This document shows, piece by piece, positions 1-64,000 of a stretch of 64,000 nt of DNA (its first letter is position 1; each line of letters opens with the position of its first letter). Source of the stretch: Ignavibacteriota bacterium. Lineage in GTDB: Bacteria > Bacteroidota > Ignavibacteria > UBA10030. The stretch is taken from assembly GCA_963701295.1 (NCBI GenBank), contig OY969585.1, positions 3,552,001-3,616,000 on the forward strand. The letters run 5' to 3'. The position numbers and the translations under genes are program-made. The notes below the pieces were generated by a model. It worked only from the letters and a program-made list of their open reading frames with translations. It ran no database searches and was not told the origin of the DNA.

Positions 1-302
1 CCTGCAACCAAGAGAGGCAGAATGACTCCGACGAACCACACTACCTTGTAGCTTAGTTGCAATAACAGAATCGGCGCATATTTGAGGGGAGCTCGTAGGC
101 CGAGTATAGCGAGAAGCCCGAATGATAGATACACACTACCAGTAATTCCAAGCGTGATTGGATCCCCGTTGGGTAGACTGAACACAGATTTCATCACCTC
201 GGGAACGGCGATTATCCCCAGCCCGATTCCTCCAGCTCCCACAATGGTGTAAATGTACATGAACTTCAGCCAACCCCATCGAACATCTCTCTCTTTGGAC
301 AT
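1..302 (-). CDS. Integron cassette membrane protein (partial, runs off window)
   Basis: ATG at 302 with upstream AGGAGG; hand translation MSKERDVRWGWLKFMYIYTIVGAGGIGLGIIAVPEV... is hydrophobic and open to the window edge; lies after the attC at 351-507. Confidence 0.75.
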   Translation of the reverse strand, partial: MSKERDVRWGWLKFMYIYTIVGAGGIGLGIIAVPEVMKSVFSLPNGDPITLGITGSVYLSFGLLAILGLRAPLKYAPILLLQLSYKVVWFVGVILPLLVA

Positions 303-350
303 TGTTATCCTCCTTTCGAAATTGGGTATTCTAATGCTCAGCATCGAGCG

Positions 351-507
351 GCCTAACGGATGGCAACTAAGCTGTCACGCTGAATATTTTCAATATACAC
401 AAAACGGAACAAGTTCATGTTGATAAGTTTATTATTAAACACAAAACCTCTACTCGCCATGCTTAACGTACCACGCTCATTTGGTCAGCTTGAGCCGATG
501 GTTAGGT
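351..507 (-). repeat. attC site (157 bp)
   Basis: GCCTAAC...TAAGCTG...CAGCTTGAG...GTTAGGT inverted R/L boxes, same pattern as the other six sites. Confidence 0.9.
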
Positions 508-712
508 TGCGTTTTGTTAATTTCCTTTTTATGTATATTTTTTGCCAACAACTACCTTTCATTTCTAAATAACGGCTAACAAAATGATGTCACGAATTTT
601 TGACTTCCTCCAATAAGCAAACAGAAACTGTCTATGAAGAAATGATGTCTCATGTGTAACAATTGTTTCTGCCGTTTAAGAAAGTTTATATATATCTTAT
701 TTAACATAGTAT

Positions 713-1693
713 TTATTCATTGAACACTTTAATAATCTTTGATACAGAATAAACAAAGAAATACCCAGCAGCTTTATTGGCAGGTTCAATGTTAGTCGGC
801 AGGTTTGTTGGTATTTTTAATTGGTCATATATATTATTATAATTAAATTCGTTGTTGCTAGTAGTATTGTTATCAAACTCTTTTAAAAATTCATATTGAT
901 CTTTATTAAAGTTAAGGCCAACAATACAGATAGTATCTCCTTCATTTATTATACTCATTTGCGGTTCTACCCAATAATCTACACGCCCATTTACAACTAA
1001 TCCAGGAGTATTCACCTTTTTAGTCTTATATTGAAATTCACGACTGGTAAGGTATCCACTTCCAAGTTCATCAGTTATAGTATAAAAACTTTTATTCTTT
1101 ACAATGACATAATAATATAAATAGTCTGGCCCATTATAAAATGTAGTATAATATCCACTATTCTTTACAGTACCTTCAATATTATCACCATTCATGCCAT
1201 AATAGGATGCCATTGAATCGAATCTAACCGGTACTGGCATCATCGTTTGAGCAGTATATATTTCATATTTTCCATCACCGTCAATATCAACATTAGAAAT
1301 ATTTAAAGTATATATATGCCCACCTATACCTCCAACTTTGCCTACTGTTTGATATAATCCAAGCGTGTCTTTATTTTCAATGTAATCAAATGTGTTTATG
1401 CCGTCAGTTACATATATTTTAGCGCCTGAAACAATTGTTTGGGGCCTGCCAGTGATAAGGCTGCCTGAACAATATAATCTAGTGCTGTGAACAATTGTAT
1501 CATTTGTAAATTCGCCATCAACCAGTAACCGTTTATCGTTTGTTTGAATTTCAATATTCATATCCTGTTCGCATGAACTGAAAAGAAAAGCTAATATTAA
1601 AAGACAGAAACAAAGAAGTATATTTTTAATAGGAATTATTCTTTCTGTATTGTAGATATATTTTTGAAACGTCATGTTGCGATACAGTATCAT
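713..1693 (-). CDS. DUF4249-type lipoprotein (cassette-borne partner of the TonB-dependent receptor)
   Basis: Lipobox-like FLFSSC, LLVDG motif, C-terminal PTNI...AGYF typical of DUF4249; follows a TBDR. Confidence 0.75.
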   Translation of the reverse strand: MILYRNMTFQKYIYNTERIIPIKNILLCFCLLILAFLFSSCEQDMNIEIQTNDKRLLVDGEFTNDTIVHSTRLYCSGSLITGRPQTIVSGAKIYVTDGINTFDYIENKDTLGLYQTVGKVGGIGGHIYTLNISNVDIDGDGKYEIYTAQTMMPVPVRFDSMASYYGMNGDNIEGTVKNSGYYTTFYNGPDYLYYYVIVKNKSFYTITDELGSGYLTSREFQYKTKKVNTPGLVVNGRVDYWVEPQMSIINEGDTICIVGLNFNKDQYEFLKEFDNNTTSNNEFNYNNIYDQLKIPTNLPTNIEPANKAAGYFFVYSVSKIIKVFNE

Positions 1694-1708
1694 AGAGTTT
1701 TTCGGAAA

Positions 1709-4090
1709 TTAAAAATTAAAACGATACGAAATAGACGGTACAAAACCTAACATAGATACACCTTTCGCATTGATAATGTTAGGATTATCTTGTGAAGTGA
1801 CAAAATCAACATATTGAATGTTGGCGTGGTTTAGAACATTGATAACGGAAATGTTCCATTCGCTATGATAGCGTTTGCCGGGAGTCTGTTCGCTTTTAAT
1901 GGTAAGGCTAATATCAAGCCTTTGATAGGTTGGTAAACGATAATCATTTCGATCAGAATATCCCGCTAATGTTTTGCCCCAGAGATTCATTATATAAATA
2001 GGAATAGTAGTAACCTGACCACTTTGATATCTGTAATTGGTTGAAACTGTTACTCGTTCTGAAATATTATAATTTAAGAACAAATCGAAGGTATGTGGCT
2101 TATCGAAAGGTGAAAGATAAGTTTGCCCGAAGTTAATATCGGGTATTGTACGAAAGCTTCGTGCATAGGTATAACTGACAAAACCATTTATTTTATCGAA
2201 ATTACTTTTTAGCATCAGTTCTGTACCATACGTGTAGCCACTGCCTGTTCGTAATTGTTCTTCAAAATTATAACTGGTTTTATTAATGGTATACATTGAG
2301 CTATTTTCCAGAAAGGTTGCACCGTCTTTATAATCAATAATATTGTTCATGTCTTTATAATAGCCCTCAATACTTGCTTCTAATAAATTATCTGAAAAAT
2401 ATTGTATATACCCTAGGCTGTATTGCGATGCTGTTTGTGGTTTTATATTATTGTCTGACGGAAACCAAATATCAAGAGGCCCTCCGCCATTTGTTTTCAT
2501 GAGCAATTGGTCTTGTTGGGTTGTGTATGTATAACTAGCTTTTAAGGATGAATTTTCAGATACCCTGTAATTAATGCCAAGCCTTGGTTCAACACTGTAC
2601 GAATTTGCATAGGTTTTGTTTTGGGCAACATAAAATGAATCGGCTACCTGATAATTCTGTAAATCATAAACCCAATGTCCACCGATATTTTGATATAAAC
2701 TTGCCCGTATACCATATTTAAAAGATAATGTTTCAGATATTTTTTGTTGGTTTGAAATATACAACGCATGATCGAAAACGCCTTGCTCAGAAACAACCCT
2801 ATTACTGAAAGGCTCTGATTGTGTAATGTTGTCAATGGCTGTTTCATTGCCTTCTAATTTACCGGGCATGAAATCCCTATAAGTCGTTGATGCACCAAAA
2901 TCAATTGTGTTATTGTTATCAGGATAATAATTATACTCAGCTTTCAGCGTAAATTGTTTAATCCCTGAGTTCCAACTATAATCTATAGAACCGTTGCCAT
3001 TGGAAGAATTATAAGCGTCAGAGTATTTGTAATTACTATATATAAAGGAAACATTGCTAAAAAGGTTTGGATTGTAAACATGATTCCAACGTGCAGACAT
3101 TGTGTTGTTATGATAATTAGCATTCAAACTTATCGTAGCATTGTCGTTACCAATGTATGAAGAAATATAAATGCGGTTTTTGCTGTCTAAAATTGCATTG
3201 AATTTACAATTTAGGTCGTAAAACGTTAAATCAACATTAGATTTTATGAGTTTATAAAGCCAGCTTAAATATGAAACCTTCCCCGATACAATAAAAGAAG
3301 CACGGTCATTAACAAGAGGCCCTTCAACACTTAAATCGGAACAAATAATTCCTAATCCTCCTGCCACGTTATAATTTTGCATGTTTCCATCTTTAAGCCT
3401 TATATCAACTATCGAGGACAAACGTCCTCCATAATTGGCTGGAATGTCGCCCTTGTAAATCCTTACATCGTTTACAGCATCATTATTAAATACGGAAAAA
3501 AAGCCCATCAAGTGCGAAATTTGAAATACAGGTGCATCATCGAGTAAAAAAAGGTTTTGGTCAATACTGCCTCCTCTTACACTAATTCCTGTACTCCTTT
3601 CATTTGCTCCCTGTATACCGGGCAATATTTGCAGCGAACGCATAACATCGGGCTCGCCCAGAAATACAGGTAATGCTTTTACATCATTATTTGTCATAGT
3701 CATTTGCCCCATTTGTGCTTGCGATAATTTGGCCTCGGGACTAGAACCGACAACCGTAACTTCACCTAATTTAATCGGCTGAGATGTGGCAAGTTTTATT
3801 ATTATGGTCGTGTCTTTACTTATTTTAAGGTTTATCGATTGGTCAACATAACCAAGGTAGTGTGCGAGAATTTTGCAGTCACCTTCATTTTGTGTGATGT
3901 TAAAGTATCCAAAAGCGTTTGTTGTGACACCTTTTTTGCTTACAGAATTTATTACATAACATCCTATTAAATTTTCACCACTTCCTTTATCTTGCACATA
4001 TCCATTTACAGAAAAAGTTTTTATGCTTTGCGAAAATACCGGCGAAAGAATAAAAAGAAAAATCAGGATTATATAGGTCTGTCTCATCAA
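1709..4090 (-). CDS. TonB-dependent receptor (CarboxypepD_reg N-terminus, plug, barrel), cassette-borne
   Basis: Signal peptide; TTNAFGYF; GEPDVMRSLQILPG; VRGGSIDQNL; YGGRLSS; C-terminal Phe. Confidence 0.92.
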   Translation of the reverse strand: MMRQTYIILIFLFILSPVFSQSIKTFSVNGYVQDKGSGENLIGCYVINSVSKKGVTTNAFGYFNITQNEGDCKILAHYLGYVDQSINLKISKDTTIIIKLATSQPIKLGEVTVVGSSPEAKLSQAQMGQMTMTNNDVKALPVFLGEPDVMRSLQILPGIQGANERSTGISVRGGSIDQNLFLLDDAPVFQISHLMGFFSVFNNDAVNDVRIYKGDIPANYGGRLSSIVDIRLKDGNMQNYNVAGGLGIICSDLSVEGPLVNDRASFIVSGKVSYLSWLYKLIKSNVDLTFYDLNCKFNAILDSKNRIYISSYIGNDNATISLNANYHNNTMSARWNHVYNPNLFSNVSFIYSNYKYSDAYNSSNGNGSIDYSWNSGIKQFTLKAEYNYYPDNNNTIDFGASTTYRDFMPGKLEGNETAIDNITQSEPFSNRVVSEQGVFDHALYISNQQKISETLSFKYGIRASLYQNIGGHWVYDLQNYQVADSFYVAQNKTYANSYSVEPRLGINYRVSENSSLKASYTYTTQQDQLLMKTNGGGPLDIWFPSDNNIKPQTASQYSLGYIQYFSDNLLEASIEGYYKDMNNIIDYKDGATFLENSSMYTINKTSYNFEEQLRTGSGYTYGTELMLKSNFDKINGFVSYTYARSFRTIPDINFGQTYLSPFDKPHTFDLFLNYNISERVTVSTNYRYQSGQVTTIPIYIMNLWGKTLAGYSDRNDYRLPTYQRLDISLTIKSEQTPGKRYHSEWNISVINVLNHANIQYVDFVTSQDNPNIINAKGVSMLGFVPSISYRFNF

Positions 4091-4424
4091 ATAATTTAAA
4101 TTTAAATTTAAATTTAACGGAGAATTTTTCTTTTTAGTATCAATAAAGCTTTAAATTTCATCGAAGTTCGGCTTGCACTTAACTATTTCAAAACGCAACC
4201 TAACGGATGGCAACTAAGCTGCGGCACTAAAAACCCTCAAGTTGCCGAAAACGAACCAAGTTTATTATAAAATATTTCAATCAATAATCCCTAAGCGCCA
4301 TGCGTAACATACAAACGCTCATACCGTCAGCTTGAGTTGCTGGATATTACCAAAAAGGAATCTCCCGATTATGTACATTGATAATTCTCTAGGTCACCAA
4401 CATCCACAATCTAAGGAGATTCCC

Positions 4425-5426
4425 ATGTATTACTCAGGTATCGATTTGCATTCTGATAATTGTTTTATCACCACTGTTGATGACACTGGTGCTGTCATCA
4501 AGCGACAACGTGTCGAGAATAACAATGAACGTGTTCTTGATTACTTCCACTCTCTGCCCGGTCCTCATCACGCAGTCGTTGAGTCTACCACAGGATGGTA
4601 CTGGCTCAACGATCTTCTCAGCGATCACGGCATCGAGCTTGTCCTTGCTCACGCCAAATATCTCAAAGCCATCAGTTATGCTAAAGTTAAAACAGATAAA
4701 GTCGATTCGCAAACTCTTGCTCTTCTCTTACGACAGGGACTCATTCCACGGGCTCACAAAATCAGCCGAGAACTACGCGGCCTGCGCGATACCATGCGTA
4801 TTCGTCTACGGCTCGTTCAGCAACGAACTGCCAGTCTTCTGCGTCTCTACAGTATTCAGACCAAATTTAACGGCTCTGTTCCGGATCCGTATCGTTTTCA
4901 ACTTGCTGTCTTGCAACATACCAGAGACACTTTTACTGCTCAGATCCTCTCGCTGGAAAAATCTCTCCATCCTGTGCTGATTCCCAACGACGATATTCAA
5001 CGGCTCTTGCACATTCCAGGTATCGGCAAGCTCACCGCATTCACGGTGTATCTTGAAATCGACGGCATTGAACGATTCGACTCCGATAAAAAGTTTGTCT
5101 CTTACTGCCGACTCGTCCCTGCTGCCGATAACTCCAATCGCTCTGTGCACCATCGCTCCAGCAAAGACGGCAATAAGTATCTCAAAATCGCCTTCTCCGA
5201 TGCCGCTGTTCATGCTATTCAGTACTATCCGGAATACAAACGCTTATTCCAGAAATTAGCTCGTCGCTCCAATGAGGCGACTGCGCGAACCGTCGTTGCC
5301 AAAGAACTTGCGAAGATTGTTTACTATGTCTTAAAAAACAAAACAATATATAAAGGTCTCAAAGGTCAGCCGATCAGCCGGCATAAATCTCAGCAGTGGC
5401 CGCGCCTCTCAAGCCCGCTTTCCTAA
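4425..5426 (+). CDS. IS110-family transposase/recombinase
   Basis: GIDLH, VVEST, KTDKVD (DEDD RuvC-like); IPGIG HhH; LVP..DNS..SKDGNKYL; RBS AAGGAG before ATG 4425. Confidence 0.95.
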   Translation: MYYSGIDLHSDNCFITTVDDTGAVIKRQRVENNNERVLDYFHSLPGPHHAVVESTTGWYWLNDLLSDHGIELVLAHAKYLKAISYAKVKTDKVDSQTLALLLRQGLIPRAHKISRELRGLRDTMRIRLRLVQQRTASLLRLYSIQTKFNGSVPDPYRFQLAVLQHTRDTFTAQILSLEKSLHPVLIPNDDIQRLLHIPGIGKLTAFTVYLEIDGIERFDSDKKFVSYCRLVPAADNSNRSVHHRSSKDGNKYLKIAFSDAAVHAIQYYPEYKRLFQKLARRSNEATARTVVAKELAKIVYYVLKNKTIYKGLKGQPISRHKSQQWPRLSSPLS

Positions 5427-5720
5427 CTGATCCCGACTGCGTCGGGATCGTTCGCTGGATTGGGAAGAGAGTGCGCTGTGCCGTGGTAATATCTGGAACA
5501 TCTCGCTCGACGAGATACGCTTTCACCATCGTTTCTTCAATGAGTGAATGTAAATCCGTAAACTGGTTTGGACGGCATTGCTCTGGTAATCGCCTGTCTA
5601 TTCGATAGAGAACGCGGCATCGGCACGGATTCGGTCGTCCTTAATGTTAAAGAACTCTGCATTCCGATTGCGCGGAACGCATCGGGAGTATATTATTTAC
5701 TTGACTCTTTCCTTTTTAAA
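5402..5720 (+). ncRNA. Putative bridge/seek RNA of the IS element (copy 1)
   Basis: Two predicted stem-internal-loop modules with segments matching the attC target (CCTAAC, GCTGG) and the donor junction (TGGTAATATC, TAAACTGG); ends are approximate. Confidence 0.75.
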
Positions 5721-5740
5721 CTGGTTATGTTGCAATTGTT

Positions 5741-7819
5741 TCATTTGAGCAAAACAAGTTTCTTCGTTTCAATAAATAAACCCACTTGTAAACGATAAAA
5801 GTAAATTCCGCTCGAAATAGTAGCCGCATTCCATTGACGTGCATGATTTCCTGTCGACATTTCTTCCGAAACCAGTGTTGCTACTTCTCTTCCTAAAATA
5901 TCAAACACCTTCAACGAGACAAAAGATCTATATGGAAGACTAAACGAAATAGTGGTCGACGGATTAAACGGATTAGGATAGTTTTGTTTAAGAGTGAAAT
6001 GCGTTGGTAAGTCGGTCGAATGTTTTACCACTGAAGTGATCACCTCCGACAACTGACGTCTCCAGACGCCGTCCCCAGTCCCTGCAAAAAGATTCGAATC
6101 GGATAAAGCAAGAGCTTGGACAAAATCGTTTGTTAATCCGGTATTGACTTGAGTCCAACTTGTACCATTGTTGGTAGAAAGAAAGACACCGTCATCCAAA
6201 GTTCCAGCAAAGAGAGTTGTACCGGATACAGCAAAAGCATTGATATAATTAGCGTAATTTCCTGTCAATCCTGAATTGACCGCAGTCCAGCTCGCGCCGT
6301 TGTTGGTAGAAAGAAATACACCACCGCCAGAAGTCCCTGCAAAAAGATTCTGGCCGGAAACTGCAAGAGCTAGAACGGTATCATTCGTCAATCCAGTGTT
6401 GACTTGAGTCCAATTTGTACCATTGTTAGTAGAAAGAAAAACGCCATAATAAGTCCCGGCAAAGAGATTCTGGCTGGAAACTGCAAGAGCTAGAACGGTA
6501 TCATTCGTCAATCCAGTGTTGACTTGAGTCCAATTTGTGCCATTGTTAGTAGAAAGAAAAACGCCATAATAAGTCCCGGCAAAGAGATTTGTTCCGGAAA
6601 GGGCAACAGTAGAGACATGAGTGTTCGTCGGTAACCCTGAATTAACAGCATTCCAGCTTGTACCGCTGTTGCTGGAACGAAAGACGCCATCCCTAGTCGC
6701 TGCAAAAAGATTCGAATCGGATAAAGTAAGAGCTTGAACAGTATCGTTCATCAATCCGTTATTGACTACAGTCCAGTTCGTGCCGTTGTTAGTCGAAAGA
6801 AAAACACCACCGCCTTGAGTCCCTGCAAATATTTTTTTATTGGAGATCGCGAGTGTTAAGACTTGAATATCTGTCAAGCTGGTATTAACATCAGTCCAAC
6901 TAATACCGCTATTGGTCGAAAGAAAGATGCCGGCGTCCCGAGTTCCTGCAAAGAGATTTGTACTGGAGACTACAAGAGCATTGACCCAATTGGACGTTAA
7001 GCCGCTATTAACCGCAGTCCAAGTCGTACCATTGGAAGTAGAAAGAAAGACACCTCCGTTCGGGTACGCAGCAAAGAGATTTGTGCCTGAGACTGCAAGA
7101 GCATTGACACCAGCATACTTTAAACCGGTGATGTCCCAGCCTGCGCCGTTATTGGTGGAAAGAAAAACGCCTCCGTTAGCTCCTGCAAAAAGATTTGTGT
7201 CGTAAGCGACAAAAGCATAGACATTAGTGTACGATAAACCGGTATTAACCCAACTTGTACCGTTGTTAGTGGAACGAAAGATACCACCAGAAGTTCCTGC
7301 AAAGAGATTCGTGTCAAAAGCGGCAAGTGTCCATACACAGGTATTCGTCACGCCGGTATTAACCCAACTTGTACCGTTATCACTGGAACGAAAGACGCCG
7401 CTCCAAGTCCCTGCAAAAAGATTCCCGCTAAATACTGTAAGAGCTGTAATAAAATTGTCTGTCAATCCGGAATTGACCGCAGTCCAGCTCATGCCGTTGT
7501 TAATAGAGAGAAAGACACCCCCGCCAGAAGTCCCTGCAAAGATATTCTTTCCAGAAACTGCAAGAGAAGAGACTTCATTATTTGTCAAGCCATTGCTCGC
7601 CGCAATCCAGCTTGTACCGTTATTGGTAGAGAGAATGACACCACCGTCCCAAGTTCCTACGAAGAGATTCGTGTCTGACACGGCAAAGCAAGTTACGTCG
7701 GAGCTACCGACTCCTTTGGTTTGGATCCATTGAGCACGCAATTGATTTGTAGTTGTGAAGAAAACCAATAATACAAAGAGAAATCTGCTAGAACGGACAA
7801 TTCGGAAAATATTTTTCAT
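5741..7819 (-). CDS. Secreted beta-propeller (BNR-like repeat) protein with T9SS/FlgD-type C-terminal domain, cassette-borne
   Basis: ~14 repeats of LFAGT.GGVFLSTNNG.SW; C-terminal QNYPNPFNP...KKLVLLK; signal peptide from ATG 7819. Confidence 0.85.
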   Translation of the reverse strand: MKNIFRIVRSSRFLFVLLVFFTTTNQLRAQWIQTKGVGSSDVTCFAVSDTNLFVGTWDGGVILSTNNGTSWIAASNGLTNNEVSSLAVSGKNIFAGTSGGGVFLSINNGMSWTAVNSGLTDNFITALTVFSGNLFAGTWSGVFRSSDNGTSWVNTGVTNTCVWTLAAFDTNLFAGTSGGIFRSTNNGTSWVNTGLSYTNVYAFVAYDTNLFAGANGGVFLSTNNGAGWDITGLKYAGVNALAVSGTNLFAAYPNGGVFLSTSNGTTWTAVNSGLTSNWVNALVVSSTNLFAGTRDAGIFLSTNSGISWTDVNTSLTDIQVLTLAISNKKIFAGTQGGGVFLSTNNGTNWTVVNNGLMNDTVQALTLSDSNLFAATRDGVFRSSNSGTSWNAVNSGLPTNTHVSTVALSGTNLFAGTYYGVFLSTNNGTNWTQVNTGLTNDTVLALAVSSQNLFAGTYYGVFLSTNNGTNWTQVNTGLTNDTVLALAVSGQNLFAGTSGGGVFLSTNNGASWTAVNSGLTGNYANYINAFAVSGTTLFAGTLDDGVFLSTNNGTSWTQVNTGLTNDFVQALALSDSNLFAGTGDGVWRRQLSEVITSVVKHSTDLPTHFTLKQNYPNPFNPSTTISFSLPYRSFVSLKVFDILGREVATLVSEEMSTGNHARQWNAATISSGIYFYRLQVGLFIETKKLVLLK
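6355..6589. repeat. Near-perfect 120-bp in-frame tandem duplication
   Basis: Lines at 6361/6481 and 6421/6541 are nearly identical. Confidence 0.9.
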
Positions 7820-7857
7820 ATGTTCATCTTTTGTGAAATGGTAAAATATCAATTGCA

Positions 7858-8011
7858 ACATAACGGACCGGCGCTAAGCTGCGGCGCTGATAATTTTCAA
7901 TATCTACTAAACGAAATGAGTTCATGCTGGTTCTTTCAAATTACACCAAGCCTTTGCGCGCCATGAATTTTGCACTACGCTCATTCCGTCAGCTTGAGCG
8001 CCTGGTTAGGG
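7858..8011 (-). repeat. attC site (154 bp)
   Basis: ACATAAC..GGCGCTAAGCTGCGG ... CCGTCAGCTTGAGCGCCTGGTTAGGG. Confidence 0.92.
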
Positions 8012-8023
8012 CGCAGCTACATA

Positions 8024-8052
8024 TTGACAATGTATACTCATTGTAGTATATT
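8024..8052 (+). promoter_or_regulatory. sigma70-type promoter of the TA operon with overlapping palindromic operator
   Basis: TTGACA (8024-8029)-17 bp-TATATT (8047-8052); IR ACAATG-N6-CATTGT at 8027-8044. Confidence 0.8.
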
Positions 8053-8057
8053 TACTT

Positions 8058-8339
8058 ATGAACATCATCTGGGATGAAGAGAAAAACAACAAACTAAAGA
8101 AAGAACGCCACATTTCGTTTGAAGAAATCGAATCATTAATATTGGCAAAGAAATATATAGAAATAGTGAAACATCCAAAACGTATTGGCCAGAGAGTTTT
8201 TATAATTCCAATTAAAGGATATGTACACGCTGTACCGTTCTTGTTAGATGATGACAACAATATTGTTTTGAAAACTGCGTTTCCAAGTCGGAAATTTCAT
8301 AAAAAATATGGACAAAAGAACAATGAAAACAAAACTTGA
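8058..8339 (+). CDS. BrnT-like type II toxin
   Basis: WDEEKN.KLK.ERHISFEEI; VPF...IVLKTAFPSRK; upstream of an RHH partner. Confidence 0.85.
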   Translation: MNIIWDEEKNNKLKKERHISFEEIESLILAKKYIEIVKHPKRIGQRVFIIPIKGYVHAVPFLLDDDNNIVLKTAFPSRKFHKKYGQKNNENKT

Positions 8340-8622
8340 TAAATACGAAAAAGAAATAGAACGATCCGCTAATTCCTACCATTCAGTATCGAAAAATGAG
8401 CGGAACAAAATAGAAGGCGTCTTAGATCGCATAAGAAAAACTAGAAACGTAAATATTCGCCTTTCTGAATCCGTCTTGGAACAACTGAAACGACGTTCCC
8501 GTGAAGAAGGAATCCCTTATCAGACACTTATTTCTAGTGTTTTGCATAAATTTGTTACCGATCGTCTTATAGACGAAGCCGCTATAAGAAAGTCTGTACG
8601 ACTGCTTCATTCTGCCCAATAG
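8323..8622 (+). CDS. CopG/BrnA-like RHH antitoxin
   Basis: VNIRLS...EGIPYQTLISSVLH; overlaps the toxin. Confidence 0.85.
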   Translation: MKTKLDKYEKEIERSANSYHSVSKNERNKIEGVLDRIRKTRNVNIRLSESVLEQLKRRSREEGIPYQTLISSVLHKFVTDRLIDEAAIRKSVRLLHSAQ

Positions 8623-8662
8623 CCCCACAATAACTTCAGTTAATATTGGATTATGCTGCGCT

Positions 8663-8861
8663 GCCTAACGGATGGCAACTAAGCTGACGCACTGATAACT
8701 TTCAAAATGTACTGAACGAAACTGGATTTCATGCTGAATACAAAATTAATTAATACTAAAGTTATGAAGTACAATAAACGTATTAATAAAAACGATAACC
8801 CACCACCAGCCATGCGCAACGTACCCGGCTGGCAACCGTCAGCTTGAGCGCCTGGTTAGGC
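8663..8861 (-). repeat. attC site (199 bp)
   Basis: GCCTAAC...TAAGCTGACG ... CCGTCAGCTTGAGCGCCTGGTTAGGC. Confidence 0.9.
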
Positions 8862-8892
8862 AGCATCCATCGATCAACCGCCAGCGAGGTGT

Positions 8893-9888
8893 TCATGGCT
8901 GCGCGAGAAACCGTCGAATGGCATCAGCCACTTTTATGGAGTCCGACAAAAATACATAATGGTTATTTACTTGATAGTTTGTCTGCTTAAGTTCCAATAT
9001 TTCACCGTTACGCATCTCACGTCGAAAGCGCGCACGCTCGGTTGATAAATAATCGATAGCCCACTGCCCATAAATCGTCGTCGTTCGGCGTTCAGTGGAA
9101 TCCATTTGCGCCCACCTAGAAGGCAAAACAATGAATTCGGGTGACTCACACATCCGATAAATGGCGAGTGCTGGTGCTGAAACCTGCGAGTATGGCGGAT
9201 GCTCCGATCCCCGAAGGAAAACCACGGTGAACGAATCAGGTGTAACATCGCGCTCAATCTTGCCACTTGCATCGAAAACGTACCAAGTTCGTATTTCTGC
9301 CTCAGGCAGCGGATACCCTTTGGCTGCCCAAAAAGCCCGAACAGCTCCCGGTGATGCGGAATCAGCTGCTGTCATGGGTTTGGATTTTACAAATTTAGGT
9401 TGGTTGAGCTGAGCCGTGTGATCGTATGCGGCATCCAGATAAACGAGTCGGCGAACGCGGCTCGGGAAGCGGGCGGCAAGACCGGTAAGTTCGCCTCCTG
9501 CAATTGAATGACCAATGAAGGAAGCACGCGCCACACCTAATGAATCGAGCAGTGACACGAGATCTTTAATCCGTGTCTCAATATCGTATCCGTATGCTGT
9601 CTGGCTCGAGGCGCCAAACCCACGGCGTGTCACTGCCATCACATGGAAGTGGTCTCTGAACTGTGGCGCGAAATCGTCGTAGACATGGGCGGAGAGTCCA
9701 AGACCGGAGAGGAAAATCAATGTATCTCCTCGTCCTCCCCAATCAAGCACTTCCAAGCGTACGTTCGGTGCGACCGTAACAAACTGTATACGATGCGGCG
9801 ATGGATCCGTCCAAGTCTGTGGTGTCGCAGACTGAACAAGAGCGATCAGCAGAACGAAGACTAAGCCACTAATTTTATGTGTATTCAT
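8893..9888 (-). CDS. Secreted alpha/beta hydrolase, cassette-borne
   Basis: Signal peptide; LEVLDWGG; RRGFG.S; GHSIAG nucleophile elbow. Confidence 0.88.
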   Translation of the reverse strand: MNTHKISGLVFVLLIALVQSATPQTWTDPSPHRIQFVTVAPNVRLEVLDWGGRGDTLIFLSGLGLSAHVYDDFAPQFRDHFHVMAVTRRGFGASSQTAYGYDIETRIKDLVSLLDSLGVARASFIGHSIAGGELTGLAARFPSRVRRLVYLDAAYDHTAQLNQPKFVKSKPMTAADSASPGAVRAFWAAKGYPLPEAEIRTWYVFDASGKIERDVTPDSFTVVFLRGSEHPPYSQVSAPALAIYRMCESPEFIVLPSRWAQMDSTERRTTTIYGQWAIDYLSTERARFRREMRNGEILELKQTNYQVNNHYVFLSDSIKVADAIRRFLAQP

Positions 9889-9938
9889 TGTATCCTCCGT
9901 GAAATTGGTTTGGGATCAAATCTGTTCATTGCGTTGCA

Positions 9939-10125
9939 GCCTAACGGAACGGCGCTAAGCTGCGGCGCTGATAAGTTTCATAATGCAACCAACGAAACAG
10001 GTTCATGATACTATCTTTCAATTAAACACAAAACCTATGCTCGCCATGCTTAACGTACCCATTTACCCGCCATGCTTTATCTTTGGGCGGGCGCTCATTC
10101 CGTCAGCTTGAGCGCCTGGTTAGGG
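9939..10125 (-). repeat. attC site (187 bp, with an extra internal hairpin)
   Basis: GCCTAAC..GGCGCTAAGCTGCGG ... CCGTCAGCTTGAGCGCCTGGTTAGGG. Confidence 0.9.
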
Positions 10126-10133
10126 CGCATTTA

Positions 10134-10592
10134 TTATTTCTCGACTGTTTCGTTCGGTTTAATCCCGGGAGATATTGTCCTAAAATTAAAATCTTTAAAT
10201 CTCAGAACCTTTTGTCCGAGGTCTTTCCTAATCGCTAAGATAATTGATCGAATTATATTATCCTGTTGTTCAATGGAATAATCGTCCCCTCGGTGAGTAC
10301 CAATGTAATCAAGAAGATCATGCACTTTCTCCAAGACCTCACGGCTTGCAATAAGATTCATCAAATTGACTGAGTTCGCAAGTTTCCGATGCGCTTCATA
10401 GGATTTATAAATACTTCCCATTTCGGAAAAACCAGACAGGAAATCCATATATCGGTCAAGTTTGAATTTAAGTTCCTGCAATTTTATTTCTCGTCTACGA
10501 TTGAGAAATTGACCGATGACAGCCGCAATTAATGTGGCAAGAGCACCGATGATTGCTACTAAAAGCACATGATTATTTGATGTTGATTCCAT
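10134..10592 (-). CDS. Hypothetical cassette protein with N-terminal TM helix
   Basis: 152-aa ORF filling the space between two attC sites. Confidence 0.75.
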   Translation of the reverse strand: MESTSNNHVLLVAIIGALATLIAAVIGQFLNRRREIKLQELKFKLDRYMDFLSGFSEMGSIYKSYEAHRKLANSVNLMNLIASREVLEKVHDLLDYIGTHRGDDYSIEQQDNIIRSIILAIRKDLGQKVLRFKDFNFRTISPGIKPNETVEK

Positions 10593-10829
10593 ATGAAATG
10601 CGCCCTAACGGATGGCAACTAAGCTGCGGCACTAAAAACCCTCAAGTTGCCGAAAACGAACCAAGTTTATTATAAAATATTTCAATCAATAATCCCTAAG
10701 CGCCATGCGTAACATACAAACGCTCATTCCGTCAGCTTGAGTTGCTGGATATTACCAAAAAGGAATCTCCCGATTATGTACATTGATAATTCTCTAGGTC
10801 ACCAACATCCACAATCTAAGGAGATTCCC

Positions 10830-11831
10830 ATGTATTACTCAGGTATCGATTTGCATTCTGATAATTGTTTTATCACCACTGTTGATGACACTGGTGCTGT
10901 CATCAAGCGACAACGTGTCGAGAATAACAATGAACGTGTTCTTGATTACTTCCACTCTCTGCCCGGTCCTCATCACGCAGTCGTTGAGTCTACCACAGGA
11001 TGGTACTGGCTCAACGATCTTCTCAGCGATCACGGCATCGAGCTTGTCCTTGCTCACGCCAAATATCTCAAAGCCATCAGTTATGCTAAAGTTAAAACAG
11101 ATAAAGTCGATTCGCAAACTCTTGCTCTTCTCTTACGACAGGGACTCATTCCACGGGCTCACAAAATCAGCCGAGAACTACGCGGCCTGCGCGATACCAT
11201 GCGTATTCGTCTACGGCTCGTTCAGCAACGAACTGCCAGTCTTCTGCGTCTCTACAGTATTCAGACCAAATTTAACGGCTCTGTTCCGGATCCGTATCGT
11301 TTTCAACTTGCTGTCTTGCAACATACCAGAGACACTTTTACTGCTCAGATCCTCTCGCTGGAAAAATCTCTCCATCCTGTGCTGATTCCCAACGACGATA
11401 TTCAACGGCTCTTGCACATTCCAGGTATCGGCAAGCTCACCGCATTCACGGTGTATCTTGAAATCGACGGCATTGAACGATTCGACTCCGATAAAAAGTT
11501 TGTCTCTTACTGCCGACTCGTCCCTGCTGCCGATAACTCCAATCGCTCTGTGCACCATCGCTCCAGCAAAGACGGCAATAAGTATCTCAAAATCGCCTTC
11601 TCCGATGCCGCTGTTCATGCTATTCAGTACTATCCGGAATACAAACGCTTATTCCAGAAATTAGCTCGTCGCTCCAATGAGGCGACTGCGCGAACCGTCG
11701 TTGCCAAAGAACTTGCGAAGATTGTTTACTATGTCTTAAAAAACAAAACAATATATAAAGGTCTCAAAGGTCAGCCGATCAGCCGGCATAAATCTCAGCA
11801 GTGGCCGCGCCTCTCAAGCCCGCTTTCCTAA
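10830..11831 (+). CDS. IS110-family transposase/recombinase
   Basis: Protein identical to 4425-5426. Confidence 0.95.
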   Translation: MYYSGIDLHSDNCFITTVDDTGAVIKRQRVENNNERVLDYFHSLPGPHHAVVESTTGWYWLNDLLSDHGIELVLAHAKYLKAISYAKVKTDKVDSQTLALLLRQGLIPRAHKISRELRGLRDTMRIRLRLVQQRTASLLRLYSIQTKFNGSVPDPYRFQLAVLQHTRDTFTAQILSLEKSLHPVLIPNDDIQRLLHIPGIGKLTAFTVYLEIDGIERFDSDKKFVSYCRLVPAADNSNRSVHHRSSKDGNKYLKIAFSDAAVHAIQYYPEYKRLFQKLARRSNEATARTVVAKELAKIVYYVLKNKTIYKGLKGQPISRHKSQQWPRLSSPLS

Positions 11832-12125
11832 CTGATCCCGACTGCGTCGGGATCGTTCGCTGGATTGGGAAGAGAGTGCGCTGTGCCGTGGTAATATCTG
11901 GAACATCTCGCTCGACGAGATACGCTTTCACCATCGTTTCTTCAATGAGTGAATGTAAATCCGTAAACTGGTTTGGACGGCATTGCTCTGGTAATCGCCT
12001 GTCTATTCGATAGAGAACGCGGCATCGGCACGGATTCGGTCGTCCTTAATGTTAAAGAACTCTGCATTCCGATTGCGCGGAACGCATCGGGAGTATATTA
12101 TTTACTTGACTCTTTCCTTTTTAAA
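11807..12125 (+). ncRNA. Putative bridge/seek RNA (copy 2)
   Basis: Same sequence as 5402-5720. Confidence 0.75.
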
Positions 12126-12161
12126 CTGGTTAGGTGCTGTGCCCAGCATTTGCCCGTTATT

Positions 12162-12581
12162 TTATACTCTGAAATCATAGGATTTAAAGTTTTCATACAT
12201 CCTGCAAACTTTAGTCGTAAATTTTAATACACAGTAATCTGGATCGGTTATTCCCTTTGAATAATATATTGTATCACCATCTCGCCAAATTCTATCTTTT
12301 GTAGGTTGATCTTGCAATACTTCCATAAAACCTTTTAACATAATTCCGCGAAAAGAACTACTATCATAGAAATAAATAGAAGCTTTGGAATTCTTCATGT
12401 ATTGTTTCACACGCACCGACGATGTATTGGTAGTAAAATAAAATATTTTTAAACCGTCATTTTCTCTTGGTTTTAACATGGCTTTCAAATTCGGAAACCC
12501 ATCTTCATCAACAGATGAAATAATTGTATTACTACTTTTTCCAACAATAGATAAACCTTTTTTTATTAAGTCTTCATTCAA
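12162..12581 (-). CDS. Pyridoxamine 5'-phosphate oxidase-like FMN-binding protein (general stress protein 26 type)
   Basis: SSVDEDGFP..KAM; YFTTNTSS; YYSKGITDPDYCVLKF. Confidence 0.85.
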   Translation of the reverse strand: MNEDLIKKGLSIVGKSSNTIISSVDEDGFPNLKAMLKPRENDGLKIFYFTTNTSSVRVKQYMKNSKASIYFYDSSSFRGIMLKGFMEVLQDQPTKDRIWRDGDTIYYSKGITDPDYCVLKFTTKVCRMYENFKSYDFRV

Positions 12582-12616
12582 TGAATATCTCCTTTTTATA
12601 TTTATGATTGCACAGC

Positions 12617-12814
12617 ACCTAACGGATCGGCGCTAAGCTGCGGCAACGATAACACGCAAGTTGCTGAAAACGAAACAAGTTCATGCTGACAACCAAATTA
12701 AATATTTCCCAACCAACGAGGTACTGAAAAGTTAATTATAAAAACCTAAACCCGCCACAAGCCATGCTCTAAAGTACTCGGGCTCATTCCGTCAGCTTGA
12801 GCGCCTGGTTAGGC
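12617..12814 (-). repeat. attC site (198 bp)
   Basis: ACCTAAC..GGCGCTAAGCTGCGG ... CCGTCAGCTTGAGCGCCTGGTTAGGC. Confidence 0.92.
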
Positions 12815-12905
12815 GCAGGCAAAGTTCTATAGCAACCGCGTTTCCCATTATCTAACCAATGCCTGCCTGCCAATATCAAACTCGATGCTTTTCTTTCAAG
12901 CTAAT

Positions 12906-13376
12906 TCACCGTTTAGCGAGATAGAGCATCCCATTTTGATCAGAGAAGAGGTCTTTTACTCTAATAGTAGATCCAGGCACAGCAGTTCGTTTACAAATAA
13001 ATTGGTACGAGACATTTGCGGAGTCGACAATTGAATTGTGATACTGCAATCCGTTCATCTCCAGACATTCTTTTCCCTCACCGTCGATAAAAGCAATCGG
13101 GAGCTTCTCGATAAAGGCAAATCCATGTTTTAGGTTTCTTATCGAAAGCACCACGTCGTAGAATACCATGGATGAATCGGGTGGGCGAAATGTTCGAGGG
13201 CCAAAGTTTGGATCAAAGAACTCAATAGTCTCATGAATGTAAATCGAATCCACTTTGTATTCGGTACCACCTAAAATTAATCTTTCTCCAAAAAATGTCT
13301 TTTGGGAGACCTTGCCACAACGAGAAAAGCTCATGACAAATGTCAATATGAGCAAAATGTAGAATGTTTTAAACAT
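12906..13376 (-). CDS. Hypothetical exported/lipoprotein, second gene of the first cassette
   Basis: Signal/lipobox-like N-terminus (SFSRC). Confidence 0.65.
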   Translation of the reverse strand: MFKTFYILLILTFVMSFSRCGKVSQKTFFGERLILGGTEYKVDSIYIHETIEFFDPNFGPRTFRPPDSSMVFYDVVLSIRNLKHGFAFIEKLPIAFIDGEGKECLEMNGLQYHNSIVDSANVSYQFICKRTAVPGSTIRVKDLFSDQNGMLYLAKR

Positions 13377-13406
13377 AGTTCAAATTTCTCTTTCTCAAAG
13401 GGATAT

Positions 13407-14306
13407 TCATGGTTTCTGTGCGTTAAGAAGTTTTTGCCCCTCAGAAGTGGATAGAAGAATCAATTTTATCTTACCGCACTTAGAACAAGTTGGATTAATT
13501 GCATTTTTCATCACATAAAATGATAGGAGAATACTTATCGCGTTGAAAAACCAAAAACCATTGGGATCAGCTTTTACCAATCTTGCGAAGAGGTAAAGAA
13601 CGAAAGGGATGATTGTGATAAGTAAGGCAGACAAAATAATTGCTGACCCGATTGATTGAGGTTTTAATACTTCTCGACAGCTGGGGCAAATCCTAGCTCT
13701 GGGATCATGTAAGAGTTCGTCTGAAGGTGGTATCGTATTCGTTGGTGCTTTTGGATTAGCTACTTCTAGCGCAAAGTGAACAACCTCGTCACTTAGTGTA
13801 GATAATAACTTGCTATAAGTGTGCTCAGTTCCATCTTTAAATCGAATAGTAACATTAAAGAATTCCCCGTCACGTGTATGCTTGTATTGATCGACATCCG
13901 ATAATTTATATTCGACGTATTGGCTCGTTTCCACGGCATACAACCACATTCTTTGATCTGTTATTACCGCTGAGAGTTGTTTCTTATCCTTGGTTTTCGC
14001 AAAACCACATAGGAATTCACCAAACTGCGGCGAATGGATAGAAAAAAATTCAGTCAATGGAGAAAAGCTAACATTAACGACTTTTTTAATAAAAATCTCA
14101 AAGTTCAGTGTGGCGAGTTTTTTATAATTCGGGTTAACTCTAAATAATAATCCTCGTCGCCACACTGCCCAAGTAGCTCGCCAGAATTTTGTTAAATTGT
14201 CATCAATAGAAACAGATGATTTAATATCAGAATCCTTAAATTCATACCCACAATCACAATGCCATGTACCCTCAGGGTTCTCTCTTCCGCATTTTGGACA
14301 TTTCAT
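13407..14306 (-). CDS. Zinc-ribbon membrane protein, first cassette
   Basis: CPKC..CDC N-terminus, two TM helices flanked by CxxC motifs; RBS GGAGG. Confidence 0.7.
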   Translation of the reverse strand: MKCPKCGRENPEGTWHCDCGYEFKDSDIKSSVSIDDNLTKFWRATWAVWRRGLLFRVNPNYKKLATLNFEIFIKKVVNVSFSPLTEFFSIHSPQFGEFLCGFAKTKDKKQLSAVITDQRMWLYAVETSQYVEYKLSDVDQYKHTRDGEFFNVTIRFKDGTEHTYSKLLSTLSDEVVHFALEVANPKAPTNTIPPSDELLHDPRARICPSCREVLKPQSIGSAIILSALLITIIPFVLYLFARLVKADPNGFWFFNAISILLSFYVMKNAINPTCSKCGKIKLILLSTSEGQKLLNAQKP

Positions 14307-14435
14307 AACACCTCCGTGAATATTTTAGTGAACTACTTAACTATTGTTTATATTACTTCCAGATAATTCTACTCTCTCGATGTGTGCGATTAGATGTGCT
14401 ACACGATGCCTTCTTAGGAATGCACCTTTGCTTGC

Positions 14436-14510
14436 GCCTAACTCTGATTAGACTGCATACCGCAGCCTAATACGCTTTTTTGAGTGTTAGACTGCATATT
14501 GCAGCCTAAC
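14436..14510 (-). other. attI recombination site with two palindromic accessory repeats
   Basis: Core GTTAGGC (minus, 14436-14442) matches the end of the first cassette; no attC arm follows; 25-bp repeats at 14447-14471 and 14486-14510. Confidence 0.75.
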
Positions 14511-14705
14511 ATGATGAAATTGTCTGGGAAACTGATAAGTCTGCAGCCAAACTTGACAATTATTAAATGGGCTCTGGCACTGTAATTGTTTATTCTTCTG
14601 ATGGCTCCCAACAAATCCCCTCTTTCTTAAGACACGTTTACATCGTATCTTTCAGGTGCGCGCTTTTAATCTATCAATTACCATACAAATACGCAAGGGA
14701 AAAAT

Positions 14706-15665
14706 ATGGCCGAACAAAAGTTGTTAGATCGCGTCCGCGATTGCATACGAACCAAACACCTCAGCATTCGCACCGAAGAAGTCTATCTCAATTGGATCAA
14801 ACGTTACATCCTCTTTCATCAAAAGAAGCATCCTCGTGAATTGCGGGAACCGCACATTGAACAATTTCTCACTTCCCTGGCAGTGGATAGCCAGGTCTCT
14901 GCTTCCACACAAAATCAAGCACTGAATGCCATCTTGTTTCTCTATCGCGAAGTGCTTCATATAAAGATCGGGGACATGAATGAAATTATCAGGGCAAAGA
15001 GAACTCAGCGTATCCCTGTCGTCTTTACGAAAAAGGAGATTGAATCTATCCTGCAATATCTCCACGGATCACAAAGACTGATCTGTGCCCTGCTCTACGG
15101 CAGCGGCATGCGCCTGCTCGAATGTCATCGACTGCGCATAAAAGACATCGACTTTCTCAGAAAACAAATCATCGTACGCGAAGGAAAAGGAGAAAAAGAC
15201 CGCATAACGATTCTTCCTGCATCGCTTCTTACGCACCTCGAACATCAAATCGCTAAAGTGAAACTCCTGCATCAAGAAGATAAAACCGATGGCTATGGCG
15301 ATGTATATTTACCGGATGCCATCCGCATAAAATTTCCGCGGGCTGCAAAAGAATTACTATGGCAATATGTATTCCCCTCTTCAAGGCGTTCGATGGATCC
15401 GCTAACAGGAGCCGTCCAACGGCACCATATTGATGAAAGTGTTGTGCAACGCGCTTTTAAAACAGCGTTACAAAAATCCAAAGTGAGAAAAGCAGGAACA
15501 ATACACTCCTTGCGTCACTCATTCGCAACACATCTCTTAGAAGATGGGCACGACATCCGCACCGTCCAGGAATTATTAGGGCACAAAGATGTTAGGACTA
15601 CGATGATCTACACTCACGTCCTGAACAAAAAAGGTCTCACCGTCCGAAGCCCGCTGGATACATAA
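14706..15665 (+). CDS. intI: Integron integrase
   Basis: Tyrosine recombinase R-H-R-H-Y motifs ([25 protein letters not shown]) plus the IntI-specific insertion (VYLPDA..KFPRA..WQYVFPS); divergent from the cassette array. Confidence 0.97.
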
Positions 15666-15703
15666 GTTCAAATATTTTCTTTTCTTGATTTTTTACTCGG
15701 ACT

Positions 15704-15834
15704 GCGAAATCGATAGAAGTGAACATTGCCAAGGCGAGTTAAATTTATGTACTTCTACTTTTCCTTTCTTAAATAATTAACCCATCGCTTCCGAAATCTT
15801 AGCTCCTTCTTGAGAAAACACGTTTCGATTTCGC
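15704..15834. repeat. 131-bp element with 10-bp terminal IR, copy A
   Basis: GCGAAATCGA...TCGATTTCGC; homologous to 16221-16351. Confidence 0.75.
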
Positions 15835-16220
15835 GAGCGTTTTGCCGCTTTAAAAATAAATGTGCGGCATCCCGTACAACGGGACTTTCTGCCATTATCC
15901 TCCCCTTACTTAAGGGGAGGTGTCGAGATGAACTGTTAGTTCATCGAGACAGAGGGGTCACTTTGTGCAGCCAAAGAAAGCGGTGATCTGAACACTCAAA
16001 CTTTTCTTTGATGATTCGGTCTTTGCCCGTCTCGTCATCGCATAACGATGACGGACGCGATCGCGATCCCGTTCTGTGGGATCGGACAGATCGCTTCATC
16101 ATTCATCACACTTCGTATGATTCATTCCTCGCAATGACATCTCATTTTTCGATGTTTTGCTCAGCCTACGAAATCGTTTAAAGTAATTTATCTGGAATTT
16201 TTAGTCTTCTCCTCAAGCAC

Positions 16221-16351
16221 GCGAAATCGACAGAAGTGAACCAAGACAAGGTGAGGTAATTCTTATTCAATCTCCAATCGGAATCTCAAACGAGATTCTT
16301 ATTAAATCCGTAATGGTAATTCCTCCTTGAGATTACATTTTTCGATTTCGC
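16221..16351. repeat. 131-bp element with 10-bp terminal IR, copy B
   Basis: GCGAAATCGACAGAAGTGAAC...TTTCGATTTCGC. Confidence 0.75.
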
Positions 16352-16509
16352 ATGCGTTTCTTTCAGTCGCTTTCTTTGCGCAATCAAAGAAAGCGGCAAA
16401 ATAAATATTACACGGGTAAAAACCTCACTATCCACATATTTCGCGAGAATGATAGTGTGTATATTTTTCTTTTCCCCCTTTTACTCCCCTCTTCCTTTTC
16501 TCTCTTCAA

Positions 16510-19500
16510 TTATTTTATCAGCACAAGTTTCTTTGTGTCAACGAAATAACCTGCTTGAAGCCGATAGAAATACACTCCACTTGAGAAATGCGATGCTTCC
16601 CATCTCACCGAATATGTTCCAGCCGGCTTTATCTCATCCACCAAAATTGCCGCTTCTCGCCCAAGCATGTCATACACTTTCAGACTGATGCGGCCAGCCG
16701 ATAGTAATTGGTAGCTGATGGTTGTTGCTGGATTAAATGGATTCGGATAATTTTGTGAAAGCTCATACTGTTCCGGTATATTGCTTTTTTTCTCTTTGAC
16801 ACCTGTGATGGTACCCGACCCGCCGCTTTCTTTGTAGCGCTCGCTGAATTCCTGCACATACTGTCTCGCGATAATGCCAGAATGGATGATGAGTGTGTTC
16901 TCGTCGTTGTCAACTTCAGCCGCCGTGGACCAGTTATGGCTTCCTGTAATCACCAACGGATCGCTTGTGTCATCGAATGGATCGACAATACAATATTTGT
17001 GATGAAAGAGTCCGGTGACCACCGAATGTCCCGCTTGCATCGCATCGACACCGGCAGATTGCAGCATGCCCAATTCGCTTGGCTGTTGATCGATCATCCC
17101 TCTCACAATAACACCCGCATTTTTGCTCGCAATAAGCTGCTCGCGTACATCATCGCGCGTGAACGTGAGTAAACCAAAAAAGATATTCGAATGTGCCGTA
17201 GAAAGCGCTTGAATAATTCGCGAAGTCGTTTGGTCGGATGGGCTGAAGTACACTTCCACTCTCGTTCCGTGAATGATTGTAAAGTGCGGTGTGTTATCCA
17301 GCTTTACGGGCCCGAACCGCGCCAGACCCGGATTCGCTATATCGCCTGAGCTTCCGAACATTTCTTCGAACTCTAATGTGTAAATACGCGCTAATGATTG
17401 ATCCTGAATAAAGACGGCATTTTGTGCATCGAGATAGGTCCCTATGTCCGTCACATTCCAGGAACCACTTATGACCCAATCATCCGCTGCGTTCGTAGTA
17501 TCGCGTCCGTCAAAAATAAAAAACTTGTTATGCATAATGCCGTTATTGTCGGCCAGGTTTCTTTTCTGCACCGGGATTCCGGCAGTGGTCAGTTTTGCTA
17601 ACGGTGAAGAAGTTTGTTTGTCGTCAAACACTATACGTACTGCAACGCCGCGATTCTTCGCTGCAATCAATGAGTCTGCAACGCGGTTTGCAACGACCTC
17701 CACGGAACTGTTGAAATCATCGAATGAATAGAGTGCAAGATCGATCGACTTCGTTGCATGTGAAATCCGCTCCAGCAGCTTCGTCTGGAGATCAACGTTC
17801 CCATTCGCTGCCGGTTGTAATCCTATTGTCCCATCGACGGAGTAATTAAAATAGACATTTATTTGTCCGGAACTCTGGGACGAAGTCGTCACCACGGGAT
17901 AAGTTGCAGAAGAACTCGTGCCTGTGCCATTCGTCGATGCCGCTCGGAAATAATAAAGCCGGCCCGCTTTTCTTCCCGGTACTGTAAATACATGAGATGT
18001 GACCAACGCGGAGCTTGACGCGGTGATGGAATCATCGAATACAGGCGTCGTCCCGAATGAAATATGGGAATATGCGGGCGCTGATGTCGTCCAACCTACA
18101 GTGAAACTTGTATCGGTAAGTGCTGTGATCGTCGGTGGAGAATCGATGACCGGTCCGGGTAATTGTTCGATGTCGCTTTGTGTACGCGGCATAAGCTGGT
18201 ACCTCGTATCGTATTGACAAAGTATTCCGGAAAGATTGATTGTACCCGCAGGAATTGCAGTCCCTTCCAATGCTGTACCATAAGGCACTCGCACATCCAA
18301 TTGTGTCATGCCGTTGGTTACGTGGTAGTTTGTTCCGCTTGTTCCTCCTGTAAATTTTCCTATCTCGACAAATTGAACAGCCATGATACGCACAAGTTGA
18401 CTCTCAGAGGTCTCCGAGGCTTGCGAGACATTCAAATCTTTTACTGCCGGCAGCGGAACACCGCGCGCAAGAAGTGTCAGCAAATCGAGGAACTTGACCT
18501 CTTGCAGATTGTGAAAATTCACGAGCTTCCCTTTTACCTCAATGGAATCACCAACGAATAAGGTGTCGCTCTTCACGTCATAGGAAGCCAATCCGCCCGT
18601 TCGGTCCTGGAAGTAAATTGTGTGCGCCGTCGGTGTTGTTGAAGAAGCGGGTTGAACGTATGTGACAACACCGCGTACCTGTACAACGGTGCTATCCGGC
18701 AAACCACGCGCGGCAAAAATTTCTATCCACGATTGTTCAGGCAGCGGGTCAATAATGCCGATATCGCTGATACTGCGAGGCTGCAATTGGTACGCGCCTT
18801 TATAATCTGTCAAGACACCGACGATGTTCACAGAATCGGCGGGAATCGGCCTGACGGGAATATTTGAGTCTTTATCTACTCGAACTGTCATACTCCCGAA
18901 CGGATCACCGGCAGAATAGCTGCTGTCACCAGCGCCAAAACTGCCTGTCGCAGCAAACTTCACTTTGTTGATACGAACAAGCTGCGCTTCCAATGCTTCG
19001 CTCAGATCAGTAGACTTGACGACTTTTGGTAACGGAAGTGGATTACCGGAACTGAGCCGCACTGTATCGGTAATCGGATCGATCTCCAAAAGTCCATTGA
19101 AATCTTTCAGCACACCAGCAATCTCCCAGAGATCTCCAACGCACGCTGAACTACTGAAGTTTGGACTGTATATCGCAACACCGGCAGTTGCATCTTGAAT
19201 ACATGATGGAGATTTGAATTCGTTTGCAACAGTCACAACACCACGCACACGCACCGCAGCTCCGGCTCCTGCTGAGCGTGCTTGAGCGATAGTAAGAACT
19301 CCGAATACAAATGAGAAAGTCTTTGAAGTTGTCATCTCATTTCCAGCGATATCTTTAACATTGTGGATAGTGAGTGTATAGAAATCATTTGCCATTTGTG
19401 TTATGGTTAAGAGAACAAGTTTCAAATTTACAGCGTCACGCTGTGCATGTGTTACCATGAGCGCTTTGTTGATCGCATAATTTGTGGAAGTCGATGAAGA

Positions 19501-20256
19501 AAGAGAATCGACAGCTTCATTGAAGAACACTTCGATCTGCGTACTGGTAAGGGCCTTCACCGAATCGACAACCGGCGGTGTGAAATCCGTTGATAATGAT
19601 TCTGTTGGACTTGCCGAGTTTTGCGGCTGTGGAGTACGGGTTAAGAAATCGCTGCTGTTGTCATTTGAATCGTACGCATTTCCAAGAAATTCTTCTGCCC
19701 CTCCCGAACCCATCGTCTCTGCTGTCGATGCAGCCGATGCTTTGCGTTCAATGGAACGAGTACTCGACGGTGCAGGTGCAGGACCGCTTCCTTCATAGAA
19801 ATTTGCGGTTGTGCCAAATCCGACCAGATCAATAATTTCTATACTCGCAGGATTTGCGCCGGTCAACGCAGCTGTTGTACTGCATAATGCAACTTTTCCG
19901 GCAGTTGCCGCTATGGCGACAGAACCGGCCGCATCGGGAGTCGGCAAATTCATAGTCCCTCCGGAACCAGAATCTTCCTGAATGAGATAGAATCCATGCG
20001 GTGCGATTGAACCCGTGAGCTTGGTAACCTTCCACGTACCGGTTCCTGTCGCTGAAATGTACTGAACCGACCATCCGTCAAGGGGAACCGAAAAATCGAC
20101 AGGGTTATAAAGCTCGATAAAGTCATTTTTCCAAATCGATCCGGAATTCCCGCCTCCTCCATAAATTTCACTGATAACCACCTGCGCGAAGATTTGTTGT
20201 GTGAACGTGATGAAATATATCGAAAACACGAAGAACAGACTTCGAAGAGTACACAT
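16510..20256 (-). CDS. Secreted lamin-tail/OB-fold/Fn3/phospholipase D-like (nuclease) protein with T9SS-type C-terminus
   Basis: VVISEIYGGGG..DFIELYNP (LTD); YQLQPR repeats; two HKD motifs MHNKFFIFD and FHHKYCIVD; QNYPNPFNP. Confidence 0.85.
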   Translation of the reverse strand: MCTLRSLFFVFSIYFITFTQQIFAQVVISEIYGGGGNSGSIWKNDFIELYNPVDFSVPLDGWSVQYISATGTGTWKVTKLTGSIAPHGFYLIQEDSGSGGTMNLPTPDAAGSVAIAATAGKVALCSTTAALTGANPASIEIIDLVGFGTTANFYEGSGPAPAPSSTRSIERKASAASTAETMGSGGAEEFLGNAYDSNDNSSDFLTRTPQPQNSASPTESLSTDFTPPVVDSVKALTSTQIEVFFNEAVDSLSSSTSTNYAINKALMVTHAQRDAVNLKLVLLTITQMANDFYTLTIHNVKDIAGNEMTTSKTFSFVFGVLTIAQARSAGAGAAVRVRGVVTVANEFKSPSCIQDATAGVAIYSPNFSSSACVGDLWEIAGVLKDFNGLLEIDPITDTVRLSSGNPLPLPKVVKSTDLSEALEAQLVRINKVKFAATGSFGAGDSSYSAGDPFGSMTVRVDKDSNIPVRPIPADSVNIVGVLTDYKGAYQLQPRSISDIGIIDPLPEQSWIEIFAARGLPDSTVVQVRGVVTYVQPASSTTPTAHTIYFQDRTGGLASYDVKSDTLFVGDSIEVKGKLVNFHNLQEVKFLDLLTLLARGVPLPAVKDLNVSQASETSESQLVRIMAVQFVEIGKFTGGTSGTNYHVTNGMTQLDVRVPYGTALEGTAIPAGTINLSGILCQYDTRYQLMPRTQSDIEQLPGPVIDSPPTITALTDTSFTVGWTTSAPAYSHISFGTTPVFDDSITASSSALVTSHVFTVPGRKAGRLYYFRAASTNGTGTSSSATYPVVTTSSQSSGQINVYFNYSVDGTIGLQPAANGNVDLQTKLLERISHATKSIDLALYSFDDFNSSVEVVANRVADSLIAAKNRGVAVRIVFDDKQTSSPLAKLTTAGIPVQKRNLADNNGIMHNKFFIFDGRDTTNAADDWVISGSWNVTDIGTYLDAQNAVFIQDQSLARIYTLEFEEMFGSSGDIANPGLARFGPVKLDNTPHFTIIHGTRVEVYFSPSDQTTSRIIQALSTAHSNIFFGLLTFTRDDVREQLIASKNAGVIVRGMIDQQPSELGMLQSAGVDAMQAGHSVVTGLFHHKYCIVDPFDDTSDPLVITGSHNWSTAAEVDNDENTLIIHSGIIARQYVQEFSERYKESGGSGTITGVKEKKSNIPEQYELSQNYPNPFNPATTISYQLLSAGRISLKVYDMLGREAAILVDEIKPAGTYSVRWEASHFSSGVYFYRLQAGYFVDTKKLVLIK

Positions 20257-20403
20257 AGGTTTTTCCTTTTTGAATAGTTGGCGCTTGAATCAATATAGTC
20301 TTTTTCTCTTTTTTTTCAAGTTAATTTTCAATAAGTATAAAAAAGAGAACCATTGGATTTCCATTGGTGTTTCAATATATTCAACTCCATACAGAAGGAT
20401 GAA

Positions 20404-20784
20404 ATGACAGAGGTAGCAGTCGGCATACTCCAAAAAAACGGGAAGATACTTATCTGCCAGCGAAAGAAAGGCGGCAGATATGAATTAAAATGGGAATTCC
20501 CCGGCGGAAAACTTGAAAAAGGAGAAACCACCGAACAATGCGTGCGCCGCGAACTGCGCGAGGAACTGAGCATCGAAATTCATTCCATCGAACGCATCCA
20601 AACACAAACTGCGTATTATGAAGATGGTGGGATGTTCAGCGTGGCGTACTGCTTCCTCTCCGGCTTTGAAGGAGAACCGCAGAACAATGTCTTTGAACAG
20701 ATTCGCTGGGTAACCGTAGATGAATTAAAACACATGGATTCACTCGACGGCAATAAACCTTTCATAGCACATCTTATGCGGTAA
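20404..20784 (+). CDS. mutT: NUDIX 8-oxo-dGTPase
   Basis: WEFPGGKLEKGET.EQCVRRELREEL Nudix box; next to mutY. Confidence 0.8.
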   Translation: MTEVAVGILQKNGKILICQRKKGGRYELKWEFPGGKLEKGETTEQCVRRELREELSIEIHSIERIQTQTAYYEDGGMFSVAYCFLSGFEGEPQNNVFEQIRWVTVDELKHMDSLDGNKPFIAHLMR

Positions 20785-20840
20785 GAAAGAAATAGGGCTC
20801 TCTCTTATCATTCAGCGATCACGTACCACCAAAGTGCATA

Positions 20841-21737
20841 GTGAACATCGGCAATCGAAAATCATCAATTACGAAATCTCTCTTACATTGGTATAAGCGG
20901 AATGCTCGCCCGCTTCCCTGGCGAAAGACACGAAACCCTTATCGCATCCTTGTCTCGGAAGTGATGCTTCAGCAGACTCAGGTGAGCCGCGTACTGCAAA
21001 AGTATCCGGAGTTCCTGCGTTTGTTCCCGAACTTCTCGTTGCTTGCTCACGCTCGAACTGCCGATGTGATTCGCGCTTGGGCAGAAATGGGTTATAATAA
21101 CCGTGCAATACGCCTACAGCAGATTGCCAAAGAGATTACGAATGATAACAACGGTCGTCTGCCCTCCGACATTCATATTCTCCAAAAACTTCCTGGTATT
21201 GGACGTTACACGGCTCACGCTGTCGCTTGCTTTTCATTCGGACAACACACAGCCGTCGTCGACACAAACGTGCGCAGGATTCTTGCTCGGTTGTTCCCCC
21301 AACAAGCCACTTCCCTGGATGAATGGGAACTTGCTGAATCGATACTCCCCAAAAGAAAAGCATACGAATGGAATCAAGCACTCATGGAACTTGGCAGTAT
21401 TTTTTGTACAGCAGCTCATCCGCGCTGTATTGACTGTCCGCTCAAACAGTATTGTCCGAGCGCATTTCAAATCCGTGAATCGAAGAAATCTTATGCCAGG
21501 AAGAATCATCGCGTCATGATTCCGAACAGAATGTACCGCGGACGAATTGTTGCACTGCTGCGCACTATACGCCCTCGTCAATCGATCGAATCAAATCGGT
21601 TGCTGCACATGATACGGCCGGAAGCAAGAAGTCAAAATCAAAAATGGTTCTCGCTGGTATTAGCCGGACTTCAACGCGACGGATTGATTCAAATACGCTT
21701 CCAAAAAGAGAAAAGATTTATTTCGCTGCCAAAATGA
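20841..21737 (+). CDS. mutY: A/G-specific adenine glycosylase
   Basis: LPWR, SEVMLQQTQV, LPGIGRYTA, VDTNVRR, FeS CxxxxxxCxxCxxxxxC. Confidence 0.92.
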   Translation: MNIGNRKSSITKSLLHWYKRNARPLPWRKTRNPYRILVSEVMLQQTQVSRVLQKYPEFLRLFPNFSLLAHARTADVIRAWAEMGYNNRAIRLQQIAKEITNDNNGRLPSDIHILQKLPGIGRYTAHAVACFSFGQHTAVVDTNVRRILARLFPQQATSLDEWELAESILPKRKAYEWNQALMELGSIFCTAAHPRCIDCPLKQYCPSAFQIRESKKSYARKNHRVMIPNRMYRGRIVALLRTIRPRQSIESNRLLHMIRPEARSQNQKWFSLVLAGLQRDGLIQIRFQKEKRFISLPK

Positions 21738-22381
21738 AAACCGCTCCCCTCGATAAAATAAAACTACTCGATGAAATTGAACATCACTATCTGACGCACA
21801 AGGAAGCAATCCGAGTTCGATTGTCGGAATTTCAATCTATTCCACCTTCAGAATACTTCTATGAACTTACCTATTGCCTTCTCACACCTCAATCAAGCGC
21901 AGCACACGCTGAACAGGCTGTCGCTCAGCTGCGTAATGCCGGATTCCATTCTCAATATACAGATCCTGAACCTATCCTTCGGCGTAAAAAATATTATATC
22001 CGCTTTCATAGAACAAAAACGCGGCATCTCATACTAATGAAGAAAGAATTCTCTGTCATTGCACAAAAATTATCGGAACCAGCTTCAGCATTCGATCTTC
22101 GAGAGTGGCTTGTGATGCACATCATCGGTTTAGGTTATAAAGAGGCTACACATTTTCTACGTAACATAGGTAAAAACAACGGGCTCGCCATTCTTGATCG
22201 GCACATCTTGCGCACGTTGGAACGATTGGGAGTCATTGATTCCATCCCAAATTCGATAAATAAAAACCGATATCTTGAAATCGAACAGCGATTTAAAATA
22301 TTTTCCTACAACATTGGCATAGTATTGGATGAATTAGACCTGGTTCTTTGGAGCATGGGTACGGGAGAAATCCGTAAATGA
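21734..22381 (+). CDS. ogg: Thermostable/archaeal-type 8-oxoguanine DNA glycosylase/lyase
   Basis: FYEL.YCLLTPQSSA; GLGYKEATHFLRNIG; AILDRHILR; LDLVLW..TG.I.K; ATGA overlap with mutY. Confidence 0.85.
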   Translation: MKTAPLDKIKLLDEIEHHYLTHKEAIRVRLSEFQSIPPSEYFYELTYCLLTPQSSAAHAEQAVAQLRNAGFHSQYTDPEPILRRKKYYIRFHRTKTRHLILMKKEFSVIAQKLSEPASAFDLREWLVMHIIGLGYKEATHFLRNIGKNNGLAILDRHILRTLERLGVIDSIPNSINKNRYLEIEQRFKIFSYNIGIVLDELDLVLWSMGTGEIRK

Positions 22382-22625
22382 GATACTTCCCCTGGCGCTC
22401 CGGTTATAGTTCTGATTGACTGTTATTGTGAAAGTAACAACGTTCCGGCAAAAATAATGAAACAGAGCAAATTTCAACAACTTTATTTATTAGAAACGAG
22501 ATATACACTATAGGAGTTTTTTTAAGTATGAACAGTACTCAATTACAAAATTTTCACAATAGAACGAATTGATAGGGAAAAGAATAGTACGGACTTCAAT
22601 CGATAATTTAGAAAATGGAGGTAAT

Positions 22626-23015
22626 ATGGGATCCCAGCAATTGTTGTTGATTATGCTTATCATGCTGTTAGTCGGTATCGCTATGACAGTCGCAATCACG
22701 ATATCTCAAGCAAAAGCGGTCGAAGCAAACTGCAATGCCCTCACGAATGACCTGCTTTATTATGCCGCTAAGGCACGTGAGTTCTATTGGAGACCATCAA
22801 CGCTTGGAGGTGGCAATAGAAGTTTTTCCGGGGTGACACTTCCAAAGCTTTCTTTGGCGTCCTCAAATGCAAATGGGCGATTTTTTATTGTAGGCTCTCC
22901 AACAAAAGATGAAATTGTAATAAAAGGTATTGGCACGGTTACAGTCGGGAAAAACACAACACAGGTACAAGTAATCGTCAACGAACAAAATAACTCCTTT
23001 TGGATCATCCATTAA
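22626..23015 (+). CDS. Hypothetical pilin-like protein (MGxQQLLLI N-terminus)
   Basis: [10 protein letters not shown] hydrophobic helix; RPSTLGGG motif; RBS GGAGG. Confidence 0.6.
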
Positions 23016-23019
23016 CACG

Positions 23020-23517
23020 ATGGCGCAGCAAAATTCTTTCGATATTGTGTCCGAAGTGAATCTTCAGGAAGTTGATAATGCAGTCAATCAGGCACATAAA
23101 GAGATCACTCAGCGGTATGATTTCAAAGGAATCCATACGACTGTTGAACTTGACCAAAAAGAGAAAAAGCTCGTTATTACCACTGGCGATGAATTTCATT
23201 TGAAAAGCGTCATCGATATTTTACAATCAAAGTTGATCAAACGCAGCGTTTCTCTGAAGGCGCTCAAATATGGAAATGTTGAACCTGCCGCCTCCAGTTC
23301 GGTACGGCAAATCATTACTCTGCAGGTTGGTATTGCGAAAGACGATGCAAAAAAAATTACAAAACTCGTGAAAGATTCAAAATTGAAAGTGCAAGCACAG
23401 ATCATGGAAGACCAAGTACGCGTAACCGGCAAGGATAAAGATGATCTGCAAGCTGTTATCAGCCTGCTTCGCGGTCAGGACTTTCCATTTGCACTGCAAT
23501 TCGTGAATTATCGTTAG
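23020..23517 (+). CDS. yajQ: YajQ family cyclic di-GMP-binding protein
   Basis: [17 protein letters not shown]; RYDFKG; LQFVNYR. Confidence 0.95.
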
Positions 23518-25107
23518 ATGAACCGCTCCTGCTTTTGGAAATTCATATTTCTCTCTGTCATTTCTTTTCCCTTGTGTCATTCCCAAGAGGCCGGTCAGGA
23601 AACTCCGATCACATTTCGTCTGGCAAACGGCGACACGGCACTCGTCCGTACTCTCGACAGCACTGAAGTACTCTACTTCTCTCTCACCGATTTTTTGAAG
23701 CCGTTGCAACTCCCCAGCATTCTGAACGACAGCACCGGAAAGGTCGAATGTCTCATTGCTTCGCAGCTTGTTCGATTTACGGATCAGAATCCTTTCGTCG
23801 TCATCACGGAACGTTTATCGAACGCCGCTACGGTGTATCAAATGCCGACACAAGTGATTCGCAAACATGGAGAATTTTATATTCCCGCGTTGACTTTCGT
23901 CGCGCTGTTTGAACGGATAACAGACAAACCCTTATTGTTCGATGCAGAACGCAAAATGCTCGAGTTACGTTTATCCACTTCACCATATGATATTGCAGGG
24001 ATTGAAATTGAAAAGAAACTGAACGGGTCTCTCATCACCGTTCTTGCCAATAAGAAACTCGGCGATATCGAAACTTGGCTAAAACCTGATGGCTGGCTGT
24101 TTGTAACCATCACCGGAGTCACGGCTGATACAGCTGCGTTGAATAGAATCAAACCCTCCGAAGCGGTAAAGAAAATTCTCGCATTTCAATCACCTGCTTC
24201 TGTCCAATTGACATTTCGCGTTACTCCCGATGTTGTGCAAGCAGAAGCGGCAAACGATCCGGCATCGAACAACCTTTTCATCTCACTGAGGATCCGTTCT
24301 GAATCCGAAAGAAAAGAGATAGAAAAAAAGAGACTTGAAGCCGTCAAGCAGAACCATGAACACAAACGCGATCGCTGGAAACTTGATGTCATCGTTATCG
24401 ACGCCGGACATGGCGGCAAAGATCCGGGAACTGTTGGTGTTGTAGGCACCTACGAAAAAGATATTACTCTGAGTGTCGCACTCAAGCTTGGACACCTTAT
24501 TGAAAAGAATTTAAAAGATATTCGGGTTGTGTACACACGGACAGCAGACCGATTTGTCGAGCTGTACCGGCGCACACAAATCGCCAACGAAGCCGCAGGA
24601 AAATTATTTGTCAGTCTTCATTGTAATGCATTGCCGTATAAACCATCGAGCATGAATGGCTTTGAGATCTACTTGCTTCGCCCCAACCGCTCGGAGGAGG
24701 CGGTTTCAATCGCTTCTCGAGAGAATGCTGTCATTCAATTGGAAGAAGGATACCAAGAGCGATATCAAAAATTGACGGAAGAGGAATTCATCATCGTTAC
24801 GATGGCACAGAGTTCCTATATGAAACAGAGCGAACAATTTGCCGAGTGTGCTATCGGATCAATGGCTAAAAACCTGCGTATCAAGAACAGTGGCGTGAAA
24901 CAAGCCGGATTCTATGTCCTTGTCGGCGCATCCATGCCCAATGTTCTCGTAGAGCTTGGATATCTTTCCAATAGAAAAGAAGAGCAGTTCCTTCGCAGTC
25001 AGGATGGCCAAAGAAATATTGCCGAGGCGCTTTTTAAAGGAGTGAAGGAGTATAAAAGGAAATACGAACAAGCGTTGCAAGAAGGTATAGAAAACGATGT
25101 TCCGTAA
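23518..25107 (+). CDS. N-acetylmuramoyl-L-alanine amidase (Amidase_3)
   Basis: IDAGHGGKDPG; EKDITL; SLHCNA; VLVELGYLSN. Confidence 0.92.
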   Translation: MNRSCFWKFIFLSVISFPLCHSQEAGQETPITFRLANGDTALVRTLDSTEVLYFSLTDFLKPLQLPSILNDSTGKVECLIASQLVRFTDQNPFVVITERLSNAATVYQMPTQVIRKHGEFYIPALTFVALFERITDKPLLFDAERKMLELRLSTSPYDIAGIEIEKKLNGSLITVLANKKLGDIETWLKPDGWLFVTITGVTADTAALNRIKPSEAVKKILAFQSPASVQLTFRVTPDVVQAEAANDPASNNLFISLRIRSESERKEIEKKRLEAVKQNHEHKRDRWKLDVIVIDAGHGGKDPGTVGVVGTYEKDITLSVALKLGHLIEKNLKDIRVVYTRTADRFVELYRRTQIANEAAGKLFVSLHCNALPYKPSSMNGFEIYLLRPNRSEEAVSIASRENAVIQLEEGYQERYQKLTEEEFIIVTMAQSSYMKQSEQFAECAIGSMAKNLRIKNSGVKQAGFYVLVGASMPNVLVELGYLSNRKEEQFLRSQDGQRNIAEALFKGVKEYKRKYEQALQEGIENDVP

Positions 25108-25247
25108 ATACGGCAATTGATTGGCACTAGGAAGAACATTGAACCTGCTCGATACGTAATAATTTAAACCAAACACAATATTTCATTGTCTCACCTTCAG
25201 AACTGAAAAGCAGCATTGATACATTCATTAAAATAGGAGGAGGAGGT

Positions 25248-25587
25248 ATGAAAAAAATCCTATCTAATGATCATCACATTGTCAATTTCTTTATTCTGTT
25301 GGAGTGTTTCGGCACAGGAACAAACGGCGCCGCCAAAGACTCCAAAAATCACAAAAAAACAGATACACCAACAAGCACGAATTAAACAAGGTGTCCAAAG
25401 CGGAGAACTCACCAAAGGCGAGACTGTACATCTGGAGAAAGAGCAAGGAAAGATTCAGGCTGAAAAATTGCAGGCAAAATCAGACGGAAAAGTAACGCCA
25501 CAAGAACGTAAAAAAATTCGTCGTGATCAAAGGAAAGCGAACCGCGATATATATCGAGCAAAACATAACGATAAGACTCAAAAATAA
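25248..25587 (+). CDS. Small secreted basic helical protein (apparent frameshift in A7 run near the start)
   Basis: QQARIKQGVQSGELTKGE repeat family; strong RBS before ATG 25248, which is out of frame with the ORF by 1. Confidence 0.6.
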
Positions 25588-25610
25588 ATCTCTATACTAT
25601 GAAAATATCG

Positions 25611-25647
25611 AAGCTGAGCTGATAAAAACCAGTTCGGCTTTTTGTTT
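25611..25647 (+). terminator. Rho-independent terminator
   Basis: AAGCTGAGCTG-loop-CAGTTCGGCTT followed by T-run, between convergent genes. Confidence 0.65.
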
Positions 25648-25660
25648 ATTGATGAGAGTA

Positions 25661-27526
25661 TTACTGAATAACAAGAACAGGTATCTTTAAAGCATGACGA
25701 ACCTTTGAGATTGAAGTACCAAAGATCAAATCTTTCATTCCCCGATGCCCATGACCACCCATTACGAGCAGGTCGATTTTCTGTTCTTGGGCAATGCGAA
25801 CAATTTCTTTGGGCACACGGCCAAAGCCAAGCACTGCTTGAACATCAATCCCTGTAATCCGAAGTTCTTCTGCATGTTTTTCCAAATGCTGCATATCATC
25901 CCGGGTTTCGTCATCGTAGGCATATGCGCCAAACAACTGCCCGCCCACTCCTTCAACAATATGCATAAGAACAAGATGCGCGCCATTGTGCTGTGCAAGT
26001 GATTGTGCATGCGAAAGCACTTTCGAATCCATCAAACCTAAATCGAGTGCGACTCCGATTCGAGTATATGGATGCGGTACAAATTCGAGTTGTTCAATTT
26101 CTGATGGCATTGTTGGTTTTCTCCTTCGCCAAGATTTTGGTAAAGAGATATAGATAAGCAATATAAAAATTCCTGCAATCAAGGGAACAACCGTGAACCA
26201 CAGAATGATCGATCCATTCCCCGTATTTGTAATCCAATCTCTTATCGTACTGATCACCAATTGGGCGTTCAACACGACGATAATCACAGCGGCAATCGAT
26301 GCAAGAATCTTCACCCACTGTTTATTGACAAATGTCCCCATGCGTTCTTTATCACTTGTAAAATGGATTAGCGGAACAACGGCAAACGGAAGTTGAAGAC
26401 TCAATACTACCTGGCTCAAAATGAGTAACTCATATGATCCTTGATCGCCACGCAACGTGATAACGGTGACTGCCGGAATAATAGCAAGGGTGCGTGTCAA
26501 GAGCCGCCGGAGGACCGGCCGCATTTTAAAATGAAGAAAACCCTCCATCACAATCTGTCCGGCATAGGTACCGGTAAGAGTGGAACTTTGTCCTGACGCC
26601 AAAAGTGCGACAGCAAAAAGCGTGCTTGCCAACATTGTGCCAAGCAAGGGCGCTAAGAGTGTATGTGCCTGCTGGATTTCCGTCACAAGCATTCCATTTT
26701 TAAAAAAAACTGATGCAGAAAGAATAAGAATTGCTGCGTTGATAAGAAATGCGGCATTTAATGCAATCAAGGTGTCAACGAAATTGAATTTACACGCTTG
26801 CCGTTTCCCTTGTTCCGTTTGCTCAACGAGCCGTGTTTGAACAAGTGCCGAGTGAAGATATAAATTGTGAGGCATAACCGTGGCGCCAAGAATCCCAATT
26901 GCAATATAGAGATTTCCGGAGTTTAGCCGCGGAATAAATCCGTTCGCAATCTCGCCGATCAGCGGCTTGGAAAGCAGCATCTCAATGCCAAAACACGCGC
27001 CCATCACTGTTACCATCATGACGATAAAAAATTCCATTTTCCGAATACCAAAATTTTGGATGAGCAGGAAAAGGATTGTATCAAACCCCGTGATGATAAC
27101 GCCGACGATCAAGGGCATGCCGAAGAGGAGATTTAATCCGATGGCTGTGCCAAGCACTTCGGCAAGATCACAAGCGGCAATCGCAATCTCGCAAAGAACC
27201 CATAAGACGTAGGTGATAGGCTTTGGATATTCATCCCGACAACTTTGTGCAAGATCGCGTCCTGTGACGATACCGAGACGAGCGGAGAGTGTTTGCAGGA
27301 GCACCGCCATCAAATTCGACATCAAGATGACCCACAGAAGTTGAAATCCAAATCGCGAGCCGCCTTCGATGTCTGTTGCCCAATTGCCCGGATCCATATA
27401 GCCGACACTGACAAGATACGCTGGACCGGCAAAAGCAAAGAAACGTTTCATCATTCCATAATGCCTGGGAATGGTCACGGATCCATGGACTTCAGACAAT
27501 GAAACAGATGTGTTATCTATTGCCAT
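25661..27526 (-). CDS. mntH: Nramp Mn2+/Fe2+ transporter with C-terminal USP domain
   Basis: YMDPGNW; MPHNLYLHS; QSSTLTGTYAGQ; C-terminal LVMGGHGH..FGT USP motif. Confidence 0.93.
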   Translation of the reverse strand: MAIDNTSVSLSEVHGSVTIPRHYGMMKRFFAFAGPAYLVSVGYMDPGNWATDIEGGSRFGFQLLWVILMSNLMAVLLQTLSARLGIVTGRDLAQSCRDEYPKPITYVLWVLCEIAIAACDLAEVLGTAIGLNLLFGMPLIVGVIITGFDTILFLLIQNFGIRKMEFFIVMMVTVMGACFGIEMLLSKPLIGEIANGFIPRLNSGNLYIAIGILGATVMPHNLYLHSALVQTRLVEQTEQGKRQACKFNFVDTLIALNAAFLINAAILILSASVFFKNGMLVTEIQQAHTLLAPLLGTMLASTLFAVALLASGQSSTLTGTYAGQIVMEGFLHFKMRPVLRRLLTRTLAIIPAVTVITLRGDQGSYELLILSQVVLSLQLPFAVVPLIHFTSDKERMGTFVNKQWVKILASIAAVIIVVLNAQLVISTIRDWITNTGNGSIILWFTVVPLIAGIFILLIYISLPKSWRRRKPTMPSEIEQLEFVPHPYTRIGVALDLGLMDSKVLSHAQSLAQHNGAHLVLMHIVEGVGGQLFGAYAYDDETRDDMQHLEKHAEELRITGIDVQAVLGFGRVPKEIVRIAQEQKIDLLVMGGHGHRGMKDLIFGTSISKVRHALKIPVLVIQ

Positions 27527-27628
27527 AATCTTTTTCTAAGTTTTCCATTTCGGAGCATAGATGAAAGATCCGCCTTTCCTTCCTTTCAACTGCTCCCTTA
27601 TTGCTGGGAACCGATAACGATCAACTGA

Positions 27629-28342
27629 CTACTTTTTTTTCTCCTCAAAAACAGCATCTTCAAGCCCAACATTCACTTTATAATTTGAATACTGAATAGT
27701 CGCCGAGCCATTTCTTGGCACTCCGCGTTGTATTTGACTGAACTGATCGGCAGGCTGGGAAATCGAATCATTCTCAGTTTTCTCTCCTTCCGTCGTCGAT
27801 CCGAAAATAACAATCATCTTTGATGGCAGCCAAAACTTCTCCTGCACAAATTCATAGGTAAAAACTATAGAAAGTGTTCGGCCTTCGCGCGGAATAGTTT
27901 CTATCTTTGCAATTGTCCAATGCGTAGAATCGATCCATGCGTACATCTGCCGTAAGCGTGTTTTCTTTTCCTTTGCAGCAAGCTGAAGTTTGTATAACAT
28001 TCGGCCATCGAGAGTGTCTGTTCCAAGAAATGATGCATCGTAGCGTTCAAATAACACTGCTGGATTCAAAGTGACACCTTCGCGTGGTACGAACAAAAAA
28101 CCCTGCGATGTAAAATGAACTTTATCCGGCCTCTTAAAATCCATCGTTGCATGCATCTTGGGAACTTGTACGCGCTCCATCTTAACTTCTGCATCGATAG
28201 TTGCTACAAAGTCATGGACCTCTGCGAATCCATTCACGACTCTCGCGAGAAGAGTGTCGGCATTTAGCGCTTCTGATAACTTTTGTGCACAAGTCGTATT
28301 CAATACTAAACTGGTCATTAATGCTATTCTTACAATTTTCAT
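27629..28342 (-). CDS. LolA-like outer-membrane lipoprotein carrier/sorting protein
   Basis: Signal peptide; FKRPDKV; YSNYKVNVGLED.VF. Confidence 0.65.
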   Translation of the reverse strand: MKIVRIALMTSLVLNTTCAQKLSEALNADTLLARVVNGFAEVHDFVATIDAEVKMERVQVPKMHATMDFKRPDKVHFTSQGFLFVPREGVTLNPAVLFERYDASFLGTDTLDGRMLYKLQLAAKEKKTRLRQMYAWIDSTHWTIAKIETIPREGRTLSIVFTYEFVQEKFWLPSKMIVIFGSTTEGEKTENDSISQPADQFSQIQRGVPRNGSATIQYSNYKVNVGLEDAVFEEKKK

Positions 28343-28407
28343 TGTCACCTCTTTATTATTTCATAGGACAAGATGGCTCCCTATCCCATACTAGATATAA
28401 ACATATT

Positions 28408-29679
28408 TTAAATGGTTCTTGTTTCTTGAGCATGTACAAATTTATTATAGAGAACCATCAACAACGTACCAAGTGCGCCTATGCCTATGAGTGCAAACCA
28501 CACCATTTCCGGTTTGCCATTTGCTTTGGAAGTTTGATAGAGCCATCCGCCAAGGGGATCGCCGACAAATCTTGCTATGGCAATGGGCAAAAATGCATAT
28601 CCCTGATACAATCCTTGCTGGCCTGGAGGAGCGATTTCTGAAATATACTCATAATATCGTGGTGCTTGGATCATTTCACCGATAGCGAATGCAACGATGC
28701 CGGCTGCAATTGTTGGAATACTTGGATAGATGCCGATGATGAGCCAGATGAAACTCGATACCGCGAATCCAAGAACGATTGCAGTACGTGTCGGAATATT
28801 CTTCGTGACACGATTGAGCGGAATCTGAAAGAGAATAATCGCCCCGGCTCCAGCCCATGATTGAAGAATCTCATACGGCGCGTTTGCATTGATGTAATCA
28901 GTGACATAATAGGGGACGATGATGAATTCCTGCCAAAAGATAATCCAGTAGAGAGAATAGATAAGCAGAAAGATCATGAATTTGAAATTTGCCAGTACCA
29001 CAAACAGATTGGTGATCTTTTTCCCAAGAGATTCGATGACTTCCGTGCGTGCGCTCTTCACTTCCTTGTAGAGAATTAAATTGACAATGAGCATTGCAAG
29101 GCAGCTGATCGACGAAACCACATAGACAAATTCATTCCCAAATTTGTCGCGCACAAAATAGGCGATTGTGGGTCCAAGTAATGCTCCGACATTGACTAAC
29201 CAGTAGTACACCGCAAACCCCAGCGACTTTGTTTCCTCTTTCGATGTCACGGCAACCGTTCCAAGTACAGACGGTTTGATGAATGAACCGCCAAACGCCG
29301 TCAGGACTAGAAAAATCAGCAATAACCAGTACAGATTGAAATTACTATAAACACCGGCAAATGCACTCATTCCGACAGATCCGATTAAAAAATATCCGAG
29401 CGCCAGAATGGAAAAGGCAATATTAAATGCACGGCGAAATCCCCACTTATCTGCGAGCGTGCCTCCGAGGATCGGCAGCAAATAAATCAATCCACCGAAG
29501 ATTCCAGAAAGTTGTCCGGCTTCTGTCTCTGTGAATCCAAGTTTATTACGGAGGTAAATCATGAAAACAATTTGCTGTCCGTAATATGCCAGCCGCTCGA
29601 ACAGCTCCATTCCGTTGGCGACCCAGAATGTCGGGTGAAAACCGTTGCGGATTTCTTGCGCTCTCGCTCGAATTTTCAA
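28408..29679 (-). CDS. MFS transporter (POT/peptide-like)
   Basis: ELFERLAYYG; GGTLADKWG; 12 TM. Confidence 0.88.
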   Translation of the reverse strand: MKIRARAQEIRNGFHPTFWVANGMELFERLAYYGQQIVFMIYLRNKLGFTETEAGQLSGIFGGLIYLLPILGGTLADKWGFRRAFNIAFSILALGYFLIGSVGMSAFAGVYSNFNLYWLLLIFLVLTAFGGSFIKPSVLGTVAVTSKEETKSLGFAVYYWLVNVGALLGPTIAYFVRDKFGNEFVYVVSSISCLAMLIVNLILYKEVKSARTEVIESLGKKITNLFVVLANFKFMIFLLIYSLYWIIFWQEFIIVPYYVTDYINANAPYEILQSWAGAGAIILFQIPLNRVTKNIPTRTAIVLGFAVSSFIWLIIGIYPSIPTIAAGIVAFAIGEMIQAPRYYEYISEIAPPGQQGLYQGYAFLPIAIARFVGDPLGGWLYQTSKANGKPEMVWFALIGIGALGTLLMVLYNKFVHAQETRTI

Positions 29680-29725
29680 ATATCACCCTTCCTGCAATTT
29701 GAGAGATGAAATTTTACATTTTGTA

Positions 29726-30619
29726 TCAGATCGTACTTAATCCAGCTTCCTTGACGATGACTGGTGTTATGCTTTCCCACATAACAGGCATGATATGGAT
29801 GCCCCGTACTCCTTTTATCTTTTTGAGCGCTTTAATCATTTCAATCGCAATTTTTATTCCTTCTTCTTTTGGGTCGGAAGCGTTTTCCAAGCGGTTGATA
29901 TACTCGTCATTTATTTTTACACCGGGAACTTCCTTTTTCATATGATGTAAAGCCTTTACAGATTTCACCGGCATAACGCCGGCAAGAATTGCGCATTTCT
30001 CATGCAGCCCCATCTCAACAACTTTTTCCATCCAGCGGGTAAAAATATCCATATCAAATACCGGCTGAGTCTGGATGAAACGTGCTCCTGTTTTTACTTT
30101 TTTATGTAAACGGATGAGCCGCATTTCAAACGGCTCGGCAAATGGATTCGCTGCAGCACCAACGAAAAAGTCGGGAGCTTTTTTCATTTCTTGTTCGGAA
30201 AGTAAAAAACCGCTGTTCATCTTAGCAACTGTAGCAATGAGCTGTATTGAATCTAAATCAAACACGCCTTTTGCTTCCGGCTGGTCGCCGAATTTCTGGT
30301 AATCGCCGGTTAAACAGAGTAAGTTATGAATGCCAAGTGCAGCAGCCCCCAACAAATCGCTCTGAAGAGCAATCCTATTACGATCGCGGCATGTCATCTG
30401 CATAATCGGTTCGAGGCCTTCCTCCAACAATATTTTTGCTGAAGCTATGCTTGATAACCGAACAATAGCAGTCTGATTATCTGTTATATTCACCGCGTCA
30501 ACAACGCCTTTGAAATACTTGGATTTTTCCCTGATGACATTCCCGTCGCAGCTTTTTGGCGGACCAATCTCACCGCAAACGATAAACCTTCCTGATTCAA
30601 TTTTTTCTTTGAGTGTCAT
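29726..30619 (-). CDS. metF: Methylenetetrahydrofolate reductase
   Basis: EIGPPK; NITDN; QMTCRDRN; LTGD; IQTQPVFD. Confidence 0.92.
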   Translation of the reverse strand: MTLKEKIESGRFIVCGEIGPPKSCDGNVIREKSKYFKGVVDAVNITDNQTAIVRLSSIASAKILLEEGLEPIMQMTCRDRNRIALQSDLLGAAALGIHNLLCLTGDYQKFGDQPEAKGVFDLDSIQLIATVAKMNSGFLLSEQEMKKAPDFFVGAAANPFAEPFEMRLIRLHKKVKTGARFIQTQPVFDMDIFTRWMEKVVEMGLHEKCAILAGVMPVKSVKALHHMKKEVPGVKINDEYINRLENASDPKEEGIKIAIEMIKALKKIKGVRGIHIMPVMWESITPVIVKEAGLSTI

Positions 30620-31055
30620 CGGATAGAATTTCCTTCACTTTCCGCTTATCGCCGCGAACAAACCAAATCGGTGCATCAATTCGTTTCATGAATACGTTGA
30701 GCCAGGCGGATGTGCCCTCTAAATTCCAGTTATGGATCTTATTTATTTTATATAACAAGTTTAAGCGATTCAACATTTTCGAACGATAATAGATCCTATA
30801 CCAAACACATTTTCGTTCTGGATATACTTCGCACGATCCTCCTGCGCCTGTTCCTCCACACGGCCCATTGCGTATCCTTTTGGGACATCTCTGACTGCAG
30901 ATGAAAGCTGTAGACGATAATATGCATTCGCCGCAGTGCTGACAACCGAAGACCGGCACTTTTACAATGTCTTCAAAAAGAAGTAGGAGGCGTGAGATTT
31001 TTTTTTCGCGCGGTGATATCGGAGGTTTTCCGGATGTAACAAAATCAATTGACAT
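30597..31055 (-). CDS. metV: MTHFR small subunit / MTHFR_C zinc-finger
   Basis: CQHCGEC...CPKRIRNGPCGG...CEV...CVW; overlaps metF. Confidence 0.82.
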   Translation of the reverse strand: MSIDFVTSGKPPISPREKKISRLLLLFEDIVKVPVFGCQHCGECILSSTAFICSQRCPKRIRNGPCGGTGAGGSCEVYPERKCVWYRIYYRSKMLNRLNLLYKINKIHNWNLEGTSAWLNVFMKRIDAPIWFVRGDKRKVKEILSDDTQRKN

Positions 31056-31091
31056 GTGATCTATTTCTCTTTTCTCTCAGAAATTTCTTTT

Positions 31092-31964
31092 CTAAGAATA
31101 GAAACCCATTACCCTCATAATTGCATCAAAACCATCCAATTGAAGTACATCTTTTAAGCATTGCATTGCAGGGTGATCCTCCGTCAGGATCGAATAATTA
31201 CGTTTGACAGAACCGATAATAGTATTCAATCCCATCGGCATCGCCATAGTTAAGAAAGCGCTCTCCAAAGGACCCTTTACCGGTGATCCGTCAGCCCGTT
31301 TGGAAGGAAGCATAACGGTAAAATTGCTTAACCCAACTGATATATTCACACTTTGAAGGTCCGCATCTTCATGAATCAATTTGATTGTATTTATCAATCT
31401 CTTAAAATTTCCTTCCGAATCACTTCCAATCGGCACGATACCTGGATCAAGAATAACCTCACTGTTCTTTACACTGCTTATGCGCTCACGGGCGATATTC
31501 ATCATAACTTTTGCCGTCGCATGCGTTTCTTCTGCTGTTTTATTCATTTTTAAATCGCCGCTTTGATCCGAACCTTCTGTAACAAGGAGGATCGGAATAA
31601 ATGGCTGCTTTTTATAAATATCGAACATTTGCAGTCGCGCCTGAGAGATTGAATTTATGATCGGCTTTCTTTTTCCTGCACGTTCAGGATTGTACGCTTC
31701 CAGCCCTGCGGTGGCTATTTCAGGATCAGGTGTATCGATCGAAAGAGGAAGTGCAATGTGCTCTTGAATTTTCGTTACAATATCTGCCATGAATCCAGGG
31801 GAACGCAATCCTACATTTACATCTATATAGGCAGCGCCGCTTTCTGCCTGCGATTTTGCCAGCTCCACTATTCCAGCAATATCATTCTTTTCGAATAATG
31901 TATGGGTAGAAGGCACAGAATCATTTATTGATTCGCCGATAATCGTCAGGCCTGCAATGCTCAT
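31092..31964 (-). CDS. Pterin-binding methyl-THF:corrinoid methyltransferase (AcsE/MetH pterin-domain-like)
   Basis: IIGESIN; YIDVNVG; LSIDT; INSI; LDPG; GLSN. Confidence 0.8.
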   Translation of the reverse strand: MSIAGLTIIGESINDSVPSTHTLFEKNDIAGIVELAKSQAESGAAYIDVNVGLRSPGFMADIVTKIQEHIALPLSIDTPDPEIATAGLEAYNPERAGKRKPIINSISQARLQMFDIYKKQPFIPILLVTEGSDQSGDLKMNKTAEETHATAKVMMNIARERISSVKNSEVILDPGIVPIGSDSEGNFKRLINTIKLIHEDADLQSVNISVGLSNFTVMLPSKRADGSPVKGPLESAFLTMAMPMGLNTIIGSVKRNYSILTEDHPAMQCLKDVLQLDGFDAIMRVMGFYS

Positions 31965-32118
31965 AGACGTTCCTTTTTCGTTAAGACATTTTTACAATAA
32001 AAAGAAAAATAGGAAAAATTAGCTTGATATGCATTTCATGAGCACGGAAAAAATAAAAAGGAATTACGCACTTTTCGGCTAATTGATACATCGGCAGGTT
32101 ATTAGTAAGCTATGAAAA

Positions 32119-32955
32119 TTATGATAGAATATCTTTCCTTACAAACACTGCCCACGCGCTCAGTACAAATGCAAGTGTCCACGTTCCCATGAAGAGAATA
32201 CCTGTTTTAATCTCATCCCAAGGAACCGGATCCTGAAACATTTTCTGCCACATATTGAGATATTTTGTGAAGAGAAATCTTTTCGGGACTTCAAACAAAT
32301 CCACAGGAATGACACTGATGACAGCAAACACAATCAGTACTCCCATTGTTGCAACGATAGGCCCAATGGCATTCTCGACGAACGACGAAAAGAAAAATGA
32401 GAGCGATGCGATCGTGATCATCGTCCATGTGGCAAGAAGATATGCGATCAAAAAGCGCCATGCAACCTCCGCCTCCGGCAGAATGAGGATACCGCGAAGA
32501 ATGACAATAAGATCACCGCGTCCAAGGAGAATCACTGCTAATCCGACACTTAAGCCTGCCAGAAAGAAAACGAAGACAATTGTGTAAATAAGAGTCGTTA
32601 TGTACTTGGCAATAAAAATACGGGTACGTGATACAGGCCGGATAAGAATCAAACGGTACGTGCCCGCAGTAGCTTCTCCGGCAAGTTGATCTCCTGCAAC
32701 AAACGAGATAAGGAGTGGAATGTGAAACCAGAGACTGTTCATAATTTGGTGAGCAACAAACCATCCGTTAAACAGATTTCCAAAGAAAAGAAAGTCTTGC
32801 GATAATCCACGTAATGCTATCGTCAAGAATCGACCGCCTTCCAGCTTCATGGCAACCTCTACTAACGGCACAAGCAGAAGAATAATTCCAAAGCCGATGT
32901 ATGTCCGCTTCTTGAGGAAAAGCTTGATGAGTTCGCAATATATTAATCGAGTCAT
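32119..32955 (-). CDS. ABC-2 type permease
   Basis: GEATAGTYRLILIRPVSR..IFIAK; RKDILS C-terminus. Confidence 0.85.
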   Translation of the reverse strand: MTRLIYCELIKLFLKKRTYIGFGIILLLVPLVEVAMKLEGGRFLTIALRGLSQDFLFFGNLFNGWFVAHQIMNSLWFHIPLLISFVAGDQLAGEATAGTYRLILIRPVSRTRIFIAKYITTLIYTIVFVFFLAGLSVGLAVILLGRGDLIVILRGILILPEAEVAWRFLIAYLLATWTMITIASLSFFFSSFVENAIGPIVATMGVLIVFAVISVIPVDLFEVPKRFLFTKYLNMWQKMFQDPVPWDEIKTGILFMGTWTLAFVLSAWAVFVRKDILS

Positions 32956-32963
32956 GTGCAGTC

Positions 32964-33878
32964 CTATGTTGCACGTTCCGTCATCGACAGGAAGAGATCT
33001 TCCAGCGAACGACGCGGAATCAACGCACTCACCTGAACACCGCCACCTACAAGAGCTTTGTTCAATTCAGGAATAAGTGCAAAATCCATTGTCACTTCAA
33101 ATCTTCCTTCTTTCTCGGAAAAATTTTCCAGGATTCTTTTTTGACGCTTTAGAACAGAGAGAACCTTTTGCCGCGGTTCCGCTTGAAGAATCACATACTT
33201 CTCCCCTTCATCTAATAACGTATTGACATCCCCCTGAACGACCAGTTCTCCGTTATGAATAATCGCCATACGGCTGGCAACCATTTCTATTTCGTTCAGC
33301 AGGTGCGAAGAGAGAATAATTGTTTTCTTCTGATCACGGGAGAGATGCACAATGAGATCGCGCACTTCCTTCATTCCCTGCGGATCAAGTCCGTTCGTGG
33401 GTTCATCAAGAATGACAAGTTCGGGATCGGAAATTAATGCTTGCGCAATACCAAGCCGTTGTTTCATTCCGTGCGAATATGTTTTAACACGATCAGTCGC
33501 CCGGCCGCTCAAGCCAACAAGATCGAGCACTTCGAAGATTCTTTTACGGTTCACATCACCGGAAAGCGCACCGACAATTTCAAGATTTTTATATGCAGAA
33601 AGATATTGATAGAAATCTGGTTTCTCAACAATTCCTCCAACACGACGGAGCGCCTCCGACCGATGCGATTTGAGGAAATGGCCAAAAATTTCCGTCGCAC
33701 CCTCCGTTGGTTTGATGAGCGAGAGAATCATACGGATGGTCGTACTTTTTCCTGCACCATTCGGTCCCAGAAAACCAAAGACATCACTGCGGCGAACTTC
33801 AAGATTCAGATTCTTGACAGCCCAGCGCTTCCCATACCGCTTCCCGAGTTGCCGTGTTTGAAGTATAGTTTCTCTCAT
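32964..33878 (-). CDS. ABC transporter ATP-binding protein
   Basis: GPNGAGKST; YSHGMKQR; ILDEP; SSH. Confidence 0.93.
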   Translation of the reverse strand: MRETILQTRQLGKRYGKRWAVKNLNLEVRRSDVFGFLGPNGAGKSTTIRMILSLIKPTEGATEIFGHFLKSHRSEALRRVGGIVEKPDFYQYLSAYKNLEIVGALSGDVNRKRIFEVLDLVGLSGRATDRVKTYSHGMKQRLGIAQALISDPELVILDEPTNGLDPQGMKEVRDLIVHLSRDQKKTIILSSHLLNEIEMVASRMAIIHNGELVVQGDVNTLLDEGEKYVILQAEPRQKVLSVLKRQKRILENFSEKEGRFEVTMDFALIPELNKALVGGGVQVSALIPRRSLEDLFLSMTERAT

Positions 33879-34044
33879 AACAAATAATCGATCATGGTGC
33901 TCCTGCCAATATACCAATGCCTTCATTCTTGTTCAACTGAAAACTATCGGCATCTCATGAAAGAATTTATTTGGAGAAAAGCATTGGAATCTGTATCTTA
34001 ATAACAAAGTAAAGTATTATTCAACATTCGCATAAGCAAAAATA

Positions 34045-35043
34045 ATGAAGAAATTATATACCGTCGCTGTAGTAGGTGCAACCGGTTTAGTGGGTCGAAC
34101 GATGATCACTGTTCTGGAAGAACTAAATTTTCCCGTTGAGCAGCTTGTTCCGCTCGCTTCCGCGCGATCCGCCGGAATGGAAGTGCCATTTAGAGGTAAA
34201 CCCATAAAAGTCCAGACACTCACTGCCGAAAGCTTTACGGGCGTGGATTTTGCGCTCTTCTCAGCGGGCGCAACCGTGAGCAAAGAATTTGGACCGAAAG
34301 CGATAGTACAAGGTGCTATTGTCATCGATAACAGCAGCGCATTCCGGATGGATCCGGATGTTCCGCTTATTGTTCCAGAGGTGAATCCAAAAGATGCTTT
34401 CAAGCACCACGGTATTATTGCTAACCCGAATTGCTCCACGATCCAAATGGTGGTAGTATTGAAACCCCTGCACGATGCATTCGGCATCAAACGCGTTGTG
34501 GTCTCCACGTACCAATCAGTCACAGGCGCAGGAAAGAAAGGTATCAACCAGCTCGAAGATGAAATCGCCGAACAACCGCTGCGTGAAAAGAAATTTCCAC
34601 ATCCGATCGCGTACAACGTACTGCCGCATATCGATGTTTTCCTTCCTGATGGCTACACGAAGGAAGAACAAAAAATGACGGATGAAACAAAAAAAATTAT
34701 GTGTGCAGATATCCCGGTCACTGCTACGACAGTGCGCGTGCCGGTTATCGGCGGGCACAGTGAAGCAGTGAACATCGAGTTCGACCGTCCCTGCCCCATT
34801 GAAGACGTACGTGCAATTCTGAAACGGGCTCCCGGTATTATTGTCCAGGATGATCCTGCAACGAATCTGTATCCGCTTCCCATTCACGCATATGGAAAGA
34901 ACGATGTTTTCGTTGGCCGAATTCGAAAAGATTTCAGCATTCGCAATGGAATCAACCTTTGGATTGTCTCGGACAATGTTCGCAAAGGCGCAGCAACAAA
35001 TGCAGTGCAAATTGCACAGCTGCTCATTTCACAAAAACAGTAA
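34045..35043 (+). CDS. asd: Aspartate-semialdehyde dehydrogenase
   Basis: GATGLVG; NPNCSTIQ; DNVRKGAATNAVQ. Confidence 0.96.
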   Translation: MKKLYTVAVVGATGLVGRTMITVLEELNFPVEQLVPLASARSAGMEVPFRGKPIKVQTLTAESFTGVDFALFSAGATVSKEFGPKAIVQGAIVIDNSSAFRMDPDVPLIVPEVNPKDAFKHHGIIANPNCSTIQMVVVLKPLHDAFGIKRVVVSTYQSVTGAGKKGINQLEDEIAEQPLREKKFPHPIAYNVLPHIDVFLPDGYTKEEQKMTDETKKIMCADIPVTATTVRVPVIGGHSEAVNIEFDRPCPIEDVRAILKRAPGIIVQDDPATNLYPLPIHAYGKNDVFVGRIRKDFSIRNGINLWIVSDNVRKGAATNAVQIAQLLISQKQ

Positions 35044-35203
35044 AAAGATGGATAAATCTTAAATAACAATATTCAAAAAACAAACAGTATCAAATGACTA
35101 AATTCCAATAACATAAATTTTGTTTTTAGATATTGTAATTTGTTTGATAATTAAATTTTGTGATTTTAAATTTTCTCAACAGGCTGACAGAGGATTCTAA
35201 AAA

Positions 35204-36598
35204 ATGATCGTTATGAAATTCGGTGGCACTTCCGTTGAAGATGCCAAGTCCATGCAAACTGTTATCCAAATCGTTCGAAAAGAGCAAACCCGACAGCCTG
35301 TTGTCGTTCTCTCTGCCATTTCCGGTGCAACCAACACGCTTCTCAAAGCCGCACATATTGCACAAGAAGGCAAACTTGATGATGCTATTCTGCTCTTGAA
35401 TGGGTTACTCGATCGACATGTGACAGTGATGGAGAATTTAATCGACGACCGCTCAACCGTCCAGCGGCTTATTGCATCATTTAAACCACGATTCGAAGAA
35501 CTGCGGAATCTCTGCCAGGGCATTGCTATTCTTGGAGAGTTGACAAATCGTTCGCTCGATGCAATTGCATCGGTCGGTGAACTCCTTTCATCACAGATTC
35601 TGAGCGAAGCGATGGATATTCAGGGTCTTCCGGCAAAATGGGTCGATGCACGAACTTATATCATAACGGATAACCAATTTGTGTCTGCAGTACCGCAATT
35701 TGATCAGATCAATGTGAAAGTAAAACAGATTCTTACTCCTTTACTGGCATCAAAGACGATCATCGTTACACAGGGCTTCATTGGATCAAACTCGAAAGGA
35801 ATTACAACTACTCTGGGCCGAGGAGGTTCTGATTACTCCGCGTCCATTATTGGCGCCGCATTGGATGCCGAAGAAATTCAGATCTGGACAGACGTCGACG
35901 GTGTGCTTACAGCGGATCCGCGCATTGCTCCTGCAGCACAGAAGCTACGCATCATTTCATTCCGGGAAGCGGCAGAGCTCGCATATTTCGGAGCGAAAGT
36001 GCTGCACCCCAGCACCATCTTCCCTGCCGTAAAGAAAGAGATTCCGGTTGTTGTGCTGAATTCAAAACGTCCAGAGAATACCGGCACACGCATCGTTTCC
36101 CATCCGCCGAAAACAAATGTTCCGGTAAAATCTATTGCCTGCAAACGCGGCATTACCGTTGTCAATGTTCAATCGCTGCGGATGTTGATGGCTTACGGCT
36201 TTTTGGAATCGATCTTTTCTGTGTTCAATAAATATGAGACATCTGTCGATCTTGTGAGCACTTCGGAAGTCGCTGTTTCGTTGACAATCGACAACACCTC
36301 AACACTTGATATGATTATCGCAGAACTTTCGACATTTGCAGAGGTCTCCATTCTTGAGAAACAAGGAATTCTTTGTATTGTAGGCGATCAAATGCGGTCA
36401 ACTGCCGGAGTTGCCGATCAGATCTTTCACGCATTGCGGGAAATCAACTTAGTAATGATTTCTCAGGGAGCATCAGAAATCAATATGAGTATCGTCATCG
36501 AAGAATCGCAAATCGACGAAGCTGTACGACGGCTTCATAAACAATTTTTCGAATCTATTCCTGCCATTGATTTATTTGAACCGGTCGGAGGAAAATAG
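35204..36598 (+). CDS. lysC: Aspartate kinase
   Basis: MKFGGTSV; TLGRGGSDYSA; ACT domains. Confidence 0.95.
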   Translation: MIVMKFGGTSVEDAKSMQTVIQIVRKEQTRQPVVVLSAISGATNTLLKAAHIAQEGKLDDAILLLNGLLDRHVTVMENLIDDRSTVQRLIASFKPRFEELRNLCQGIAILGELTNRSLDAIASVGELLSSQILSEAMDIQGLPAKWVDARTYIITDNQFVSAVPQFDQINVKVKQILTPLLASKTIIVTQGFIGSNSKGITTTLGRGGSDYSASIIGAALDAEEIQIWTDVDGVLTADPRIAPAAQKLRIISFREAAELAYFGAKVLHPSTIFPAVKKEIPVVVLNSKRPENTGTRIVSHPPKTNVPVKSIACKRGITVVNVQSLRMLMAYGFLESIFSVFNKYETSVDLVSTSEVAVSLTIDNTSTLDMIIAELSTFAEVSILEKQGILCIVGDQMRSTAGVADQIFHALREINLVMISQGASEINMSIVIEESQIDEAVRRLHKQFFESIPAIDLFEPVGGK

Positions 36599-36603
36599 CC
36601 TTT

Positions 36604-37347
36604 ATGCGGATTGCTCTTGTAGGTTATGGAAAGATGGGAAAAGAGATCGAACGTCTCGCTCTCGAACGAGGCTGGAGTGTAGATCTCCGCGTCGATATCG
36701 ACACGCCGCCGATTACATCTGCGCAGCGAACAAATATTGATGTTGTTATTCATTACGCTCAGGCCAATAGTATTGTTGATGACCTCACACCATGGATAGA
36801 AGCACACAAATCGATCGTCGTCGGGACAACCGGTTGGCACGAACAAATGTCGAGAGTAGAAGCACTTGTGAAAAAAAATAATATTGGATTGATTTACGCT
36901 TCTAACTTTTCGCTGGGCGTCAATATCTTCTTCCACCTTATTCGTACTGCAGCCCAAGCGATGGATCGATTTACAAACTATGATGCATTTATTCAAGAGA
37001 TCCATCATAAGAATAAACTCGATAGCCCGAGCGGAACTGCATTGACGATGGGACAAATCGTTTTAAACCACTTTCGGCGAAAGAAAGAATTGCTCAACGA
37101 GACATCTCATGGAAAGATTCGTCCAGAGCAGCTGCATATTTCTTCAACACGAAGTGGTTCAGTGGTCGGCACACATATTCTTGCATTTGACTCAGCAGCG
37201 GACACAATCGAGTTAAAACATACTGCAAAAGACCGTTCCGGTTTTGCACTCGGTACATTGCTTGCAGCAGAATGGATTATCGGAAAAAAAGGATTGTTTA
37301 CAATGGACGATGTATTTCAAGATATTTTCAAACAAGGAGACCGTTAG
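36604..37347 (+). CDS. dapB: 4-hydroxy-tetrahydrodipicolinate reductase
   Basis: GYGKMG; GTTG; EIHHKNKLDSPSGTA. Confidence 0.95.
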   Translation: MRIALVGYGKMGKEIERLALERGWSVDLRVDIDTPPITSAQRTNIDVVIHYAQANSIVDDLTPWIEAHKSIVVGTTGWHEQMSRVEALVKKNNIGLIYASNFSLGVNIFFHLIRTAAQAMDRFTNYDAFIQEIHHKNKLDSPSGTALTMGQIVLNHFRRKKELLNETSHGKIRPEQLHISSTRSGSVVGTHILAFDSAADTIELKHTAKDRSGFALGTLLAAEWIIGKKGLFTMDDVFQDIFKQGDR

Positions 37348-37350
37348 GTC

Positions 37351-38244
37351 ATGGCAGCACAGACAAAATTTCAAGGGACAGCAACAGCAATCGTCACGCC
37401 GTTTAAAAAAGACGGCACGATAGATGAAGCGGCATTAAGACGCTTCGTAGATTTTCAGATCAGCGGGGGTGTCGAAGCATTGGTACCCGTTGGGACAACA
37501 GGCGAGAATCCAACACTGAACGCAGACGAACAAAAGCGCGTCATCGAAATAGTCATTGAGCAGGCTAATAAACGGGTAAAAATCTTTGCCGGCGCCGGCA
37601 GCAATAACACTATTGAAGTGATTGAAAAAGCACGCTTTGCTAAAAGAGCTGGAGCAGATGCGGCATTGGTTGTCGGTCCTTACTATAATAGACCGACACA
37701 GAATGGATACTTCCAACACTTTAGCGCTGTTGCCGATGCCGTGGATATTCCACTGATCATTTATAATGTGCCGGGGCGAACGGGTGGCAACATCGAAGCT
37801 GCGACGATGTTACGGATGGCGGAAGAGATTCCCAATGTTGTGATGGTGAAAGAAGCATCCGGTAACATGACACAGATCATGGAAATAGCCCGCAACATGC
37901 CGAAGCATTTTTCTCTCCTCTCTGGGGACGATTCACTTGCATATTCTATTATCGCCCTCGGAGGCGACGGGTGTATTTCTGTGGTATCGAATGAATTGCC
38001 GAAAGAATATTCGAATTTGCTGCGGCTTTGCCTTAAAGGCAATTGGACAGAAGCACTTCAACTTCATTATCGCCTTCTGCCTTTAATGAATATCAACTTT
38101 ATCGAATCCAGCCCTACTCCTGTGAAAACTGCACTTGCAATGATGGGAATGATGGAGGAAACCCTCCGATTGCCATTGGTGCCCTTAACAGAGCCAAGCC
38201 GTGTAAAATTAAAGAATGCTTTGGCTGAACTGAAGCTGGTATGA
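37351..38244 (+). CDS. dapA: 4-hydroxy-tetrahydrodipicolinate synthase
   Basis: GTTGE; YNVPGRTG; KEASG; LSGDD. Confidence 0.96.
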   Translation: MAAQTKFQGTATAIVTPFKKDGTIDEAALRRFVDFQISGGVEALVPVGTTGENPTLNADEQKRVIEIVIEQANKRVKIFAGAGSNNTIEVIEKARFAKRAGADAALVVGPYYNRPTQNGYFQHFSAVADAVDIPLIIYNVPGRTGGNIEAATMLRMAEEIPNVVMVKEASGNMTQIMEIARNMPKHFSLLSGDDSLAYSIIALGGDGCISVVSNELPKEYSNLLRLCLKGNWTEALQLHYRLLPLMNINFIESSPTPVKTALAMMGMMEETLRLPLVPLTEPSRVKLKNALAELKLV

Positions 38245-38569
38245 GAATTGGTAAGGCAGAATTAGTTTCTTCTGGGAGGAAAAAAATGTAAAAATCATTG
38301 GCTATTGTCAAAGATTTTCTGTATTTTATTACTGTTAAATAACAGTACACCGTTATGGCTCCCTCGGGAGACCTTTTCTGTAGAGTAAGTCCTGTTATCG
38401 AGTCGTCTGCTGGTGGTTTGCTTCAATCTTTTAGTTTGAACACCTCCATAAAGATGTTACCGACTTCTTTGGGCCGTATCAATCCAGTAAAAGTGTTTTT
38501 GAGTAGAGTACGGCGTACACCCTGCCGGCGGTCGGCCGGTTTTACAATCTTTATGAAAGGATATGTTCC

Positions 38570-38773
38570 ATGGAAAAAGGAACAGTCAAATGGTTTAATG
38601 GAGCCAAAGGTTTTGGTTTCATTTCACGTCCAAGCGGCGAAGATGTATTCGTCCACTTCAAAGCAATTACCAGCAATGGCTACAAGACACTCAATGAGGG
38701 CGACAAAGTAGAGTTTGAAGTTCAGCAAGGACCGAAAGGCCTCCAAGCTGCAAACGTTTCTGTGGTTTCCTAA
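38570..38773 (+). CDS. csp: Cold-shock protein
   Basis: GTVKWFN..KGFGFI; DVFVHF; GPKGLQA. Confidence 0.96.
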
Positions 38774-38790
38774 GAAATCATTCAGCGTTG

Positions 38791-38828
38791 AAAAAAGAAA
38801 CCCCGTCGATGAGATGGGGTTTTTTTTT
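38791..38828. terminator. Bidirectional Rho-independent terminator
   Basis: A-run, AAACCCCGTC-loop-GATGGGGTTT, T-run, between convergent genes. Confidence 0.85.
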
Positions 38829-38865
38829 GAGGTTCTACACTGCTTGAAGTGTATTGTTCAAATTC

Positions 38866-41379
38866 CTATTCTTTCCAATAGAGAAATTCCTTTACACTTG
38901 CAATTTGTGTCGGATCTGCACCGCGGCGGCCGCCAAACACAAAACGGTTCTGCTCATTCTTGTATTTCTCTCGTACACGTTGTGCCTGTGTAATGGATTT
39001 TTGTTTGTCTGGTATTTTTCTGAGAGATTGACTCAAGAGGTCAAACAAATCACTCTTAGAAACTTTCTGCTCAGATTGCTGTGCACCTTTCATACCGAGC
39101 GTTTCCTTGATGCGTCCAAGCCCCAGAATTTCGTACGCTTGTTCCACCGAATCAAACTTTGTTACTGCGACTTGAAACGCTTCCGCTGCGTCCTCTTTTG
39201 AACCGGATAAATATCGTGCGAGACCGAAGTTAAGATACACACCGCCATCGTCTTTATTTAATGCAAGACTCTTTTGATAATGCTCTTGTGCTGTATCAAG
39301 TTCATTCTTCAGCAAATAGATATTGCCAAGTGTATTCTCTGCTTGCCAAGTATTCACACCTGTCAACACAGCAATGGCAGCATCGTAACTTCCCTCTTTT
39401 GCTTGAATAATTGCCGATTTATTTTTTGCACTCGGCGTATTTTCAATTGCAAGGCTTGCAATTGCAGAACTAGAAAGTTGGTTTTGATGATATACATAAT
39501 CTGCAAGATCTTGCAAAGCATAGGTTGCAATTTTTTCTGCCGACGGTGTTGCTACTGTTTTTGCCTGTAATGAAAGGTTTGCCGCAGGAAATGCAGCCAT
39601 TGCTTTCCGTGAATCTATCACTTCGATCTTTTTCCCACTAACGGTGTACTTGTAATACTCTTCCGCACCCTTTGTCCATGCAGCCATAAAAGGCTGGTTG
39701 ATCATCGTTGCTTCCAGCGGAATCCATACTTTTCCTTCATCAACAATGTATTCTTTTTCGTTCTGACTTACCATATACCCATTCTTTGGCAGCACATCCG
39801 TATCAAACATAAGATAGATATGATCTTCGGTTGCAAGAAACTTTGTTTGAACACCAAGATTTTCAAGACATGATGCCATCAGTACAGAAGTTGCACTGCA
39901 GTTTCCTGTTCGCGATGCCAGTGTTTCCACAGGATATGCGACAAGATCGAGTATATCCTGCTCCGACGGCTTCCATGGACTGGAAATATAACTGTATCCA
40001 TTCGCCCGGACTGCACTCCATACCGCGAGTGCATACGCAACATTCCGCGGAAGTTTTGCATTCAAGCTGTCATTATTCATAACACTGCCGACCACATATC
40101 GAGAGAAATTCACTACCGCTTCGTCAGTGGGCGTAACAAATGCACCAACAGACTCGCCGCGTTTCCAGTTGATGGTATTGCGGCTGTAGAGTGTTACTGG
40201 TTTAATAAGACTCCGCGTTTGCGGTTGATTATCAAACAAATAACTCAATTCCACTTTTGCTTGCGCAGCGGCGTCGGCACTGAGCGTAAAGAGCTGCTTT
40301 GCATCGAGTGTAGCTGAGAGATTGAACGATTGCTTCTTTCCTGCATTGATTTGTGATACTATTTGCTCCGATGGTAATTTCATATAATCCGGAATAAAAA
40401 TGGAAACTTTGACATTTCGGATTTCTGTCTTTGCTGAGTTTTCTACTTCAATTTTCGCAAGTGGGTTGTATGCGTAATAATTGACCTGTGACGGAAAAAT
40501 ATTCTCTATCGTGAACTGTGTAATGTCCAACGGACTTGCTATGACCATATTTCCCTTTGCCTTCTCGGCAAAGTCAGGCGTGCTGAGATCGAGGCGGGTT
40601 CCGGTGAAACCGACAACAATGACATCTTGGCGTTTTGTAAATTCATCGCGCAGGTTGTCTATGGTACCGTTGATTGTCGCTTCAAACACTGCTGCGTCTT
40701 TTTCAAAGTACCGCAACTTCATCTGCTCAATTATAATGATTTCGTGCGGCAGATTCCGTTCATATTGAGCGATTGATTTCTGATCAAATCCGATGAATGC
40801 AAGCTGGACAATGCGAGGCCCCGATGCTTCCTCGCTCATCTTTGTGCGAATCTTTACATATACGTCAGTCGCAAGCGCTTCGCCAAGAGTGGTCATGGTG
40901 AGATTCGCTGCTGAATTTGCTCCACCGGCAGATTTTTTTGTTGTCTTTGATGATGCAGCAATAAGTTCGCCCGTATCGGTAATGATTACCTTGCAGCTGC
41001 CCTTTGCTGCGTACTCAATATTTTTGACGCCATAGAACTCTTTCTCTGCTTCGAGATTTCCTTCAGCTTTCCCGACAATGATTAATTCAGCACCATAACG
41101 CATGCCGATCTCCTTTGCGCGAGCAGGATTCCCCTCGGCAATGGCAATATCACGCATCTGAACATTTTCGAACTGCCCTTTATCAACCAGCCGGAAACCT
41201 TTATCGAGAAGTATTTCTTCGATTTTCGATGCAACAAGACGTGCATCGACAGCCATGCCGTCAACTTTTTCATCAAGAATCACCATGATGCGCGGCCACT
41301 CTCTTTTATCCTGTCCTGTGGAAATAACTAATGGAAGGATGAGCATCGCTCCAAGAAATACTGTTCTGATTATTTTCAT
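38866..41379 (-). CDS. Secreted CsgG/FlgT-like + transglutaminase-like + TPR protein
   Basis: Signal peptide; KGFRLVD..GAELIIVG; TGNCSATSVL...DHIYLMFD...WIPLEAT; C-terminal TPRs. Confidence 0.65.
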   Translation of the reverse strand: MKIIRTVFLGAMLILPLVISTGQDKREWPRIMVILDEKVDGMAVDARLVASKIEEILLDKGFRLVDKGQFENVQMRDIAIAEGNPARAKEIGMRYGAELIIVGKAEGNLEAEKEFYGVKNIEYAAKGSCKVIITDTGELIAASSKTTKKSAGGANSAANLTMTTLGEALATDVYVKIRTKMSEEASGPRIVQLAFIGFDQKSIAQYERNLPHEIIIIEQMKLRYFEKDAAVFEATINGTIDNLRDEFTKRQDVIVVGFTGTRLDLSTPDFAEKAKGNMVIASPLDITQFTIENIFPSQVNYYAYNPLAKIEVENSAKTEIRNVKVSIFIPDYMKLPSEQIVSQINAGKKQSFNLSATLDAKQLFTLSADAAAQAKVELSYLFDNQPQTRSLIKPVTLYSRNTINWKRGESVGAFVTPTDEAVVNFSRYVVGSVMNNDSLNAKLPRNVAYALAVWSAVRANGYSYISSPWKPSEQDILDLVAYPVETLASRTGNCSATSVLMASCLENLGVQTKFLATEDHIYLMFDTDVLPKNGYMVSQNEKEYIVDEGKVWIPLEATMINQPFMAAWTKGAEEYYKYTVSGKKIEVIDSRKAMAAFPAANLSLQAKTVATPSAEKIATYALQDLADYVYHQNQLSSSAIASLAIENTPSAKNKSAIIQAKEGSYDAAIAVLTGVNTWQAENTLGNIYLLKNELDTAQEHYQKSLALNKDDGGVYLNFGLARYLSGSKEDAAEAFQVAVTKFDSVEQAYEILGLGRIKETLGMKGAQQSEQKVSKSDLFDLLSQSLRKIPDKQKSITQAQRVREKYKNEQNRFVFGGRRGADPTQIASVKEFLYWKE

Positions 41380-41462
41380 TACTATTTCTCCTCTTTTTTT
41401 AACATCCCCTCTATCCCCACCTCTATAAGAGAACAGGATGTGATTCTTCTTTTACCTTATTT

Positions 41463-44400
41463 TTATTTTATGAGTACCATTTTCTTAATATCCTGGAACG
41501 TTTTGCTGCCATTTGTTATTGAGAGTTGATAGAAGTATATACCGGAACTTTGTCGCACTGCATCCCATTTCACCTCGTAATATCCGGATGGTTTCCGCCC
41601 GTTCACAAGTGTTATGATTTCCTGTCCGAGCACATTGAAGATCTTCAGCGTTACAGTATACGATGCAGATGCATCAGGCACGGTGTACCGAATTACTGTT
41701 TCGGGGTTGAATGGATTCGGATAATTAGCATAGAGTTTCATGCTTGATGGTGTCAATGCTATTCCGGCATTATTTCCTTCCACAAATGATTTTTTGCCGA
41801 CAACCACACGGAAATTCCGCATACCATTACCGGAATTGATTTCCAGCGATTGAACCTCTTTGAGGTTATACGCCATCTTCTGATCGATGTCGATAAGGTA
41901 CGCTTCAAATACCGGATTGGGTAGACTGAGATGATCACCTAAAGTTAATTTTACATTCGCTCCTGCATCACCCGTTACGACGCACATTTCCCACACGCCG
42001 CCTTCATCATTCAACGGACGTATATCACGCATCATTGCACCATCGGCATTCCTGAAATAAACAGCAACATTCTTGTCACCAACAATCGGTGGAATGTATG
42101 AATCATACGGATCATCACCTTCATTAGCCCCTTGTGCCATACCAAGAGAACTCCCTTCACAGCGCATATCAATATCAGGACGATATGCATTTATCGCAAG
42201 CGTCCAATTCTCAGCAGTCTCTTTTTCAACTGGTGGAAGAGAGGATACATGGCTCGTCTTCGGCAATCCGCTGCGCTGACCCGCCGAAGGAAATTTTAGC
42301 GTTCCTGCACTGTTGACATACACTGCTATGCCTGACCACGGTTGTATTTGATTAACAGACACAGAAGATGTATCCCAGCCGCCAATGGAGCCGGCGCCAG
42401 TGAAATACGCACGCTGACGTATAGGCTGAGGCGCGGATGAGACGGTGGTATAAAATTCGAGACTATCAATCGGATATGGGATAGTGAATGGATTCCCAAC
42501 AAGATTCCATCCACTTTGCAGTGAAATACCAGTATTATACATAACATCCGATCGGACAACACTTGCCCCCTTAACAATAATAGACGGACCTTGATCCCTG
42601 ACAATAAAGAAAAATGCCGCACCCGGGGTAACCACATCTTCAGTACTGAACTGATCATAATCCTGATATTGTCCGTTGACGTACCGCTGGAAGCGCCATC
42701 GAGCATAGGAGATATTATTTTCCGAATGATTTCCAAAATTGCTTAAGAGGTCCACTGGTTTTTTATCCGGCAGATCATACGGTACCGAGATCATTCGATA
42801 GGCAAGTGTTTTATTTTTACTCTGCTGGGAGGCTGCAGGCATACTATTTGACTGGTCGGTGGCCTGCGGCCCTAATTGGACATCGATGGAATTATATGGA
42901 GACCATGCCACATTTCCCGCATTATCCCAGGCACCAATGCGGTAGTTCACGCCGATAGGTTCATTGCTATAGACAAATTCATTTTGGGGAATCGAAAAAC
43001 TGATTGAAGCAGCAGACACGTACTGCGAGTACAGACCAACTCTGTTCTGATGTATTCCGATAAGCAACTCGCATACGCGAAATTCCCGATCCTGCATCGG
43101 ATGCTGAAGCACTCACTTGCGGCGATGAACTGACCTGTCCATTAGCACTTACAATTACCGGTGTACCGGTAGGAGTATTGACACTAATAATCGGCGGTGT
43201 GTTATCTACTACTGCACTTGGTGTTGCATTCACCTCATTACTAAACCCACTTTCCAATCCCGCACTATCTATTGCTGTGATACGGAAGTAATATATTGTT
43301 CCGTTGGTAAGCCCTGAAATAGTCTTTGTTGTATCGGAGGAACCTCCAATAGTTGAATCAATTTTTATCGTGGGATTCGATGAAGTGCCACCGTAAATGC
43401 GATAGCGGAGAAAATCGGATTCAGTGTTTCTATTCCATGTCAATTTCACTTGACTATTGCCGACGGTAGCGGTAAGATTCGATGGAGCGGCAGGAGGTGT
43501 ATTTGGATTCCATCCACCTTCGTGATACAAATCGGCAATCTCTGCATCACTCAATGCGCGATTATAGATGCGAATACCATCGATTGCTCCTGACCACACT
43601 CCGTTGACTGGAGTGGTGTTAGAAAAAGAACCGATTGTCATTTTTCCTCCAGACTCAATACTTCCAGCGGTGCCTCCAGCATCTACAGAGTTAGAGAGCT
43701 GGTTATCAAGGTAGACTTTCCAAATGTTACCTGATCGTTGCCCTACAATGAAGTGCCATTGATTATCTGCAAAAGCAGCTGATGAATTACTCCTTAGTGT
43801 AAACGTGCCACCACGACCATCTCGCCCTTCCATCATTGCCCCTCCATCTGTATATGTATCGAGCAACCATCCATGGTCATTTTGTGTTCCGCTATAGTAT
43901 TTCTCAATGATACCTTTGGTGAATTGTGGAGTCGAAGTCTTCACCCAAGCGCAAACCGTAATATCACCAGTTATTTTAAGCGAAGAACTATTTGGAACAG
44001 AAATATAACTTGAAGAGCCATCGAAGCTATAGGCTCCATCAGCACTTCCTAATCTACCTGTTGTCAGTGTGGCCCCGTAATTCGTACCATTATTACCATT
44101 ACCACTTTCATCATTCGCATTACCATTAAATGGATAGAACGCCACAAGACCGTTCGCAAGTGTGGAAGATGGCATCGCATTCACTTCATTTGAGAATCCG
44201 CTCTCAGCACCAGTATTATTTACAGCTGTTATGCGGAAATAGTATATCGTACCATTCGTAAGGCCGGAGATTACTCTTACTGTATCTGTGATCCCGCCGG
44301 ATGTGGAATCAATTTTTTTTGTTGGATTTGATGATATTCCGCTATAGATACGATAGAGGAGAAAATCGGATTCGGTGTTTTTGTTCCACGTGAGCGTGAC

Positions 44401-47025
44401 TTGACCATTGCCGGCAGTCGCGGTAAGATTTTGTGGAGCAGCTGGAGCGGAATATCCCATCCATCCGCTCGAAAATGATTTGGCATAGATATCATATCCC
44501 TTAGAACGGCGATTATCCTGCCATGTACATACAAGATTTTGGCCAGAGGCAGCAAGCCGAGGTACCATTTCTAAATGATTTACACCGTCATGGACAATAA
44601 GAACATTACCACCATTGGCAATTCCACTTGCTGAATACCATTGTCCAATAATATCAGGTTGTCCGTTTCGGTAATCTTGCCATGCAACAAGAAAATTACT
44701 ATTTCCATCGAACACCACGGAAGGCCAATATCGCTCTGATGTTCCCCCATTATCATTGACTTTTGTGTTTATACCGACAGGATTCCCGCTTGCATCGAAT
44801 CGTTGTAGATAAATATCATCGCCGTTCCGATAATCTTCCCAAACGATAACACTTGCGCCGCTGCTTGTTACAGCAATAGTTGGAGAATATTGCTCCGAGG
44901 GCACATTATCTCCTATTCGAATATTCGCTCCATTCGTGCCTCCGCTGGCATAATATCGTTGGACATAGATATGGTTACTACCATCTCTGTTGTCATACCA
45001 TGTTACAATAATATTGCCGCCGCCATCAACTCCAACCGAAGGTTGATTATGGACATACGTATATGCAGCATCATCGTTAACCCTTGTATTTGAACCTACC
45101 GGTGTACCGCTTGAATTGTAGCGCTGCATATAAATATCATAATTACTGCCATTCCGATCATCTTCCCACACAACAACACTATTGCCGCTGCCGTCCATCG
45201 CCGCTGTAAGACAGTTATCGTAAGGACTTGCTGAGGTTGAGACATCATTTACTTTTACATTCGAACCAATTGCTGAACCGCTCGTATTGTAGTATTGAAG
45301 GTACACATCATAATACCCATTACGACTATCTTTCCATACAACAACACCGTTGCCGCTCGTGTTCACGGCTACAAACGGAAAATAGTGATATGCCCCGATA
45401 TTATCATCGTTGACTTTGATATTTGATCCAAGAACAGCACCGCTTGCGTTTAGATGTTGCATATAGATATCATAATTTCCATTGCGCTGATCTTCCCACA
45501 CGATAATACTATTATTATTGCCATCCATACCTACAGAGGGTGCCCATTGAGATGCATCGTTCACATCGCTATTCACTTTAACATTGCTCCCTAAAAAAGC
45601 TCCACTTGTATTTATGCGCTGGTGATAAATATTCTCTCCGTCGCTAATTCGATAATCCTCCCATGAGATAACGCCAACGCCGGTACTATTAATAGAAACC
45701 CAGGGATAGTATTGATTCGCAGCTACGGCATTACTATTGACTTTGACATTCGAGCCCTGTGCTACTCCGCTGGCATTATACCGTTGAAGATAAATATCGA
45801 TATCTGTGTTACGGTAATCATACCAAGTGATGATGCTATTACCTGTGAGATCGATACCAACTGTCGGATAGTATTGAGATGCTGTTCCTGCATCATCATT
45901 CACCATTACATTACTGCCCTGGGCTGTGCCAGAAGCAGAATACCTCTGCATATAAATATCTCTATTCCCATTTCGTAAATCGTGCCAAGTTATAATCTCT
46001 GCACCACTATTGTTTATTGCGATTGTCGGAGCAGCTTGATCAGTTGTTCCTCCATCGTCGTTCACTTCGATATTCACACCAAGTGAAGCGCCAGTGCCAT
46101 CGTACCGCTGAAGATAGATATCATAATTTCCATTTCGATAATCCTGCCATACAATTACACTATTGCCACTGCCATCGACTCCAATTGCCGGTCTGAAATG
46201 ATACGTTGTGCCACTGGCATCGTCATTCACCTGAATATTTACTCCTTGTGCAACTCCACTTGAATTGAACCGTTGAAGGTAGAGATCAAAGTACCCATTC
46301 GTCACTTTCACCCAAACAACAATAGTATTCCCATTGCCATCTACAGCAACTGCGACCGAATGGATAGCAGAATAAACCGTTCCCGTGTTATCATTCACTT
46401 GAATATTTGTACCATTTCGTGTACCGCTTGCATCGAACCACTGAAGATAGATATCTGATGAACCGCTCCGTTCATCTACCCATGCTACAGCAGTCTTGCC
46501 TGTACTATTAGAAGCTATAGCTGGATAGTAATGATCGATACCTTGACCGTCGTCGTTAACCCTAATATTTGTACCAACTATCGTACCAGATGAATTATAC
46601 TGTTGAAGATAGATATCACTATTTCCAGTCCTATAATCTTCCCATACGACAGTATAATTACCGCTTCCATCCATGGCACAACCTGAATTTTCGTGCAGGC
46701 AAACTCCCGAAGCATCATCATTCACTAATTGATCATCCCATAGAATTGTGGAAACAGCTAAGGATGATAATTTGTTATTCACGTTTTTATTGAGATTCGT
46801 AACATTGAGGAGATGGGCCTTTGAGGTTTTTACAAGATGTTGTTCATGTGTTCTTTTCGGGAGAATAAGGTCGTCTTTTAGTAATCTATTAGGAATTCCT
46901 TGTGCATAGGCGATGAATGGCATGAGTATGCATAAAAAGATAATTACCTTTATACGCATATGATGTAAAATTGAAAGAGTATTTATATCGTCTCTGTTTA
47001 ATAAATTTATTATAATCTGTAGCAT
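41463..47025 (-). pseudogene. Large secreted repeat/Fn3/LamG protein with T9SS-type C-terminus, split by a 1-bp frameshift near 43030
   Basis: ORFs 42979-47025 (VWEDYRNG..DIY repeats, Fn3, LamG) and 41463-43112 (ANYPNPFNP C-terminus) overlap and join at ...EQSW|YSQYV... Confidence 0.7.
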
Positions 47026-47265
47026 TACATTACTCCTTCTAACGAAGTGTTAGATTCCCGATATCCCTTGTTCCACACTTAAAAGAATATTGCGAGAATC
47101 CTTCTATTATTTTCTACACATGAATAAAAGTATGTCTATTGTCTCGGTCATTATTAAATTCTTTATCGTGTACGTCACGATGACGTTCAAATTTCATTTG
47201 TCTTTGGTACACCCGTAAAGATTTATTATGCAGTTGACCAAGAGCAATTTTTCAGAGTTCTATGT

Positions 47266-47967
47266 CTACGGGAAACCTGGAGCACCTGGCAATTGCTGTG
47301 TCTGTGACGAGCTGCTGCTGTTTTCTTTCTTTTGCGATAATAAAACGGCCGCTACACCGCCTGCAACAGCTACCCCTCCAAGTGTATACCATATCCACGA
47401 AGAGGAACCACCCGTTGTACCGGTCGACACTTTTACATCTTTGCCGGTTAATCCCTTCGCCATCTCGGCAGCTAATTCAGGAATTATATCTGTCAACAAA
47501 TCTTCAATAGCGCCTTCATGGCGGCGGCTTTTGTTTTGTTCAATCTGAGCTGTGGCAATATCGATCACTTGTATATTGATTGTATAGATTTTTCCAACCT
47601 TTCCGATCGTTCCGGCAAACATTTTTTCCACTTTCAAGATTTTACCGACTTCCACAATACATTCTACCTGTGAGCATGCTTCCGATTGTTGAAATCCCTG
47701 CTCTTGAAGAATAGATTTGATCCGGTTGCGGTCAACGACAATAAATTCTCCTGTTTCAATAATTTGTCCTTGGAAGGCATCGGATAGCGATGCTGCATCT
47801 TCCTTTGACACGCCGCCGCGTGCCTCAAATTCGAGTACGGCGATATTGAGCTTCTTCTTCTGAAGTTTATTGTCTTGACTCACTGCGGCAGGAGCCACAA
47901 TCGAAATTAAAAAAATAAGTAAAACGAAACGGATAAGAGAAGGATGTAGGAATATACGTAAACACAT
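47266..47967 (-). CDS. CsgG/HfaB-like protein with C-terminal hydrophobic segment
   Basis: IAVLEF; FIVVDRNRIKSILQEQ; CIVEVGKIL; GTIGKVG. Confidence 0.75.
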   Translation of the reverse strand: MCLRIFLHPSLIRFVLLIFLISIVAPAAVSQDNKLQKKKLNIAVLEFEARGGVSKEDAASLSDAFQGQIIETGEFIVVDRNRIKSILQEQGFQQSEACSQVECIVEVGKILKVEKMFAGTIGKVGKIYTINIQVIDIATAQIEQNKSRRHEGAIEDLLTDIIPELAAEMAKGLTGKDVKVSTGTTGGSSSWIWYTLGGVAVAGGVAAVLLSQKKENSSSSSQTQQLPGAPGFP

Positions 47968-48070
47968 GTGAACCTCCTGCATTAAAATATTTTAAATTCC
48001 GCTGATTTTTCGCATCCGGCAGGTATATCAGCATCATATTCATACTACAGCTCAAAAAAACTACAAACAG

Positions 48071-48571
48071 TCATTTCTTCAGCGTGCTATCAAGACTCTT
48101 TATAAATTCCTGAACTAATTTCGGCAAGAACTTTTCACCAATATTTTCCAGATTGTCATCATACGTCCATACATGAGCATACTCTACGCGTGAAGTTTCC
48201 ACATCGATCATTTTTAGATTTACAATGTATTTTTCTCCCAACATACCGATGGAACCTGAGAACATTTTTCGTACAGAAAGTATTTTCCCGGCTTTCACCG
48301 CATCTTCCCCGTCTTGAGTTGCTTGGAATCCTTGTTCTTGCAACACAGCGTTCAATTTATTCCGTTCGACTATAGTGAATCGTCCAGTATTCTGCAACGC
48401 GGATGAGAACATATCTGTTACACTCTCAGCTTCGCCTGCTTTCATACCGGCTCGTGATTCGAGTGAAAGAATACTGCAAAGAATAGGTGGCGAAGGTGGG
48501 ATTTTACCTGTTGAACTGCAGCCAATGAGAAGAATAATACTACTTACGCAACAGAAAATCCTTTGCCACAT
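48071..48571 (-). CDS. CsgG/HfaB-like lipoprotein
   Basis: Lipobox LIGC; FTIVERNKL..VLQEQ; paralogue of the neighbouring gene. Confidence 0.75.
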   Translation of the reverse strand: MWQRIFCCVSSIILLIGCSSTGKIPPSPPILCSILSLESRAGMKAGEAESVTDMFSSALQNTGRFTIVERNKLNAVLQEQGFQATQDGEDAVKAGKILSVRKMFSGSIGMLGEKYIVNLKMIDVETSRVEYAHVWTYDDNLENIGEKFLPKLVQEFIKSLDSTLKK

Positions 48572-48820
48572 CAGACACCTCTTAGTCGATAGAGTTCTAT
48601 GGATTTCGGATTTTAGTATATCTCTAAAATCTAAAGCTTCAAATATCAAACAATGTCCAAATTCCGAATGTACAATGATTGATAAAATGGGTTCTGTGTG
48701 TTTTGTTTTTTATCGTTGAAATTCTCCCGCTTTTCAGGATCCCGTACAGCGGGATTTGCTATTTGTAATTTGAGGTTTTAGATATTCCATAAGCAGGAAC
48801 ATGCAAACACTTTTTGCTGG

Positions 48821-49416
48821 CTACTTCTTCACAGATTCTTCTTCTTTCAGGAGCTCCTTTATTAATTTTTCTAGTTCAATTTGAAAATTCTCATGGTAGC
48901 CACGGTTGATTCTACGCACAATCCCAAATCTATCAATTACCACCAAGACCGGTAGCCCATGGATGGAATATAGACTTGCATATCTGCCCGATGGATCAAC
49001 TAAACATGGTAATATATAGCCGCGATTCTTGTACGCATCGCGTACTGAGTCTTCTGTCGATTCAGCTTTCTCCATGGTATTGACAAGAAAGAATTTCACA
49101 TTTTGATCTTTATAATCAGCTGCAAGTTTTGTAAGAATTGGGATCTCATTCTTACAGGGCTGACACCATGTTGCCCAGAAACTTAAAACGACTACTTGCC
49201 GTTCTTTTTTTTCCACGGCTCTCGCAATGTCTTTCCTGTAAAATCACGAAGAAAGACACCTGTATTTGTTATGAGATTGCGCATCACAAACTGGGGCGCA
49301 TCATCTCCAATATTTAATGTATCAGATTTGAAAATCAAGTTCGCTTCGGCATTGTTCCCCGTTGGGAAAACAAGCATCGAAAAGAAAAGAATGGCAAAAA
49401 ACTTGAATAGGTTCAT
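48821..49416 (-). pseudogene. TlpA-like thiol-disulfide redoxin split by a homopolymer frameshift
   Basis: Signal + GDDAPQF in ORF 49192-49416; FWATWCQPC in ORF 48821-49216; junction in T8 at 49205-49212. Confidence 0.8.
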
Positions 49417-49589
49417 ATGTTTTCCAGTATGAATGGGATAGCTACAAAATCATAACAAGAATTTACACCTTTGTCAATATCAACGCCACAATATTTATAC
49501 CGAACGATAAGGTATCCTTGCATTTTGCGTGCCTCCTTGTTAGATTAGCACCAGTTTTGCCGTCTGTTCTTTACTTCACCACACCAAGG

Positions 49590-51791
49590 ATGAATGTCAT
49601 GACACCAACTGAAGAAAAGAGATTCCATTTGAAACGTTTCGCAGGCATTATCATTGCCCTGGCAACTGTGCTCCTCGTCGAACTTCTATTTCATACATCC
49701 TTGATTCCCGACACGTTAGGAACGAACATCTTTCAATCTATGGAACGGCGCAGCTTAGATATGTTAATGCGGTTTCGCGGTGAGCGTGCAAATGCCGAGA
49801 ATGTTATGATGATCAAGATCGATGATTACACTGACAAACAGCTCGGTTGGCCGATTCCGCGCGATCAATATGGTGCAGTGATGACGCTCCTGAGCAACTC
49901 CGGCGCGAAAGCTGTTGCGCTTGACGTGTTCCTTACCGCCAAACAGGATATCGACAGTACAGAGAACGCGCTCCTTGTTCAATATTTGTCACAAACACAA
50001 AACACGTATCAGGTCATTGGTCCATTCATCCCCTCAAAGACGGAACGCGAACAAGTCAGCCGCAGAAACGTCGATAGCACTGCACATTTTGTGATTGGGA
50101 AATTTGGAGTCCCTGCGCCGAGTCAGCATCATTTCCCCCGCGCACCATTCATTAGCGATTTTCCATTCCCTGAGTTGGCTAACGTCTCGACGGGAGTGGG
50201 TCACGCACTGCTCATTCCCGATGAATTAGGCGGTGTCATCCGCTCTATGCCGCTATATATAGAGTATGCCGGACGTCTATATCCATCGATCGGTTTTACA
50301 CTCGCACTCAAAGCACTCAACATCGAACCGAAACAGGTACGGTTTGAAGACACAGATGAAGGTACGATCGTCTATGCCGGTTCACTTGTCATCCATACCG
50401 GTCTGTGGGGTGAAGTATTGATAAACTATATCGGCAAAAACGAATTGTTTCCATCGGTTTCCTTTTATGATGTACTTTCAGCCGCTAAACAGCGCGATGA
50501 AAAATTCTTTGAACAATTTAATGGAAAGGTATGCATCATAGGTCCGACAATTCGTTCCATCGGCGATTACTATGCCACTCCATTTGAAGAATCATCGGCT
50601 GGATTTATGACGCACGCAAATGTGTACGATATGGTAGTCACAAACTCATTCATTACTCAGGCACCTGCGTGGATCCAATTCCTCCTTCTTCTGGTTATCA
50701 CACTTGCCGTTGGATTCATGACACACACACGGCATATGAAAATCGGAATTCTTGTCCTTGTCGTGGTGACATTTCTCTTCCTGACTTGCGCTATTGTCGC
50801 TTTCAATTCTGCATATTTCTGGTTAAACTTGGCAGCCCCACTGAGCGCACTTCTCATCTGTTTTGTTACGACCGTTGCTTACAAAGCCGCTACAGAAGGC
50901 CGCCAGCGTAAGTTGATTACGAGCATGTTTGGAACGTATGTCGATAGCAATGTTGTCCGAATTCTTATTAATAATCCAAGTCTCGCAAAATTAGGCGGCG
51001 AAAAACATGAGATCACGATCCTCTTTACCGATATCAAAGGCTTCTCGAGTATTTCGGAAAAAGTGAGCGAGGATGTTCTCGTCAAACTTCTCAATATTTA
51101 CTTCACTGATATGACGAATGTCGTTTTAGCAAACGGCGGTGCAGTGGACAAATTTATCGGCGATTCCATTATGGCATTCTGGGGTGCACCGTTGCCTGAT
51201 TCCGATTCTGCGTACCATGCCTGTGTTACTGCCGTGCACATGCAATCACAATTAGATAAACTTCAAACACGGTTACTAAAAATTGGCGGCATAGGAATCA
51301 AGCAGCGAATCGGTGTGAATACGGGATTGTGTATTGTCGGGAATATGGGATCCGAACAGAAAAAAAACTACACTGTGACAGGAGACCCGGTCAATCTCGC
51401 TTCTCGTCTTGAAGGAGTGAATAAACAATACGGTACCGGTATACTCATCTCAGAGTTTACCCATAAAAAAGCTGGGAAACGCTTGGTCACTCGCATAGTT
51501 GACCGTGTGCAAGTTGTAGGCAAATCCGAACCCGTGCAGATCTACGAACTCATAGACATCGCCAATAAACCATTGGATGATAAAATGAAATACTTTCTCG
51601 ATATCTATGGACAAGGACTCAAAGCATATCAAGAGCGCCGATGGGATGAGGGCATTGCGTTCATGGCACACGCAATGGAGAAAGTGCCAGACGATTCTGT
51701 CTGCCAACTCTACATCGAACGGATGAAGTTATATCAGATCACGCCGCCGTCCGATAACTGGAACGGTGTATTTGTCCTGCAGTCGAAATAA
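49590..51791 (+). CDS. CHASE2-domain adenylate/guanylate cyclase
   Basis: LGWPIPR, VALDVF (CHASE2); 3 TM; LFTDIKGFS, DKFIGD, GDPVNLASRLEG. Confidence 0.93.
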   Translation: MNVMTPTEEKRFHLKRFAGIIIALATVLLVELLFHTSLIPDTLGTNIFQSMERRSLDMLMRFRGERANAENVMMIKIDDYTDKQLGWPIPRDQYGAVMTLLSNSGAKAVALDVFLTAKQDIDSTENALLVQYLSQTQNTYQVIGPFIPSKTEREQVSRRNVDSTAHFVIGKFGVPAPSQHHFPRAPFISDFPFPELANVSTGVGHALLIPDELGGVIRSMPLYIEYAGRLYPSIGFTLALKALNIEPKQVRFEDTDEGTIVYAGSLVIHTGLWGEVLINYIGKNELFPSVSFYDVLSAAKQRDEKFFEQFNGKVCIIGPTIRSIGDYYATPFEESSAGFMTHANVYDMVVTNSFITQAPAWIQFLLLLVITLAVGFMTHTRHMKIGILVLVVVTFLFLTCAIVAFNSAYFWLNLAAPLSALLICFVTTVAYKAATEGRQRKLITSMFGTYVDSNVVRILINNPSLAKLGGEKHEITILFTDIKGFSSISEKVSEDVLVKLLNIYFTDMTNVVLANGGAVDKFIGDSIMAFWGAPLPDSDSAYHACVTAVHMQSQLDKLQTRLLKIGGIGIKQRIGVNTGLCIVGNMGSEQKKNYTVTGDPVNLASRLEGVNKQYGTGILISEFTHKKAGKRLVTRIVDRVQVVGKSEPVQIYELIDIANKPLDDKMKYFLDIYGQGLKAYQERRWDEGIAFMAHAMEKVPDDSVCQLYIERMKLYQITPPSDNWNGVFVLQSK

Positions 51792-51916
51792 CGACAAAGA
51801 GACATCTCTTTGAGAAAAGCTACCCACAAAGGAATGGACAGAACATTGCAACTCTATTAAAGCGCGGAATATTCGGGAAAACTAAGCTGATGTAACATGA
51901 AGAACTAAGAGGTTTG

Positions 51917-51990
51917 TGGGCCCTGCTGGACTCGAACCAGCGACCCGCAGATTATGAGTCTGCTGCTCTAACCAACTGAGCTAAGGGCCC
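51917..51990 (-). tRNA. tRNA with CAT anticodon (likely tRNA-Ile2), no encoded CCA
   Basis: Minus strand GGGCCCTTAGCTCAGTTGGTTAGAGCA GCAGA-CTCATAA-TCTGC GGGTC GCTGG-TTCGAGT-CCAGC AGGGCCCA. Confidence 0.93.
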
Positions 51991-52349
51991 GTGTTTTTAA
52001 ATTAAAAACCGCATTTACCTGTTACTTTTTTTCTCAAAATCTCCCAAGTAAACCTTAAACCTCGATCGACAGGTTACAAATTGGTAACACTTAGTATCAA
52101 GTGTCATCCAATAGTAACGGCTTCAGTAACATAAAAGTAGCACAAAATTCAAAGATAATCAAGACGGATATTTTTGATCCTTTTTTCAAAATGTTCCTTG
52201 CTGGATGAAACGATAATAATCTATGCTCATAAATATAATATTAATTAGGAAATAATTGTGAAGCACGTGCAGCAGATCAAATTCTGCTGCACAGTTGTAA
52301 GTTTATATAAATTAAATAATTAGAAACAATTTGTGTATGTGAGGAACAA

Positions 52350-53558
52350 ATGGAACAACAATGCAATGCTATAGGAAACACGGACTACAAAAAATATATT
52401 TTCCCTATATGTCCAGTTAATGGAAATAGTATATGCAAGTTTATCAGTCACGGAGTGGCTCGTGGAGAGAAACTATCTCCTGAAAAAGTCAAAGAATTGG
52501 TAAAAAACCTTTTAATTCTCTTCCAGGAGGGTTTCGGTCCAGAGCATAATTTATGGAGCCTTCTTTTGACAGTAATTGTCATTAGCACATATTGCGCAGT
52601 GGAATTTATTAGCATACCACTTATATGGCTTCATTTACCAAAAGAGTTCAAAAGAGAATGGTTACTTCATCTCTTAGCGGCAGTCAGCAGTGAACCATTT
52701 TTGGCAAGGAATTATTTTAGCTTTGATGAACTTAAAAAGATGATAAAAGGATCTTGGTATACTCCCGTGATATTCTTCGTTGATCCGAAGTCATATGATA
52801 AAAGCGTCCAAAAATGCTATCTCGAAAATCCATCGGAAAGAACACAGTTTCTTTATGATAAATTCAATGATAAGGCAAGTTTATATTCATATCGTATCGT
52901 ATTAGCAGATTATCCTCCGAATTCTAATTGTAGTCGACATACGCTTTGTTGTGATCTTCCTAGGATTCATAACTACCCCAATTGTGATAGCGATCGTATT
53001 GAGGCGATTCGAACCGATTGCGATAAATTATATTCGACTCTGCAACAGCCATTGTGTTCGGCGATTGCTGAATTAGGAAAGAAAGCACCAGTATACAGTC
53101 CATCTTTCAGCTTATATGCATTGTCTATAGTATTAAAGGAATTTGATGCGTTAGAAGAGTCTGAATTAAAGTCTGTTTGTGAATTACTCGAAAAACTCGA
53201 AATACGTTCAAAGAAAAACTATGGGTATGACGAAGACAAGGATGTCTTATGGTTGGTATGGGATTATTTAGCGGAACATTCAGCGGAAGAAACCACTCCT
53301 GGAGATATTGTCGATGGATATATTATTCTCGAAAGGTTAACAAGTTTTATGGCATTCACGACACACGGACAGGTTCTGGTTGCCCCCCAGAGGATCAGTG
53401 AAATTCTAAACCAATATAATTTAATACTGGATCGGAAACGACTTGATCTTGAGACACCTCCTGAGATAGAAAAACACGGCCATTCAATGCGGCGCATTCA
53501 ACGAACTGGTGTTATTATCGATAAAGAAGCGTTGAGTGTGGCTATTTCTGGATACTAA
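52350..53558 (+). CDS. Hypothetical protein (island)
   Basis: 402-aa ORF with RBS GAGG. Confidence 0.6.
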   Translation: MEQQCNAIGNTDYKKYIFPICPVNGNSICKFISHGVARGEKLSPEKVKELVKNLLILFQEGFGPEHNLWSLLLTVIVISTYCAVEFISIPLIWLHLPKEFKREWLLHLLAAVSSEPFLARNYFSFDELKKMIKGSWYTPVIFFVDPKSYDKSVQKCYLENPSERTQFLYDKFNDKASLYSYRIVLADYPPNSNCSRHTLCCDLPRIHNYPNCDSDRIEAIRTDCDKLYSTLQQPLCSAIAELGKKAPVYSPSFSLYALSIVLKEFDALEESELKSVCELLEKLEIRSKKNYGYDEDKDVLWLVWDYLAEHSAEETTPGDIVDGYIILERLTSFMAFTTHGQVLVAPQRISEILNQYNLILDRKRLDLETPPEIEKHGHSMRRIQRTGVIIDKEALSVAISGY

Positions 53559-53632
53559 ATCGTTATAGTCAAACCAAGACACGCTATTATCCTTCTCGTT
53601 AAAAGAAATTTATTAAATAAATTTGCCTAACT

Positions 53633-54286
53633 ATGACTTCATTCAATAAAGATCTTGCAGCATTAGGGCTGTCACCATTTCATCTCCAATGGCTTATATC
53701 TGAGTTCGCCAGATCAAATTCTGAATATTACGTAAGATATGGCGACAATCATCAATTTATCCACGCTATGGATATTAATACAGGTTCGTATCTCAAACTA
53801 AGTCAGGATAATTTATTAGATCATTTAATTGGGCGTAATCGGATTGCCGTTCCTCCAGGATTAATGATGAAATTTTTCTCTATCAATTTGTTATGTCCAA
53901 AAGAGCAGGTGTCGGCATATCTCAAGATCATCATAGAGGGTTTTGGCATACCATTGATCGTAGTTACCAAGAATAGCAGAATTTATTCCTGCTGTTATTT
54001 CCTTCGAACACTTGAAGAGAAGGCAAATATCGTTAAAGCAATTGATTATAGCCTTGAGAAGATATTGAATCCTGAGGCTCTCCAATTCTTTAAGACATTC
54101 CCAGGATCAGCTAAATGGTTTGAATTACCCTTTGGAAGGGGAAGTTCTTTGATTAATCCGATCACATTGCAGCCGATGAAAATGAATAAACGAACAATGA
54201 TAGAATATTGTATTCGATATCAACAAAATACAAATCTAACCCTTGATAAATTATTGCATAACGTTGAAGGATTATCCTATGAGTAA
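53633..54286 (+). CDS. Hypothetical, weak resemblance to degenerate primase-polymerase domains
   Basis: LLDHLIG...FELPFG motifs; catalytic DxD not evident. Confidence 0.4.
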   Translation: MTSFNKDLAALGLSPFHLQWLISEFARSNSEYYVRYGDNHQFIHAMDINTGSYLKLSQDNLLDHLIGRNRIAVPPGLMMKFFSINLLCPKEQVSAYLKIIIEGFGIPLIVVTKNSRIYSCCYFLRTLEEKANIVKAIDYSLEKILNPEALQFFKTFPGSAKWFELPFGRGSSLINPITLQPMKMNKRTMIEYCIRYQQNTNLTLDKLLHNVEGLSYE

Positions 54287-54722
54287 GTTAATTCTACCAT
54301 CACAGCTTACCGTTGAAGATGTGCGCTCTATTCTTGAAATTACAGAAAGATTGAAAGTTGATGGACAATTCGGTCGGGAAGGATTTCAATCTCAACAGTT
54401 TATTTTTACGTTACTAAACTTCTTTAAGAACAAAAAAACGGACGTATTGGTCATTCCAACTACTACGCTTACAAGATTTCCAGGTGCTTCTAAGAAAACG
54501 TCAAGGTTGAGGCGCACATTTTGTTTGGGTAGTGGAATAATGGTGATTGCCCGATCAGCAAGCATAGAAGAACAGCGAGCTACTACTTACAGATTGAATT
54601 ACCAATTCAAACAAGGCCAACTGGTAAAATACTTCATTGAAGGGTTATCTATACTCTATACAGGAAAGCAGTTACAAGAATTATACACAGAATGGATATA
54701 TAAAAAACACATTGCCAATTAA
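54279..54722 (+). CDS. Hypothetical protein
   Basis: ORF overlapping the upstream stop. Confidence 0.5.
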   Translation: MSKLILPSQLTVEDVRSILEITERLKVDGQFGREGFQSQQFIFTLLNFFKNKKTDVLVIPTTTLTRFPGASKKTSRLRRTFCLGSGIMVIARSASIEEQRATTYRLNYQFKQGQLVKYFIEGLSILYTGKQLQELYTEWIYKKHIAN

Positions 54723-55164
54723 TCACATACAATCAGCGCGAACACATAATGACCACCACAATGTCTAAGGGGTGCGTCTATCCGGTAGGTTATAAAAAAA
54801 AGGTAGAGTATTATATTAAGGAGAGAGCTTCAGATTAAGCTAATCAAGTGTAAGTCTCAAAGATCTAAAGAGTTTGACAGAGTTTCTGCATCAAGTCTGT
54901 GCATTCCTCAAACACTTCGGTAACATCTACGTTCTGTTTTTCCGTCAACCAATGAGATATTACGACCTGAAGTTCCTTGTAAATAAATTCAATGCCTCTT
55001 GTTTTGTCCTACGAATCGAAGCAAGCAAGAGTTGATCGTCAAACATAGATTCGCTCAGAGCAGATTCTACCGTCGTCTGAAGCAAATATCCTTTGTATTC
55101 CCTTATGACCATATCTTCGATATCATTATCTAAGCTATGCCGTTCCTTATTGATTTCGAACATT

Positions 55165-55758
55165 TTAATTCCAAGGTTTTCGTCTGATCTCCAACCATTC
55201 GTTTTTTATGGATCTGTCGTTTTCAAGTTTAAGGATTATATTATCATAGACGTCTTTCATTTCTTTTCGCAAGAGGATAACACATACAGGGAAATTATAT
55301 GCCCCAGGTTGACCTCCTAAATATATCATCACACTTGCATCTGTTCTCCATCCCTGTGCATCCACAGGATAAATATAAGATTCGTCTGAAAAGAGACCAC
55401 GACGTTTCTCAGTTAAATAATCTAATGGTTTTTGTTCCCGGTTCCCGAGGTCATATACAGCAATAAGACAAAGTGAGTTATCGATGATAATACAAGAGTA
55501 TGTAAGTTCATAATCACTTCTACTCACTACTGCATTAATGCGTTGAAATGTATGTTCAGCAAGTTTCCCGTTTTCCTTCGTTATTATACCATCGCGATAT
55601 AGAACCTTCATACTTGAAATTGTATCAGTTGCGAGGACGATTTTTACCTAATTACTAGTCATATTCCATTTTAGATTATCATAACCCAATTCATATTTCC
55701 CTTGTGAATACAAAATAGATGTAGATACCAAAATTAAAGTGATAAATAATTGTTTCAT
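55165..55758 (-). pseudogene. Secreted protein with in-frame TAG at 55648-55650
   Basis: RBS AAGGAGG, ATG 55758, signal peptide MKQLFITLILVSTSILYSQ in frame with ORF 55165-55611. Confidence 0.6.
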
Positions 55759-55824
55759 AAAACCTCCTTTGATATTATTAATTATGCCGCTTATTAATTA
55801 GACTAAGCAGTTGTTGTAAATTCG

Positions 55825-56634
55825 TCAATGTATTTTCAGTTGATTTAAGCGATTCTTGAGACAACAATGAACCCACGCTTTGTGTATGCTACCCCAACTC
55901 TTTGATGCTGTTCCTAATTGCCCCGCTTGACGTGGATGAACCAATGGTAATACTTCGACTGAATATCCATCAATATTCATTGGTATTGTTTTTCCATAAA
56001 GCTTTCCGTTTTCTGTTATCTGTGATAGGCTTTTAATTCGATGATAATATTTAAGAAAATCTTCTATCGGCTTGTCGCCAAGTAGAATTAGTAATTTAGC
56101 TTTCGATTCTTTTAACTCTTTTACAATTTCGTTTCTTCGCTGTTCATCAGCGAACACTTTAGGGACAGGAGGAAAATATATTGGAGGAAGTATTCCCTTT
56201 TTAACGAATGGATTGTATGTTCGTTCAATTGCAGCAGCTTGGCTGGGATTCATTCGGCTTTTTGGTAAAAGATCGCAGAGCCAAACATCATCCCTAGTAT
56301 ATCCAAGAGGAAATAAATATAGATCGTCAAGAGTTCTTCCAGACGGTCCGTTGAAACTTATTCCTGCCGATATTAAGTGACCACAAGAAGGAGGAATGTT
56401 TATCTTTCCAATAATTTCCGAGGCATTTTCTCCACGCCAGAATATTTCAGGTTCACTCTCCACTGCCAACGCTTTAATCTGTCCTTTCGGCGAATGCCAA
56501 AATGCGTGAACAGCGCTTGCATAAACTCCAAGCACAAAAGCCTTCTTTACTTTTCTATCACGTTGTTGTAAAGTTTGAATCGGCTTGCCGAATGGAAACG
56601 TTTCTGACAGTGTTGAGGTAGATGTGTTTGACAT
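55825..56634 (-). CDS. Uracil-DNA glycosylase-like superfamily protein
   Basis: FVLGVY; GPSGRTL; VWLCDL; LILLGD; LPLVHPRQ. Confidence 0.65.
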   Translation of the reverse strand: MSNTSTSTLSETFPFGKPIQTLQQRDRKVKKAFVLGVYASAVHAFWHSPKGQIKALAVESEPEIFWRGENASEIIGKINIPPSCGHLISAGISFNGPSGRTLDDLYLFPLGYTRDDVWLCDLLPKSRMNPSQAAAIERTYNPFVKKGILPPIYFPPVPKVFADEQRRNEIVKELKESKAKLLILLGDKPIEDFLKYYHRIKSLSQITENGKLYGKTIPMNIDGYSVEVLPLVHPRQAGQLGTASKSWGSIHKAWVHCCLKNRLNQLKIH

Positions 56635-56670
56635 CAAGTGGTTCCTCCTTTATAATTTGTTTGAGAGCAT

Positions 56671-56818
56671 AAAAAAAAGGGCGCAATCCAAATACGTCCC
56701 CTTCTGAGGCACCGCTAAGCGCCCACCAGGAAAACGTAAAGGATGCGCCCTTTTAATTGGGCGCAGTCCTCGAATACGGTTCCTGGTTTAGAAAATTAGC
56801 GGTTTTCAGAAGGAACGC
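56671..56818 (-). ncRNA. Structured leader RNA (c4-antisense-like) with terminator
   Basis: Nested pairs CCTTCTGA/TCAGAAGG, CCGCTAA/TTAGCGG, CCAGGAA/TTCCTGG; GGGCGC hairpin + T8. Confidence 0.55.
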
Positions 56819-57131
56819 AGTCGTAACTACGCGATATTTATTATTGCTATATTTTTATGTTTTAGTCGATGTTCTCCAAAATGATAATTTCTCTATACAA
56901 TATAACACCAGACCCTACCGATCTCCAAATGGTGTCAGTAACGTATTGATTTATAATGACTTGTTCAAGCAGGTTTGGCTTTTTGTTGTTTGAAACTTAT
57001 CTGCATACAAACGAAATCACAATATCTATTTCACCAGTATTTTTCTTACCACCCTGCACACATTCACATCAATCTTCTTTGAATCCAGATAGACAAAGAC
57101 TCCCATTTGGTTCAGTTTTCGTGACGTTTCC

Positions 57132-58007
57132 TTAGATCATATACCTCTCAGTAAGCCACATAGCATAAGACTTATTGAATTTTCCGAAGACTTCAATAAC
57201 ATCTTCTAAGTAGATCTGAGTGAGATAGGTTGGATCTTTCAGAAAGCTCTTCGTTAGATTGATTTGTTCATCCATAAATTTATTAGCCCGTGGGAAGATA
57301 ATCATCGGCTTCCACATTTCGGTATCTATAGTCTTTAGATGGCACAAAAGTATATAGCGCATTATCTGATACTGCTCTCCATACAGAAAGGGACAATCTT
57401 CATAATGACGCTCGAACTTCTCAAGGTTATAAGGGCTATTACTGCTTCGCAGTATTGGATAATAAAGTGTGCCATAAGCTTTTTCAAGTGGACATCTTAA
57501 CGTGGCCATCGGTTTATTACATTCACTATCACGTTTGGTTGATCCACAAGGAGCATCAGTATGTTCTGTAAATTTCATCTCAACTAAGTATTTGTATTTG
57601 CCACAGTCTATCAATAAATCGTGGTTGGATCGCTTTCCTCTTTGTTGAAGAGAATTCAATTTATCAATCCACTCGAATTGAAATTCTTCTTGATGGATAT
57701 CTGGATTGCCCAGTAACACTTGAACCAAACCTACTTCACATCGCTTGGCAAGAGAAAAGAGGTTCAGAGCCAGTAACTGAGAACTTTTAGGGTTGTTACG
57801 AGAGTGGAATTGGATATTGAGAGACTCGACTTCAGACTGAATATCTGGATGAATTATTTCTTGCTGCCGATCTTTTGCTACTATATATGAATGACTTTCG
57901 TCAGTAGGGATTTGTAGGTATTTCCAAAGAGAAGAATAATGGTTTTCAAGATTTTCTATCCAAGTCAGTGTATCCAACTCAAAGAATCCTTTCACGCAAC
58001 CATACAA
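57132..58007 (-). CDS. PD-(D/E)xK nuclease, PGN_0703-like putative restriction endonuclease
   Basis: SSQLLALNLF; FEW; DLLI; VEMKFTE; CPF..YQIMR. Confidence 0.65.
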   Translation of the reverse strand: MYGCVKGFFELDTLTWIENLENHYSSLWKYLQIPTDESHSYIVAKDRQQEIIHPDIQSEVESLNIQFHSRNNPKSSQLLALNLFSLAKRCEVGLVQVLLGNPDIHQEEFQFEWIDKLNSLQQRGKRSNHDLLIDCGKYKYLVEMKFTEHTDAPCGSTKRDSECNKPMATLRCPLEKAYGTLYYPILRSSNSPYNLEKFERHYEDCPFLYGEQYQIMRYILLCHLKTIDTEMWKPMIIFPRANKFMDEQINLTKSFLKDPTYLTQIYLEDVIEVFGKFNKSYAMWLTERYMI

Positions 58008-58069
58008 ACATCGACTGAATACGATTCCTCTGAAGTGACTAACATCCGTAATCTTTAGCTCTTATTCCA

Positions 58070-58738
58070 TTATCCGCAGGAATTTCTTCCTTTTGTGTTT
58101 AAATGGATTTCACAAGAATTTGGTTTAATTATTTTGCATTGAGATGGTGAAACACCCCCGAGGCACTTCAAAAAGCTTTTATATGTTTTTCTTCTGTTTT
58201 TATCAATGACTGGTGGAGGGTAAGGAAGTGCATCTATATAAGTGTTAGCAAGACCTAATCGTTTGCATTTGCGAATGCCACCATAGATACGAGTAAGTGC
58301 ATCAGATTCTTCTGGTGAAAGTGGAGTCGCTCTGGACCGAAACTTTGACGCAAATTTTCCCATCGAAGTTTTACGTTCAACATTCGAAATTATATTCTTA
58401 ATAAAAGGAAAATCTGTGTTGCCCTTGTTATCTATCAATAAAGGCGCTGTTAAGTATCTAAAGGGCATCGATATCGGTTTCCATTTAACTTCAACTATTC
58501 GATTATGAAGGATTGGATTTAATCGTGGAGTAAGATATACAAGCTTAAACCCATTTTGACCTCCTTGAGCAAACGCAAACCTGGCCCCATAAAGTTTCTC
58601 ATATGAATTTGAACTCATAAGGTTACGTTCGTGACATCTCGTAAGGCCAAAACTTCCATATTCCCAAAAGGGATCTGTTCTCATTTCATCTGATTCAGAT
58701 TTAGGACGACGTAAAAGGACAACAAACACACGTTCCAT
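58070..58738 (-). CDS. Nmad-associated hypothetical protein (Nmad2-like)
   Basis: RTDPFWEYGSFGLTRCH motif; adjacent to Nmad3. Confidence 0.5.
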   Translation of the reverse strand: MERVFVVLLRRPKSESDEMRTDPFWEYGSFGLTRCHERNLMSSNSYEKLYGARFAFAQGGQNGFKLVYLTPRLNPILHNRIVEVKWKPISMPFRYLTAPLLIDNKGNTDFPFIKNIISNVERKTSMGKFASKFRSRATPLSPEESDALTRIYGGIRKCKRLGLANTYIDALPYPPPVIDKNRRKTYKSFLKCLGGVSPSQCKIIKPNSCEIHLNTKGRNSCG

Positions 58739-58744
58739 CTTTAA

Positions 58745-59485
58745 TCAATTATTCCTTTCAATCACTTCATAGTTTTGTTTCTCCAGCCAACTCAAAAATT
58801 GTTTTGGGTTTGAAAAATGTGGGGGTATAGCACTTCTTTGAATATATCCATCTTTAACTGAAAGCCCACCCCATTTCTTAAGCAAATCCTTTGTTACGCG
58901 ATATGCTCGATTTCGATATTCTCCCACTAAAATGCTAGATTTTAATCTTCCCGATATCCCTCTTTGAGCACGAACTACGATATCCTGCATCCCTATTTCA
59001 ATTTTCCTCGTATGAGCATTCTCAATATACAAATTTCGATGAATGTTTTTTACACTCACCACTTGCTCGACAAAATAAATTCCAACAAGTCCATACCATA
59101 ATGGATATTTAAATTCCTCAACAGGCCTAAGACCTGCGTAGAAAACTATAAAATCATCTTTCTGCAGCTTTGCAATACCCGATCCTCTGCGATTTCCATT
59201 GTCACCATATGTGAGAAAAGAAAAATCTGGATCGAGATGAATAGCTTGACCATTTAATCTTTTCTCAGGACAATGTATGTCATCAAATGATATTAAATGA
59301 CTTTTGCAAAATACTTTTAATGGTTCTTTGAATTCTGTATAAGTTTTTCTCATACCTTTTCGAAAAGCGAACCGTGGATTTTCCGGAATTGGGAAATACA
59401 CAAACTCTCCTGATTGTTTAGATACTGGAGCATTCCAGCCACCAAATGACCGATCGATTCCAATTCTGACCAAGATTGCATTCAT
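58745..59485 (-). CDS. Nucleotide-modification-associated domain 3 (Nmad3) protein
   Basis: RIGID..GGWNAP; FVYFPIPE; HLDPDF..TYGD; DFIVFYAGL. Confidence 0.72.
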   Translation of the reverse strand: MNAILVRIGIDRSFGGWNAPVSKQSGEFVYFPIPENPRFAFRKGMRKTYTEFKEPLKVFCKSHLISFDDIHCPEKRLNGQAIHLDPDFSFLTYGDNGNRRGSGIAKLQKDDFIVFYAGLRPVEEFKYPLWYGLVGIYFVEQVVSVKNIHRNLYIENAHTRKIEIGMQDIVVRAQRGISGRLKSSILVGEYRNRAYRVTKDLLKKWGGLSVKDGYIQRSAIPPHFSNPKQFLSWLEKQNYEVIERNN

Positions 59486-59623
59486 TTTTCCCTCGTGCAA
59501 TCTTTTATTAGTAGATACGATCCGAATACCACTATATCTATTTTGCAATTGAAACTTCCATTGCATATTTCCGACATATTCACTTTTTGCTTCGATTATG
59601 GCTTTACACAACTTATAAATGGC

Positions 59624-61543
59624 TCAACTCAAGTGCGTAGAATCGTGAATGTCATAATTTGGATCACTTTCCAGTTTAGTGAAATATAACTCATTGATGA
59701 TTTTCGAGCGGACTAAAATATCGTCTATGTTTCTTTCTGGAAAATATTGTAGATAAAACATAACATACTGAAGAACCGAATCAACAATCTCGTTTAATCG
59801 CATCCCATAATGCACATTGTATTCGTGATCATATTCGGCGCTATGAACGATTTTATTTCTGAATCTATAGATAGTAGTCAACTCAAATTTCAATCTCTCT
59901 TTTTCCTTTAAAAGCAGTTTTAAGAGTGCCTTTTTGTTTTGACTAAGCATTAGAATCTCATTTGCTCTTTCAACAACATACCGGTCACGCACATACTTTG
60001 TTATCTCAGGAATATCTTTACAAAACATCTTATAGCTCCAATGATATACACCTATATTATAGTCTAAACCATATTTTGAGGCTAACTTTTCGTCATCTAT
60101 TTTTAAATACCCGTTAGCGACCTGACTTTGTAGTAGTGCGAATAAATTGCCCTGCAATTCATCAAAATATTTATTTAAACAAATTGCGGGAATATATTTC
60201 AGAATTGCATCTATTACTTTATCTCCCTTCCTTCGGACCAAATATTCTAAGGCAATCCACAAACTCATAAAATGTTCTTCAAAATGTTTCGCCTCTTTCG
60301 CTTTATGAACCCAATGCAAAGCCTGATAGATCCTATTGTTTGATAATACTTCAGACTTTAATCCATAATTTTTACCTTGCTGCTCAACGAATTCAATATC
60401 ATCCTTGTGGAGAGCGACTATATCAACGCCCTCATAATAAGATTTGTATTTTGGCAATCCTTCCCAAAGATCAGGCATTTGATGGATTGCCTGATCCGAA
60501 GTGTTTAATAGTGCCCAAGATTTTGATACATCAATTTTTCCAGAATTAGTGTTTGAATAATTGTATCGATATTTCAGGAAGTCAGTAGATTTATAGATCT
60601 CACGTTTTGCCTCGGAGAGAATATTAAAACAGTCGATACCCTCGCCAACAAATGACGCTCGTAAAAAGGGTTTATTGCGCTCTTCTTTCTCTAAAGATGT
60701 AAACACCCAAATCACCTTATCATCTTCTGATTTTCCTTCTATATCAAGAGGCGGATGAAAATCCACGTCACCAATTCTTATTTGTTCATTTTGCTTTGCA
60801 GATGCACCCAGGATTAAAAACATTGCTTTTGCCTTAAATCTTGGTGCATTGTAGAGACGCAATAGATAATCGAATCTTGCTGCTACCGGTGTGTTTTCTT
60901 CTATGTCATAATCAAGATTTGTCCCCCAATATTTTCCTTTGAAAACCGGCAGACTCTGATTGTTTGATATCCGTCCCTTGTTAAAAAGGTTGTTTGGAAT
61001 GTTGATAATAGTGTCAATAGTGAATCCTTTTTCGACTAACTCAACAATCATAAGTTGACTAAGAATTTTCAATTCTTGTATTGACGGGTTCGGACTTTGA
61101 AAAACTATATTTCTGAGTTTAACAAATATTTCTGTAAAGTATTTTTCTTCGCTTAGTTTGTCTAGTAAGTATTTTGAGAGTAGAATAATCTCAGTGTGGT
61201 TTGTCTCGTTTTTTGTTGTTGTATTTATTGATTTGACCAGTTGACCAAGTTCAGTGTTGAACATTTTCATTGCAATTGAATCGAAAGATTTTGCATAATT
61301 GAGTTTAAGATTCAATTGCTCTTTGATACCAACAATAGATTTTTCCTTGGATGTTGAAAAACAGACATCTTCAATGATCTGTTTCAGAACTATCCTAAGA
61401 CTTATCGGTTCAAAGCGGTAGAAATAATGATTTCGTTCATCTTCCCAAAGATTTGACCATACTTTTGACCACAATTTGAGATTGCTAGGAGCCTCGACTG
61501 TTTTGTAGCCATCCCAGATGTATGGAGAATTTCTTGACCACAT
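59624..61543 (-). CDS. ApeA-like HEPN-domain protein
   Basis: FMSLWIALE helix and RNKIVH (Rx4H) HEPN motif near the C-terminus. Confidence 0.7.
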   Translation of the reverse strand: MWSRNSPYIWDGYKTVEAPSNLKLWSKVWSNLWEDERNHYFYRFEPISLRIVLKQIIEDVCFSTSKEKSIVGIKEQLNLKLNYAKSFDSIAMKMFNTELGQLVKSINTTTKNETNHTEIILLSKYLLDKLSEEKYFTEIFVKLRNIVFQSPNPSIQELKILSQLMIVELVEKGFTIDTIINIPNNLFNKGRISNNQSLPVFKGKYWGTNLDYDIEENTPVAARFDYLLRLYNAPRFKAKAMFLILGASAKQNEQIRIGDVDFHPPLDIEGKSEDDKVIWVFTSLEKEERNKPFLRASFVGEGIDCFNILSEAKREIYKSTDFLKYRYNYSNTNSGKIDVSKSWALLNTSDQAIHQMPDLWEGLPKYKSYYEGVDIVALHKDDIEFVEQQGKNYGLKSEVLSNNRIYQALHWVHKAKEAKHFEEHFMSLWIALEYLVRRKGDKVIDAILKYIPAICLNKYFDELQGNLFALLQSQVANGYLKIDDEKLASKYGLDYNIGVYHWSYKMFCKDIPEITKYVRDRYVVERANEILMLSQNKKALLKLLLKEKERLKFELTTIYRFRNKIVHSAEYDHEYNVHYGMRLNEIVDSVLQYVMFYLQYFPERNIDDILVRSKIINELYFTKLESDPNYDIHDSTHLS

Positions 61544-61642
61544 ACTCTATCTACTTACCCTAAAAATTCTTTTATATTTTCCCCATATCCACTATGCTTT
61601 GTGGTTGAATGATGGAGATGAAATAACGCATTGAATTAAATG

Positions 61643-62329
61643 TTATGCAATCGGAATCACCTTAACAAGTATATTGGAATAATCAATTAAATATATCTCT
61701 TTAAACCTTTTCTGCTGATTTGTTACTCTATCCAACTGAACCACTAGTCTGCTTATTAATTTACTGTAATAATCTTTTATGGTTTTGTTAAATCTTGATT
61801 CGGTAACGACCAATAAAACATCGATATTAATGTAATTAATGTTTTTCGTTTTCTTTTCAATTGCTTTGATTATTTGGTCACTTTCTTCGTGCAAAGCACT
61901 ATCCTCAGACCGCAGTCCTCTTTTTTGCGATATAGAACCATCTTTATTTCTTTCAAAACGACCGACACCTAGAGAGAATCCTTCTTTTATAAGCTTTTCT
62001 TTTTGAAGTGCGGAATTATAACTAAACGATGCCGTGGTAATCTGAATTGTTTCTATGCAATTATCGTTGCAATCCACTATTTCAGCGTCTATTTTTCTTC
62101 CGTTTTCGCATAGAAATATTAAATAGTTATTGCCAGGATATTTTAAGGAAGAATACAAAGATAAGGGGTAATACTCATCCCAAAAATCTTTAAAAAATCT
62201 ATCTTTCCCTTTCTTTAAGACAAAACTTTCATACTCTTCTCTTGGCACTGAATTAAATATTTCATCGCAAAACAACTTCGCTTCGTTAATATCCCTTTTT
62301 ACTCTTAAAATATTTGCTGAATATTTCAT
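61643..62329 (-). CDS. Hypothetical protein (possible nuclease fold)
   Basis: 228-aa ORF; IDAEI...IQIT could be a divergent PD-(D/E)xK. Confidence 0.55.
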   Translation of the reverse strand: MKYSANILRVKRDINEAKLFCDEIFNSVPREEYESFVLKKGKDRFFKDFWDEYYPLSLYSSLKYPGNNYLIFLCENGRKIDAEIVDCNDNCIETIQITTASFSYNSALQKEKLIKEGFSLGVGRFERNKDGSISQKRGLRSEDSALHEESDQIIKAIEKKTKNINYINIDVLLVVTESRFNKTIKDYYSKLISRLVVQLDRVTNQQKRFKEIYLIDYSNILVKVIPIA

Positions 62330-62360
62330 CTAACCTGTAAGTTTGGTAGTTTAAAAATAT

Positions 62361-63188
62361 TCACGACGAAGAAACGTTTTTCGTGAATTTATCTAAAAGA
62401 TCATTGTAATCTCGATGTTTGAGCAATGTCTCTACAAGCTCTATCTTTCCTTGACTCTTTCTGTATGATGTAATTAGCTCTCTCCAAGAATCATCGTTAT
62501 ACGCTCTGAAAAATGGATTTGCTAGTTCTATCTGTTGGGTCAAAGAACTCATTTCCAACAAATGTGGTTTTACGAAATCTGGAAATGTGCGCCGCTTCAG
62601 ATTATCCGTGAAGAACTCAAACGATCTTATATGAATTGAATGTTCATCAGAAAAATGATTTCTTCTCTCTAACCATTGGTGACTGTTTTTTCTTGTTCCT
62701 ATAATAACCGTAAATGTTAATCTTTCAGATGGTATAATGCCACGATTATAAAATGGAAATATTTTATGGAATTCATTTCTGTTCTCTTTGATCCAATCTC
62801 TCCAATTGTCAATCTGTTGAACAGCAGCCATAAGTCTCGCAGAAGGATTCCCCCTTTTGGTATATGGAGGCGTTCCAGGTGTTTCAATCTCTATGAATTC
62901 ATACTGAATGCCTGCGCTTAGGCGATCATAGGTTTTAACAAAATCAACAATAAAATCTGAACCAAGTCTGAGCTTGGAGATGACTATACTTTCATCATCA
63001 AATAACCGCGCTAAGAAGAATCCGGCGTGCTTTGAAAGGAAGCTATGATACACTTCCTCTTTAGCGTTTTCACTCAAGAGTCTGTTCCATTCGTTTTCAA
63101 GTTTTATTACAATGTCCCTTTTTTCACGATGTAGTAGTGACCAAGAATAATAATTATTGTCGGTAGAGCAAGGATTTTTCAATTTCAC
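62361..63188 (-). CDS. DUF4263/Shedu-like nuclease domain protein
   Basis: EEVYHSFL; LGSDFIVDF; IEIETP; AVQQIDNW; VIIG. Confidence 0.72.
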   Translation of the reverse strand: MKLKNPCSTDNNYYSWSLLHREKRDIVIKLENEWNRLLSENAKEEVYHSFLSKHAGFFLARLFDDESIVISKLRLGSDFIVDFVKTYDRLSAGIQYEFIEIETPGTPPYTKRGNPSARLMAAVQQIDNWRDWIKENRNEFHKIFPFYNRGIIPSERLTFTVIIGTRKNSHQWLERRNHFSDEHSIHIRSFEFFTDNLKRRTFPDFVKPHLLEMSSLTQQIELANPFFRAYNDDSWRELITSYRKSQGKIELVETLLKHRDYNDLLDKFTKNVSSS

Positions 63189-64000
63189 TATTCCTCCACA
63201 ATCTTTATCTCTTCTTCCGTCAAGTCGTATAGCTCATACACACGTTCATCGATTTGACGGTTTAAGGTTTCGCATTGCATTTCGAGACGATTTGCTTCTG
63301 CTTCGGTTTTGGCATTCGATAATTTCTCTTTTGCATCCAACATCTGTTCGACAAATCTCACGATGTGATCGTGGCGAGACTTGTCTTGTGAATCTTTAAA
63401 GTTGATTGTGCGGATGGGAAGCAGTTTAAGATCACCCACTGAAAGCCGCGGGAAGTTATCCTTCACAATTTTATTAGACACTAAAGGATATAGAAAAGAA
63501 AGTAATTTTGAGTTCAAGACACCAAGTAAATATTTTATCGAATAGCTCTCACCATTGATACAAATAATATTTAGAATTGTTTTGTAATTACAATAAGTTT
63601 CTTCTACATAAGTTGCACATATTTTATAATCTCCCTTTCCAGTTATTTCTCTGATTAGGATTCGTGGACCAGACAACCATTCCATTGTTCTATAATCGTG
63701 CAACCAAGGACCATATTTAATCCACTCGCGCTTTTGCCATTGTAGAGTATATCTACCCACATCGCTCCCGGATAATTCCATCAAATATTCCTTACTCAGC
63801 CTTTTGGTTGAATGGAATATACGATCTTCAATTTGTTGCTTTGTATGTTTGCTACTATTATAAGCTTGAGTTCCTAATGATGCTCTTGCTATTTGGCCTA
63901 ATGGCTTTGCTTTTGAGGATATTGACTGAAGTAAAGATTCAATTTTACCCGCTATTCGAGTCTCAAATCGAAACAAGGGATTTATTTCCCATATTTTCTG
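63188..64000 (-). CDS. C-terminal specificity domain of a Type IIG/TaqI-like restriction-modification enzyme (partial)
   Basis: RILIREI; YLLGVLNSKL; LKLLPI; IDERVYELYDLTEEEIKIVE. Confidence 0.85.
   Translation of the reverse strand, partial: QKIWEINPLFRFETRIAGKIESLLQSISSKAKPLGQIARASLGTQAYNSSKHTKQQIEDRIFHSTKRLSKEYLMELSGSDVGRYTLQWQKREWIKYGPWLHDYRTMEWLSGPRILIREITGKGDYKICATYVEETYCNYKTILNIICINGESYSIKYLLGVLNSKLLSFLYPLVSNKIVKDNFPRLSVGDLKLLPIRTINFKDSQDKSRHDHIVRFVEQMLDAKEKLSNAKTEAEANRLEMQCETLNRQIDERVYELYDLTEEEIKIVEE

Follow-up and report, generated by a model that had tools for sequence, protein, structure and literature searches.

Background

IS621 encodes a recombinase with both DEDD and catalytic serine motifs, and its insertion is directed by a bridge RNA with two loops, carrying four guides for the target and donor sequences (PMC11208160; PMC13626964; PDB 8wt6). 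Recombination occurs at a core of only 2 nt (PMC13626964). A second described group, the IS1111-attC elements ISKpn4, ISPst6, ISPa21 and ISPa25, inserts in a single orientation at the L''/R'' end of integron attC sites, and has a guide RNA 3' of the transposase gene in which the top-strand guide precedes the bottom-strand guide (PMC11187229). By Hall's definition, the wider IS1111 group has 11-13 bp subterminal inverted repeats with 7 bp and 3 bp extensions and a long downstream non-coding region.

The pairing of R' with R'' makes the box at which IntI recombines, and the sequence of the unpaired spacer is not conserved among the attCs described in the same source (PMC5027507). That such insertions may immobilise cassettes has already been suggested in print, in an account describing the experimental evidence on their consequences for integron function as limited (PMC11616780).

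Both the bridge-RNA mechanism and the targeting of attC by IS1111 elements are thus published; what is new here is a separate lineage and a different insertion base. Searches of the open literature, with subscription journals and ISfinder outside their scope, found no published description of this attC-targeting lineage, no paper since 2024 joining a bridge recombinase with attC and no literature on insertion sequences in the attC of Ignavibacteria integrons.

Results

A chromosomal integron with two identical insertions

The window, the whole 64,000-nucleotide stretch analysed here, begins with 15.7 kb of chromosomal integron: an integrase gene, a probable attI recognised by eye, minus-strand cassettes and an array of seven attC sites, the features of a sedentary chromosomal integron (Table 1). 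Its integrase is the only full-length integron integrase in the genome, whose attC sites number approximately 114, spread over about a dozen arrays. Most of these attCs are 140-190 nt in length, exceeding the 57-141 bp given in PMC5027507, and carry on the R' arm a spacer of 8-9 nt.

Two of the seven attCs are interrupted by identical IS110-family elements, oriented opposite to the cassette genes. The toxin-antitoxin-like cassette lying between them would make loss of the 6.4 kb between these direct repeats costly.

Table 1. Coordinates of the integron, the insertions and the predicted guides in the window
Feature	Position	Strand	Remarks
Free attC	351..507	+	CCGATGG type
attC 1, part left of insertion	4198..4343	+	attC bottom strand; from sequence, box naming after PMC5027507
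attC 1 boxes	R' 4198-4204; L' 4213-4219; L'' 4330-4337; spacer 4338-4342; core 4342-4343		spacer TGCTG; core GG
IS copy 1	4344..5724	+	1,381 bp, counting the GG core once
Transposase/recombinase, copy 1	4425..5426	+	DEDD, 333 aa; PF01548 and PF02371; NF033542 above cut-off
Predicted target-binding loop of bridge RNA	5402..5476	+	
Right-target guide (predicted)	5422-5427		CCTAAC; overlaps transposase stop codon
Left-target guide (predicted)	5453-5458		(C)GCTGG
Predicted donor-binding loop	5477..5575	+	
Right-donor guide (predicted)	5485-5493		
Left-donor guide (predicted)	5559-5566		
-35-like hexamer	5701..5706	+	would face -10-like hexamer only once ends are joined
Displaced R'' box of attC 1	5724..5730	+	GTTATGT
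Cassette gene, attC split by copy 1	5741..7819	-	BNR-repeat protein with T9SS sorting domain
Free attC	7858..8011	+	CGCCTGG type
BrnT-like/BrnA-like toxin-antitoxin cassette	8058..8622	+	between both IS copies; BrnT score below Pfam cut-off
Free attC	8663..8861	+	CGCCTGG type
Free attC	9939..10125	+	CGCCTGG type
attC 2, part left of insertion	10603..10748	+	99% identical to attC 1 counterpart
IS copy 2	10749..12129	+	identical to copy 1
Transposase of copy 2	10830..11831	+	
Guides in copy 2 (predicted)	11827-11832, 11858-11863, 11890-11898, 11964-11971		
Displaced R'' box of attC 2	12129..12135	+	GTTAGGT
Cassette gene, attC split by copy 2	12162..12581	-	pyridoxamine-phosphate-oxidase-like protein
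Free attC	12617..12814	+	CGCCTGG type
Probable attI	14436..14510	-	core site and two direct repeats; read by eye, inferred
Integron integrase	14706..15665	+	TIGR02249, 453 bits (cut-off 265)

Assignment to the IS110 family is based on the DEDD RuvC-like and Transposase_20 domains and their catalytic residues, which a motif check found intact (D7, E53, D91, D94 and S237). The subterminal inverted repeats are 9 bp long (4352-4360 and 5709-5717 in copy 1), with 8 and 7 nt outside them, and the non-coding stretch 3' of the transposase gene extends to 298 nt, against 81 nt on the 5' side. The nearest transposase relatives, at no more than 91% identity, come from records labelled Ignavibacteriota or Bacteroidota, which makes a host of that type probable; in 119 of the 120 nearest homologues the catalytic serine motif is SN rather than SG.

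A 4-base CTGG target duplication was considered and rejected, as relatives share only GG at both junctions. In these relatives, the bases at position -2 of the left and right junctions are G/G in 30 cases, T/G in 12, T/T in ten, A/G in two and G/T in none, the base being carried from the target to the right junction; at position -3 the donor base is kept in 28/28. This pattern fits a 2 nt core of the IS621 type, consisting here of GG, with no target duplication. The spacing of the -35- and -10-like hexamers at joined ends fits promoter geometry and, by analogy with ISEc11, a circle of joined ends is predicted to carry a junction promoter.

Biased occupancy of attC variants

An earlier sequence-only reading of the locus held that the element inserts solely into attCs matching its guide, always at the same base, and may reversibly lock the cassette concerned. 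The sequence bears out its description of the sites: both insertions lie at TTGCTGG^TTA (the caret marks the insertion point), between L'' and R'', and the five free attCs in the window, four CGCCTGG and one CCGATGG, lack GCTGG. The occupation of these two sites out of seven has approximately 1 chance in 21, a weak figure in that the two filled attC bodies are 99% alike and may be non-independent.

The genome contains nine identical copies, with the left flanks TTGCTGG (five), CCGCTGG (three) and TGCCTGG (one). All nine are in attC, at the same insertion base, as had been claimed. Mapping them was a check that the sequence-only reading itself proposed; while none lies outside attC, one occupies a GCCTGG-type attC, which it had named as a contrary case. 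The claim that guide-matching sites alone are attacked therefore fails, with the discriminating base mismatched in one of the nine copies here and in 3/15 copies of close relatives.

A pattern-based census, which may miss divergent sites, identified 103 free attCs in the genome, 30 of them of the GCTGG type and all empty. The ratio of filled to free sites is 8 to 30 for GCTGG and 1 to 73 for other types (Fisher P = 7e-4; P = 0.005 when two GCTGG copies are removed as possible duplicates), and the preference is a strong bias, not exclusivity. When the full ten-base target GCTGG^TTAGG is considered, 7/18 perfect attCs are filled compared with 2/94 others (P = 3e-5), and the commonest attC type in this genome, CGCCTGG, is filled in 0/46 cases. 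Free perfect ten-base matches number 13 genome-wide, 11 in attC; as only two fall elsewhere, sequence alone can explain the specificity for attC.

A predicted bridge RNA whose guides covary with their targets

The tail of the element has guides in the order right-target, left-target, right-donor and left-donor. GCTGG by itself arises in 33% of tail shuffles; all four guides jointly arise in 0/20,000. Structure prediction places both target guides within a stem, in its internal loop, and the outer stem of the target loop has compensatory changes at 6/12 pairs across 31 sequences. A scan of 4150-5800 against Rfam gave no match at E <= 1. The 5' stem and first guide of this predicted RNA (5397-5426) sit within the transposase gene, and it may be the RNA rather than the protein that maintains the QWPR..SP tail conserved at the C-terminus.

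Relatives were examined at 95 loci, of which 78 were parsed, giving 34 element clusters, and 17 were not. Within 67 parsed relative loci, the right flank starts with GTTA in 62/64 and an L''-like box is present in the left flank in 49/59. Guide-fit tests scored 29-32 clusters each, six of the 34 going unscored, for instance where the left flank was missing. Guides covary with target and donor sequences: each of the four fits the DNA of its own element best, and 0/5,000 shuffled pairings reach the observed score, a figure which is not a true P value since the elements are related and kinship inflates the score, so that within-clade cases weigh more. Among close relatives, G, C or A stands at the key guide position and agrees with the target in 12/15 copies; in a more distant Ignavibacteriaceae/Melioribacteraceae group, the agreement is loose. 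In one further genome, G301, the guide of a sister element reads CCTGG, and all four copies occupy CCTGG sites, of which one is degenerate on the L'' side; the free attCs there comprise 12 GCTGG, seven CCTGG and two ACTGG (P = 0.026), mirroring the occupancy pattern of the host genome studied here.

Biased occupancy and covariation together support the guide-directed preference put forward in the sequence-only reading, and covariation and the anatomy observed indicate that the element works like a bridge/seekRNA-guided member of the IS110 family. The left guide would pair with the attC spacer and the right guide with the constrained R'' box, so the right guide would be the source of attC specificity and the left guide, in reading a variable spacer, that of the bias among attC variants.

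Descent and comparison with described elements

The element resembles the IS1111-attC group in the end of attC used, in orientation and in the 3' position and order of its guides, and differs in several other respects. Comparison was made with 67 ISKpn4/ISPst6-type metagenome loci, identified by eye from the protein start given in the supplement of PMC11187229; no record named ISKpn4 was present among the 120 plasmid entries listed of 3,076. The right end of these elements lies 6, 5 or 4 nt from the GTT of R'' at 39, 10 and 4 of 55 loci, respectively (53/55 in total). They thus insert at the inner edge of L'', approximately 6 nt from the spacer/R'' junction used here, where the core of the present element takes in the G of R''. 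The inverted-repeat gap at joined ends is 15 nt in this element and 10 nt in IS1111-attC, the transposase belongs to another clade, with a DLH-type start, and the hosts are Ignavibacteriota/Bacteroidota. With regard to the Hall definition, the long downstream non-coding region is present, and the repeat length and clade features are not.

Transposase identity is 21-28% to ISKpn4-type proteins, over partial alignments, and 29-32% to ISGsu4-like and ISHvo10 proteins, the nearest named transposases. A tree of 37 rows was sparsely sampled, with long branches and ISPa25-type proteins absent; frameshifted or empty rows L073, L074, L166 and L169 were omitted and L061 was trimmed to 345 aa. The element's family forms a supported clade, sister to the ISGsu4-like proteins (97/92), and falls outside the clade of IS5075, ISEc66, ISKpn2-like and ISKpn4-type proteins, and hence outside a tight IS1111 clade. 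A topology test rejects uniting it with IS1111-attC in one clade (p-AU 2.5e-6). The separate origin raised in the sequence-only reading is consequently supported by identity, tree, topology test and insertion base; judged from these, the element lies outside the IS1111-attC group, and convergence on attC by a separate lineage is well supported, though not proven.

The element differs from IS621, as described in the sources cited above, in that its predicted RNA lies at the right end, overlapping the stop codon, the guide order is reversed, N replaces G after the catalytic serine in nearly all close homologues, and the target is attC. ISGsu4-like elements have a similar loop-flanking motif downstream of the gene, detected by eye, and they and ISHvo10 are distant in sequence, with no trace of an attC around the genes retrieved. 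More distant family members were also observed in attC-like sites: L073, from a Gemmatimonadota record, and L165, L169 and L171, of another family in the host's phylum, in which the donor guide varies in step with the left end of the element.

The fate of occupied sites

Insertion parts R'' from L'', as the sequence-only reading stated, and in the folded strand the R box is lost: R' is unpaired in the DNA fold of the occupied attC, whereas a natural free TTGCTGG site closes its R box. Minimum-energy folding is a blunt instrument for this purpose, two of the five free attCs in the window giving no canonical hairpin and a third only partly closing the R box. Given that IntI recombines at the box formed by R'/R'' pairing, loss of activity is likely, and the filled attC is regarded as likely inactivated.

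Elsewhere in the genome, two relatives 81% identical to the element look dead, the catalytic serine being replaced by proline and the right guide mutated; they have approximately 75 bp of left flank in common, and the right end of one of them is different. At five genome positions (1810030, 2382010, 2384960, 3157330 and 3333440), remnants of the right end of related elements lie beside R''-like boxes, at least two being fused to truncated attCs. Where the outcome of invasion is visible, it is decay. Tetu and Holmes in 2008 reportedly wrote of a 'footprint' and drew an infection-extinction picture.

One cassette occurs with its filled attC in identical form in two arrays, at genome coordinates 236020 and 2475728, with ends at IntI crossovers; it carries an HNH-like motif, recognised by eye. 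Three sets of free cassettes are duplicated too. The filled attCs at 4198-4343 and 10603-10748 have 99% identical bodies and different cassette genes, whereas all seven free attCs with a 97%-identical partner also have the gene end in common with that partner. The contrast is suggestive of gene conversion that began at the IS copies and spread.

Discussion

It is quite probable that the element is an IS110-family selfish parasite of the array, with a predicted bridge RNA that would steer the recombinase to GCTGG^TTAGG, likely inactivating the attC for good. This explanation is built on the position and orientation of the insertions, the four guide matches and their covariation in relatives, the 2 nt core and a descent separate from that of IS1111-attC. 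The mismatched insertions, and the loose agreement of guide and target in the more distant group, count against it. A circular intermediate bearing a junction promoter would undergo RNA-guided recombination at the GG core of the spacer/R'' junction; the right guide would confine insertion to attC, and the left guide would discriminate between spacers while tolerating one mismatch at a low rate. As R' could no longer pair with R'', recombination by IntI would be lost and the affected cassette fused to its downstream neighbour, although the pair could still leave jointly with the IS inside.

Two alternatives concern how the element came to attC. Were it simply one of the IS1111-attC elements already described, moved to another phylum, the shared end of attC, orientation, 3' non-coding region and guide order would follow, but the low identity over partial alignments, the rejection of a single clade, the different insertion base (the 4-6 nt distance to R'' at 53/55 known-type loci) and the different ends make this extremely improbable. 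Targeting by the folded attC hairpin or by IntI, in place of a guide sequence, would fit the finding that GCTGGTTA(G/T) sites are filled in 0/43 cases outside attC and in 8/41 cases of attC type (P = 0.002). Only two full ten-base matches exist outside attC, however, such that the pattern is accounted for by sequence alone, selection could also have removed insertions elsewhere, and the guides covary with their targets; this mode of targeting is accordingly considered quite unlikely.

The others concern what happens afterwards. The sequence-only reading suggested a reversible cassette lock. On such a view the element would be retained, or put to use by the host, so that selected cassettes are frozen until precise excision releases them. 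Excision at a 2 nt core would restore the attC exactly, IS621 does yield precise empty sites at a low level (PMC13626964), and since target and donor are alike at the two bases left of the core, the handshake bases would favour neither direction. Against this, ISEc11 gives no rejoined target, and the original copy of CazIS110-1 stays in place, according to a preprint. No empty site or circle junction was found among the joints listed from contigs of four DNA runs, a weak observation in that contigs show presence and not absence. The element also faces against the cassette promoter, so that read-through would not be expected to express it; two related copies have lost the catalytic serine and have a mutated right guide, five remnants stand in ruined attCs, and occupancy tracks sequence match, leaving no pattern for which cassette function would have to be invoked. 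A lock is thus unsupported and very improbable. A filled attC that is partly active, its IS riding with cassettes excised and re-integrated by IntI, is rather less remote but still unlikely: it would account for the identical cassette, IS and attC in two arrays with ends at IntI crossovers, but R' is unpaired in the fold, the site is a perfect guide match of which 7/18 are filled, making two separate insertions plausible, gene conversion is plausible too, and cassettes without the element have been duplicated as well.

On the preferred explanation of a parasite guided by RNA, an arms race between guide and site is a possible, if doubtful, extension, with spacer variants as escape alleles and sister elements rewriting one or two guide bases. 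The left guide would read the only stretch of the attC core open to change by the host without cost; the unfilled CGCCTGG type would represent an escape allele, and the variation of the key guide base would be the answer to such alleles. If true, bridge-RNA reprogramming driven by host escape would here have left a natural record, in a lineage that arrived independently at attC.

No new mechanism is revealed by these data. They indicate that IS110-family elements have reached integron attC more than once, at different bases and beyond the Proteobacteria. The family constitutes a natural set of variant guides whose targets are known, along with mismatch tolerance and a 2 nt core that can be read, of use for establishing the rules of bridge RNAs in an uncharacterised clade of recombinases in which the predicted RNA overlaps its own gene, and offers a clean system for asking what insertions do to integron function.

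Downstream of the integrase, the window also contains two related palindromic repeats (15704-15842 and 16221-16359), 517 bp apart, which are possibly copies of a small non-autonomous repeat.

Follow-up and report, generated by a model that had tools for sequence, protein, structure and literature searches.

An IS110-family insertion sequence of IS1111 layout at integron attC sites in Ignavibacteria, with a predicted bridge/seek RNA downstream of its transposase gene

The window (the whole stretch of DNA that was analysed, 64,000 nucleotides) contains two copies of an insertion sequence (IS), each interrupting an attC site to the left of an integron integrase gene. Copy 1 spans positions 4344-5724 (+ strand; 1,381 bp), with a boundary made ambiguous by a shared TGG, and copy 2 lies in another attC at 10749-12129 (+ strand), at an offset of 6405. 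The element sequence is identical in the two copies, and the single mismatch between them falls in the attC flank. Copy 1 and its surroundings hold the following features (a slash within a sequence marks the point of insertion).

4193-4343, + strand: body of the interrupted attC, forming the left target flank; member of an nhmmer repeat family of ~175 copies, of which empty ones continue ...CTGG/TTAGG
4344-4351, + strand: left terminal extension ATATTACC, whose first 6 bases are the predicted partner of the donor 5' guide
4352-4360, + strand: left subterminal inverted repeat AAAAAGGAA, with its reverse complement at 5709-5717
4425-5426, + strand: transposase gene, 333 amino acids, with DEDD and Transposase_20 domains (Pfam PF01548, PF02371)
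5701-5706, + strand: TTGACT, a conserved -35-like hexamer 18 nt before the right end
5709-5724, + strand: right subterminal repeat TTCCTTTTT, then the extension AAA, then CTGG
5725-5734, + strand: right target flank TTATGTTGCA, the remainder of the attC R'' box (the cassette strand reads GCAACATAA)
14706-15665, + strand: integron integrase gene, with the cassette array diverging from it to the left (TIGR02249, 453.4 bits against a cut-off of 265)

The transposase matches PF01548 (N-terminal DEDD, RuvC-like; E = 1.8e-16) and PF02371 (C-terminal Transposase_20; E = 5.7e-18), and it scores 169.8 bits against NCBIfam NF033542, "IS110 family RNA-guided transposase" (cut-off, 140), which bears out the assignment to the IS110-family RNA-guided recombinases made from the bare sequence. 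The noncoding sequence downstream of the gene (298 nt, 5427-5724), conserved throughout, is longer than that upstream (81 nt, 4344-4424), as fits the IS1111 layout. The subterminal repeat AAAAAGGAA/TTCCTTTTT is 9 bp long, with an 8-nt extension on the left and AAA plus NTGG on the right. For the IS1111 subgroup, PMC11187229 gives subterminal inverted repeats of 11-13 bp with extensions of 7 bp (left) and 3 bp (right), and PMC11208160 gives repeats of 7-17 bp.

Matches to the transposase occur in 13 of the 86 genomes of the family, and 4011 related metagenome proteins were found at E<=1e-30. Among 72,556 plasmid records the best match reached 34.5% identity, and membership in the monophyletic proteobacterial IS1111-attC clade (ISPst6, ISPa21) is therefore unlikely. 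IS5075-family plasmid genes were 22% identical over 92% of the query. A match on a Klebsiella plasmid (H5) was considered as a candidate ISKpn4 and rejected, as it does not lie in an integron.

The interrupted repeat belongs to a family of ~150-nt units in ~10 clusters or arrays, and the window holds seven such attC sites at 347-12808, left of the integrase gene. Its low end carries the R' complement GCAACCTAAC, followed by the L-box arm ...GTCAGCTTGAG and then TTG-CTGG, and the box ends have the attC form RYYYAAC ... GTTRRRY. Between the arms CCGGCGCTAAGCTGCGG and CCGTCAGCTTGAGCGCCTGG, pairing is interrupted by bulges; the DNA fold of the whole site, computed for one attC, is no better than that of shuffles (z = 0.26). 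Unoccupied copies read ...NCTGG/TTAGG..., and among 129 empty right ends CTGG/TTA is present in 93, TGG/TTA in 107, and the strict form G/TTRRRY in 67. Arrayed repeats, empty sites, and an adjoining integrase gene above its cut-off all agree with the view of the sequence-only reading that the target is an integron attC. The cassette open reading frames and the attC sense are on the - strand, so that the transposase, on the + strand, is antisense to the cassettes.

The genome carries 11 full copies of the IS, with 100% identical transposases in 9. All 11 occupy the same attC position in the ~150-nt repeat and have junctions in common: the left junction reads ...NCTGG/ATATTACC (two diverged copies instead have TTAG on the left), and the right junction follows the pattern TTTTTAAA(C, A or G)TGG/TTAGG. 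Copy 1 itself has the right flank G/TTATGT, and the remaining eight of the nine near-identical copies have G/TTAGG. Empty sites hold one NCTGG only; the copies thus sit without a scar at a single point of their integron attC sites. The first base of CTGG at the right junction belongs to the element, being C, A, or G in relatives and matched there by the predicted donor guide; the 4-nt CTGG core proposed earlier is accordingly too long, and the alignments point to a shared core of TGG at most in this element and of 1-2 nt family-wide.

The insertion cuts the R'' box off from the remaining attC sequence, and the interrupted site presumably no longer folds for the integrase. The likely effect of the element on these large arrays is that cassettes are frozen or fused. 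Degenerate right-end footprints of the element are seen in the arrays, a trait shared with the IS1111-attC group, whose footprints in arrays were reportedly described by Tetu and Holmes in 2008.

Joining of the element ends would place GATATT 17 nt after TTGACT (5701-5706), and by analogy with ISEc11 (PMC11187229) the two may form a junction promoter; a promoter and terminator scan gave nothing above chance level.

The sequence-only reading had placed a bridge or seek RNA with a target loop (loop 1) and a donor loop (loop 2) at the 3' end of the element. The features predicted for it are as follows.

5402-5476, + strand: predicted target-binding stem-loop, with outer helix 5402-5410/5467-5476, CCC/GGG helix 5414-5416/5462-5464, and inner hairpin 5429-5449
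5421-5427, + strand: predicted target 5' guide (U)CCUAAC, which complements the top-strand G+TTAGG(N) of the attC R'' end and holds the transposase stop
5453-5458, + strand: predicted target 3' guide (C)GCUGG, in the same sense as the left flank ...GCTGG
5459-5460, + strand: AU after the target 3' guide, a putative handshake with the left end AT
5487-5493, + strand: predicted donor 5' guide UAAUAUC, complementary to the left-end G+ATATTA (with a match that extends to 5484 in this lineage)
5494-5558, + strand: predicted inner donor domain, with closing helix UGGA 5494-5497/UCCG 5555-5558 and hairpins at 5500-5516 and about 5522-5548
5560-5566, + strand: predicted donor 3' guide AAACUGG, in the same sense as the right end AAACTGG
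5567-5568, + strand: UU after the donor 3' guide, a putative handshake with the right flank TT
5604-5619, + strand: distal strand GAUA...CGGCA, with CGGCA (5615-5619) as candidate partner of UGCCG (5479-5483) and GAUA at 5604-5607

All strings named in that reading are present where it had placed them, including CCTAAC (5422-5427) and GCTGG (5454-5458). The outer stem of the target loop is formed by GCGCCTCTC (5402-5410) with GAGAG-T-GCGC (5467-5476), and the arms GATCCCGAC/GTCGGGATC make up the inner hairpin (5429-5449). CCUAAC, the complement of the top strand, lies 5' of GCUGG, which has the top-strand sense, an order that fits the IS1111 subgroup. As a complement of the attC R'' sequence GTTAGG, CCTAAC agrees with the flanks of the other eight of the nine near-identical copies; since copy 1 is itself flanked by G/TTATGT, the match there is limited to five of six positions. 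As regards GCUGG, a G at position -1 in the element's own genome is more frequent at occupied sites (8 of 9) than at empty sites (32 of 93; P = 0.002 by Fisher's test). The overlap of the target loop with the end of the gene also holds: the first helix and guide cover the last eight codons and the stop, with TAA (5424-5426) inside CCTAAC.

We evaluated the predicted structure by single-sequence folding and by covariation among relatives. The alignments (A1 to A3) left out L008 and L017 (large insertions in both loops and a TGA in the gene) and the truncated L019; L029, near-identical to L030, was also left out of A2 and A3. Single-sequence folds, with modest z-scores of -2.7 and -1.7, reproduced loop 1 as drawn earlier, with the TGCCGT/ACGGCA stem of loop 2 absent. 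Over all helices, 93.1% of cells were paired and 20 of 33 pairs had changed on both sides; none of 500 shuffles reached this, and slid controls were 34-44% paired. The outer helix of the target loop was paired in 100% of cells, with 6 of its 9 pairs altered on both sides, and the inner hairpin in 85.7%; RNAalifold predicted the same target-loop helices. In the donor loop, the closing helix was 100% paired (among 45 lineages scored, its third pair is A-U in 30, G-C in 12, and U-A in 2), and each of the six pairs of the first hairpin (5500-5516) had changed on both sides. Covariation thus supports the predicted helices around the target loop as well as those bordering the donor loop on its inner side. 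An Rfam scan of 4000-6200 at E<=1 found no family.

The outer closure of the donor loop may differ from the one first proposed. The local stem TGCCGT (5479-5484)/ACGGCA (5572-5577) was paired in 79.5% of cells, with its central pair in 3 of 14 sequences, versus 92.9% for the distal helix of UGCCG with CGGCA (5615-5619). The distal helix was scored on the 14-sequence alignment A3 and by a pattern-based count, the 51-sequence A2 having been misaligned there by MAFFT between clades. In that count, 43 lineages were scored, of which 17 had five of five standard pairs and 26 had four of five; the other 8 of the 51 comprised 4 unparsed at the 5' strand and 4 without the distal GGC. RNAalifold picks both distal helices. 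The alignments therefore make CGGCA (5615-5619) the better-supported candidate partner of UGCCG, ahead of the local ACGGCA; in all, GCC (5480-5482) could pair with any of three GGC strings, one upstream at 5398-5400, the local one at 5574-5576, and the distal one at 5616-5618.

The donor guide strings are TGGTAATATC (5484-5493) and TAAACTGG (5559-5566). Within the 64-kb window, GATATTACCA and TAAACTGGTT occur four times each, only at the element end and in the RNA region of the two copies; 0.13 and 0.14 occurrences are expected by chance, and none of 100 shuffles reached four. It is hardly credible that the matches are coincidental and the repeat something other than an attC. Target matches of 5-6 nt are weak by themselves and the attC DNA folds no better than shuffles, but this reading is opposed by the 10-mer counts, the covariation, the integrase gene adjoining the array, and the 175 arrayed repeats with RYYYAAC/GTTRRRY-type ends.

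We compared each predicted guide with its partner in 84 distinct insertions from Ignavibacteria relatives, with 10,000 shuffles per guide. The target 5' guide matched the right flank at 395 of 552 positions (shuffled mean, 350.6), and the target 3' guide matched the left flank at 455 of 750 (358.8). For the element ends, the donor 3' guide agreed with the right end at 489 of 690 positions (388.4) and the donor 5' guide with the left end at 470 of 657 (444.4). No shuffle out of 10,000 was as high as the observed value for any of the four guides, in tests that ignore the relatedness of the loci; these fall into two main clades, so that independent events are far fewer than 84. With one row per distinct guide, the corresponding numbers of shuffles were 0, 0, 0, and 11 of 10,000 (target 5', target 3', donor 3', and donor 5', respectively). 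Thus, the guide-like strings picked out earlier covary with target flanks and element ends, and four segments of the predicted RNA track the two flanks and the two ends.

This tracking includes natural reprogramming, with an ACAUAAC lineage found beside TTATGTG flanks and a sister ACCUAAC lineage beside TTAGGTG. Many relatives at 52-56% identity show one or two guide/flank mismatches (for example, GUCUAAC beside TTATA), and the conserved length of each guide is only about 7 nt. For the donor 3' guide, agreement with the right end at each of the last seven positions ranges from 56 to 68 of 69 insertions, and the fourth base from the end is C, A, or G on both sides, in agreement in 67 of 69. The string and the right end vary together through at least seven sequences (AAACTGG, AAAATGG, AAAGTGG, AAAGAGG, AAAGATG, TAAGCGG, and AATGGTG). 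The donor 5' guide matches the left end at positions 1 to 6 in 50-73 of 73 insertions, with A/T covariation at position 6 (68 of 73). Positions 7 to 9 match in 18, 14, and 31 of 73, which speaks against the 10-nt left-end guide of the sequence-only reading. Both donor strings follow the element ends around an inner helix that covaries, with three candidate partners for the outer closure.

The proposed handshake bases (2+2 nt) match in this copy. In the target loop, the RNA and left-end bases are AT/AT in 66 of 75 insertions, AA/AT in 8, and TA/AT in 1, the pair thus being broken in 9 of 75 without a change in the left end; in the donor loop, TT/TT is found in 67 of 69, with both sides near-invariant. 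These bases lie in near-invariant motifs and are no more than candidate handshake pairs.

A largely cis-regulatory role for the 3' region in the transposase mRNA (a structure overlapping the stop codon, a stabiliser, or a terminator), with the matches as by-products of repeats, is very improbable. The overlap with the last eight codons and the stop and the conservation of the 298-nt region would be in keeping with such a role. It leaves unexplained, however, why loop bases track flanking host DNA that is not part of the element, and the terminator and promoter scans gave nothing above chance.

Perhaps a more serious alternative, though an unlikely one in our judgement, is a seekRNA that directs target choice only: loop 1 would pick the target, and the transposase would recognise the ends by way of their subterminal inverted repeats. 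The end-like strings of loop 2 would in that case have another role, for example in folding, processing, or regulation, or as a DNA-level binding site. An 82-nt seekRNA lacking the donor loop was enough for ISEc11 to transpose, and that study proposes a different recognition of ends in IS1111 (PMC11187229); elements of this subgroup may therefore not need a donor loop. The element has a 9-bp subterminal repeat, its donor outer closure is not conserved as first drawn, and UAUC of the donor 5' guide, itself invariant, can pair within the RNA with the complementary, invariant GAUA (5604-5607). Against these points stand the donor 3' string, which follows the right end through all its variants at each of the last seven positions, the A/T covariation of the donor 5' string with left-end position 6, and the placement of both strings around a covariation-supported helix, in the same geometry as in loop 1.

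We regard it as probable, with good confidence, that this IS110-family element of IS1111 layout encodes in its 3' region a bridge/seek RNA that chooses the fixed point of attC by base-pairing. By analogy with IS621, ISEc11, and ISKpn4, the RNA would likely share a transcript with the transposase gene, the stop codon of which falls within the first guide, and would then be trimmed and bound by the transposase. Target-loop (U)CCUAAC would bind G-TTAGG(N) on the top strand, and (N)GCUGG the strand opposite (N)GCTGG. On the donor side, the left end would be read through pairing of UAAUAUC to G-ATATTA and the right end through pairing of AAACUGG to its bottom strand, presumably on the joined ends of an excised circle, and strand exchange would take place within the short shared GG/TGG.

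It is also conceivable, albeit rather doubtful, that the element represents a separate, nonproteobacterial lineage of bridge-RNA IS that is specialised on chromosomal-integron attC sites, with guides retuned to local attC variants and an RNA that carries a decoy of its own left end. Here, the invariant GAUA...GGCA (5604-5619) would pair with the donor 5' guide and the flanking UGCC, holding the donor loop closed until real left-end DNA displaced the decoy. To our knowledge, a self-masking switch of this kind has not been described for bridge RNAs.

The predicted system extends RNA-guided, attC-targeting IS110/IS1111 elements to Ignavibacteria, where they are abundant. From the natural series of retuned guides, one can read how long a working guide is (about 7 nt) and how short the core is, and the series bears on whether IS1111-type elements use a donor loop, as the donor strings here keep pace with both ends across many changes. 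In terms of integron biology, the consequence lies in attC sites broken at the R'' box and in the footprints left behind.

Elements of the IS1111 type that target attC and use seekRNAs have already been published (ISKpn4, ISPst6); the mechanism is a known one, with a member new to Ignavibacteria. According to PMC11187229, the seekRNA of IS1111 elements is found 3' of tnp, its match to the top strand precedes the one to the bottom strand, both matches overlap in the target, and attC is the target of ISKpn4 and ISPst6; PMC11208160 predicts IS1111 bridge RNAs in the right end. The present element resembles the IS1111-attC group (ISPst6, ISPa21, ISKpn4, and also ISPa25) in this predicted RNA arrangement, in its DEDD transposase and long downstream noncoding region, and in an insertion point that is fixed close to the R'' (5') end of attC, with an orientation antisense to the cassettes (PMC3001079). 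It differs in its host (Ignavibacteria, not Proteobacteria), in having its own ~150-nt attC family with its own consensus, and in a 9-bp subterminal repeat with an 8-nt left extension, versus the usual 11-13 bp and 7 nt. With ISEc11 and ISPa11, also of the IS1111 family, it shares subterminal inverted repeats, a likely joined-end promoter, and an RNA on the 3' side, predicted in the present case, whereas their targets are a linear site and REP, respectively. A 4-bp terminal repeat of ISEc11 has been reassigned to the element itself (PMC11187229), the same ambiguity as that of CTGG here. Compared with the IS621 bridge RNA, the predicted RNA likewise has two loops, each with two guides of ~7 nt on opposite strands around a short core, and, just after the second guide on its 3' side, bases matching the other partner (handshake guides; PMC11208158). 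Unlike in IS621, however, it lies 3' and not 5' of the gene, and its strand matches come in the opposite order; GG/TGG, not CT, forms the core, and the 5' guides reach only its last base. The donor domain also differs, with two hairpins and a closing helix that is ambiguous among partners, and the handshake bases, for which covariation has been demonstrated across IS110 orthologues, are near-invariant in this element and its relatives.

The element encodes a protein with the domains DEDD_Tnp_IS110 and Transposase_20, which scores 169.8 bits (cut-off, 140) against NCBIfam NF033542, "IS110 family RNA-guided transposase," in agreement with the IS110-family recombinase proposed in a sequence-only reading of this DNA. 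The strings on which that reading relied were all found in place by a direct sequence check, and the target loop of its proposed bridge/seek RNA does overlap the transposase stop codon.

4425-5426: transposase open reading frame, with its TAA stop (5424-5426) inside CCTAAC (5422-5427)
4352-4360 and 5709-5717: 9-bp subterminal inverted repeat

The genome (3.64 Mb, one contig) holds 11 full copies of the element, nine near-identical (DNA, 97.9 to 100%; proteins, 100% identical) and two diverged (DNA, 82 to 83%; protein, 89% identity). The second copy in the window is offset 6405 bases rightward, and identity between the two copies runs from ~4191-4200 to ~5727. In all nine near-identical copies, the left flank ends in NCTGG and continues into ATATTACC, and TTTTTAAACTGG is followed on the right by TTAGG, but by TTATG in copy 1. 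From these common junctions, we place the element at 4344-5724 (1381 bp), with a boundary that is ambiguous by the shared bases. Its noncoding parts measure 81 nt upstream and 298 nt downstream of the transposase gene. Each of the 10-mers GATATTACCA and TAAACTGGTT has four occurrences in the 64-kb window, only at one element end and in the RNA region of both copies (chance expectation, 0.13 and 0.14; 0 of 100 shuffles reach four). All lineages keep the motif TTGACT at a distance of 18 nt from the right end, and joined ends (5701-5724 plus 4344-4349) would put GATATT 17 nt after it; together they likely form a circle-junction promoter, predicted by analogy with the kind known for ISEc11.

The 150 nt to the left of the element is also found without it; the repeat has some 175 copies, which form about ten clusters (iterated nhmmer, own genome). 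Among the 140 attC-like repeats with an intact right end, 11 are occupied and 129 empty. The empty ends read CTGG/TTA in 93 of 129 cases, TGG/TTA in 107, and strictly G/TTRRRY in 67 (slash, insertion point), and the opposite end of the repeat is GCAACCTAAC. In the window, seven repeats lie to the left of an integrase gene, between open reading frames that are all on the minus strand.

14706-15665, plus strand: integron integrase (TIGR02249, 453.4 bits; cut-off, 265)
347-501, 4193-4343, 7852-8005, 8659-8855, 9935-10119, 10597-10748 and 12617-12808: attC copies

An integrase divergent from the cassette array is the usual arrangement of integrons. The window holds a complete chromosomal integron, with the plus-strand integrase divergent from a minus-strand cassette array. 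The arrayed repeats, their CTGG/TTA empty ends and the adjacent integrase bear out attC as the target. As the cassette open reading frames are on the minus strand, the element occupies, in the cassette sense, the 5′ (R″) end of attC, where it lies between CCTAA and CCAG, and its transposase gene runs antisense to the cassettes. Some of the "cassettes" are very long; between one pair of attC sites, for example, lie a TonB-dependent receptor and a DUF4249 gene. The cassette gene adjoining the element (5741-7861, minus strand) encodes a 706-amino-acid protein with BNR/sortilin repeats and a type IX secretion sorting tail, and its internal ~120-nt repeats are the window's other repeat families. 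Along the genome, attC orientation changes with position: below 2.5 Mb almost all sites are on the minus strand, above 2.76 Mb on the plus strand (exceptions at 694112, 1046235, 1405407/1405971 and 3450236), which suggests a link to replication direction.

The element's relatives belong to Ignavibacteria/Ignavibacteriota MAGs. Matches were found in 13 of 86 genomes of the same family, and 80 loci came from scanning species-representative genomes. Together they comprise a close group (72 to 91% protein identity) and a second clade (52 to 56%), and both keep the RNA architecture and attC-like left flanks (GTC[AG]GCTTGA). Once duplicates were removed, the table held 84 distinct insertions; missing values were left missing, so each test has its own n. 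Two loci of one relative's genome, L008 and L017, were excluded from the RNA alignments as decayed or variant elements: both of their RNA loops contain insertions of 33 to 60 nt, and their transposase gene has an in-frame TGA.

Across these homologues, the proposed covariation between guides and DNA partners was recovered for all four guides, with a significance that is overstated, since the shuffles ignore the relatedness of the insertions.

Matches between guides and DNA partners (observed; shuffled; shuffles of 10000 reaching the observed count with all rows, then with one row per distinct guide)
Target 5′ guide (reverse complement), right flank: 395/552; 350.6±7.7; 0; 0
Target 3′ guide, left flank: 455/750; 358.8±10.4; 0; 0
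Donor 3′ guide, right end: 489/690; 388.4±7.9; 0; 0
Donor 5′ guide, left end: 470/657; 444.4±4.2; 0; 11

Individual lineages show the same tracking. Lineages with G-CCUAAC are flanked by GTTAGG-C and one with C-CCUAAC by GTTAGG-G, and the UUCUAAC guide of another lies beside GTTAGAA. Within one genome, ACAUAAC copies are mostly at TTATGTG and their ACCUAAC sister is at TTAGGTG. Guides ending in C-CUGG are found at C-CTGG sites and those ending in G-CUGG at G-CTGG sites; in the own genome, G precedes CTGG at 8 of 9 occupied versus 32 of 93 empty canonical sites (P = 0.002 by a one-sided Fisher test). The donor 3′ string follows the right end through AAACTGG, AAAATGG, AAAGTGG, AAAGAGG, AAAGATG, TAAGCGG and AATGGTG. 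Counting against guide tracking are the one or two guide/flank mismatches in many members of the distant clade (e.g., GUCUAAC by TTATA) and the two diverged copies of the own genome, described below. The target 5′ guide reaches over the last core G and six flank bases (the next positions agree in 25/69 and 16/69), the target 3′ guide over about its last six bases, the donor 3′ guide over its last seven and the donor 5′ guide over G+ATATT(A/T). The 10-nt match to the left end noted earlier is present here; it is particular to this lineage, as positions 7 to 9 match in only 18, 14 and 31 of 73 insertions.

RNA structure was scored on an alignment of 14 close relatives, over the target-loop outer helix, the CCC/GGG helix and the inner hairpin on the target side and the inner closing helix, first hairpin and distal closing helix on the donor side. 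Overall, pairing held in 93.1% of cells, and both sides had changed in 20 of the 33 pairs, a result reached by 0 of 500 shuffles (slid controls, 34 to 44% paired). In the target-loop outer helix, every cell was paired (100%) and six pairs covaried. The donor stem TGCCGT/ACGGCA of the sequence-only reading fared poorly (79.5% paired; central C-G in 3 of 14 sequences). A distal helix, UGCCG 5479-5483/CGGCA 5615-5619, was 92.9% paired, includes the doubly compensated variant GGCCA/TGGCC and is picked by RNAalifold without a supplied structure. In a pattern-based count (51 lineages, 43 scorable), it had five of five standard pairs in 17 and four of five in 26. RNAalifold also pairs UAUC (5490-5493), an invariant part of the donor 5′ guide, with an invariant GAUA (5604-5607) that lies ~110 nt downstream; the counterpart of this second strand in the distant clade, GAUAUU..GGCA, nearly duplicates the left-end DNA. 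At the third pair of the donor inner helix, 45 rows were scored: 30 have A-U, 12 G-C and 2 U-A, and one was misparsed. In an alternative model, GCC 5480-5482 could pair with GGC 5398-5400, lengthening the first helix; all bases involved are invariant. Conservation extends well beyond 5580, where the RNA region had been thought to end.

The proposed 4-nt CTGG core did not hold across insertions. The base before TGG on the left is always C and belongs to the target, whereas on the right it is an element base, C, A or G, with which the donor guide agrees in 67 of 69 insertions. In the 24 close-relative insertions, the end of the left flank has a run of 4 nt (12 cases), 3 nt (11) or 1 nt (1) in common with the right end; for all 69, the run is 2 nt (32 cases), 1 nt (13), 3 nt (12) or 4 nt (12). 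With the common run mostly shorter and the right-hand base variable, the 4-nt core arises in this lineage by coincidence. Exchange here spans at most TGG and, by analogy with the dinucleotide core of IS621 (PMC11208160), probably the last two bases.

In copy 1, AU follows GCUGG and the left end starts with AT, and UU follows AAACUGG and the right flank starts with TT; this topology matches the IS621 handshake guides (PMC11208158). The target-loop pair is AT/AT in 66, AA/AT in 8 and TA/AT in 1 of 75 insertions, and in the donor loop TT/TT accounts for 67 of 69. Because the RNA bases lie within near-invariant AUUGGG and UUUGG motifs and their DNA partners hardly vary, covariation is uninformative and the handshake pairs are only possible, putative ones; the second base of the target-loop pair is not needed.

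L029 and L030, the two diverged copies in this genome, share an identical ~75-nt left flank with TTAG in place of CTGG at the junction. Their target guide is CCUCAC, whereby the stop codon is lost, and neither guide nor junction has a fitting partner; in one of them, the right end is GTGG versus AUGG in the guide. They are probably immobile relics or moved jointly with their flank. Solo right-end fragments (only the last 55 to 80 nt of the element) beside a TTAGG flank occur in at least six places, and in two of these the front part of an attC directly adjoins the fragment; they look like footprints left when earlier insertions were deleted.

Contig 2396474-2397760 (L029) and 2408629-2410051 (L030): diverged copies, 89% protein identity
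Contig 1810043-1810108, 2382018-2382075, 2384968-2385033, 2396271-2396366, 3157459-3157523 and 3333530-3333607: solo right-end fragments

Several features recall known systems. The longer downstream noncoding part matches the IS1111 layout of PMC11187229 and PMC11208160, and the presence of a subterminal repeat is in keeping with it, this one having 9 bp against 11 to 13 bp in the former and 7 to 17 bp in the latter. A bridge RNA was predicted in the right end for 93% of IS1111 elements (PMC11208160). ISPa21 and ISPst6, IS1111-attC elements of Proteobacteria, are reported at the same position and in the same orientation in attC (PMC3001079), and integrons have been recorded previously in Ignavibacteria/Ignavibacteriota (PMC9024848). 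For the attC-targeting ISKpn4 and ISPst6, seekRNAs copurified with the transposases, and the same matches were predicted for ISPa25 (PMC11187229). A limited full-text search on bridge RNA/attC and Ignavibacteria integrons found no account of this Ignavibacteria attC-targeting family, and the nearest protein among 72,556 plasmid records had 34.5% identity (IS5075-family genes, 22%). Given the published attC seekRNA elements, this low best identity and the lack of a prior description in that search, the element is a new and distant member of the already known kind of attC-targeting, RNA-guided IS1111-type element.
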